Positions 1 to 36,703 of a DNA stretch of 36,703 nt are shown here, piece by piece. Each line of letters begins with the position of its first letter. Position 1 is the stretch's first letter. The stretch lies in contig JAGTWP010000002.1 of the NCBI GenBank assembly GCA_018260755.1, forward strand, positions 1-36,703. Direction: 5' to 3'. This DNA comes from Candidatus Altarchaeum sp. (GTDB lineage: Archaea > Altiarchaeota > Altiarchaeia > Altiarchaeales > Altiarchaeaceae). The translations under genes and the position numbers were made by a program. Under the pieces are notes generated by a model. The model made no database searches and was not told the DNA's origin. It worked only from the letters and a program-made list of their open reading frames with translations.

Positions 1-148
1 TATTTATCTTATTCAATATTATCTTATTTGTCTTATTTATCTTATTCAATATTATCTTATTCAATATTATCTTATTCAATATTATCTTATTTGTTTTATT
101 TATCTTATTCAATATTATCTTATTCAATATTATCTTATCTAATCTTAT
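1..148. repeat. Minisatellite, mosaic of ~15-nt TATCTTATTCAATAT units and TATCTTATTTG(T/C)-type variants; runs off the window start
   Basis: TATCTTATTCAATAT is repeated several times, directly downstream of the DUF763 stop codon. Confidence 0.9.
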
Positions 149-1264
149 TTAAATTTCTTCCGGTAAAAATTCCTTTAGTCGCCTCAATGCCTTAATTTTT
201 TCATGAGCACCTATTTTTGCATTTTCAAGCCCTGTCTTTAATGTTTCTATTGACTTGTCTAATAATTTCCTACTCACTTTGTAGGGATAACCGTCCTTCC
301 CGCCGTGAGCAAAACTATATTTAACAGGATCTTTCCACGATGGCTTTTCACCATAAACCAAATCACTAAGCAAGGCCAGCGCTCTTATTGTTCCAGCTCC
401 AATACCCTTAATTGAAATTAAGTCCTCATAGTTTTTCGGCTGGGATTCATAAGCCAAATTCAGTGCTTTTGCAATTCTTTCCGAATTCATCAGATTTTCA
501 TAGCCATTCAGATAAATTTCGTGGTGCCTTGGCATTTTAAAATTTTCAAGTTCAAACAATGTGGTTTGTTTGCCGAAATAAAATTTTGTACCTTTTTCTT
601 TTGCTAAATCAACGCTGCATTTTCTCGCATTTTTGCTTTCTTCGGCAACCATATTTAACGGATTGACCTTAACATCACAGCTTATGCCCGTATGTGGTTC
701 ATTAACAAAACTTTCATATTCTCTTAAATTTTCAGAAAGCCAGTGATACCTTCTTGCATACGATGTTTCCTGATTCATCCCCTGCTGAATAACTGCCCAT
801 TTCCCATCCTCGCTCAAAACAAAAGAATGATGGTAAATTTCAAAATTATCCTGCAAACAATTATTATCAACCTTTGCGGAAAGACGGCTCGCTTTAATAA
901 CTTCATCGGTTTTTTGCTGCGACAGATTAAATTTTTCAGAAAAATTTTGTATTTCAGCAGGTGTATTTCTTGATGCATTTCCCTTGCCACCCAAAAAAGC
1001 AATTCCGATATCTTCATTGTTCAATGCCTGTTTCAATGCCCCGCAGGAAACCGTTGTCGTTCCGGATGAATGCCAGTCAAAACCGATAGCGCATGCAAAT
1101 CCCTGAAACCAGAAAGGATCGCTCAATCTCCTCAGAAATTCGTCCCTTCCGAACTCGTATATTATGACCTTTGAAATTTCCCTGCTCAAATTAACCATTC
1201 GTTCAAAAAGCCATCTCGGAGTTGTGCCAGGGTGTAAAGGTAAATCAACAAAGCCGGTTTTCAT
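149..1264 (-). CDS. DUF763 domain-containing protein
   Basis: 371 aa; DLPLH..PRWLFERM, DWHSSGTTT, QQGMN..ARRYHW and FAHGGKDG.PY motifs typical of DUF763. Confidence 0.85.
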   Translation of the reverse strand: MKTGFVDLPLHPGTTPRWLFERMVNLSREISKVIIYEFGRDEFLRRLSDPFWFQGFACAIGFDWHSSGTTTVSCGALKQALNNEDIGIAFLGGKGNASRNTPAEIQNFSEKFNLSQQKTDEVIKASRLSAKVDNNCLQDNFEIYHHSFVLSEDGKWAVIQQGMNQETSYARRYHWLSENLREYESFVNEPHTGISCDVKVNPLNMVAEESKNARKCSVDLAKEKGTKFYFGKQTTLFELENFKMPRHHEIYLNGYENLMNSERIAKALNLAYESQPKNYEDLISIKGIGAGTIRALALLSDLVYGEKPSWKDPVKYSFAHGGKDGYPYKVSRKLLDKSIETLKTGLENAKIGAHEKIKALRRLKEFLPEEI

Positions 1265-1383
1265 AGGAAATTTATGAATTTTTTAACAAGAATTAAATTT
1301 TTAAGTTAATGTTTATATTTTGACTTAATGTTTATATCCATAAAAGTATAACCGTCATTATACAAATGGCCATTATAGAAAGA

Positions 1384-1720
1384 TCGAAGAAGAGCGAAAT
1401 TTATCATTGGTTTATGAAGGGATATTGATGGCAATTGCTATTGGAAAAGAAAATTATGGAGAAATTTCATCTAATTTATTCTCAAAGAAACGGATAAAAA
1501 AGGACGATCCGAGTATAATCCAGCGATACCTGCACAATCTTCGACAATTTGGAATAGTTAAAGGAATAACTGTTTATCAAAGAAAGGGGGTTTGTGTATA
1601 AACTTACTGAGACAAAAGAAAAGATATTATTTGTTCTTGATAAAAAAATTTATCTGAAAAATCCGAAAAATTTGAAATGGATAAAGATAGTTGATGTTAT
1701 GGATTTTGTTAAATTATAAA
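1384..1720 (+). pseudogene. Remnant of an archaeal ATPase/winged-helix protein
   Basis: Fragment IEEERNLSLVYEGILMAIAIGKENYGEISSNLFSKK...IQRYLHNLRQFGIV has no proper start and ends early; resembles the wHTH region of archaeal ATPases; boundaries approximate. Confidence 0.45.
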
Positions 1721-1757
1721 CTACTCATATTCCTTTATTTCTTTCTATATTCCTTGT

Positions 1758-2315
1758 TTATCCTTTTTCTTTTTTAAATAATGTGTTTTTAAGTATGTAT
1801 TCCATTGCATATAAAATGCCGCCAGCAATCATTAAGATAGCAAAAACTTCAAGAACTATATCTCCAGTATTTTCCATATCCTCCACTGTTTGAAATATTA
1901 ATATACCTGCAATATTATACATTAACATGATTATCCCCATCACAATAATAAACACAAATCCAAGTACAACAAGTAATAAACCAATGCTTTTATTTTTCAT
2001 GAATTTTGCAGTAAGATATATGGCAAGAAATATAAAAAATGTTATCACAACAAGCAGGGAGAAATTTTCTGCTAAATCATTTTTTACAAAGATTCTAATA
2101 TTCATTGCTATCATAAGTAACAACCAAAAAAGAGATACTTCTATTTGATGTTTTTTGGCCCATTCCGGATCCCATAATTTATCTATTTTTTCTCCAAATT
2201 CCAGAATTTTATTTTTTATTCTGTACATTGTTTGACTTATAACCTTTAAAATTTCCCAACTCAAATTAACCCTCCTTTCAAAATTGTTCCAAAATGCAAA
2301 TGTAAAGCAAACCAA
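1758..2315 (-). CDS. Hypothetical membrane protein (about 4 TM helices); true start may be a downstream ATG
   Basis: 185-aa ORF with several hydrophobic stretches; no family recognised. Confidence 0.6.
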   Translation of the reverse strand: MVCFTFAFWNNFERRVNLSWEILKVISQTMYRIKNKILEFGEKIDKLWDPEWAKKHQIEVSLFWLLLMIAMNIRIFVKNDLAENFSLLVVITFFIFLAIYLTAKFMKNKSIGLLLVVLGFVFIIVMGIIMLMYNIAGILIFQTVEDMENTGDIVLEVFAILMIAGGILYAMEYILKNTLFKKEKG

Positions 2316-2336
2316 GTTTTAACCACATCGGCACAT

Positions 2337-2465
2337 CTAATGTATTAAGCCATACAAAGACAGATACCACACCGCAAGCACAATTACACCTATTAAAACC
2401 AATGCGGTAAATATAGGCCATATAACCATATTCATATCCCAAAAGTATTTTTTCACTCCACCCAT
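2337..2465 (-). CDS. Possible 42-aa single-pass membrane peptide (MGGVKKYFWDMNMVIWPIFTALVLIGVIVLAVWYLSLYGLIH)
   Basis: Translated by hand; ATG start, one long hydrophobic segment, TAG stop; below the ORF-track cutoff. Confidence 0.4.
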   Translation of the reverse strand: MGGVKKYFWDMNMVIWPIFTALVLIGVIVLAVWYLSLYGLIH

Positions 2466-2582
2466 TTTACTATATTTTTTAACAAATATATAATTATAAT
2501 CCTAGATATAATAAATTTATAATTTTATCTTAAATAATTTAATCTTTAAACCAATAAATTCATATTAATAAATATAATCATA

Positions 2583-4205
2583 ATGACAGACGATGCAAAA
2601 AAGGCAACAAAATATATAAAAAATGTAAAATTTCCCCGCCTGACTATATTGATATTACTGGACTTGTTAATTCCACTGGTATTTTCAATCGTATTTTCGG
2701 ACTTTGTGTTTCTTTTATTGTTTGGGATTCCATCGGTCATAGCAACATTTGTGCCGGGGGGAATAAAGTACAGGCAGGCAGAGATAATAAATTTTATCTC
2801 AACAATAATTGAATGTATCATATTTGCGTTCGGAATTTTAATATCCAAAGAGTATGAAATATCTAATATCGTTTATATATCGCTTGCGGTGGCGATTTCA
2901 TTTACATTTGCGGCAAGAATTGCCATATACAGGACTTTAAAAATGTCACTCCAAAAAGCCATTGTAAGAAGCAGCATAAGATTGTTAATTGCGTTCTTCT
3001 TCTTCTCTTTTTTTAAGTTAGGAGATGTAAGATTTATGGGTGAACGGCTTGTGCTTATTGTCTCAATGTTTACCTTAATCGTCATAACTTTTATTTACTT
3101 ATTATCAAAGCCGTTTGAGAAAACAATAGGTATAAATCCTTTTGATATGGCGTGGGCATTTGCGAATGACTGGGTAAATGGCACTAATACTATTGAATCA
3201 TCACTTATGAAAGGAAGCGAGGAAGGAAACGTTGTTGTCCACATTATAAATTTTACTGACAAACACGGAAATTTAAAGGCAAATTTTATTATTCCTTACA
3301 TTCATCCCGGTCCCTTTGGAAATGTCGGAAGTGCGAACATGCCTAAAATTTTTCACGAAAATATAGAACATTCTTTTACCTTTCACGGCTCATGCACACA
3401 CGAATTAAATTTAATAAAAAACAGCGATGTTTATGCTATAATGAATGATATAAAAGAAGAAATAAGCCATCTTGCAGACAGGGACAATGAAAATGTATTA
3501 ACCGAATACGGGAAATTTATTTCGGACGGGAAAATTTCTGTATTGCAGGTGGATTCACCATATTTAGAAAGAGTTGTTTTTTGTGACGGAGACGGAGATA
3601 TTGATGTCGGAATAGGATTGGCATGCAGCAATGTGTTTATTGACCTGCACAGTTCGGGAAATGACGAAGAAATTACTACTGCCTCCACAAAAAGAGGTAT
3701 GGAAATTATAAATAAAGCAGGAAATTTAATAGTAAATTTAAAAGAGATTGAAAGTAAGAAAATACATCTGGGAATTGCAAAAGGCACTGTTCAGGATTGT
3801 GATGTCCGTGTCGCATTTTTTGATTTAAATGAGCCATTTGCATTATTATTATTTGATTCAAACAATATGCAAAACCGGGAAATTTTAAATATATTAAGGC
3901 AAAAATTTAAATTTCCCATCTTTATCTGCACGACAGATGACCATCAGAGAGATAACGGAAAATTTATGATTGAAATTGTCAAAGATGATGTTAATGATGT
4001 TTCAAATTTAATTGAAAAGGCAATGAATGATATATGTGATGTATATGTTAAATTCGGAAAAATTGAGAGAGATGTAAGGGTCATGGGAAGGGAATATGAA
4101 ATGTTACAGGCGGCAAATTTTATGACTGTGTTGCTGAAATTTTTACTTCCGTTTTTGATTTTTATTACTGTATTTTTTGTTTTTGTCGCGATTGTGATGC
4201 TGTAA
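2583..4205 (+). CDS. DUF2070 family archaeal membrane protein
   Basis: N-terminal TM helices, IPYIHPGPFGNVGS and FHGSCTHELN motifs, TTDDH, C-terminal TM helix. Confidence 0.8.
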   Translation: MTDDAKKATKYIKNVKFPRLTILILLDLLIPLVFSIVFSDFVFLLLFGIPSVIATFVPGGIKYRQAEIINFISTIIECIIFAFGILISKEYEISNIVYISLAVAISFTFAARIAIYRTLKMSLQKAIVRSSIRLLIAFFFFSFFKLGDVRFMGERLVLIVSMFTLIVITFIYLLSKPFEKTIGINPFDMAWAFANDWVNGTNTIESSLMKGSEEGNVVVHIINFTDKHGNLKANFIIPYIHPGPFGNVGSANMPKIFHENIEHSFTFHGSCTHELNLIKNSDVYAIMNDIKEEISHLADRDNENVLTEYGKFISDGKISVLQVDSPYLERVVFCDGDGDIDVGIGLACSNVFIDLHSSGNDEEITTASTKRGMEIINKAGNLIVNLKEIESKKIHLGIAKGTVQDCDVRVAFFDLNEPFALLLFDSNNMQNREILNILRQKFKFPIFICTTDDHQRDNGKFMIEIVKDDVNDVSNLIEKAMNDICDVYVKFGKIERDVRVMGREYEMLQAANFMTVLLKFLLPFLIFITVFFVFVAIVML

Positions 4206-4261
4206 GATAAGAAAATAGAACATAAAAAAATTTTAAAATTTTAAAAAAGAACATAGATAAA

Positions 4262-5064
4262 ATGATTTTGGGCTTTTACGGGAATTCAAATTCAGGAAAG
4301 ACCACATTGATAGAGAAAATTTGCAGGAAATTAAAAAAGGAAAATTTAAAAATTGCAGTTATTAAGCATATTCCCCACAAAAATTTTTCCATTGATATCA
4401 AAACAAAAGATACGGGAAAATTTAAAAATTTGGGAGTTGATGTCGTTGCATTTTCTCCCGATGAGACGGCTTTTATACTTGACGGGATGAATTTTAGCGA
4501 TATGATTTCCAAATTAGAACATATAGACAGTTATGATGTCCTTTTGGTTGAAGGACTAAAAAAACAGAATATTCCGAAAATCAGAGTGGGGGATTGCCCA
4601 ATGGAAAGTAAGACAATAATAGATTATAAAGGTCCAAACGATTTAAAAACTATTTTAAAATGGATAAAAAACGAGATTCAAAAAGAGGAAAAGGAGTGGG
4701 AAGAAAAAAAGAAGATTTTGGTACGGATAATACGAGGGGAAAAGATAAGAACAACAAAGTTAAAAGGGACGAAGGTAAGAACGACAAAGTTAAAAGAGAG
4801 AGGGGTAAGAACGACAAAGTTAAAAGAGAGAGGGGTAAGAACGACAAAGTTAAAAGAGAAGAAAGTAAGAACGACAAAGTTAAAAGGGAAGAAGGTAAGA
4901 ACGACAAAGACAATAAAGACGAAGTAATTGTTATCGTGAATGGAAAAAGATTACCGATGGGAAATTTTCCGAAAAAGATAATAAAAGAGATTGTTGTAGC
5001 GATGGTATCTTCATTAAGAGGCGGAGAAGGAGTGGAAGAAATAGAGATAAATATTATAAAATAA
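4262..5064 (+). CDS. mobB: Molybdopterin-guanine dinucleotide biosynthesis protein B, split over two frames (4262..4927 and 4660..5064)
   Basis: P-loop GNSNSGKTT, IKH, KDT and LVEGLK in frame 1; the archaeal MobB-like C-terminal domain VIVNGKRLPMGNF..IIKEIVVAMVSSLRG lies in the -1 frame; next to moaC. Confidence 0.8.
4741..4909 (+). repeat. 30-nt coding tandem repeat, about 5.6 copies (core GGTAAGAACGACAAAGTTAAAAG)
   Basis: Units start at 4741, 4771, 4801, 4831, 4861 and 4891. Confidence 0.95.
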
Positions 5065-5088
5065 GAAAATCAAGAATTCATAAGAAAA

Positions 5089-5538
5089 ATGAGGGTTAAT
5101 ATGGTTGATATTTCGGAAAAAGACATTGTTGAAAGAATCGCAATTGCAGAAGGAAAAATTTATCTAAAAAATGAAACAATAAACAAAATTTTAAAAAAAG
5201 AAATCAAAAAAGGCGATGTATTAACAGTCGCAGAAATTTCAGCAATAAACGCAGTTAAAAAGACCCCGGATTTAATTCTGTTGTGCCATCAGATTCCGAT
5301 AGCAAATGTTGATGTCTATTTTAAAATTAATGAAAAGGAAAATTCAATAACTGCAAATGTTAAGGTTAAGACAATTGCAAAAACAGGTGTTGAAATGGAC
5401 GCATTGACTGGAGTAACCGTTGCATTGCTGACAATCTGGGATATGACAAAGTATCTTGAAAAAGACAATAAAGGACAATACAAAACAACAAAAATAAGTG
5501 ATATTGAAGTTATTGAAAAAATTAAAAAAGAAAAATAA
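5089..5538 (+). CDS. moaC: Cyclic pyranopterin monophosphate synthase MoaC
   Basis: [34 protein letters not shown] motifs. Confidence 0.95.
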
Positions 5539-5600
5539 AAAACAAGAAGAAAAAAGGTATTCACGCTTTATATTTCTTTGCATCTAATTTATGATTTACC

Positions 5601-7205
5601 TCACATTCCTGGTGGCATACCTCCTCCTTTTTTTGTTGATGCGATTACATCATCAATTCTTAAAATCATATCAACTGCTTCCGTTGCAGATTTCAATGCC
5701 TGAATTTTTACCTTTAACGGCTCTACAACATTCTTTTCATACATATTGCCGGTTTTTCCTGCTACAACATCCACTCCGTAGTCCTTTTTCCCTTCGCTAT
5801 AATGCTTCCTTAAATTTACCAAGGTATCAATCACATCCATTCCTGCACTTTCCGCAAGTGTTTTCGGAATATCTTCTAATGCATCTGCAAATTTTTTTAC
5901 TGCTAACTGCTCTTTTCCGCTTTGTGTTACTGCAAATTTTCTTAATTCTTCTGCCGCCGCAATCTCAACAGCGCCACCTCCGGTTACAATCTTTTTCATC
6001 TCTAATGCACTTGAAAGAGAACCCAAACCGTCTTTTATAGCTCTTTCCAGTTCATCAATAACATGTTCTGTTCCGCCCCTTAATATAATTGTAGCCACCT
6101 TCGGATTTACGCAGTCCTTTACAAATATAAAATCATCCCCTGCCATTTTTGTCTGCTCAACAACACCCGCCTTTCCAAGTGAGTCGGAACTTAAATTTCT
6201 CATAGAATTTATAATCTTTGCATTTGTTGCCTTTGAAAGTTTTTTCATATCACTTTCCTTTACTCTCCTTGCAGCCATAATTCCGCTTTTTGCCAGATAA
6301 TACTGTGCCATATCATCAATTCCTTTCTGACAAAACACAACATTTGCACCCGTTTTCTTTACTGACTCAACCATGTCTTTTAACATTTTTTCTTCTTCAT
6401 CCAAAAATGCCTGCATTTGTGCCGGTGAGTCAATTTCTATCTCGCCCTTTGTTTCTGTTTTCTTTACTTCAATAGCAGCATTAAGAAGTAATATTTTTGC
6501 CTTTGTTACTTTTTTTGGCATTTGCGCATGCACAACTTCCTTTTCAATAACCATGCCTTTAACAATCTCCGAATCGCTTACTGATCCACCCTTTTTCTTT
6601 ATTATCTGTACATTGTCCTGATCAATCTTTAATTTTCCATCGGTAGTTTCTGCTATTGTTTTGATTGCTTCCACACATAATTTTCCTATATGTGACGGAT
6701 CTACATCAAGTGTTTTTCCTGCTACGGAAACGGATGCAATTTTAATTAATGCCTCATTGTCGTTTAAGTCAATATCCTGTGCATTATCTTCCAAATACTT
6801 TTGTATATGTTCCTGTGCTGCTCTATATCCGGATATTATAACTGACGGATGTATATCCTTTCCAAATAAGTCCATTGCCCCTTCCAATAATTTACCTGCA
6901 TATATCAAAGCGGTAGTTGTTCCGTCACCGACTTCTTTATCCTGTGTTTTTGCTATTTCAACCATTAGTTTTGCCGCCGGATGTTCAACCTTTAATTTAT
7001 CTACGATAGTTGCCCCGTCATTTGTTATGGTTATATCCCCCATATCATCCACAAGCATTTTATCCATTCCTTTAGGTCCTAATGTTGTCTTAACTGCGTC
7101 ACTTACGGCCTTTGCCGCAGATATATTTGCCCTCATTGCATTACCTCCCAAAAGTCGTTCATATCCCTCAGGTAATACCAAAACTTGCATTTGTTGTTGT
7201 GCCAT
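5601..7205 (-). CDS. ths: Thermosome subunit (group II chaperonin)
   Basis: TLGPKGMDKM, ITNDGATI, GDGTTT, ILRIDD motifs and GGGMPPGM tail. Confidence 0.97.
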   Translation of the reverse strand: MAQQQMQVLVLPEGYERLLGGNAMRANISAAKAVSDAVKTTLGPKGMDKMLVDDMGDITITNDGATIVDKLKVEHPAAKLMVEIAKTQDKEVGDGTTTALIYAGKLLEGAMDLFGKDIHPSVIISGYRAAQEHIQKYLEDNAQDIDLNDNEALIKIASVSVAGKTLDVDPSHIGKLCVEAIKTIAETTDGKLKIDQDNVQIIKKKGGSVSDSEIVKGMVIEKEVVHAQMPKKVTKAKILLLNAAIEVKKTETKGEIEIDSPAQMQAFLDEEEKMLKDMVESVKKTGANVVFCQKGIDDMAQYYLAKSGIMAARRVKESDMKKLSKATNAKIINSMRNLSSDSLGKAGVVEQTKMAGDDFIFVKDCVNPKVATIILRGGTEHVIDELERAIKDGLGSLSSALEMKKIVTGGGAVEIAAAEELRKFAVTQSGKEQLAVKKFADALEDIPKTLAESAGMDVIDTLVNLRKHYSEGKKDYGVDVVAGKTGNMYEKNVVEPLKVKIQALKSATEAVDMILRIDDVIASTKKGGGMPPGM

Positions 7206-7232
7206 TTTTACCTTTATTATTTTTTAAAAATT

Positions 7233-7380
7233 TATTTTATATTATCTTATTTTATTATCCGATTTTATTTTATTATCTTATTTTATTATCCGATTTTATT
7301 TTATTATCCTATTTTATTATCCGATTTTATTTTATTATCCTATTTTATTATCCGATTTTATTTTATTATCCTATTTTATT
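7233..7380. repeat. 31-nt tandem repeat ATTTTATTTTATTATCCTATTTTATTATCCG, about 4.7 copies, in the divergent ths/thiC intergenic region
   Basis: CCG anchors at 7259, 7290, 7321 and 7352 give a period of 31. Confidence 0.95.
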
Positions 7381-7529
7381 TTACTTTTTATTATTTGGCT
7401 TTATTATTTGACCTATTAATTATTTCTTTTTATTAATTACACTTATTTTATTAAATATTCTTGTTTTATTAATTAGTTTGAGTGTATATAAATTAAATTT
7501 TAAAGATTAAAAATAAATTAGAAATTTCA

Positions 7530-8816
7530 ATGGAAACAGCAATAAAAGAAACAATAGTTGAGCAGTGCAAAGCAGGAAAAATTCCCGAAGAAGCAAAATT
7601 TATCGCAAGTACCGAAAACAAAGATGTAAATTTCATAGTAAAAGAAATAGCCAGCGGAAGAATTGTTGTATTAAAAAGGTCACCGAAAAATTCAAAATTT
7701 GTCGGAATCGGACATGGATTAAGAACAAAATTAAATGTGAATCTCGGAACATCGTCTGTCGGAGAAATTTCAGAAGAGGTTGAAAAAGCAAAAATTGCAG
7801 AGAAATTTAAAATAGATGCAATCACTGAAATGTCTATGTGCGGAGATATAGATAAAATAAGAGAAAATATCTTTAAGTCCGCAACAATGCCGGTAATTAC
7901 CTGTCCGATATATCAGGTTGCGGCAGAAAGTTTTGGCAAAAATAATGGCTTTAAATTTAATGACGGAGAAATTTTAAGTATGATTGAAAGGCACCTAAAA
8001 GAAGGTGTTAGTGCAGTTGTTCTGCATTTATCAATGACAAAGGAGGCAATACAAAAATTAAAAAATACGAAAAGAATAGATAATATTGTTTCAAAAGGCG
8101 GGGCATTAACCGCTGCTTATATGATTGAAAATAATTGTGAAAATCCCTTTATTGAAAATTTTGCTCAAATTATGGAAATTTTGCATGCTTATGATGCAGC
8201 ATTAATTCTAGGAAATGTTATGCGTTCGGGAGGTGTTTGCGATGAAATGGATGAATTGCACATAGGGGAGATGAAAATGAACAGAAATTTTGCAAATAAG
8301 GCACACAGGCACGGAATTCAGGTTATAATTGAAGCGTTGGGCGGGCATATTGCGGCAAAAAATTTAATAAAATATACAAAATTTTACAGAAAGAATATAA
8401 AATTTCCGTTGTTTGCTTCGGGACCTGTGCCTATTGACAGTGCACTTGGATATGACCATATTGCGGCATCTCTCGGAGCAGGGATTATTGCGGGACACGG
8501 TGCTGACTTTTTATGCTGCATAACTCCTGCCGAACATTTGGCGTTGCCGACCGTTGAAGATGTGAAAGAGGGAATTATTACATTTAAAATTGTTGCTGAA
8601 TTTGCCGATGCGATGAAATATGGAATAAGCGAGAGAGATAGAGTAATGGATGAAGCAAGGGACTTACATGACTGGGAAAAGCAGTTTGGTCTGGCAATAG
8701 ATGGCGGGGAAAGAGCAAGACAAAAAGGCAAAAATTTAATTAAAGGAATAGGTTGTACAATGTGTGGGAGATATTGTGCGGTTGATGTGATGAAAAAATA
8801 TCTGAATAAGATTTAA
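7530..8816 (+). CDS. thiC: ThiC/Bza-family radical SAM enzyme (phosphomethylpyrimidine synthase-like), divergent
   Basis: GIGHGLRTKLNVNLGTS, GYDHI, TPAEHLALP and C-terminal CTMCGRYC cluster motif. Confidence 0.75.
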   Translation: METAIKETIVEQCKAGKIPEEAKFIASTENKDVNFIVKEIASGRIVVLKRSPKNSKFVGIGHGLRTKLNVNLGTSSVGEISEEVEKAKIAEKFKIDAITEMSMCGDIDKIRENIFKSATMPVITCPIYQVAAESFGKNNGFKFNDGEILSMIERHLKEGVSAVVLHLSMTKEAIQKLKNTKRIDNIVSKGGALTAAYMIENNCENPFIENFAQIMEILHAYDAALILGNVMRSGGVCDEMDELHIGEMKMNRNFANKAHRHGIQVIIEALGGHIAAKNLIKYTKFYRKNIKFPLFASGPVPIDSALGYDHIAASLGAGIIAGHGADFLCCITPAEHLALPTVEDVKEGIITFKIVAEFADAMKYGISERDRVMDEARDLHDWEKQFGLAIDGGERARQKGKNLIKGIGCTMCGRYCAVDVMKKYLNKI

Positions 8817-8842
8817 TAAGATTTTGTGTTGTGGGAACATTT

Positions 8843-9503
8843 TTAACTGGATAATAATTTAAATAATTCTTTCCATTTCTTTATATGTTCTTTCTTAATC
8901 TCTGTCGTTTTTGAGAACTCAATTTATAAGTTTTTTGTATAATTATCAATAAATTTACTATGGTCATCCAATAATTAAGTAATACTTTAATGAAGATATT
9001 AACCCATTCACTATAACTTCGCAACCATGCTTATTTCTTATATCCTCAATCAATTCTAAAATTTTAGTAACTATTCAGAGGGTATTTTCAAAATGAAATT
9101 TTGAAATACTAAAAATTATAAATTTTTAATCTTTAAAAATCTGCAAGATTTTTAAATACTGAAAATATTCAGATTTTCAATCTTACAAAATGCAAAGCAT
9201 TTTGTAAATCTCCGAACGAAGTGAGGTGACAAAATTTTACTGAAAATTTATAAATAAATATTCAATCTTAAAAAATATTTCAAATATTTTTTAATACATG
9301 CGATTTTCAAACTTGTTTGAAAATACACGAACGAAGTCCGCTCACTTTCGTTCGTGTATTTTTCAAACGAAATCGTTTGAAAAATGAGCGTAAAATTTCA
9401 AAAAATTTACCATTAATTTTTTGGGTGGCTGAATAGTTACAAATTTTATTTTCTTCACCCTGCATAATATTTGGTTCTAATGTTGTTAGCAAATAATATC
9501 TTT
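8843..9503 (-). pseudogene. 3' remnant of a gene, tentatively restriction-endonuclease-like; interrupted by MITE-A and truncated at MITE-B
   Basis: Removing 9067-9440 plus one TSD joins RYYLLTTLEPNIMQGEENKI to LELIEDIRNKHGCEVIVNGLISSLKYYL in frame; a further frameshift and a stop follow; family assignment is from recall only. Confidence 0.55.
9067..9440. mobile_element. MITE-A: 374-bp non-autonomous element, 12-bp perfect TIR GTAACTATTCAG, 8-bp TSD AAATTTTA
   Basis: GTAACTATTCAG at 9067-9078 and CTGAATAGTTAC at 9429-9440; AAATTTTA at 9059-9066 and 9441-9448; excision restores a reading frame. Confidence 0.9.
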
Positions 9504-9767
9504 GTATTTGTTTAGCTAATTGGATTTTACTGAAAACTACAGGTTTTCAATCTTTAAAAATTTATGAAATTTTTAAATTACCTCGTCATATTTGATTTTG
9601 GGTAGTGATAAACATGTAATGCCGAAGGATATTTTCAAAACCCAGAGTTTTGAAAATCTCCGAGCAACAGCGAGGTGATTTTTAAATTTATTTAAAAATC
9701 TCCGAATGAAATGAGGTGATTTTTTCACACTTTTCACACTTAATTTTTTAAGCAGCTAAACAAATAC
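9504..9767. mobile_element. MITE-B copy 1: 264 bp, 14-bp perfect TIR GTATTTGTTTAGCT, no TSD
   Basis: GTATTTGTTTAGCT at 9504-9517 and AGCTAAACAAATAC at 9754-9767; nearly identical to 31141-31338 apart from two internal indels. Confidence 0.9.
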
Positions 9768-9921
9768 CTATTTTTTTATTTTTATTTTTTTTATTTTATT
9801 TTTATCCTTTGATTTTATTATGATTTTTTTCTAATCTTTCTGATACCTGTATTTTTCTAATATTTATGTTTTTAATCTAATTTTTAAGCCATATTTGTAA
9901 AAATTTTGTATATGTGCAAAA

Positions 9922-10863
9922 ATGAAATTTAAGAATATTGCGGTATTAGGGAACAACACATTCGGTGATGTGTTAGGAAAAAAGGGAACGGAAAGCGATA
10001 TAACTCTTTACAGTTATAAGGAAGAATCACAGGCATTAAGTTTTGTAGTTCCGACAGAATATCCGGGAAAAGTTCAGCCAATGGTATATGCGATAAATAT
10101 GACAGATGCAGCGTTGGTCAAGGTAGATGCAATAAGCAGAACTTTGGGAGAAATAATAATAGCATTGGAATGTGCCAATATAAAAAAGGGCTATATCATA
10201 ATGGGGGAAAATTTAATCAAAGAGCAAATTTTGCCACTCATTAAAGGCACAGTACTTCAGAATTATAAATTTATAGATAATGACAGAATCACAATAATAG
10301 AGACATTATCCAACGAAGACATTTCTTCAACCTCCGGCATTACAAAAGTTCCGATTGATCACTTTTTTGATGTCAAAAGTGTCGGAACAGTAGTGTTAGG
10401 AACAGCTTATGGAAAGGTCAGGAAATTTGATGACTTTATTATGTATCCGACAGATAAAAAAGTAACTGTAAAATCAATTCAGATTTATGATAAGGATGAA
10501 GACGACGCGGAAAACGGTTCAAGAGTGGGCTTAAATTTAAAGGGAGTAAGTGTGGCAGAACTTGAAAGAGGATATGTATTGGCAAAAGAAGGAACAATGA
10601 AGGTCGCTAAGGAAATTAATGTTAAATTTAAGGTTCAGAAGTTTTGGAAATATCCTGTTAGTACAGGTGGAGAATATGTTTTTGTTTGCGGGCTTCAGCA
10701 ATTACGGGCAACCATTAAGGAAGGAGGACTAAATTCCGGTGAGGAAGGAACAATAAAGATAGGTCTTGACTGGAAACTTGCTTATGTACCAGGGGACAGA
10801 ATATGGCTTTTAAGGCCTGATTTACCGGATAACAGGGTTGTCGGATGCGGAGAAATAATTTAA
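9922..10863 (+). CDS. Archaeal SelB-like/EF-Tu-domain protein with a degenerate G domain (aSelBL type)
   Basis: LGKKGTESDIT N-terminus, IDHFFDVKSVGTVVLG, VKSIQ, GSRVGLNLKG and ERGYVL (EF domain II); no GxxxxGKT P-loop. Confidence 0.8.
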   Translation: MKFKNIAVLGNNTFGDVLGKKGTESDITLYSYKEESQALSFVVPTEYPGKVQPMVYAINMTDAALVKVDAISRTLGEIIIALECANIKKGYIIMGENLIKEQILPLIKGTVLQNYKFIDNDRITIIETLSNEDISSTSGITKVPIDHFFDVKSVGTVVLGTAYGKVRKFDDFIMYPTDKKVTVKSIQIYDKDEDDAENGSRVGLNLKGVSVAELERGYVLAKEGTMKVAKEINVKFKVQKFWKYPVSTGGEYVFVCGLQQLRATIKEGGLNSGEEGTIKIGLDWKLAYVPGDRIWLLRPDLPDNRVVGCGEII

Positions 10864-10907
10864 TAAATAAATTTTAATCAATAAATAAATTTTAATCAAT
10901 ATAAAAA

Positions 10908-12572
10908 ATGTCAAAAAAAATTAATGGAATAAATCTGAACTTGGGCGTTTTTGGGATTTTAGCAGTTGTTTTAATGTTGGCTTTGAGTGGATGTGTCGAA
11001 CAAAAAAAAGATGTAACTTTAAAGATGGCAGATGAAATGAGTTCTCCTGTAAATTTCTCACCGATAGTTTTCTATGCAAAATTTAATGAAAGTGTAAATG
11101 CGAGTGTAGATTTTTACATAGATGCTCAATTTATAGGCAATGCAAATTCAAATGGCAGCAATGTTTTTATGGAATACTACGGAAATTTAACTGCCGGAGA
11201 ATACAAAGTAAATGCAATCTTTCCCGGAAATGCTCAATTTAATAATGCATCTGCATCCAGCATACTTAAAATTCATAAACGCAATACTATTTTGGATGTT
11301 GGTTTTGAGCCGGAAGACAGAATTTATTTCAAGGACTCATTAAATGTGAGTGCTCATCTTACTATTGGTAGCACAGACAGCAAAGAAGAATGTGCGAATA
11401 AAGAAATTTTGCTTTATGTAGGCAACAAATTTTTGGGTAAAAATTTAACAAACGATGAATGTTTTGCTTACTGGACACTTAGCAATTTGGATGTCGGGGA
11501 GTTAAATATAAAAGCCGAATATAAAGGAAATGAAATATATGAAGATGCAAACGCAGCTAAAAGTATTACTATAATATCCAAGATTCCCGTTAAAATTTTT
11601 GCAAATAGTACGGAGGTTGAACTTAAGGATAAAGATGTAACAATATCTGCGGATATGAAAGATTATTTGGGTAGGAATGTTCCGAACAGGGTATTAAAAC
11701 TAATATCCGAAGGAAGGTTAATTGCTAATTTAACTGCCGAACACAATATATTCGTTTTAAACATTTCAGAATTTGGATTAGGAAGTCATCGCTTACAGGT
11801 TGTTTTTGACGGGACAGAAATTTATGAAAATGCAAGCAATGATGTATTTGTGGAAATAATAAACAAATACAATATTTCAGGTGTTGAAGTAAAGGCAGAA
11901 ATTCCGCTTGAACAAATGTTCAATAAAAAAATATCTGTCTATGCGGATGGTTCAAATGCAAGTGAGTATTGTGCGTATGAATTTGAATCAATTGCAGATC
12001 AGAAAAATGGCTACCGCATTCAGATTCAAGAAGGAAATAAAGACAGCATATTTTTGGGGAAAAATTTCGGAATAATTACAGTAAAACAAGGTTATGGGAT
12101 GCTTTCCTGCCATGTATTTTTGTGCATGGATAAGAATATTAACTGCTCAATTCCGGATGTTTTTGAGGCAATCGGAAAACTTGAAAATTTAAGCATTGCA
12201 TTAGATAAAGATGTGAGTGGAAAGCCATTGGTTGTCTATAATGAAATCAGGGGAACATTAGGTTACATTCAGGCGTATTTCGTTCAAAACAGGAGACAAA
12301 TTTATATAAAGCCATATTTGATAAATGGCAGCAAATGTGAATTATCTCCGACGAGAACTGCCTATCAGAATTTAACCGTAAAAGAGGTGAATGACTGCAA
12401 TTTCAACGGAATATTCATAAGAAATGCAGATAAGCGGTTTATGGGCGTGAAGGATGGAAAAATTTTATTAGAAGGTGATGAAAATGGTTTGTTTGCCGAA
12501 GAAACAATTTTAAAGTGGCTCATTGCACCGGGATATGCTTATGATTTGAGAATCAAAAATCAAAGTGAATAA
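10908..12572 (+). CDS. Secreted lipoprotein with tandem Ig-like (Big) repeats
   Basis: Signal peptide with lipobox LSGC; three repeats ending in (F/Y)xGN/GTxxY/FxxA; many N-x-S/T sequons. Confidence 0.7.
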   Translation: MSKKINGINLNLGVFGILAVVLMLALSGCVEQKKDVTLKMADEMSSPVNFSPIVFYAKFNESVNASVDFYIDAQFIGNANSNGSNVFMEYYGNLTAGEYKVNAIFPGNAQFNNASASSILKIHKRNTILDVGFEPEDRIYFKDSLNVSAHLTIGSTDSKEECANKEILLYVGNKFLGKNLTNDECFAYWTLSNLDVGELNIKAEYKGNEIYEDANAAKSITIISKIPVKIFANSTEVELKDKDVTISADMKDYLGRNVPNRVLKLISEGRLIANLTAEHNIFVLNISEFGLGSHRLQVVFDGTEIYENASNDVFVEIINKYNISGVEVKAEIPLEQMFNKKISVYADGSNASEYCAYEFESIADQKNGYRIQIQEGNKDSIFLGKNFGIITVKQGYGMLSCHVFLCMDKNINCSIPDVFEAIGKLENLSIALDKDVSGKPLVVYNEIRGTLGYIQAYFVQNRRQIYIKPYLINGSKCELSPTRTAYQNLTVKEVNDCNFNGIFIRNADKRFMGVKDGKILLEGDENGLFAEETILKWLIAPGYAYDLRIKNQSE

Positions 12573-12707
12573 AAATTTAATACCCTTCTAATAGCACTGT
12601 GTTTTAAAAACAATCTTTGAAGGGAATGTAATTTTTGTTGTTATACTCATTTGTTTGTATGTATTTTTAAATTTAAATAACAACGTAAATTTTTTAAAGA
12701 GCATAAA

Positions 12708-12901
12708 ATTACAAGCAAGGAGTTGAATTTTTCGTAAAGACGAATATGGGCAGGTATAAGGGACAGCATAACGCATTGGTTAGAGATAAAATAGTAGCAA
12801 GCGGAGGGAATGCAAAAGTCGTCTGGAATGAGGCAAAGAAGAAAACAGATAAGGTGCCTGCAATAGCAAAAATTCCAAAAGACGATGCTTTGGTTTTATA
12901 A
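12708..12901 (+). pseudogene. DUF5678-like small protein with degraded 5' end (intact sub-ORF 12746..12901)
   Basis: Manual translation EFFVKTNMGRYKGQHNALVRDKIVASGGNAKVVWNEAKKKTDKVPAIAKIPKDDALVL*; the upstream ITSKE is out of frame and has no ATG. Confidence 0.55.
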
Positions 12902-13069
12902 ACAACCTATTTTTAAATTATTTGATATAAGTTTTTGTAAAAATCAAAAAATAACCGTCAGGAATTAAAGAATTCCTAATTAACATAAAATTTAAACAAG
13001 TTTTTTATCTGGCATTCATAATTTTAAAGAAAATTATAAATTTAAATATTTAAATTTTACTAATTTCAA

Positions 13070-13681
13070 ATGGCACAGGAAAAAGCAGTTAAAAAAGAAG
13101 GGAACAAAAAAACAGCAGAAGAAATAAAAAAGGAAACAAAGGCAACCAAAGAGGTAATCTCTGAAGATAAAAGCAAGAAAAAAACTACAAGTGCAAAGAA
13201 AACAAAGACAAAATCAGAGGAAAAAATAGAAGAGATTAAAGAAGAAGCAAAGCATGAGGAAAATGTAATCCCTGAAATCAAAGAAGAAGCAAAGCATGAG
13301 GAAAATGTAATCCCTGAAATCAAAGAAGAAGCAAAGCAGGAAATAAAACCAGGGGAAAAAGTAACAAAAGTAACCGAAGAAAAAACTACCAAAACCAAAG
13401 AAGAAGGTGCAAAGGTAGAAAAACCGGAAGAAAAAAAGACACTCGGAAAGGTTTATACTATTCCATTAAGTGATGTATATAATCAACCGTGGAGTAAAAG
13501 AGCAAGAAAAGCAACAAGGATGGTGAGGGAATTTTTGCAAAAGCATACCAAGAAAGAAGTAAAAATAGCAGGTGATGTTAATGAAGCAATATGGGCTCGC
13601 GGAATGAAACACCCTCCGAGAAAAATAAGAGTTAATGTTGAAATTGAAGATAATCTTGCAACTGCAAGGTTATTAAAGTAA
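13070..13681 (+). CDS. rpl31e: 50S ribosomal protein L31e with a ~120-aa Lys/Glu-rich N-terminal extension
   Basis: C-terminal VYTIPL..KRARKA...VNEAIWARG..HPPRKIRV L31e domain; located upstream of eIF6. Confidence 0.9.
   Translation: MAQEKAVKKEGNKKTAEEIKKETKATKEVISEDKSKKKTTSAKKTKTKSEEKIEEIKEEAKHEENVIPEIKEEAKHEENVIPEIKEEAKQEIKPGEKVTKVTEEKTTKTKEEGAKVEKPEEKKTLGKVYTIPLSDVYNQPWSKRARKATRMVREFLQKHTKKEVKIAGDVNEAIWARGMKHPPRKIRVNVEIEDNLATARLLK
13238..13337 (+). repeat. 42-nt in-frame tandem duplication (KEEAKHEENVIPEI x2.4) in rpl31e
   Basis: AAAGAAGAAGCAAAGCATGAGGAAAATGTAATCCCTGAAATC is repeated exactly. Confidence 0.9.
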
Positions 13682-13706
13682 AGAAAGAGAGAGGCATAAT
13701 AAAAAA

Positions 13707-14357
13707 ATGCTCAAGCAAATTTCCATCAAAAAAGATGCCTTTATCGGTCTGTTCGGATTGCTTACTGATAAATATTGCCTTCTTTCTTACGACTTTCCGA
13801 ATGTTGAGTTGGATGTTCCTGTTTTAAGGGCAAAAATTTATTCTACCGATTTAACAGGAATTTTTTGTGTCGGAAACTCTAACGGTTTGCTTATACCTGA
13901 TGTTATAGAAAACGATGAAGAAAAAAAGATAAATGACTTTTGCAAAAAAAACAATATAAATTTATGGAAAATTTCAACTGATTTTAATGCACTAGGAAAT
14001 TTAATTGCCTGTAATGATAGTCATGCCTTGATTAGCGAGTTAATTCCAAAGAAAAATTTAAAGGACATAAAGGATATTTTAGGTGTTGAATGTTCCTTTG
14101 GTTCTGTCGGAGGACATACGGAGGTCGGAAGTTGTTTGGTTGTGACAAATAAAGGATTTTTGGCACATGCCGATGCCGAAGACACTTTAGAAGGTATCAG
14201 GGAAATTTTCGGAATTGATGGAAAGGTAGGAAGTGTAAATATGGGCTTTCCTTATGTGCGGGCAGGGATTGTAGCGAATTCCAAAAATGCCTTTGTAGGT
14301 GATGAAACTACAGGGATAGAAATGAATGTGATAAGTGATGCGTTGAAGATTGATTAA
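13707..14357 (+). CDS. eif6: Translation initiation factor 6 (aIF6)
   Basis: GNSNGLL, NALGNLIACND, VVTNKG, GSVNMG, ETTGIE motifs. Confidence 0.95.
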   Translation: MLKQISIKKDAFIGLFGLLTDKYCLLSYDFPNVELDVPVLRAKIYSTDLTGIFCVGNSNGLLIPDVIENDEEKKINDFCKKNNINLWKISTDFNALGNLIACNDSHALISELIPKKNLKDIKDILGVECSFGSVGGHTEVGSCLVVTNKGFLAHADAEDTLEGIREIFGIDGKVGSVNMGFPYVRAGIVANSKNAFVGDETTGIEMNVISDALKID

Positions 14358-14385
14358 TAAAATTTTATTAAATAGGTAAATACAA

Positions 14386-15387
14386 ATGGAATCAGAAGAG
14401 ATAATAAAAATATTTGAATCATTTGTTAAGAAAGATAACGAAACATTTTATAAAATTGCTCATGAAATCATAGAAGACGAGAAAAGAAAAAAGCATTATT
14501 TGTTAGTTAAAAAGTTGGAAAATATTTTGTTAGAATCTCACGAATCTTCAAATTTAAATCACATCGAACAAATACCAATAATACCTCGAGATAATGAAAA
14601 AGGTTTTAAATTATTTGAAGTAAAAAAGATTTTCCTTGATTGGAACGATGTAATTCTATCAAAAGACGCCAAAGAAACGCTAAATCAAATAATAGAAGAA
14701 TTGAAAAATGAAGATGTTTTAGAATCTTATGGCTTAAAAGCAAAACAAAAAATACTTTTTTATGGCCCTCCAGGGACAGGTAAAACACTTACAGCAAAAG
14801 TCATGAGTTCAGTTATAGGATATCCTCTTGTCACTATTAGATTTGATTCTGTTATATCTTCATATTTAGGTGAGACTGCATCTAATTTAAGGAAAATATT
14901 TGATTTCATAGAAAAGGGCAAATGGGTGGTTCTTTTTGATGAATTCGACATCATTGGAAAACAAAGAGATGACCCTACCGAACATGGGGAGATTAAAAGA
15001 GTTGTTAATAATTTCATGTTGATGCTTGAAAACTATGAAGGAGATAGTGTGATAATCGCATCTACAAATCACCAGCACTTACTTGATGTTGGAGTATGGC
15101 GAAGATTTGACGATGTTGTTTATTTTGATCTTCCTGATGAAAAAAGGCGGAAGAAAATTTTTGAAAAATTTTTGAGGGTTTTAAAAAAAGATAAAAATCT
15201 TAATTTAACTAAACTTGCAAAGGATACTGAAGGATTTTCAGGGGCAGATATTGAACAGGTTTGTATTGATGCTCTTAAAAAAGCAATATTAAAAAAGGAA
15301 GAATTTGTTAATTATAATAATGTTCAAGAATCTGTTTCAAAGCAAAGAAACAAAATGAATGCTAAGGAGGTGGTTAAACATGAGTGA
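14386..15387 (+). CDS. AAA+ ATPase, IetA-like
   Basis: Walker A GPPGTGKT, SSYLGETASNL, Walker B LFDEFD, HGEIKRVVN, ASTNH, WRRFD; stop overlaps the S8 protease start. Confidence 0.9.
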   Translation: MESEEIIKIFESFVKKDNETFYKIAHEIIEDEKRKKHYLLVKKLENILLESHESSNLNHIEQIPIIPRDNEKGFKLFEVKKIFLDWNDVILSKDAKETLNQIIEELKNEDVLESYGLKAKQKILFYGPPGTGKTLTAKVMSSVIGYPLVTIRFDSVISSYLGETASNLRKIFDFIEKGKWVVLFDEFDIIGKQRDDPTEHGEIKRVVNNFMLMLENYEGDSVIIASTNHQHLLDVGVWRRFDDVVYFDLPDEKRRKKIFEKFLRVLKKDKNLNLTKLAKDTEGFSGADIEQVCIDALKKAILKKEEFVNYNNVQESVSKQRNKMNAKEVVKHE

Positions 15388-17785
15388 ACATCTTAACCTT
15401 CCATTCTATGAAAAGGAATTTGAAAGGAAAAAGCGTGGAGGTAGTAGAATAAAACCTCGTGAGGATAGAAAACACTTCTTCGAGATTCAAATTCGTAAGC
15501 TCGGTGAAATAAAAAAAGATTTTGATAAAGATAAAGAAAGATTTAAGCAATTCTTTGATCCTAATCTCTTGTTTAAAATCGAACTGAAACAGCACGTATC
15601 TGAAGAAGATTTTAGAAAATTTTTGGAAAGAAATAAAATACAAATTGTATCTCCTTCACCGGAAGGCATAGGTTATTGGATTTCACTAGCAAAAAATGAG
15701 AATCTGGATGAAGTTAAAAAAAGATTAGAAGAGTATGGTAAGGACGATGAAAAGGAAGCAAAATATAAGGATATATTTGATGCTATAGAAAAATTTGATG
15801 TCATTCCTCCTGAAGATAAAATAGGTGAACGTTTAAAAGAAAATCCATTACAAAAAGGGAAAGAATATTATTTAGATATTGAAATCTGGATAATGGAGAA
15901 AGAAACCCTCGATAAATTCTTGGTCGGATTTGAAAAATTAATAGTCCATGAAAATGGGCAAATAACCGACAAACTCGTTACCGATAATCTATGTATTCTA
16001 AGAGTTAAAATAAACAAGTCTCTATTTGACGAAATAATAAAACTAAAAGAAATAAGTAGAATAGATAGACCTCCAAAGCCATACATAACCTATCAAATGT
16101 TGTCTTCTCCATTAGAAGGATTTAATGTTGGAGATTCGCCACCTAATGATGCTACAGCTATTGCTGTATTAGACAGTGGAATTTTATCAAATCACCCTTT
16201 ACTTGAAAAAGCAGTAGGGGATGAAATAGCAGTGCCATTTCTGTACAGTAACAAAATAAAAGAGGATAAACCACAAGATGATGTTGGGCATGGCACAGAA
16301 GTTGCCGGAATTGCACTTTATGGAGACATAAAAAAGTGTATTGGCGAGAAAATTTTTCAACCAGAAGTATGGATACTTTCAGCAAAGATTATGTTTAAAA
16401 ATGAAGATGGTGAAGCAGAATATTTTCCTGAAGAATTATTAGAACATCAACTGGAAAAGGCAGTAAGATATTTTGCTACCACTTATCATAATTTTAAGGT
16501 CGTAAATCTTTCCTTAGGGGATATGGATAAAAAAATGTTTGGCGACCAAAGGCAGTTTCCATTAGCAATTTTGATAGATGAATTAGCAAAAGAATACAAT
16601 ATTGTTTTTGTTATCTCCGCAGGCAATCTGGATTTTACTAATCTTCTTCCAAAATATCCTAAAGAATATCCTAATTATCTAATTGAAGAAAGAAAAGAGG
16701 TTAAAATTATAGATCCTGCTTCCTCTGCTTATGCGATTACAGTAGGATCTATTGCCCAAGAATTTGGTCCGTCTGACATAGATCCAAAAGAGATTTTATT
16801 TTCACCCGCTAAAACAAATTACCCTTCTCCTTTTACTTGCGTGGGGCCAGGATATAAAGGAATGATAAAACCCGAACTTGTGGAGGAAGGAGGCAATATC
16901 ATCTTTTCACCAAAAGATCTTAAAAAGTTTGAAGACATAGGCAGTAAACTTATAGTTTTAAATCATAAATGGATTGAAGATGAAAAGCTCTTTGCTGTTA
17001 GTTATGGAACAAGCTTGTCAGCTCCAAAAGTCGCTAATTACATAGCAAAACTTTTCAATCATTTTCCAAATTACTCTTCAAATTGTATAAAAGGATTACT
17101 TTTGGCATCTGCTGAAATACCTTCCGATAGACCATCTCCTTTAGAAGGAATAAATTTTAATGACTCGAACACAAAACTTATAGATTTGTTAAAAGTATAT
17201 GGTTACGGCAAACCAAACTTTGATGTGGCTAAGTCATCCGAGCATAATAGGGTTCTACTTCTGGCAGAAAATAAAATCAAATTAAACAGCATTCATCTAT
17301 ATTATTTTTATTTGCCAAAAGAATTTGTTGAAATCAATGGTGAAAAAGAAATTTCTGTTGTTCTTGTGTATAATCCACCAATAGCAGGAAACAGAAGTAC
17401 TAATTACTTTGGTAGTACGATGGAATATCATTTGTTTAAAAATGCTGAAATTGAAGAAGTAATAGAATGTTACAAAAACATTAAAAAGGAAATAGATGAT
17501 GTGGTTCCTAATGAACTAAAATTGAAAGAAATAGATTTGCACCCGGGAGTTAATATACGAAAAAGAGGAATACATCAAAAAGGAATTAATATTTATTTAA
17601 ATAAACCAGATATTGATACTTACAAACCACTAGTGCTTGCAGTTATATCTAAAGATAATTGGATAAAGGACGACAAAAAACTCCAAGATTATGCTGTTGT
17701 GGTTACAATAAAACACAAGATGAAAATAGATCTTTATAACCTTATAAGACAACAAATACAACAAAGAGTGAAAATAAAACAATGA
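15380..17785 (+). CDS. S8 (subtilisin-like) serine peptidase, IetS-like
   Basis: Intact triad VLDSG / GHGTEVAG / GTSLSAP, oxyanion SAGN, IKPELVEEGGN; RBS GGAGGTG precedes ATG 15380; no signal peptide. Confidence 0.9.
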   Translation: MSEHLNLPFYEKEFERKKRGGSRIKPREDRKHFFEIQIRKLGEIKKDFDKDKERFKQFFDPNLLFKIELKQHVSEEDFRKFLERNKIQIVSPSPEGIGYWISLAKNENLDEVKKRLEEYGKDDEKEAKYKDIFDAIEKFDVIPPEDKIGERLKENPLQKGKEYYLDIEIWIMEKETLDKFLVGFEKLIVHENGQITDKLVTDNLCILRVKINKSLFDEIIKLKEISRIDRPPKPYITYQMLSSPLEGFNVGDSPPNDATAIAVLDSGILSNHPLLEKAVGDEIAVPFLYSNKIKEDKPQDDVGHGTEVAGIALYGDIKKCIGEKIFQPEVWILSAKIMFKNEDGEAEYFPEELLEHQLEKAVRYFATTYHNFKVVNLSLGDMDKKMFGDQRQFPLAILIDELAKEYNIVFVISAGNLDFTNLLPKYPKEYPNYLIEERKEVKIIDPASSAYAITVGSIAQEFGPSDIDPKEILFSPAKTNYPSPFTCVGPGYKGMIKPELVEEGGNIIFSPKDLKKFEDIGSKLIVLNHKWIEDEKLFAVSYGTSLSAPKVANYIAKLFNHFPNYSSNCIKGLLLASAEIPSDRPSPLEGINFNDSNTKLIDLLKVYGYGKPNFDVAKSSEHNRVLLLAENKIKLNSIHLYYFYLPKEFVEINGEKEISVVLVYNPPIAGNRSTNYFGSTMEYHLFKNAEIEEVIECYKNIKKEIDDVVPNELKLKEIDLHPGVNIRKRGIHQKGINIYLNKPDIDTYKPLVLAVISKDNWIKDDKKLQDYAVVVTIKHKMKIDLYNLIRQQIQQRVKIKQ

Positions 17786-18621
17786 AGATGAAAATAAATT
17801 TTGCCCATTCACCTGATGCAGACGATGCATTCATGTTTTATGCAATTGAGGAAAGAAAAATTGATACTGGTGGATTTGAAATTAAAGGAATTTTAAGTGA
17901 TATTGAAACATTAAATAATAAAGCATTAAATTCGGTATATGAAGCGACAGCAATATCATTTCACCTTTATCCTTACATTGCCAAAAATTATTATCTTATG
18001 AAAACAGGTGGAAGTATTGGCTACAATTACGGGCCTATTGTTATTTCAAAATCAAAAATTGATGGAATAAAAGGCAAAGTTATTGGAATTCCTGGAAAAT
18101 GGACAACTGCTTATTTATTATTAAAAATCTTTGAGGAAAATTTTACCCCTGTTTTTATGCCTTTTGATAAAATTATAGATGCCGTAGAAGCGGGAAAAAT
18201 TGATGCCGGCTTGATAATTCACGAAGGACAAATTACCTACGCCGAAAGAAATTTATTTAAAATTATAGATTTAGGAGAATGGTGGTTTGAAAGCCATAAA
18301 TTGCCTGTTCCGTTGGGATGTAATGTTATCAGAAAGGACATAGGAATTGAAAATGCAAAAAAAATTTCCGAAATTTTGAAAAAAAGCATTTTATACAGCA
18401 TAGAGCATAAAAAAGAGGCAATTAATTATGCATCAAAATTTGCGAGAAATTTAAGCGATCTCAATAAGATTGAAAAATTTGTTGATATGTATGTGAACGA
18501 AAGAACAATTGAATTGGGCGATGATGATATCGCTGCCATAAAAATTTTGCTGAACGAAGGACACAAAAAAGGTGTGATTCAAGGTATAACTCCATTCAAA
18601 ACAGAACTTGAAATCGTATAA
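17782..18621 (+). CDS. mqnD: 1,4-dihydroxy-6-naphthoate synthase (futalosine menaquinone pathway)
   Basis: HSPDADDAFMFYA, DIETLN, GYNYGP, LIIHEGQ, DLGEWW, MYVNE motifs. Confidence 0.85.
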   Translation: MKMKINFAHSPDADDAFMFYAIEERKIDTGGFEIKGILSDIETLNNKALNSVYEATAISFHLYPYIAKNYYLMKTGGSIGYNYGPIVISKSKIDGIKGKVIGIPGKWTTAYLLLKIFEENFTPVFMPFDKIIDAVEAGKIDAGLIIHEGQITYAERNLFKIIDLGEWWFESHKLPVPLGCNVIRKDIGIENAKKISEILKKSILYSIEHKKEAINYASKFARNLSDLNKIEKFVDMYVNERTIELGDDDIAAIKILLNEGHKKGVIQGITPFKTELEIV

Positions 18622-18640
18622 ATTTTAAATTTTTTAAGTC

Positions 18641-18781
18641 ATTTTCAAATCGCAGAGATTTGAAAATCTCCGAGCAACAGCGAGGTGATTTTCAAAACCC
18701 CGAGTTTTGAAAATCTCCGAGCAACAGCGAGGTGATTTTCAAAACCCCGAGTTTTGAAAATCTCCGAGCAACAGCGAGGTG
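18641..18781. repeat. Three tandem 47-bp palindromic units ATTTTCAAAAC-CCCGA-GTTTTGAAAAT-CTCCGAGCAACAGCGAGGTG
   Basis: Units at 18641, 18688 and 18735; the same unit occurs inside MITE-B at about 9631 and about 31243. Confidence 0.95.
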
Positions 18782-18818
18782 ATTTTTTTAAAAATTTTAA
18801 CCCGTTAATTTTGTAAAA

Positions 18819-19571
18819 ATGGAACTAAAAATTTTAACCAAATTTTTTGACGAATACCTTAAAATTTCTGAAATTGAGGATGTATCTGTAAATGGTCTGC
18901 AGGTTGAAGGTCGGAAATATATTGAAAAAATTTGCTTTGCGGTTGATGCGTGCGCTGAAACATTCAAATTAGCAAAGGAGGAAAATGCAGATATGTTATT
19001 TGTTCATCACGGAATGATATGGAACGGGATAAAGAATGTTACAGGAATAACTTATAAACGACTAAAATTTATTATTGAGAATGAAATTTCCCTTTATGCA
19101 GCACATCTTCCTCTTGACATGCACGGTGAAGTTGGCAATAACATACAATTTTTAAAAATTTTCAGAATAAATGAAGCGATTGAGGAATTTGGGACATATC
19201 ACGGAATAAAGATAGGGTATAAAGGAATGTTTGAAAAGGAAAAAAATTTAAACGATTTTGTAAGTGAAATTGAAAAACACCTGAATACGAAATGTAAAAT
19301 TTTAAAATTTGGAAAAAACAAAATAAAAAGGGTGGGGGTTGTTTCAGGCGGTGCCGCTTCTTTAATTGATGAGGCAATAGAAAATGTTGACTGCTTTGTT
19401 ACAGGCGAGCCGTCGCATCAAATTTATCACATCGCAAAGGAAGCTAATCTCAATGTTATTTTTGCAGGACATTATGCAACGGAAACGCTCGGAGTTAAGG
19501 CAATGGCGAAATTAATTGGCAAAAAATTCAGCATTGAAACAAAATTTATTGACTGTCCGACGGGACTTTAA
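18819..19571 (+). CDS. Nif3-like dinuclear metal centre protein (YbgI family)
   Basis: NGLQVEG, FVHHG, AHLPLDMH, TGE, AGHYATE motifs. Confidence 0.92.
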   Translation: MELKILTKFFDEYLKISEIEDVSVNGLQVEGRKYIEKICFAVDACAETFKLAKEENADMLFVHHGMIWNGIKNVTGITYKRLKFIIENEISLYAAHLPLDMHGEVGNNIQFLKIFRINEAIEEFGTYHGIKIGYKGMFEKEKNLNDFVSEIEKHLNTKCKILKFGKNKIKRVGVVSGGAASLIDEAIENVDCFVTGEPSHQIYHIAKEANLNVIFAGHYATETLGVKAMAKLIGKKFSIETKFIDCPTGL

Positions 19572-19599
19572 ATTTTAAAACAATTTGTAAATAAATGAA

Positions 19600-20034
19600 T
19601 TAAAGAAATTTAAGGAAATACATTACAGAATTCGTAGTTGTTTCAGGTATAAATTCATTATCAGTAAAAAATTTTATTGCATTAGAATTTTTGTCCGAAA
19701 CCCTTGCGATGCATTTCCTGACATTATTTTCTTTCGCAAAATTTAACACATAATTTAACAAACTTGTTCCGATATGCTGATTTAAAAATTTTTTATCAAC
19801 ACCTATGGGACCGATTTCTGCATATGAGTTGGGATAAAAATAAATTCCGCAGAAACCAAGTATGATGCCGTTATCATAAACAAAAATCTTAAAATTTTTA
19901 TCCCGTAATGAATTTGTCAGGAAAATTTCATCTATCGGAAATTCAAAATTTTGAATATAGAAATTATAAATTTCTGCAATTGTCTTTAATTCATCTAATT
20001 CATCGGATTTTACCTTCCTTATAAAATTTTTCAT
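19600..20034 (-). CDS. GNAT family N-acetyltransferase
   Basis: IGVDKKFLNQHIGTSLL motif A and NSNAIKFF motif B; start moved to ATG 20034 (MKNFIRK). Confidence 0.8.
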   Translation of the reverse strand: MKNFIRKVKSDELDELKTIAEIYNFYIQNFEFPIDEIFLTNSLRDKNFKIFVYDNGIILGFCGIYFYPNSYAEIGPIGVDKKFLNQHIGTSLLNYVLNFAKENNVRKCIARVSDKNSNAIKFFTDNEFIPETTTNSVMYFLKFL

Positions 20035-20139
20035 TTTTAAAAATGTTCGCCGAGAATACTTATCAAAGCTCATTTTTTCTCGCTTTGTATCACATCTCGG
20101 CAACTAACACATCAACCCATTTAAATTAAAATTCAATAA

Positions 20140-20577
20140 CTAAATTTTGATTTGATTTATCTGTCTCAATGCACCCCTAATTATATCTTTATGGTCAAAT
20201 GCTAATTCCATACTTAAAATTTTGCTTATTTTAAAAAATTTTGCATTTTTCGCATCATCACATCCTAATGGATTTGAATTTTCCGGTGGAACGCACAAAA
20301 ATGCTGCTGTTATAGTATGTCCTCTCGGGTCTCTGTTGGGCTTTGAATATACCCCGATTAACCTTTCAATTTTAACATCCAAGTTTGTTTCCTCTTTTGC
20401 TTCTCTGATACATGCTTCTTCAACCGATTCCCCATATTCTACAAAGCCACCGGGAAGGGCAAAATTTCCCTGAAACGGAGGATTTTTGCGCTGAATTAGC
20501 AAAATTTCGTATTCATCATCAGTCATTACTTTTCGGTAAATAACTGCATCGGCAGTATTTCTAATAAATTTTTCCAT
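20140..20577 (-). CDS. NUDIX hydrolase (ADP-ribose pyrophosphatase-like)
   Basis: Nudix box GGFVEYGESVEEACIREAKEETNL and RDPRGH. Confidence 0.93.
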   Translation of the reverse strand: MEKFIRNTADAVIYRKVMTDDEYEILLIQRKNPPFQGNFALPGGFVEYGESVEEACIREAKEETNLDVKIERLIGVYSKPNRDPRGHTITAAFLCVPPENSNPLGCDDAKNAKFFKISKILSMELAFDHKDIIRGALRQINQIKI

Positions 20578-20747
20578 TTGAACTTTTGCTTTTATAAGAA
20601 TTAGATTGTATATAAATATTAAATTTAAAGTTAAAAATTTCTATTTTCAATGCTCTTATAATATATTAGAAATTGAGGTTTCAATGATGTTGTAATATAA
20701 TAATCCGCATGTAAAATTTGGAACTTTTTCGTCAAAATACTTTTAAG

Positions 20748-20807
20748 GTATTTGTTTAGCTAATTATGTTTTTACTTTATTAAAGTTGTTCGTGTATTTG
20801 TTTAGCT
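20748..20807. mobile_element. Two solo MITE-B left-end (TIR) remnants in direct orientation
   Basis: GTATTTGTTTAGCTAATT at 20748-20765 and GTATTTGTTTAGCT at 20794-20807. Confidence 0.7.
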
Positions 20808-20862
20808 TTTATAATTCATGCTGTTTGTGTAAGATAATTTAAAAATTTATTGTAGGTTAAAT

Positions 20863-21312
20863 TTATTGAATATATCTTGTTGCATCACTATTAACCTCTG
20901 TCGGTTGAACTGTTTGCTCTTTTCCCAGCTGAACATGCGGAATTGGAAATGGCGGAGGAAGTTGTATCTCTCTTGAAATAACTGCGGTCTCCATCATACA
21001 ATTAGAAATTATGGAGTTATGGACAGTTTCTGCCATCTCCTGCGGAAGGTGCTTATTTTCACTTGACTCCCATTCTTTAAGTGCATTATTTGCTTCTTCT
21101 GGATTTGCTGGAACATAAATTTCTCCCTCTATTCTTATAAATCCAATATTCGGCTCATAATTACTTGCGAAAACAAATCCCACAGATAAACCGTTTTCTG
21201 CCTTCGTAAGATGTGTTAAAGTGCTTTTGCTGCTTATCTGTATTGTTTGTTCGCTTATTCCGCTTCCGAATTTTCTTGCTTCAATTGCCTTATAACTTGC
21301 AGTTACATTCAT
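20863..21312 (-). CDS. Conserved archaeal hypothetical protein
   Basis: 149-aa ORF with protein-like composition; GFIRIEGEI and C-terminal LPPPFPIP. Confidence 0.7.
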   Translation of the reverse strand: MNVTASYKAIEARKFGSGISEQTIQISSKSTLTHLTKAENGLSVGFVFASNYEPNIGFIRIEGEIYVPANPEEANNALKEWESSENKHLPQEMAETVHNSIISNCMMETAVISREIQLPPPFPIPHVQLGKEQTVQPTEVNSDATRYIQ

Positions 21313-21371
21313 TTTGTTGATATAATTAATTAAAGATTAATTAAAAAATTTGCTGTTTTGAATTTTCTGTT

Positions 21372-21794
21372 TTACAATTCAATTAATTTTACAATATCTT
21401 TTGTCTTATAAATATTTACTTTGTTTTGTGAATCAAAGTGTTTGTAATCACTCCACAAAGAACATTTTAGGGCAAGAGAAGTGGCAATAAATATTGAATC
21501 GTCCATATCAATCTCTTTCATCACTTCTTCTACCAACTCCAATTTTTTCATATATTTATCTTTTGGAACGAATAAAATGTGTTTTTCTATGAACATTATT
21601 AAAGCACAGTGAAAACGATATCATTCATCCCGGATTTTTTCAGTATTTTTTTTGGGTTAAGATTTCCTTAAACATATACTCTGGAGCACATAACTCAAAA
21701 ATATCGCTCAATATCATCTTTCTAAGTAAAGAGTCCTTTATCCATGCTCCAATAATTATATTTATATCGCATTTGTAGCAATCACTAATCTCAT
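21372..21794 (-). pseudogene. PIN-domain (VapC-like) toxin, frameshifted
   Basis: MRLVIATN, then shifted DINIIIGAWIKDSLLRKMILSDIFELCAPEYMFKEI, then DMDDSIFIATSL..LWSDYKHF; ATG overlaps the upstream gene stop (ATGA). Confidence 0.75.
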
Positions 21795-22009
21795 TCTTGT
21801 TCGCTTTTTACTCTTTCATAAAGTCCCTTCTTTATTATATGGTCTAATTTATCTATATCTTCCTGCTTTAAGGAACTTCCATAAGTAAGAACATTTCTTA
21901 TTTCAATATCAAGTAATTTATTTATGATACTTTTCTTTACTATGTTAATTGTTTCTTTTTCTCTGAGAAATATTCCAAGATCAGACGCCAGCTCTACTGT
22001 TACAACCAT
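21791..22009 (-). CDS. Small protein, putative antitoxin
   Basis: 72 aa, translationally coupled upstream of the PIN pseudogene. Confidence 0.6.
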   Translation of the reverse strand: MVVTVELASDLGIFLREKETINIVKKSIINKLLDIEIRNVLTYGSSLKQEDIDKLDHIIKKGLYERVKSEQE

Positions 22010-22046
22010 CTGATTAGTTTATTTTTCATTATTAATTAGAAAAGAT

Positions 22047-22121
22047 AAACAAAAAGATATAAAAACAAAAGATATAAAAACAAAAAGATATAAAAACAAA
22101 AGATATAAAAACAAAAAGATA
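22047..22121. repeat. Alternating 16/15-nt units AAAAAC(A4-5)GATAT (31-nt higher-order repeat) directly upstream of hel308
   Basis: Five units with A-runs of 5,4,5,4,5. Confidence 0.9.
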
Positions 22122-22126
22122 CTATA

Positions 22127-24160
22127 ATGCTAAATTTTACCGAAATTTTAAAAATTCGTAATGTTGCAAAATTTTACGATTATCAGGAAAAAGCAATAGC
22201 TGAAATAGACAAAGGAAAAAATTTAATTGTTTCAACGCCCACAGCAAGCGGAAAAACCCTGCTTGCAGAATACGGAATAGTCAGGGCATTAAATAATAAC
22301 GGAAAAGCCATATATGTTGTGCCGATGCGTGCATTAGCAAGCGAGAAGTTCAGGGAATTTGAAATTTATAAAAATTTCGGATACAAAGTAGTGCTTGAAA
22401 TGGGGGATATGGAAAGTTTGGATGTTGAAACACTGAAATACAAATACAGCCGTTTAAATTTTGATGTTTTATTCGCTACTGCTGAAAAATTAGATGCAAT
22501 TTTGAGGGCAAATGTTTCCCTGAAGAACTTAAAATTTTTGGTTGTTGATGAAATTCATTTTTTAGGCAGTCCCGACAGGGGTTCTGTTTATGAAATTTTA
22601 ATTGCCAAATTAAGAAAAAATTTTCCCGACATTCAGATTCTGGGATTATCCGCTACTATTGGAAATACGGATGAACTGGCAAAATGGTTAGATGCATCAT
22701 TAGTTCAGTCATCATTTCGTCCTGTTCCGCTTACAGAGATAATTGAAACAAAAAATGACTTAAATGCAATAGTTGCTGAAAATTTACCCAAAGGCAACAT
22801 TCTGATATTCACAAATTCAAAAAAAAGATGTCAGGACTTGTGCGGGGAATTAAGCGAAATGAGTATATTTAAAAATATCAATGAAGTTGAACTCAGCAAA
22901 GAAATTTTAAACGCTGTAGAGTCCCCTACGGAACAGTGCAAATTGCTTACAAATTTTGTTAAAAAAGGAATTGCCTTCCATCATGCGGGACTTACAAATA
23001 AACAGCGCGAGTTGGTTGAGGAAAATTTTAAAAACAACAAAATAAAGGTAATCATTGCCACTCCCACTTTGGCTTACGGTGTAAATTTACCTGCACACAC
23101 GGTAATTATTGAACGACTAAACAGATATACTAATAAAGGAATGGTTGAAATTCCTGTGTTAGAGTATAAACAAATGTCTGGTAGGTCAGGAAGGCCAAAA
23201 TATGATAAAGAAGGAACTGTAATAATTAAGGCAAATAAAGCCAAAGAAAAACACATCCGTGAAAAATACATAAACGGGAAACCCGAGGATATTGAGTCAT
23301 ATATTCTGGCAGAGCCAAATTTAAGATTTCATACATTGTCTTTAATTCCGGAAATTTCCAATGTTGAGGAAATTATCCGATTTTTTGATACGACCTTTGG
23401 AATGTTCAGATACGGGAATCCGGAAGCGGTTGAAAGAAACATTATTAATATCATCAGTGGATTAAAGGACTGGAAATTTGCCGAAGAAAAAAATAAAAAA
23501 TTAAATTTAACTCCTGCGGGAAACAGGATTAATCAGATGTATATAGATCCGTTAACCGCAGAACGATATATTGTAAATTTTTTAAATATTTCTTCACAAT
23601 TTGGCAGTTATGATGATATTAGTATTCTTTTTATTTTATGCACGGCAACGGAAATGCCTTTGCTTTACATAAGTAGGGGTGAAGAAGATGACATTCTCGG
23701 TGAATTTTTATCACAGGAGAATCATAGGTATCTTGAGGAAATAGGAGGGGATGACTATTTAGAAAAATTTAAAACTGCAAATATGTTCAATGCGTGGCTC
23801 AGCGAGAAATCGGAAAATTATATTTATTCAACATTTAATGCACCTCCCGGATTGCTGCATCAGAAGGTTGAAATTTTACAGTGGCTTACTTATGCTGCCT
23901 GTGAAATAGGAAAAATTTTAAAATTTCCACAGATAAAACAGCTGATGGAGATGCATATAAAGGCCAAGTACGGAATAGGGAAGGAACTGATTGAATTAAT
24001 AAGTATAAAAGGAGTCGGAAGGGTCAGAGCAAGGGCTTTGTTTAATGCAGGTTTTGTGAATAAGGATATGCTCAGAAAGGCAAGTGTTGATGAGATTGCG
24101 AGGATTTTAAAGAGTAAAAAGATAGCAGAGGAAATTAAGAAAGAGGTTGAAGTGATATAA
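22127..24160 (+). CDS. hel308: Ski2-like DNA helicase Hel308/Hjm
   Basis: PTASGKT, PMRALASEK, DEIH, LSAT, FHHAGL, TPTLAYGVNLPA, QMSGRSGRP and C-terminal HhH GVGRVRAR. Confidence 0.92.
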   Translation: MLNFTEILKIRNVAKFYDYQEKAIAEIDKGKNLIVSTPTASGKTLLAEYGIVRALNNNGKAIYVVPMRALASEKFREFEIYKNFGYKVVLEMGDMESLDVETLKYKYSRLNFDVLFATAEKLDAILRANVSLKNLKFLVVDEIHFLGSPDRGSVYEILIAKLRKNFPDIQILGLSATIGNTDELAKWLDASLVQSSFRPVPLTEIIETKNDLNAIVAENLPKGNILIFTNSKKRCQDLCGELSEMSIFKNINEVELSKEILNAVESPTEQCKLLTNFVKKGIAFHHAGLTNKQRELVEENFKNNKIKVIIATPTLAYGVNLPAHTVIIERLNRYTNKGMVEIPVLEYKQMSGRSGRPKYDKEGTVIIKANKAKEKHIREKYINGKPEDIESYILAEPNLRFHTLSLIPEISNVEEIIRFFDTTFGMFRYGNPEAVERNIINIISGLKDWKFAEEKNKKLNLTPAGNRINQMYIDPLTAERYIVNFLNISSQFGSYDDISILFILCTATEMPLLYISRGEEDDILGEFLSQENHRYLEEIGGDDYLEKFKTANMFNAWLSEKSENYIYSTFNAPPGLLHQKVEILQWLTYAACEIGKILKFPQIKQLMEMHIKAKYGIGKELIELISIKGVGRVRARALFNAGFVNKDMLRKASVDEIARILKSKKIAEEIKKEVEVI

Positions 24161-24163
24161 TGG

Positions 24164-24220
24164 AGTTGTTGTAGATTAGTTGTTGTAAATTAGTTGTTGT
24201 AAATTAGTTGTTGTAAATTA
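24164..24220. repeat. 14-nt tandem repeat AGTTGTTGTAAATT x4
   Basis: Seen directly after the hel308 stop. Confidence 0.92.
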
Positions 24221-24314
24221 AAAATTTTAAGGTAGAAATTAATAAAATTCAAAGGTGAAAAAGTTATTTTGCAACATGTCTAATATAATTGATCTAAATT
24301 TTAGATGAAATTTT

Positions 24315-25625
24315 CTAAATTTTTTCCACAATTAAAGTATAATTATCTTTTCCTTTAATTTTTACCTTCTCTCCTTTTAAAATTTTCTCATCCATTTTTA
24401 AATTTTTTGCCTTCCATAATTCACCTTTATACATAACAAATCCAGTGTTATTTTCAAATTCCTCTGTTGATTCGGCTGTTTCTCCGAGCATACTTTCCCC
24501 GATTACGGGCTTCTTTTTCCATGATTTGAAAATTTTTGTAACTGCAAAAATCAGAAATGCGGCAAATATTACCGACGGAAAAATTATTGAATACAGCAGT
24601 GTATTAAAGAATTCCTGCGATACATAAAATTTTGGAGATGATAATGGCCCGATAGAAATTATTCCCATAATCAGGGCAATGACTCCAACTCCTCCGACAA
24701 TTCCAAAACTATGCGAACTCAATTCATAAATTATTAAAGCAATTCCTAAAATCAGCAAAGCAATTCCGACTAAATTTACATCAAAACCCAGTCCGATTAA
24801 GCCCAATAGTATGCATAATATTCCTAAAATTTCTGCACCCATTCCCGGACTTGAAAGCCCAAAAATTAATGCATAAATTCCGAGCATAAGTAAAAGAGAC
24901 GCGAGCAATGGATTTGAAAGGAGGGTCATTATCTTTGTCTTAACACTTGGTTCATAATGCAATATTTCCGCATTTTTTGTAATTATTGTCTTTTCTCCAT
25001 CTGAAACACTTACCTTCATTCCGTCAATTTTATCAATCAAATCCTGCTCATTATTCGCAATTATTTCAACCACATTAAATTTCGTTGCATCATCCGCATT
25101 TAAATTTAAATTTTCAACGATAAATTTTTCTGCAAGCGAGAAATTTCTGTTATGCATTTTCATTCTTTCCTTCATTACCGCAATTACAGCATTTAAAATT
25201 TTTGATTCGTTTATCGGAATTGATTTATCTGCTCCGATATAAACCGGCTGACAGGAACCGATTATGGAATTTGGAGACATTGCCGCAATATGTGTTGAAA
25301 GTAAAATAAATGTTCCCGCACTCCATGCATGTGCGCCTTTTGGGCTAACATATCCTACAAAAGGAATTTCGGAATTATCAATGATTTGTATTATTTTCAG
25401 TGTGGAATCCAAATCCCCGCCGGGTGTATTCAGCCGCAAAATTATAACATCCGGCTTTTCATTAACCGCTTCCGTTATTATTTCTGTTGTTGCCGAAGTT
25501 ATTGCATCATCAATATCAATTACATAAATTTTTTTCGCATGAATTTCATCTGCCTGAACATTTACAAATCCAAATAATATAAAAACCAAAAGTCCGATAA
25601 ATCCGATGAGTAAAATTTTTTTCAT
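24315..25625 (-). CDS. nfeD: NfeD family membrane-bound serine protease (long form)
   Basis: LNTPGG, AWSAGTFI (ClpP-like Ser), multiple TM helices, C-terminal OB fold GELWKA. Confidence 0.9.
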   Translation of the reverse strand: MKKILLIGFIGLLVFILFGFVNVQADEIHAKKIYVIDIDDAITSATTEIITEAVNEKPDVIILRLNTPGGDLDSTLKIIQIIDNSEIPFVGYVSPKGAHAWSAGTFILLSTHIAAMSPNSIIGSCQPVYIGADKSIPINESKILNAVIAVMKERMKMHNRNFSLAEKFIVENLNLNADDATKFNVVEIIANNEQDLIDKIDGMKVSVSDGEKTIITKNAEILHYEPSVKTKIMTLLSNPLLASLLLMLGIYALIFGLSSPGMGAEILGILCILLGLIGLGFDVNLVGIALLILGIALIIYELSSHSFGIVGGVGVIALIMGIISIGPLSSPKFYVSQEFFNTLLYSIIFPSVIFAAFLIFAVTKIFKSWKKKPVIGESMLGETAESTEEFENNTGFVMYKGELWKAKNLKMDEKILKGEKVKIKGKDNYTLIVEKI

Positions 25626-25714
25626 TTTAAATTATAAAATTAATTAGTTGTTTATTTATTAGTTATTTGATGTTTAATTTAAAAATAAAAACCAATAAAA
25701 AAAAACCAATAAAA

Positions 25715-26236
25715 ATGAGTCACGAAGAACACTTGAAATATGCTTCAAAAGAAATTTCAAAACCAGTTAATGTTGCCGTCTTAACAGTTAGCGATACAAG
25801 AACAAAGGATACAGACGAATCGGGAAAAATTTTATGCGAAATACTGAAAAATAAAGGGCACAACATTGTTTATTATGAAATTGTGAAAGATGAAAAGAAA
25901 GAGATAGAAAATTTTGTAAAGAAAGCAATTTCAGACGAAAATGTTGATGTTATAATAACAAATGGAGGCACAGGAATTTCAAAAAGAGATGTAACAATTG
26001 AAACAATTTCAAAATTTTTTGAAAAAACACTGAACGGATTCGGGGAAATTTTCAGATATTTGAGTTATGAAGAAATCAAAAGCGGGGCAATTATGTCAAG
26101 GGCAACGGCAGGAGTGTGTAATGGAAAAGCAATATTTTCAATTCCCGGCTCACCAAATGCGGTAAAACTCGCTGCGGATAAAATTATAATTCCTGAAATT
26201 TCCCATATTGTCTGGGAATTAAAAAGACAAATGTAA
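25715..26236 (+). CDS. moaB: Molybdopterin adenylyltransferase MoaB/Mog
   Basis: LTVSDTR, DESG, NGGTGISKRDVT, GFGEIFR, SRATAG, IPGSPNAV; ATG 25715 preferred as start. Confidence 0.93.
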   Translation: MSHEEHLKYASKEISKPVNVAVLTVSDTRTKDTDESGKILCEILKNKGHNIVYYEIVKDEKKEIENFVKKAISDENVDVIITNGGTGISKRDVTIETISKFFEKTLNGFGEIFRYLSYEEIKSGAIMSRATAGVCNGKAIFSIPGSPNAVKLAADKIIIPEISHIVWELKRQM

Positions 26237-26239
26237 TTT

Positions 26240-26324
26240 AATCGAATCAGATAATCTACTAATTGAATCAGATAATCTGCTAATTGAATCAGATAATCTG
26301 CTAATTGAATTTAGATAATCTGCT
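26240..26324. repeat. 21-nt tandem repeat AATTGAATCAGATAATCTGCT x4, overlapping the sixA stop codon
   Basis: Units at 26240, 26261, 26282 and 26303. Confidence 0.92.
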
Positions 26325-26793
26325 CCACTTTTTTAAATTTTCCGTTTGTGATTTCAACCTTGCATAAACATCCTTTTTTCAAATCAACGCATTCCTCGTC
26401 ACTTTTTATAAATTTTACGCTCACTTCCTTTGTGTATTCCAAACGAGTTTGAAATGCCAACATCTTTCCAAGAAACGGCTGATGTCCTACTATTAAAATT
26501 TTGTCTTTGTTGAGGTAGTTAAGATGATTTAAAATTTCATCGGGATTTGACAAAGGATTCAGCAAATCATTTATTTTAATCTCGTTCTTAAAATCTGTCT
26601 CTTTTGCAATTATTTCTGCCGTTTGAATTGCCCTTGTTAAAGGACTTGAAAATATTTCATCCATCTTTACATCTAAATTTTTCAGTATTTTTCCTACTTT
26701 CTTTGCCTGCTTTTTACCTTTTTTAGATAACTCTCTCAATTCATCAATATCTCCTTCTGATGCATCCCCGTGTCTGACAATATAAATTTCCAT
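26311..26793 (-). CDS. sixA: Phosphohistidine phosphatase SixA
   Basis: VRHG, RELSKKG, SSPLTRAIQTA, VGHQP motifs. Confidence 0.88.
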   Translation of the reverse strand: MEIYIVRHGDASEGDIDELRELSKKGKKQAKKVGKILKNLDVKMDEIFSSPLTRAIQTAEIIAKETDFKNEIKINDLLNPLSNPDEILNHLNYLNKDKILIVGHQPFLGKMLAFQTRLEYTKEVSVKFIKSDEECVDLKKGCLCKVEITNGKFKKVEQII

Positions 26794-26794
26794 T

Positions 26795-28075
26795 TCATAA
26801 AATTTTTAAAATTTTTTCTGCCACCTCAATGGCATCCCTTCCGAAAACCCTGAGCATTGCTTCCTTCCCAAAGCCACCTTTATCATAAATGAGCTCCGCT
26901 TTTGGATTTTTTGTTAAGGCATTTTCAATTCCAAATTCCATTGTCTTTCCTTCCATTAACTTATTTTCCTTTGGTTCTGCATTTCTGTCAAAGTCCGAAA
27001 TTTCAAATTCCAAATTTTTAAATTTTTCCAAATTTTCCTCGCTGAATTTTACATTTATTACCGCTCTGTTGTTGGTTTTTGAATATTTCATGTAAGCAGA
27101 TAATGCCCTCGCCAAATGATGCTCGCCCCCAAATTCAACATCCCCTATTGCTTTCAGTTTTTTATCAAGTCCGTCATAAAAAATCCTTCCGGAAAATTCC
27201 CCAATATCAAATATATCCTCGGAAAAATTTGTTATTTGTGCGATATTTATTCCAACTTCAGGACAAATTTTATCGAGGTTTCTACCTTTATTTAAAATTT
27301 TTAATGCCTGCCTTATATTTTCCTTAACAACATCTTTTTCAACTTCAAAGAAAGGATTTAAAATTGCCATTTTCAAACCATCATTTATTGAGTGTTTTAT
27401 TGATTCGTAAGTAAAAATTTTTGCCTTTTTTATTGCCTCAAACATTTCATAGTTTTGTGCCAAATAGCAGGTTATTGCAGATGAAAATGTGCATCCAGAA
27501 CCGTGTGTTTTGAGCGGAATTTTGTCAAATTTCAAAATTTCAAATTTGTTGTTGTAATAAATTAAGTCCTCTCCTTCATCCTTTATCACACAATTTCCGA
27601 TAATTTCTGCTGCTTTCTTTTTATCATCAGGGTTTTTGATTTCAATTCCGCTCAAAATTTCTGCTTCTTTTAGATTAGGTGTTGTTAATTTTGAAATTTT
27701 TGAAAGTTGTTTTAAAGAGTTGAGCAAGCATTCATCATAAAATTTGAAACCTGTTGTTGAAATTAAAATTGTATCTAAAATAGGGGAACAACCGTATTCT
27801 TTCATTTTTTTATAAATCGCATTACAAATTTTTCCATTGCCAATCAGTCCAATTTTCACTTCATCTGGCTTTAATTCCATTGCAGCATCTATTTGTTGTT
27901 CAATAAATTTTGTGTCTAAAAATTGGACGTTGTAAATTTTTGAGGTATTTTGTGCTGTAACTGCGGTTATTACATTAGTTCCGTAAATTCCCAATGCACT
28001 GAATACCTTTAAGTCCTGCTGAATTCCAGCGCCGCTTATGCTATCGCTTCCGGCAATTGTAAGGCAAGTTTTCAC
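26795..28075 (-). CDS. thiDN: Bifunctional HMP kinase / thiamine-phosphate synthase ThiDN
   Basis: TIAGSDSISGAG, TAQNT, TPN, HGSGCTFS (ThiD); PEVGINI, HLAR and DKGGFGKEAM (ThiN); GTG start. Confidence 0.92.
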   Translation of the reverse strand: MKTCLTIAGSDSISGAGIQQDLKVFSALGIYGTNVITAVTAQNTSKIYNVQFLDTKFIEQQIDAAMELKPDEVKIGLIGNGKICNAIYKKMKEYGCSPILDTILISTTGFKFYDECLLNSLKQLSKISKLTTPNLKEAEILSGIEIKNPDDKKKAAEIIGNCVIKDEGEDLIYYNNKFEILKFDKIPLKTHGSGCTFSSAITCYLAQNYEMFEAIKKAKIFTYESIKHSINDGLKMAILNPFFEVEKDVVKENIRQALKILNKGRNLDKICPEVGINIAQITNFSEDIFDIGEFSGRIFYDGLDKKLKAIGDVEFGGEHHLARALSAYMKYSKTNNRAVINVKFSEENLEKFKNLEFEISDFDRNAEPKENKLMEGKTMEFGIENALTKNPKAELIYDKGGFGKEAMLRVFGRDAIEVAEKILKIL

Positions 28076-28148
28076 TCTTTTAAATTTTTAGGTTAATTTT
28101 AAATTTATTAATTAAATTTATTAATTAAATTTCAATCAAATTTTTAAA

Positions 28149-29405
28149 ATGTCAAAAATAAAAGTCGGTGTTATAGGGATCGGAACAATAGGACACAGAG
28201 TTACTGCTTATGGTGCAAGACAAAAAGACATGGAAATTTGCGGTGTTTCCAAAACAACCCCCGATGATGTATATAATATAACTGCAATGCTGTGGAAATC
28301 CGGAATTCCTGTTTATGCTTCATCAAGAATCGGAAAGGATGGTTTAAACAAATCGCTTGAAGAATTCAGGACTTATTTTAATAAGGTAAAAGATAAAGAA
28401 AAAATTTACGGTGATGTCAATGAATTGGTTCCCGGAACTATTGCGGATTTGGTTAACGAAAGTGATGTCATTGTTGATGCCTCAGCAGGAACTATAAACA
28501 AGACAAGTGTTCCAGAATATAACAAGAAAGAATTTTACATCCCGCATAACGAAAGAGCAGGCAAGAAAGTTAAGGTTATCTTTCAGGGCGGTGAGAAATC
28601 GGATATTGGGAAAATTTCATTCAATGCGGCTGTAAATTATGATGAAGCAATAGAAGTAGGAAGAAGCGATGAACCATACATCAGGCAGGTTTCATGTAAT
28701 ACAACGGCACTTTCAAGAATTTTGTACATCTTTCTTGAAAATTATACAATAAACAGAGTTTATGTTGTAATTGTTAGGCGTTCAACCGACCCAGGAGAGG
28801 AAAGCAAGAACATACTTAATGATATTTATATCGGAGAGCATTTGCCTTCACATCATGGACCTGATGTTGAAGAAGTATTTAAGAACTATAAAAATTTTAA
28901 AAATTTAATTGACCAACAAATTTTGACAAGTGCGATAAAGGTAACAACCGACCAGATGCATATTCATGATATAACACTTACAGTTCCAGTATCCGCTCCT
29001 TACAGCGAAGAAAATTGTCCAACAAAAGAAAAATTTATTGAAATCTGCAAAAATTCAATATTAAAGAATCGTATATCTCTTGAGGACAAAGTAATACACA
29101 CCTCCCGACTGAGAGAATTTGCGAGGCGAAAGGAAAGAATGCTTCATATAAACAATAAAATTTTCCCGAACTGCGGAGATATGTTTGCAGTTACTGTCGG
29201 ATTAAATTCTTATGCATTTATAAGAAGAACAACCATGTATGGAAATAAGTCGATTCATTTAAAACTTCAGACAGCAGTTCATCAGGAGGCAATTGTAATT
29301 CCCGATACGATTGATGCAATAAGAGCATTATGCTATGATAAATTACAGGTTTCAAGGGATGATTCAATAAGAATGACAGATGAAAGTTTGGGGATGAACG
29401 AATAA
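28149..29405 (+). CDS. gap: Archaeal type II glyceraldehyde-3-phosphate dehydrogenase
   Basis: GIGTIGHRV, FQGGEK, catalytic VSCNTT, SHHGPDV, HQEAIVIPD. Confidence 0.9.
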   Translation: MSKIKVGVIGIGTIGHRVTAYGARQKDMEICGVSKTTPDDVYNITAMLWKSGIPVYASSRIGKDGLNKSLEEFRTYFNKVKDKEKIYGDVNELVPGTIADLVNESDVIVDASAGTINKTSVPEYNKKEFYIPHNERAGKKVKVIFQGGEKSDIGKISFNAAVNYDEAIEVGRSDEPYIRQVSCNTTALSRILYIFLENYTINRVYVVIVRRSTDPGEESKNILNDIYIGEHLPSHHGPDVEEVFKNYKNFKNLIDQQILTSAIKVTTDQMHIHDITLTVPVSAPYSEENCPTKEKFIEICKNSILKNRISLEDKVIHTSRLREFARRKERMLHINNKIFPNCGDMFAVTVGLNSYAFIRRTTMYGNKSIHLKLQTAVHQEAIVIPDTIDAIRALCYDKLQVSRDDSIRMTDESLGMNE

Positions 29406-29761
29406 TAAATTTAACAGCAATATATAAATGTAGAAACGGGTTTGGGTATCGCGATGTTGTTTTTTTTGGCTTTTTATAACAATGCCCCTTGTTATCGCAA
29501 TCGGAAATTTTATACCTTGTGCCAAAAAATAAAACAAAATTTTCCAAATGTTTCCGTTCTGCTGAAGGAGCAAATTAAAATTTAATATTTCAACTGTAAT
29601 TTTTTTTATATCCAATATCTAAAAATGGAAAAAGGGAATAAAAAAGAACCAATATATGAAAAACTTGTTCCAGGTGAGATTTTGATAGGTTATATACCAT
29701 ATAAAAGGGAACACATTTTTGCTCTTATAATCAAAAATCCAAATTTATAAAGCATCCAAAT

Positions 29762-30841
29762 TTATAAACCCTTTACAAATTTTCCTTCAAGCATAATCTT
29801 GCTCACATCACTACTTTTACATCTATTTACCAAACTCGTTATTAAATTTTTACTGTGTCTTAAATTTAGACCATTTTTATTGATAAATATAATGTCAGCA
29901 ACTTTTCCTTTGTCTATGATTCCAGCGTTTAAATTTAACGCTTTTGCAGGATTTATTGTCACTGCTTTTAAAATTTCTTTTGGTTCAACAAAGTCATGGA
30001 GGGATGATATTTTGTAAGCGAATTCCATTTCTGCCCATAAATCAGGAGAGTTCAGCATCACATTATCTGTTCCCAGACAAACATTAATTTTTGCATCTGT
30101 CAATTGCCTTAAATTTGGAATTCCACATTTAAGAATAGCATTGCTTCTCGGACATAAAACAATTGTTATTTTGTTCCTTCCTGCGGCTTTAATTTGTTCT
30201 TCACTCGGATTTAAAAAATGAATAATCATATCGGGCAAAATTTTTAAGTTGAACACTTCTGAAATTTCATCTTTTGCTTCACCGGCATGCACCGCAAATA
30301 TTTTTTTATGCGTTTTGATGTATTTCAGCCCTTCTTCGTAGGTCTCAAAATTTTTCAGATTATATAAATTTAATCCGAGCCCGTCAACATAATCCAGGTC
30401 ATCAATCTGGACATCCCGTGCTAAAATTTTTGCTTTTATCTGAATATTTTTTATACTCTTTTTTAATTGCTCAACCCCGTTCATTCCGAATTCCCTGAAA
30501 TCAACAAAGGTTGAAATTCCCGAATCGAGCATTTGTAAGCATGAGTCCTTCATTGCATCCGAAATTTCCCGCTGGCTCGCCTTTTTATAAAATTTCCACT
30601 TGCTTCCGTTCTTTCCGCAGCACTCTTTCGCATTTAAATTTTGAACCGCGTCTTTTGCAAATGAGTCGCCGATGTGTGTATGTGTGTTTATTAACGAAGG
30701 CATAACCACAAAATTTTTAAAGTCCGCACCATCACTAACATAACCTTCATTACACTCTGAAATTTTTCCATTTTCTATTACCAAATTTCCTTCTTCAATA
30801 ATTTCAAAATTTTTGTCAAGAAAGGAACAATTAATGAGCAT
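29762..30841 (-). CDS. Metal-dependent amidohydrolase (deaminase-like)
   Basis: INTHTHIGD, VHAGE, CPRSN, LGTDNVM, TINPAKAL motifs. Confidence 0.88.
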   Translation of the reverse strand: MLINCSFLDKNFEIIEEGNLVIENGKISECNEGYVSDGADFKNFVVMPSLINTHTHIGDSFAKDAVQNLNAKECCGKNGSKWKFYKKASQREISDAMKDSCLQMLDSGISTFVDFREFGMNGVEQLKKSIKNIQIKAKILARDVQIDDLDYVDGLGLNLYNLKNFETYEEGLKYIKTHKKIFAVHAGEAKDEISEVFNLKILPDMIIHFLNPSEEQIKAAGRNKITIVLCPRSNAILKCGIPNLRQLTDAKINVCLGTDNVMLNSPDLWAEMEFAYKISSLHDFVEPKEILKAVTINPAKALNLNAGIIDKGKVADIIFINKNGLNLRHSKNLITSLVNRCKSSDVSKIMLEGKFVKGL

Positions 30842-30907
30842 TTTTATTAAATTTATAAATTTTATTGAATAAATTTTGCCTTTGAGACATCCGCTTATTA
30901 TTTCACA

Positions 30908-30956
30908 TTTCTTATTTCTATTTCTTATTTCTATTTCTCATTTCTATTTCTCATTT
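30908..30956. repeat. 13-nt tandem repeat TTTCT(T/C)ATTTCTA, about 4 copies, overlapping the protease pseudogene stop
   Basis: Seen directly in the sequence. Confidence 0.8.
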
Positions 30957-31458
30957 GGCGGATCAAGAGATATACCTGAATTTTGCATAAAGAAGACGCC
31001 TATGATAACCTCCTCTATCAGGTTGTCTATAATAACAAATTCAGGATTATTTACAGAAAAGCCACCTATTTTTATTTCTTTAAATCTGGCTTTTTCTCAT
31101 TTTACTTTACTGCCATCTGCCAAAATGGGATTAAAAATTAGTATTTGTTTAGATAATTGGATTTTACTGAAAACTACAGGTTTTCAATCTTTAAAAATTT
31201 ATGAAATTTTTAAATTACCTCGTCATATTTGATTTTATAGTTATTTTCAAAACCCAGAGTTTTGAAAATCTCCGAGCAACAGCGAGGTGATTTTTTCACA
31301 CTTTTCACACTTAATTTTTTAAGTAGCAAAACAAATACAAAAATTATTCTTTCAGAATGATAATACATTATATTCACACCTTCACCGCTTTTAAATTGTC
31401 TTCTGATATAATTCCTCCCTGCTCCACTGTCAAATAGTGCCAGAAGATTTTGGCTCAT
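30944..31458 (-). pseudogene. Clan AA (retropepsin-like) aspartyl protease disrupted by MITE-B and an in-frame TGA
   Basis: Removing 31141-31338 plus one TSD gives MSQNLLALFDSGAGRNYI...ERIIFNPILADGSKVK*EKARFKEIKIGGFSVNNPEFVIIDNLIEEVIIGVFFMQNSGISLDPPNEK* (DSG, LADG and IIG motifs). Confidence 0.85.
31141..31338. mobile_element. MITE-B copy 2: 198 bp, imperfect 14-bp TIR, 8-bp TSD AAAAATTA
   Basis: GTATTTGTTTAGAT...AGCAAAACAAATAC; AAAAATTA at 31133-31140 and 31339-31346. Confidence 0.92.
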
Positions 31459-31550
31459 ATTTCTTAAGGAGTGATTAATTATATTTGTTATAAATTATAT
31501 TTGAAATGAAAACGAAAATTTTTAATATTTTAAATTTTTGTAGGTTATTT

Positions 31551-33194
31551 TCATTCTTTATAGCATTCAATGATTTCCTTTTTCGGAACATAAACATCTT
31601 GAACCGCATAATTCTCAAACGAAACCGAATAATAATTCGCAAATGCCTCTTTTATTTCGTCATTTGCTTCTCCCTTAACTTTAACATAGTATGTCCTTCC
31701 AATGTGATTTCTGACAATTTCTCCGTCTTTAACAACAATTTTTCCATCCTTTATTACATACTTTGCCGATGAGAATGAATTAGCAATATTATTTTCATCA
31801 AATTTATAAATTGCTATATCCGCATCTGCTCCTATTCCGAGATGTCCTTTATTTTTTAATCCCATAATTTTAGCAGTTGCTGCTCTTGTAATTGTTGCTA
31901 TTTCCTGCAAGGTATATTCTCTGTCAAGATCTACTAATGTTGTTTTTTCTTTTGCTTTTGCGTTTATTTTATTAAGCATTTCGTCTCTTTTCTTTTTGCT
32001 CATTAAATATTCAACAACATTCGGATAATAATAAAACGGACCGGCATTAGGGTGATCTGTTGTAAGGCAAACCTTGAACGGATCTTTAATTAGCAGTAAA
32101 ATTTCCAGTCCGATTGCCCACTGAATCGCATTTACGGCATTATTTTCTTTAAATACATAAGGAACAATTCCAGCCCCTGTTTCCATTTCAGCATCAACAT
32201 TCGCCCATTTATTTTGATGCGAAAGCTTATAAACAGTATGCTGCCACGGTCCATCTGCTGTCATCGTTGTTGCAGGTCCAAAAATAACCTGACCTACATC
32301 AACGGTTACATTATCGCAGGAATTAATTTTGTTTGAAATTTCGCTTGCCGCAGATGCAAAGCTTGCCCAACCATCACCTGCATAAGAATTGAACTGAATG
32401 TGGGTTATGTGAATCGGCTCGCCTTTGAGCGCATCAATGGTTTCCAAAGTTGTTTTGAAATTTCCGGGAGAACCGAGATTGTTGCAATGAACATGAATTG
32501 CATGAGGCAAATTTAATTCTCTTCTGACTTTTGCCAGATTTTGTAAAATTTCCCTCGGAGTTACTCCGTAATTTATTACCGGATCATCTAAACTATTCAC
32601 ATTCTTTCCCCATTTCCAGTTCTCAACACCACCGGGATTTACTATTTTTATTGCATATCCCTTTGTCGCATTAAGCAAAAAGCCAACATAATTTTTTAAT
32701 CCGTCAAAATTATTGTTTTTGATATTATCAAGCACAAAATGATTGCTCCCCATCACAATGTAAGCAGTTTTATCAATTAGCGGAATATCATTAAGTTCTT
32801 CGTGTGTATGTCGTGTTGCTATCGGAGGACTTGCTGCTTCTGCAACAAATGTATAACCGAGTTTGGCATATCTGTATCCTGTAACAAAGGTAGTCGGGAT
32901 TGTATAGCCTGTTCCGCTTCGTGTGATTTTTGTTTTGCGGACAACATCTTTACGATGGTCATCAGGACACATAACTCTTGCCTTTGTTACTTTTGGTCCT
33001 GCAATATGAGCATGTATGTCAACACCTCCGGGCATTACGATCATTCCTTTCGCATCAATAATAATATCCTCATTATTATTTCTTTCATTCATTGGTTCTT
33101 CAACGACCTTTCCATTTTCAATATAAATATCTATTATTTCTCCGTCAATCTTATTTATGGGGTCATAGACCTTTCCGCCTTTTATTATCATCAT
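31551..33194 (-). CDS. fwdA: Formylmethanofuran dehydrogenase subunit A
   Basis: GGVDIHAHIAG, KIVNPGG, HVHCNNLG, THIQFNSY, TTDHPNAGPF. Confidence 0.96.
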   Translation of the reverse strand: MMIIKGGKVYDPINKIDGEIIDIYIENGKVVEEPMNERNNNEDIIIDAKGMIVMPGGVDIHAHIAGPKVTKARVMCPDDHRKDVVRKTKITRSGTGYTIPTTFVTGYRYAKLGYTFVAEAASPPIATRHTHEELNDIPLIDKTAYIVMGSNHFVLDNIKNNNFDGLKNYVGFLLNATKGYAIKIVNPGGVENWKWGKNVNSLDDPVINYGVTPREILQNLAKVRRELNLPHAIHVHCNNLGSPGNFKTTLETIDALKGEPIHITHIQFNSYAGDGWASFASAASEISNKINSCDNVTVDVGQVIFGPATTMTADGPWQHTVYKLSHQNKWANVDAEMETGAGIVPYVFKENNAVNAIQWAIGLEILLLIKDPFKVCLTTDHPNAGPFYYYPNVVEYLMSKKKRDEMLNKINAKAKEKTTLVDLDREYTLQEIATITRAATAKIMGLKNKGHLGIGADADIAIYKFDENNIANSFSSAKYVIKDGKIVVKDGEIVRNHIGRTYYVKVKGEANDEIKEAFANYYSVSFENYAVQDVYVPKKEIIECYKE

Positions 33195-33235
33195 TTTGGT
33201 AAAATTTTAATGAAATTTTAAAAAATTTTAAATTT

Positions 33236-34531
33236 TTATTGCTCTTTCATTTTTTCTTTTAGTCGTTCAATTATTCGTTCCAAAATTTCCCTGTCCGGAG
33301 GAAATTCCGAATTCACAACCTTTTTTAGTCGTAACGGAATTCCATCCATTCTGTAGGCAGTTCCTTCCGCTTCTATGCCAGCAGTCGCACAGGGAATAAC
33401 AACCTCGGAAATTAATGCCGTAAGGGAAAATTTCGGGTCAATAGTTATTACAGGAATACCTGCAAGATGCCTTGCGGCTTCATTGGGAAAATGGGCAACA
33501 GGATCTGTCGCTACAATCAATGCGGCATCGCATTCTTTTCTTACTAACATTTGCGTTGCAGAAAATTCTCCCGGATTGTATCTTGGATATTGTAATGCAA
33601 AATTTATGGAGAAAGGATAACCTGACTGCCAGCCCCATACATGTACTGCCCCGGCTACATTATAATGCCCGAGCATAGGAATAATAGAAAATTTAGTCCA
33701 TTCGTTCAAATCCTTAACAAGAGAAATGGCGTTATCAGTATTTAATTCCTTTCCAAACGACTGAGTTAAACCCATCCCGTAAAACACAACGCCATATTTT
33801 GCATTTTTCATCCGGTTTGTTAAATTTTCAAGGTCTTCCTTTTTTACTCCTGTAATTTCTTCAACATTGTCCGGAATTCCCTGCCCTTTAATTGCCGCCC
33901 TTATTATTGAAATTAATTCATAATCCTTTCCATGAGAAATTTTTATAAATTTATCTGATTTTTTTGCTGTACTGGTTTCTCTCATATCTATTGTTACAAT
34001 GTATCTTTTGCTTCTGTCGCTCCACATTCCTTTTGCAGCCCCTGAATATCTGTTAAAGAACCTCGGATGTGCTTCAATCGGATTGCATCCCCAGAATATA
34101 ACCATATCAGCTCTGTTCTTTATTTCTCCCAATGTTGCGGTTGTTTGTCCGACACTCTGCAATGCCATTATACTGGGGCCGTGACAGACCGAAGGTAACT
34201 GGTCAATTGTTGCCCCTATTAATTCTGCAAGTTCCAATGCCTTACTTTGTGCCTCGCATTCTGTTGTTGATAATCCGAATATTAAAGGATAATTTGCATT
34301 TTTTAAAATTTCAGCAGCTTTATCTATCGCTTCATCTATTGAAACATCAACTAAATTTCCTTCTTTTTTGAGCATCGGGCTTTTTACTGCATTGACATGA
34401 TGTTTCATAAATTTTGTAATGGAGATTCCACAGCCATTCTTAACGCTTTTTATCTCGTTATTTTCAACATTTACGATTATGTCATCGCATAGAGATCCGC
34501 AAAACGGGCACGGAACATTTTTTATTTCCAT
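33236..34531 (-). CDS. fwdB: Formylmethanofuran dehydrogenase subunit B (Cys form)
   Basis: CPFCGSLCDD, SVCHGP, TLGEIKNRAD, GHYNVAG, GTAYRMDG. Confidence 0.95.
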   Translation of the reverse strand: MEIKNVPCPFCGSLCDDIIVNVENNEIKSVKNGCGISITKFMKHHVNAVKSPMLKKEGNLVDVSIDEAIDKAAEILKNANYPLIFGLSTTECEAQSKALELAELIGATIDQLPSVCHGPSIMALQSVGQTTATLGEIKNRADMVIFWGCNPIEAHPRFFNRYSGAAKGMWSDRSKRYIVTIDMRETSTAKKSDKFIKISHGKDYELISIIRAAIKGQGIPDNVEEITGVKKEDLENLTNRMKNAKYGVVFYGMGLTQSFGKELNTDNAISLVKDLNEWTKFSIIPMLGHYNVAGAVHVWGWQSGYPFSINFALQYPRYNPGEFSATQMLVRKECDAALIVATDPVAHFPNEAARHLAGIPVITIDPKFSLTALISEVVIPCATAGIEAEGTAYRMDGIPLRLKKVVNSEFPPDREILERIIERLKEKMKEQ

Positions 34532-34532
34532 T

Positions 34533-34898
34533 TTATTTTAATTTTTGTATAATTTCTTTGACATTTAAGATATTTTCATCTGTTTTTAAAATTTCCACCT
34601 CAATTCCCTTAAAATCGGGCATACCTGTCCCACCGGTATTCCCGCCTATAAGTATATTTGCCCAGGGTCCCATAGGAATAAGCAAATTTCCTTCGTCAAT
34701 CACAACTTTACCGCATTTAACAACGACCTCTCCATAAGATGTTTTTGCTTTGAGCAAATCACCTTCTTTCAGGTTAAATTTTGCCATGTCATTTTCATTG
34801 AGAAATGCAATTGCGCAGGCATCCTGGTAACTTTGAGAAAGTTTGCTTTCTTCCATTGTCATACCCTGTTTTAGAGTTCTTGCAGTTATAAGTTTCAT
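34533..34898 (-). CDS. fwdD: Formylmethanofuran dehydrogenase subunit D
   Basis: ITARTLKQG, IPMGPWAN, TGMPDFKG. Confidence 0.93.
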   Translation of the reverse strand: MKLITARTLKQGMTMEESKLSQSYQDACAIAFLNENDMAKFNLKEGDLLKAKTSYGEVVVKCGKVVIDEGNLLIPMGPWANILIGGNTGGTGMPDFKGIEVEILKTDENILNVKEIIQKLK

Positions 34899-34996
34899 CC
34901 TTGTAAATTTTTTGATTTTATTGGTTTTATAATTTATAATTTTATTATTAATTACAGAATTTGATTATTAATTATTAATGTTAATAAAAATTATTA

Positions 34997-35035
34997 AAAT
35001 TTTAATGCAAAATTTTAATGCAAAATTTTAATGCA
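34997..35035. repeat. 13-nt tandem repeat AAAATTTTAATGC x3
   Basis: Seen directly upstream of fwdD. Confidence 0.85.
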
Positions 35036-35062
35036 ATATTATTGTGGAGGCAATAAATTAAT

Positions 35063-36568
35063 TTAAATCAAAAGCCAGTACTTCAATGGTAATTTGACAA
35101 ATTTATCATCAACCAATTCAAGTTCATCACTGCCGATGATTATTCCATAAGAAAAATTTTTTATCTTTTTAGCAGTATCTTTTATCTGTTTTATGCCATA
35201 GTTTTCTTTATTAAAGCCTATTTCGATAACAATCTCTTTGTCTTCGTTTTTTAAAATAAAGTCTGCACCTTTTTTTGAAGAATCATACATAAATTCAATC
35301 CTCGGACATAATTTTTTGAAGTCCCGAATAAATATCATAGAGCAATAATCCTCAAGTATTTTACCTTTAATCTCTACGGGATAGACGCCTCTTAATATGC
35401 CTGAACGCAACGATGGTGAAATGAACAAATATTTCGGAGGCTTCCTTATTTTTGTATATTTCCCGCCGTAACTTCTGATTTTCATTAGAATTCCACTTAT
35501 AACTAAAACATCTAATAGCGATGTTAATGTACGATGATTAATTTCCAAAGAACTACATAAATTTCCATAATTTATCGTGTCCGAATTTGCTAAAAGATAA
35601 AGCAAATCATTTATTTTTGACAACGTTTCCGAATTAAATTTTTTAAGTATCAGAATGTCTTTGTTGATTAACTTCTCAATGACATTTTGGATTGTCTCAT
35701 AAATTTTTTGTTTAGTCATTTTTGTTTTCAGTGTAAAAGGAAATCCGCCAATATCTAAAAATTCTTCTTCAATTCCTAAAGGCAAGGTGGCAAAAAAACT
35801 GTTTGCCATTGACAACGAGGAATTAAGCAGAGCATATAATTCCTTGGCATTTTCGCTTTTTAATATCGCAGTTGACAATAAGTAAGAAAAATTTTTTACT
35901 GGAAATTTGTTTTCTTTCAACATTAGGTATTCCGTAAATTTGAGGGGATAAAGTTCTTCAAGATGTGCCCTTCTGGCTAGGTCGGGATTTATCTTGATAT
36001 TTAAAGCAGAAGATCCGGTAGCAATAACTAAAATATTTTTGTGCCCTTTGGTTCTGTCAAAAAGGGTTTTTAAAAAAAGCCCCCATTGTTTGTCATAATG
36101 AACTTCATCCAGCAAAATTAAAAGTTTTTTGTTTAATGTCTCAAATCTGAATCCTTTTATTTCCTCATAAAGGCCAAAGAAGTCATTTAAAGTAATGCCT
36201 TGTAAATGCAGCCGGCTTACATCAAGATAAATTTTCTCATAGTCCTCTGTAAATATTTTTTGATATCCTTCACTTATTTTTACGAATTTCCTAGCATAAA
36301 AAATCTGGGCGAATAGCGTTGTTTTCCCAACACCTCTAATACCTGACAAAAGATTGATTTTTTCTAATTCCTCAATATTATTATTTAGGAAGTTTTCCAA
36401 AAGGGTTGCGTAATGAGAAAAAATATAACGGGTTGGCAGCAAGTTGTTGTTTTCATCATAAATATATCCCAAAAGAAAGTTATCAAGCTCCGTTGTCCAC
36501 AACCTATAAAATTTATCTAATTTCTCTGATTTTATATTGTTCATTTTACTTAATTTTATATTGTTCAT
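35063..36568 (-). CDS. AAA_14/DUF4143-type ATPase; start region duplicated (alternative ATG at 36544)
   Basis: Walker A GIRGVGKTT, Walker B LLDEVH, ATGSS, PLKFTEY and C-terminal ADFI..VIEIG nuclease-like motif. Confidence 0.85.
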   Translation of the reverse strand: MNNIKLSKMNNIKSEKLDKFYRLWTTELDNFLLGYIYDENNNLLPTRYIFSHYATLLENFLNNNIEELEKINLLSGIRGVGKTTLFAQIFYARKFVKISEGYQKIFTEDYEKIYLDVSRLHLQGITLNDFFGLYEEIKGFRFETLNKKLLILLDEVHYDKQWGLFLKTLFDRTKGHKNILVIATGSSALNIKINPDLARRAHLEELYPLKFTEYLMLKENKFPVKNFSYLLSTAILKSENAKELYALLNSSLSMANSFFATLPLGIEEEFLDIGGFPFTLKTKMTKQKIYETIQNVIEKLINKDILILKKFNSETLSKINDLLYLLANSDTINYGNLCSSLEINHRTLTSLLDVLVISGILMKIRSYGGKYTKIRKPPKYLFISPSLRSGILRGVYPVEIKGKILEDYCSMIFIRDFKKLCPRIEFMYDSSKKGADFILKNEDKEIVIEIGFNKENYGIKQIKDTAKKIKNFSYGIIIGSDELELVDDKFVKLPLKYWLLI

Positions 36569-36593
36569 TTTACTTATTTTATTTGTATTGTTT

Positions 36594-36703
36594 TACAATT
36601 AAAATGTATGTTTTATTAGTATTACTCTACAATTAAAATGTATGTTTTATTAGTATTACTCTACAATTAAAATGTATGTTTTATTAGTATTACTCTACAA
36701 TTA
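36594..36703. repeat. 34-nt perfect tandem repeat TACAATTAAAATGTATGTTTTATTAGTATTACTC, at least 3.2 copies, runs off the window end
   Basis: Units at 36594, 36628, 36662 and 36696; no spacers. Confidence 0.95.

Follow-up and report, generated by a model that had tools for sequence, protein, structure and literature searches.

Palindromic cassettes with fixed three-nucleotide linkers form a modular mosaic, partly carried by MITEs, in Ca. Altiarchaeum

Positions 9082–9385 of the window, the whole 36,703-nt stretch of Ca. Altiarchaeum DNA analyzed, hold a dense run of hairpins joined by recurring trinucleotides, which raises the question of what these hairpins are and how they are copied. A sequence-only reading of the region described about 11 back-to-back hairpins with a fixed order of TAC and ATC linkers, likened them to the REP/BIME mosaics of bacteria, pointed to the HUH transposases associated with REPs (RAYT/TnpA-REP), and proposed that an enzyme builds or amplifies the cassettes module by module. 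The observation of hairpin cassettes with linkers was confirmed, and the interpretation as a whole is partly supported.

The region is 304 nt long, is 77% A+T, and lies inside an element termed MITE-A (Table 1). It contains ten perfect hairpins (stem of at least 7, loop of at most 7), six of which have stems of at least 9, and together they cover 208 of the 304 nt. Dinucleotide shuffling of the same region yielded 1.1 ± 1.2 hairpins, 0.13 ± 0.36 hairpins with stems of at least 9, and a cover of 17.8 ± 17.0 nt, and none of the 1000 shuffles matched any of the observed values. When imperfect and additional hairpins are included, namely 9241–9264 (one mismatch), 9212–9226 (the box hairpin, with G.A), 9320–9362 (a 16-bp stem), and 9399–9423, MITE-A contains about 12 hairpins, close to the original count of about 11. 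Genome-wide, 215 hairpins with stems of at least 11 were found, compared to 10–15 in three block-wise dinucleotide shuffles. Furthermore, the module order over 9099–9184 is matched without a single difference by a contig from DNA sequenced independently in a different study (run X4, record 26), and the modules recur in three other genomes of the genus and in three named public bins. Chance palindromes in an AT-rich spacer, or an assembly artefact, would be suggested by the high A+T content and by the fragmented bin, the contigs of which often break in these repeats; however, this explanation is refuted by the shuffling controls and the independent copies, and retains a negligible probability. 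Array lengths may be misassembled, because all four genomes of the genus are incomplete metagenome bins.

Linker regularity was scored across the 1.32-Mb genome without reference to the linker sequence. Among 160 adjacent, non-overlapping hairpin pairs with gaps of 0–6 nt, 112 are separated by exactly 3 nt, and 103 of these 112 linkers are either ATC/GAT (70) or TAC/GTA (33). The order is TAC-[short hairpin, S, TGAAA..TTTCA]-ATC-[long hairpin, L, TT..AA], repeated head to tail, and the linkers set one orientation along the entire array. Within the window, this order is found at 9107–9156, 9157–9210, 9528–9580, and 31165–31217, as well as at 9238–9297 with one stem mismatch; the order TAC / TGAAAAT..ATTTTCA / ATC / long hairpin was exact as first written, and the recurrences placed at about 9238, 9528, and 31165 were all seen.

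Two kinds of cassette are distinguished. The first is a 41–57-nt two-hairpin unit, 5'-TAC-[S: TGAAA..TTTCA]-ATC-[L: TT(A/T)(A/C)AAAA..]-3', and the second is a 42–48-nt unit in which an L-type hairpin is followed by ATC and then by a box with a tandem G.A mismatch in its short stem. The S and L hairpins are 18–24 and 21–27 nt long, respectively. In G000, 94 S modules have TAC..ATC flanks; none of the 94 lies inside an ORF of at least 120 aa, and the elements are almost only intergenic. Modules combine freely, as shown by one S variant that has at least eight different L hairpins before it and at least five after it, and the longest array, of 15 hairpins, is made of identical 53-nt tandem units (G000 C53 16704–17094). 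A CRISPR array was rejected as an alternative identity: the hairpins are 3 nt apart with no spacers, and the CRISPR repeat of the genome (C44, C60) is unrelated.

Table 1. Coordinates of MITE-A, MITE-B, and the hairpin modules in the window.
Feature	Position	Strand	Remarks
Left 8-bp target-site duplication of MITE-A, AAATTTTA	9059–9066	.	Single copy at the empty sites in G003 and run X4
MITE-A	9067–9440	+	374 bp; perfect 12-bp TIRs GTAACTATTCAG / CTGAATAGTTAC
Long (L-type) hairpin TTTCAAAAT.gaa.ATTTTGAAA	9086–9106	+	Hairpin of a hairpin+box module
Cassette 1: TAC-S (TAAAAATT.ata.AATTTTTA)-ATC-L (TTTAAAAATCT.gca.AGATTTTTAAA)	9107–9156	+	Model R1, 51.6 bits
Cassette 2: TAC-S (TGAAAAT.attcag.ATTTTCA)-ATC-L (TTACAAAATGC.aaa.GCATTTTGTAA)	9157–9207	+	R1, 62.6 bits over 9157–9210
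ATC linker and box TCCGAACGAAGTGAGGTGA	9208–9229	+	Pairing read from sequences
Cassette 3 (MITE-A resident): TAC-S (TGAAAATTTAT.aa.ATAAATATTCA, one mismatch)-ATC-L (TTAAAAAATATTT.c.AAATATTTTTTAA)-TAC	9238–9297	+	
Hairpin+box module: ATTTTCAAAC.tt.GTTTGAAAAT and first half-box ACACGAACGAAGT	9303–9337	+	
48-nt hairpin+box module, other variant, reversed	9338–9385	-	Nested in the box of module 9303–9337
Second half (GAGCGT) of the interrupted box	9386–9391	+	
Subterminal hairpin CAAAAAATT.taccatt.AATTTTTTG	9399–9423	+	In every MITE-A size class
Right copy of the MITE-A target-site duplication, AAATTTTA	9441–9448	.	Sequence
MITE-B	9504–9767	+	264 bp; inverted ends GTATTTGTTTAGCT / AGCTAAACAAATAC
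S-L cassette of MITE-B	9529–9578	+	TAC/ATC order over 9528–9580
Two hairpin+box modules of MITE-B	9630–9678, 9679–9719	+	
Three tandem 47-nt hairpin+box modules	18636–18782	+	Between two co-oriented genes
Second MITE-B copy	31141–31338	+	198 bp; same S-L cassette as MITE-B 9504–9767, at 31165–31217

The carrier of the run, MITE-A, is an ordinary element with terminal inverted repeats (TIRs) and an 8-bp target-site duplication that is mobile as a whole, a point that the sequence-only reading had missed. Its TIR gave 120 matches at no more than one mismatch in the genome, which form 34 complete pairs; the 34 complete copies are 89–374 bp long with a modal length of 244 bp, carry 12-bp TIRs and 8-bp duplications, and include the copy at 9067–9440 as the longest. 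The site of this copy is empty in the sister species G003, where one copy of the duplication is present, and also in the contig of run X4, an independent metagenome, where 9058 is joined to 9441. Both the inverted repeats and the target-site duplication with an empty site that characterize MITEs are thus found in the carrier. Since the TIR elements make 8-bp target duplications, they are probably moved in trans by a DDE-type transposase. A search for an autonomous parent at the DDE_Tnp_1, TnpB, and IS110 loci of the four incomplete genomes revealed no TIR-A or TIR-B ends. A 55-aa ORF in a 361-bp TIR-A element matches only short frames elsewhere.

The interior of MITE-A varies by whole modules, which account for the steps of its size series (101/158/199/244/292/374 bp). 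The resident cassette 3 is missing from the eight 101-bp copies, and the hairpin at 9086–9106 is separated from its own box (9212–9229) by two inserted cassettes, whereas the two are adjacent in copy C32 4419. This box folds through C-G, C-G, G.A, A.G, A-T, and C-G around a GAA loop, and its inner pairs covary among variants (GC/GC, AC/GT, AT/AT) in a genome-wide survey that took in 53 boxes, counting both strands. The nested module at 9338–9385 gives rise to the 16-bp stem 9320–9335 / 9347–9362; in uninterrupted copies in run X4, GAGCGT directly follows position 9337, and the variant to which the nested module belongs is found alone in G001. For MITE-B, clean 8-bp duplications flank other copies, not the one at 9504–9767. 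The spacers orthologous to the tandem modules at 18636–18782 are only a few bases long in G001 and G002, and the modules are absent there. Some TIR-B-ended elements have a coding-like interior (G000 C48 12029, C45 8491), which is unrelated to the hairpins.

Among the modules, the letters of the stems vary while the pairing is kept, so that structure is conserved over sequence, as had been proposed. In 106 distinct cassettes, 95.7% of the cells are paired, compared to 86.8 ± 0.4 in shuffles; changes on both sides were found in 11 of 20 base pairs, and double-change cells numbered 195, compared to 59 ± 6. None of 500 shuffles reached any of the five cassette covariation measures, and sliding the 3' partner by one column lowered the pairing to 70% and 61%. 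In addition, 51 of 69 unique S sequences have a stem of at least 2 bp past the foot, compared to 9% after shuffling of the interior. The column entropy is approximately 0–0.4 bits in the linkers and feet and 1.2–1.9 bits in the loops. These results indicate that the stems covary and the loops drift, and that there is hardly any variation in the linkers and stem feet. The two strands are equally able to fold, with the G.A box alone being asymmetric. The stems contain 20 mismatches in 842 positions; three of these are G.T and two are A.C/C.A, numbers too small for a difference to be told, and the stems themselves thus give no sign of a strand-specific single-stranded state.

Such compensatory-looking changes could also arise with neither selection nor any dedicated machinery. 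In this case, the cassettes would be minisatellite-like two-hairpin tandem repeats inside MITEs, shaped by slippage, gene conversion, unequal crossing-over, and template switching, and intra-strand template switching at quasi-palindromes would remake perfect arms. Template switching is reported to give rise to hairpins and to preserve them through coordinated changes (PMC8794818). The identical 53-nt units of the 15-hairpin array in C53 point to slippage, and chimeric hairpins, as seen in the C32/C65 chimera and in 15 of the 20 mismatches, which are of the chimeric type (subtype position), point to recombination between arms. However, template switching between arms should often invert the loops, whereas the commonest S stem, which occurs with 10 different loops, shows a sole reverse-complement pair among them, gta (14 copies) and tac (1 copy). 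Moreover, conservation in the unpaired 3-nt linkers and in the stem feet far exceeds that in the loops, which neutral slippage or template switching does not predict.

The 41–57-nt two-hairpin cassette is a discrete unit of gain and loss in four contexts, one of which is unique DNA. Two MITE-B copies differ by the absence of exactly the 50-nt cassette, and in MITE-A and MITE-B alike, the cassette block sits between a hairpin and an ATC-box. In unique DNA of G000 contig C47, a 41-nt cassette occupies a site the ortholog of which is empty in G003; G001 and G002 are also without it. At an orthologous locus with flanks approximately 90% identical, an L hairpin was replaced whole, with both arms different. 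The cassettes always abut TAC, TTAC, ATC, or TAT with no consistent duplication, and the repeated linker makes the boundaries ambiguous. A 3- or 4-nt target duplication was considered and rejected: it fits MITE-A (TAC..TAC) but fails at MITE-B, in the hairpin+box context, and at the unique site, and neither a consistent target duplication nor a target word could be defined for the cassettes.

The cassette matches number from 81 to at least 95 in each of the four Ca. Altiarchaeum genomes. Among 57 other genomes of the class, two have a match, each single and marginal, and the cassette model detected no such arrays in equally AT-rich classmates. In IMG/VR, the cassette pattern gave two single minimal-length matches and the hairpin+box pattern none, providing no viral link.

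Several of these events are within reach of enzyme-free processes. Gene conversion would be enough to explain the replaced hairpin, given its homologous flanks; at the unique-site insertion in C47, 7 of 8 bases match the sequence that usually lies 5' of cassettes, which makes microhomology-driven template switching possible; and one deletion derivative arose between two ATTTTG repeats. The searches of the genus genomes yielded no candidate enzyme, either. On the other hand, four unrelated contexts, including unique DNA, contain the cassette placed exactly at linker boundaries, and the system is limited to one genus in spite of its equally AT-rich classmates. We therefore consider the absence of dedicated machinery a serious rival, albeit one that is rather less than probable. 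As for the earlier proposal that an enzyme builds the cassettes module by module, its module-wise part agrees with the gain, loss, and exchange of whole units, whereas the processes that are visible, namely tandem duplication, gene conversion, and hairpin-to-hairpin recombination, can all run without a dedicated enzyme.

The reading that we favor, and for which the chances appear evenly balanced, is that the hairpins are a genus-specific family of selfish, modular palindromic cassettes, which are carried along in DDE-type MITEs but also multiply as single units with the aid of a putative trans factor. The cassettes would ride passively as cargo of the TIR elements (MITE-A, MITE-B, and variants), which would be mobilized in trans by the DDE-type transposase. 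Unit-by-unit spread would proceed by precise insertion beside a TAC/ATC-type trinucleotide, tandem duplication would generate arrays of up to 15 hairpins, and whole hairpins would be exchanged between copies. From the near-invariant feet and 3-nt linkers, the covarying upper stems, and the drifting loops, we infer that a folded single strand is the recognition target: during cassette copying, a trans-acting factor may recognize the hairpin base and the linker, and only lineages that keep their hairpins would go on multiplying. Such a dedicated factor would presumably not be a Y1/RAYT enzyme. More specifically, and as a tentative proposal whose failure would surprise us less than its success, Ca. 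Altiarchaeum may have a putative hairpin-specific DNA recombination/transposition activity, distinct from Y1 HUH, that recognizes the hairpin foot and a 3-nt WWC linker and inserts, copies, and swaps 41–57-nt cassettes there.

The mechanism to which the sequence-only reading had pointed is a different one, in which REP/BIME-like elements are made and moved by a HUH Y1 transposase (RAYT or IS200/IS605 TnpA) acting on single-stranded hairpins. Small hairpins with conserved short flanks, head-to-tail arrays, and a fixed abutting trinucleotide are consistent with it, as are cassettes with no inverted ends or consistent duplication and the occurrence in the genus of IS200/IS605-type tnpB genes (nine matches in G003 and one in G001). 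However, Y1_Tnp (PF01797) had no matches in any of the four genus genomes (85, 65, 87, and 87% complete), while 6 of 14 control genomes were positive. Y2_Tnp (IS91) likewise had none in the four, but here the control genomes were silent as well. No tnpB was found in G000 and G002, which hold about 100 cassettes each, and the tnpB element of G003 (five aligned copies, ~1345 bp) has the ends AGTGATTTCGCTTT / AAAGCGAAATCACT, where S, L, and box modules are all missing. TnpB, IS110, and DDE_Tnp_1 are each absent from at least one cassette-rich genome. In G000, modules border only five ORFs on either side; none of the five is nuclease-like by its first residues, and the 315-aa one has no Pfam match. 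Because no Y1/RAYT gene was found in the four genomes and the TnpB ends are unrelated to the modules, a HUH mechanism is not supported; we regard it as very unlikely and close to refuted.

The likeness to the REP/BIME elements of Gammaproteobacteria is nonetheless extensive in other respects, comprising short, high-copy intergenic palindromes, mosaics with short fixed linkers, conserved flanks, covarying stems, and a population of replicating elements; the S and L hairpins also agree in size, copy number, and extragenic position with REPs, which are ~20–40 nt long, have more than 100 copies per genome, and are mostly extragenic. In PMC2817692 and PMC3733652, REPs are described as having a GTAG (or CGTC) tag at one end of the palindrome, and BIMEs as regularly spaced REPs in alternating orientation. 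In contrast, the elements reported here have TAC/ATC flanks and TGAAA/TTTCA and TT../..AA feet with no GTAG/CGTC tag, and form head-to-tail two-hairpin units rather than alternating ones, both of which also speak against a HUH enzyme. They further differ in their A+T-rich stems, their archaeal host, as which a thermosome marks it, their residence also inside TIR/TSD MITEs, and the lack, in all four genomes, of any Y1 gene, including RAYT, which REPs usually flank. Thus, the description as a BIME/REP-like mosaic holds for a dispersed, genome-wide hairpin mosaic with fixed linkers, and not for the tag or the arrangement.

A function selected by the host would make these elements arrays of RNA hairpins (terminators, stabilisers, or processed small RNAs) or arrays of binding sites for a chromatin or regulatory protein. 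Their intergenic position would suit such a function, the contigs of three metatranscriptome libraries include MITE-A/MITE-B pieces (e.g., X12 records 11 and 12), and the box ends in the Shine-Dalgarno-like GAGGTGA. The RNA contigs, however, do not reveal strand, transcript ends, or level, and the RNA libraries may include DNA; the MITE pieces stand at high summed depth in the RNA-library contigs (three metatranscriptome runs and one DNA run over 7600–11000), where repeats sum over all copies. No orientation bias was seen relative to co-oriented flanking genes (S, 19 sense and 23 antisense; box1, 11 and 15; box2, 15 and 9), the presence of the elements is polymorphic at orthologous sites between species and between populations, and one copy breaks up a gene remnant. 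Rfam 15 gave no matches in the window at gathering scores, and only sub-threshold ones over 8800–9900 (E of at least 0.23). These results make a host function improbable. Positions 8854–8967 and most of 9766–9879 have no RNA-contig cover, which is contig-based and carries no evidence on expression.

Pneumococcal BOX elements (boxA-boxB(n)-boxC) and similar modular MITEs have inverted-repeat ends that enclose a variable number of ~45-bp tandem hairpin modules, and their size classes differ by whole modules. MITE-A resembles them in its inverted ends and its variable number of internal hairpin modules. In the present system, however, MITE families whose ends are unrelated have the modules in common. 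The modules are also found on their own in unique DNA or nested one inside another, and they follow a strict grammar of two hairpins and three-letter linkers, with covariation. Haloarchaea contain PATEs, non-coding palindrome-associated elements derived from IS200-IS605 (IS1341-type) elements, in genomes that also hold tnpB-only elements, whereas in Ca. Altiarchaeum the ends of the tnpB elements bear no relation to the cassettes, and two genomes rich in cassettes have no such elements. MJRE1-3 of Methanocaldococcus jannaschii are small palindromic repeats (Suyama, Lathe & Bork 2005; cited in PMC2229807), and CGTC-tagged repeats, including the Rickettsia elements, are apparently devoid of a dedicated transposase (Di Nocera et al.). 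By description, the cassettes resemble MJRE1-3 and the Rickettsia palindromic elements as small palindromic repeats with no known transposase, of which the MJRE are archaeal and some lie inside genes. No Methanocaldococcus record was among the matches listed in the cassette scan. To our knowledge, the MJRE have no linker grammar.

In a census of prokaryotic MITEs, Ca. Altiarchaeum hamiconexum is the densest among archaea, with 146 MITEs per Mb (PMC11602168), and the Altiarchaeota have the highest median IS content (PMC13343696). The accessible part of the census does not describe internal hairpin modules, linkers, or unit-wise dynamics, and its MITE set may include the MITEs analyzed here. The sequence-only reading knew of no archaeal description, and no description of this system was found in the literature searched.

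REP/BIME palindromic mosaics have been studied for forty years, and in bacteria they were explained only once the RAYT transposases were found; for the CGTC-tagged, Rickettsia-type, and archaeal palindromic elements, we know of no mover still. Altiarchaeum offers a very clean, rule-bound palindromic mosaic in genomes with no Y1 transposase, with a recognition unit delimited to single-base precision and with occupied and empty sites that occur naturally. Its invariant 3-nt joints, covarying stems, and unit-wise insertion in the absence of Y1 make the question of what copies transposase-less palindromic elements directly testable, and population metagenomes and metatranscriptomes are already available, because Ca. 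Altiarchaeum dominates some subsurface communities. The cassettes break assemblies, as many bin contigs end in them, and disrupt or separate genes, and are therefore relevant to the assembly and annotation of these abundant subsurface archaea. The cassette grammar and the gain, loss, and swapping of whole units point to a hitherto undescribed copying mechanism. If the proposed hairpin-specific activity is real, archaea would have their own equivalent of the REP/BIME system, one that works independently of RAYT and has a grammar open to reconstitution in vitro.

The interior of MITE-A, an element with inverted ends, contains 10 perfect hairpins (stem ≥7, loop ≤7) between 9082 and 9385, covering 208 of 304 bases, as compared with 1.1±1.2 hairpins and 18±17 bases after dinucleotide shuffling; the observed values were reached in 0 of 1000 shuffles. 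Folded as a single strand, the whole element gave -78.9 kcal/mol for the plus strand (z = -10.8) and -79.7 kcal/mol for the minus strand (z = -12.1). Genome-wide detection that was blind to linkers found 160 neighbouring hairpin pairs (gap 0-6 nt) in the window's own genome, G000. The gap was exactly 3 nt in 112 of these, and 103 of the 112 linkers were ATC/GAT (70) or TAC/GTA (33). Stems of at least 11 occurred in 215 hairpins, against 10-15 in block-wise shuffles. These counts lie clearly above those of shuffled AT-rich DNA, and the observation made in the sequence-only reading, hairpins joined by fixed linkers, is thus confirmed and stronger than stated.

Every array, when strand-normalised, reads TAC-S-ATC-L-TAC-S-ATC-L and onward, where S denotes a short hairpin whose foot is fixed as TGAAA/TTTCA and L a longer one with TT(A/T)(A/C)AAAA at its foot. 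In many arrays, ATC and a box, TCCGA-N-GAGGTGA, come after the final L. The pairs of the small stem in this box, read from the sequences, are C-G, C-G, G.A, A.G, N-N, and N-N; the inner pairs covary among variants (GC/GC, AC/GT, AT/AT). G000 contains 94 S modules flanked by TAC and ATC and two types of box (53 and 50), and the longest arrays comprise 15 hairpins (contig C53, 16704-17094, period 53).

For the S-L cassette, a covariance model built from 24 sequences yielded 240 matches in 100 sources. In the alignment of the best 150 of the 240 matches (106 distinct rows), which was fitted to the model and is therefore biased towards structure, standard pairs filled 95.7% of the cells versus 86.8±0.4 with partners shuffled, 11 of 20 pairs changed on both sides, and double-change cells numbered 195 versus 59±6. 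The covariation score was 0.267 versus 0.102, and none of these observed values was reached in 500 shuffles. Sliding the partner by one column lowered pairing to 70% and 61%. Separately from this alignment, 51 of 69 unique S sequences (284 instances) had a stem at least 2 bp longer than the foot, compared with 9% (maximum 25%) after interior shuffling. Column entropy was about 0-0.4 bits in linkers and feet, about 1.0-1.4 in the upper stems, matched on both arms, and 1.2-1.9 in the loops; the most frequent S stem is seen with 10 different triloops connected by single changes. These results bear out the proposal that stem sequence varies with pairing kept.

MITE-A is bounded by perfect 12-bp inverted repeats, for which there are 120 end matches; its complete copies number 34, are 89-374 bp long, and have 8-bp target duplications. 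The neighbouring MITE-B has 14-bp ends unlike those of MITE-A, with 8-bp duplications in other copies. The duplications indicate that both elements move whole, via a transposase making 8-bp staggered cuts. AAATTTTA stands on both sides of the window's MITE-A copy, and the sister species G003 has a single AAATTTTA and no element at this site. The site is empty in an independent DNA run, too, one contig of which (2176 nt) joins 9058 directly to 9441. No transposase was found for either element among the ends at DDE_Tnp_1, TnpB, and IS110 loci of the four genus genomes, whose bins are incomplete. Two loci of G000 with MITE-B-like ends (C48 12029-12290 and C45 8491-8764; L143, L144) have a coding-looking interior instead of hairpins, that of L143 falling inside a 144-aa ORF. 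Two 361-bp elements with MITE-A ends (C4 1435-1795 and C8 5733-6093; L142) have a hairpin-free interior with a 55-aa ORF, to which a stretch inside a 119-aa frame of another genus genome, G001, is 56% identical.

The window makes up bases 1-36703 of contig C13 in this bin (1.32 Mb, 78 contigs, 31.9% G+C, 85% completeness), and its thermosome gene marks it as archaeal. Here 9082-9385 sits in a 1.1-kb interval between thiC and an EF-like gene that is more than a simple spacer, as it holds a gene remnant and two MITEs. The remnant is interrupted by MITE-A and cut short by MITE-B; its intact G003 counterpart is a 391-aa ORF (L013 2023-3198, minus strand) that matched no Pfam family. A clean target duplication is missing at the truncating MITE-B copy, suggesting deletion or recombination at that end. 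A 100-bp MITE-A-like element lies just after thiC in G003 (L013 1915-2014; variant ends GTAACTACTCAC / GTGAGTAGTTAC) and is missing from the corresponding place in the window, so that the two species carry different insertions at most 150 bp apart. Among the tandem repeats of the window, a unit of the 31-nt-period repeat is ATTATCCGATTTTATTTTATTATCCT, and the two A/G-rich repeats probably encode repetitive protein segments.

Features of the window and steps between MITE-A size classes
Feature	Position in window	Strand	Description
15/18-nt repeat	4-144		similar to the repeat at 7201-7410
30-nt tandem repeat	4716-4949		6 copies, A/G-rich, in-frame-looking
Thermosome gene	5601-7205		
Tandem repeat, 31-nt period	7201-7410		thermosome gene to thiC; alternating 13/18-nt spacing, about 10 copies
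thiC	7530-8816		
3' remnant of gene	8852-9066 and about 9441-9503	minus	gene intact in G003
MITE-A	9067-9440		374 bp
MITE-B	9504-9767		
EF-like gene	9922-10863		
42-nt tandem repeat	13121-13357		4 copies, A/G-rich, in-frame-looking
34-nt tandem repeat	36577-36703		at least 3 copies, continues past window end
MITE-A 101 to 158 bp			+57 nt; S-ATC-L-TAC, after ..TTTAC
MITE-A 158 to 199 bp			+41 nt; one hairpin+box module
MITE-A 199 to 244 bp			+45 nt; another hairpin+box module
MITE-A 244 to 292 bp	9338-9385		+48 nt; other-variant hairpin+box module, backwards within a box

The cassettes also behave as units in their own right. Whole modules account for the differences between the MITE-A size classes. 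Copies from another population read GAGCGT immediately after 9337, where the window has the insert 9338-9385. The window's copy has an additional hairpin+box module adjoining its left end, split between hairpin and ATC-box by two S-L cassettes (9107-9207); an independent split of like kind, with a different box, occurs in a MITE-B copy (C71 28110), and from two MITE-B copies precisely the 50-nt TAC-S-ATC-L is missing (junction GGATTT/TTACCT). The tandem run of three hairpin+box modules at 18636-18782 is missing from the orthologous spacer in G001 and in G002, a further genus genome. In C47, unique DNA a short way upstream of a small gene holds a 41-nt cassette, whereas G003 joins AAATTTAT directly to CTTAAAATGG at this site; the cassette is missing in G001 and G002 too. 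At an orthologous S-L-box locus of G000 (C53) and G003 (C20), the L variant differs in both arms between flanks about 90% identical. S and L variants combine freely; the S variant TGAAATC.tttt.GATTTCA, for instance, is preceded by 8 or more different L hairpins and followed by 5 or more different continuations. Single hairpin+box modules were also seen in coding-looking contexts (C30 about 21377, C47 about 14599 on the minus strand, C71 about 37570), where they may represent in-frame insertions such as have been reported for RPE and MJRE elements; 7 of 53 matches to the first box type lie within ORFs of at least 120 aa.

The main rival dispenses with an enzyme and has the arrays arise through slippage, gene conversion, and template switching (PMC8794818); we consider it a serious reading, though less likely than not. 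Identical tandem units point to slippage. Stem mismatches are few (20 in 842 positions of 92 unique units), and 15 of the 20 fall at the single position distinguishing L subtypes, indicating arms of different hairpins joined by recombination; the chimeric hairpin of the C32 and C65 copies most plausibly arose when a window-type array lost the DNA between two ATTTTG repeats. For the L hairpin replaced at the C53/C20 locus, where the flanks are homologous, gene conversion would suffice. At the unique site in C47, 7 of 8 bases agree with the usual 5' cassette context (..AAATTTAC), and no consistent target duplication could be defined at the cassette level. Against this rival, however, the unpaired linkers are near-invariant, the cassette appears precisely in unrelated contexts, and loop inversion is nearly absent.

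The sequence-only reading had likened the modules to a BIME/REP mosaic and proposed a HUH (Y1/RAYT) enzyme. The likeness holds as a description, a mosaic with a grammar, whereas the enzyme does not: Y1_Tnp had no match in the four genus genomes, the same search being positive in 6 of 14 controls. Y2_Tnp likewise gave 0 of 4, with control genomes silent as well, and IS110 was found in one of the four. TnpB matches numbered 0 in G000, 1 in G001, 0 in G002, and 9 in G003, where five copies of an element of about 1345 bp (L152-L156; 94-96% identical; 14-bp inverted ends AGTGATTTCGCTTT / AAAGCGAAATCACT) encode a 409-414-aa TnpB-like protein and contain no S, L, or box module. The published definitions of the REP/BIME-RAYT family, in excerpts of PMC2817692 and PMC3733652, include a GTAG/CGTC tag, alternating orientation in BIMEs, and a RAYT flanked by REPs; they rule out membership, so that the Altiarchaeum cassettes are alike in logic yet outside the family. 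The repeat of the two CRISPR arrays of G000 (C44 10672-14093, C60 6453-6715), which contains AATCGCACTATGTAGTATGGAA, is unrelated to the hairpin modules.

The elements occur in all four genus genomes by DNA search, with one weak match in 37 other genomes of the class. The cassette model gave 81 to at least 95 matches per genus genome, and a single, marginal match in each of two among 57 other class genomes. When 185,579 species genomes were scanned by pattern, 72 of the 80 matches listed came from three Altarchaeum/Altiarchaeales bins and 8 were single matches in unrelated bins. A host function is unlikely, because orientation relative to co-oriented flanking genes is unbiased (sense/antisense: S 19/23, first box type 11/15, second 15/9), sites are polymorphic for the modules, and a gene is disrupted by one of the copies. 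Modules do turn up in contigs from RNA libraries, but such contigs cannot establish transcription.

A full-text literature search found no prior description of these modules. The only related statements found, in excerpts of two sources, are that MITE density among archaea is highest in Ca. Altiarchaeum hamiconexum (PMC11602168) and that median IS content is highest in Altiarchaeota (PMC13343696). The most likely reading, which we hold with about even confidence, is that the two-hairpin and hairpin+box units are genus-specific selfish cassettes. Their propagation would depend on the folded hairpin plus the linker, and they would hitch-hike within DDE-type MITEs and additionally spread unit by unit through a putative factor.
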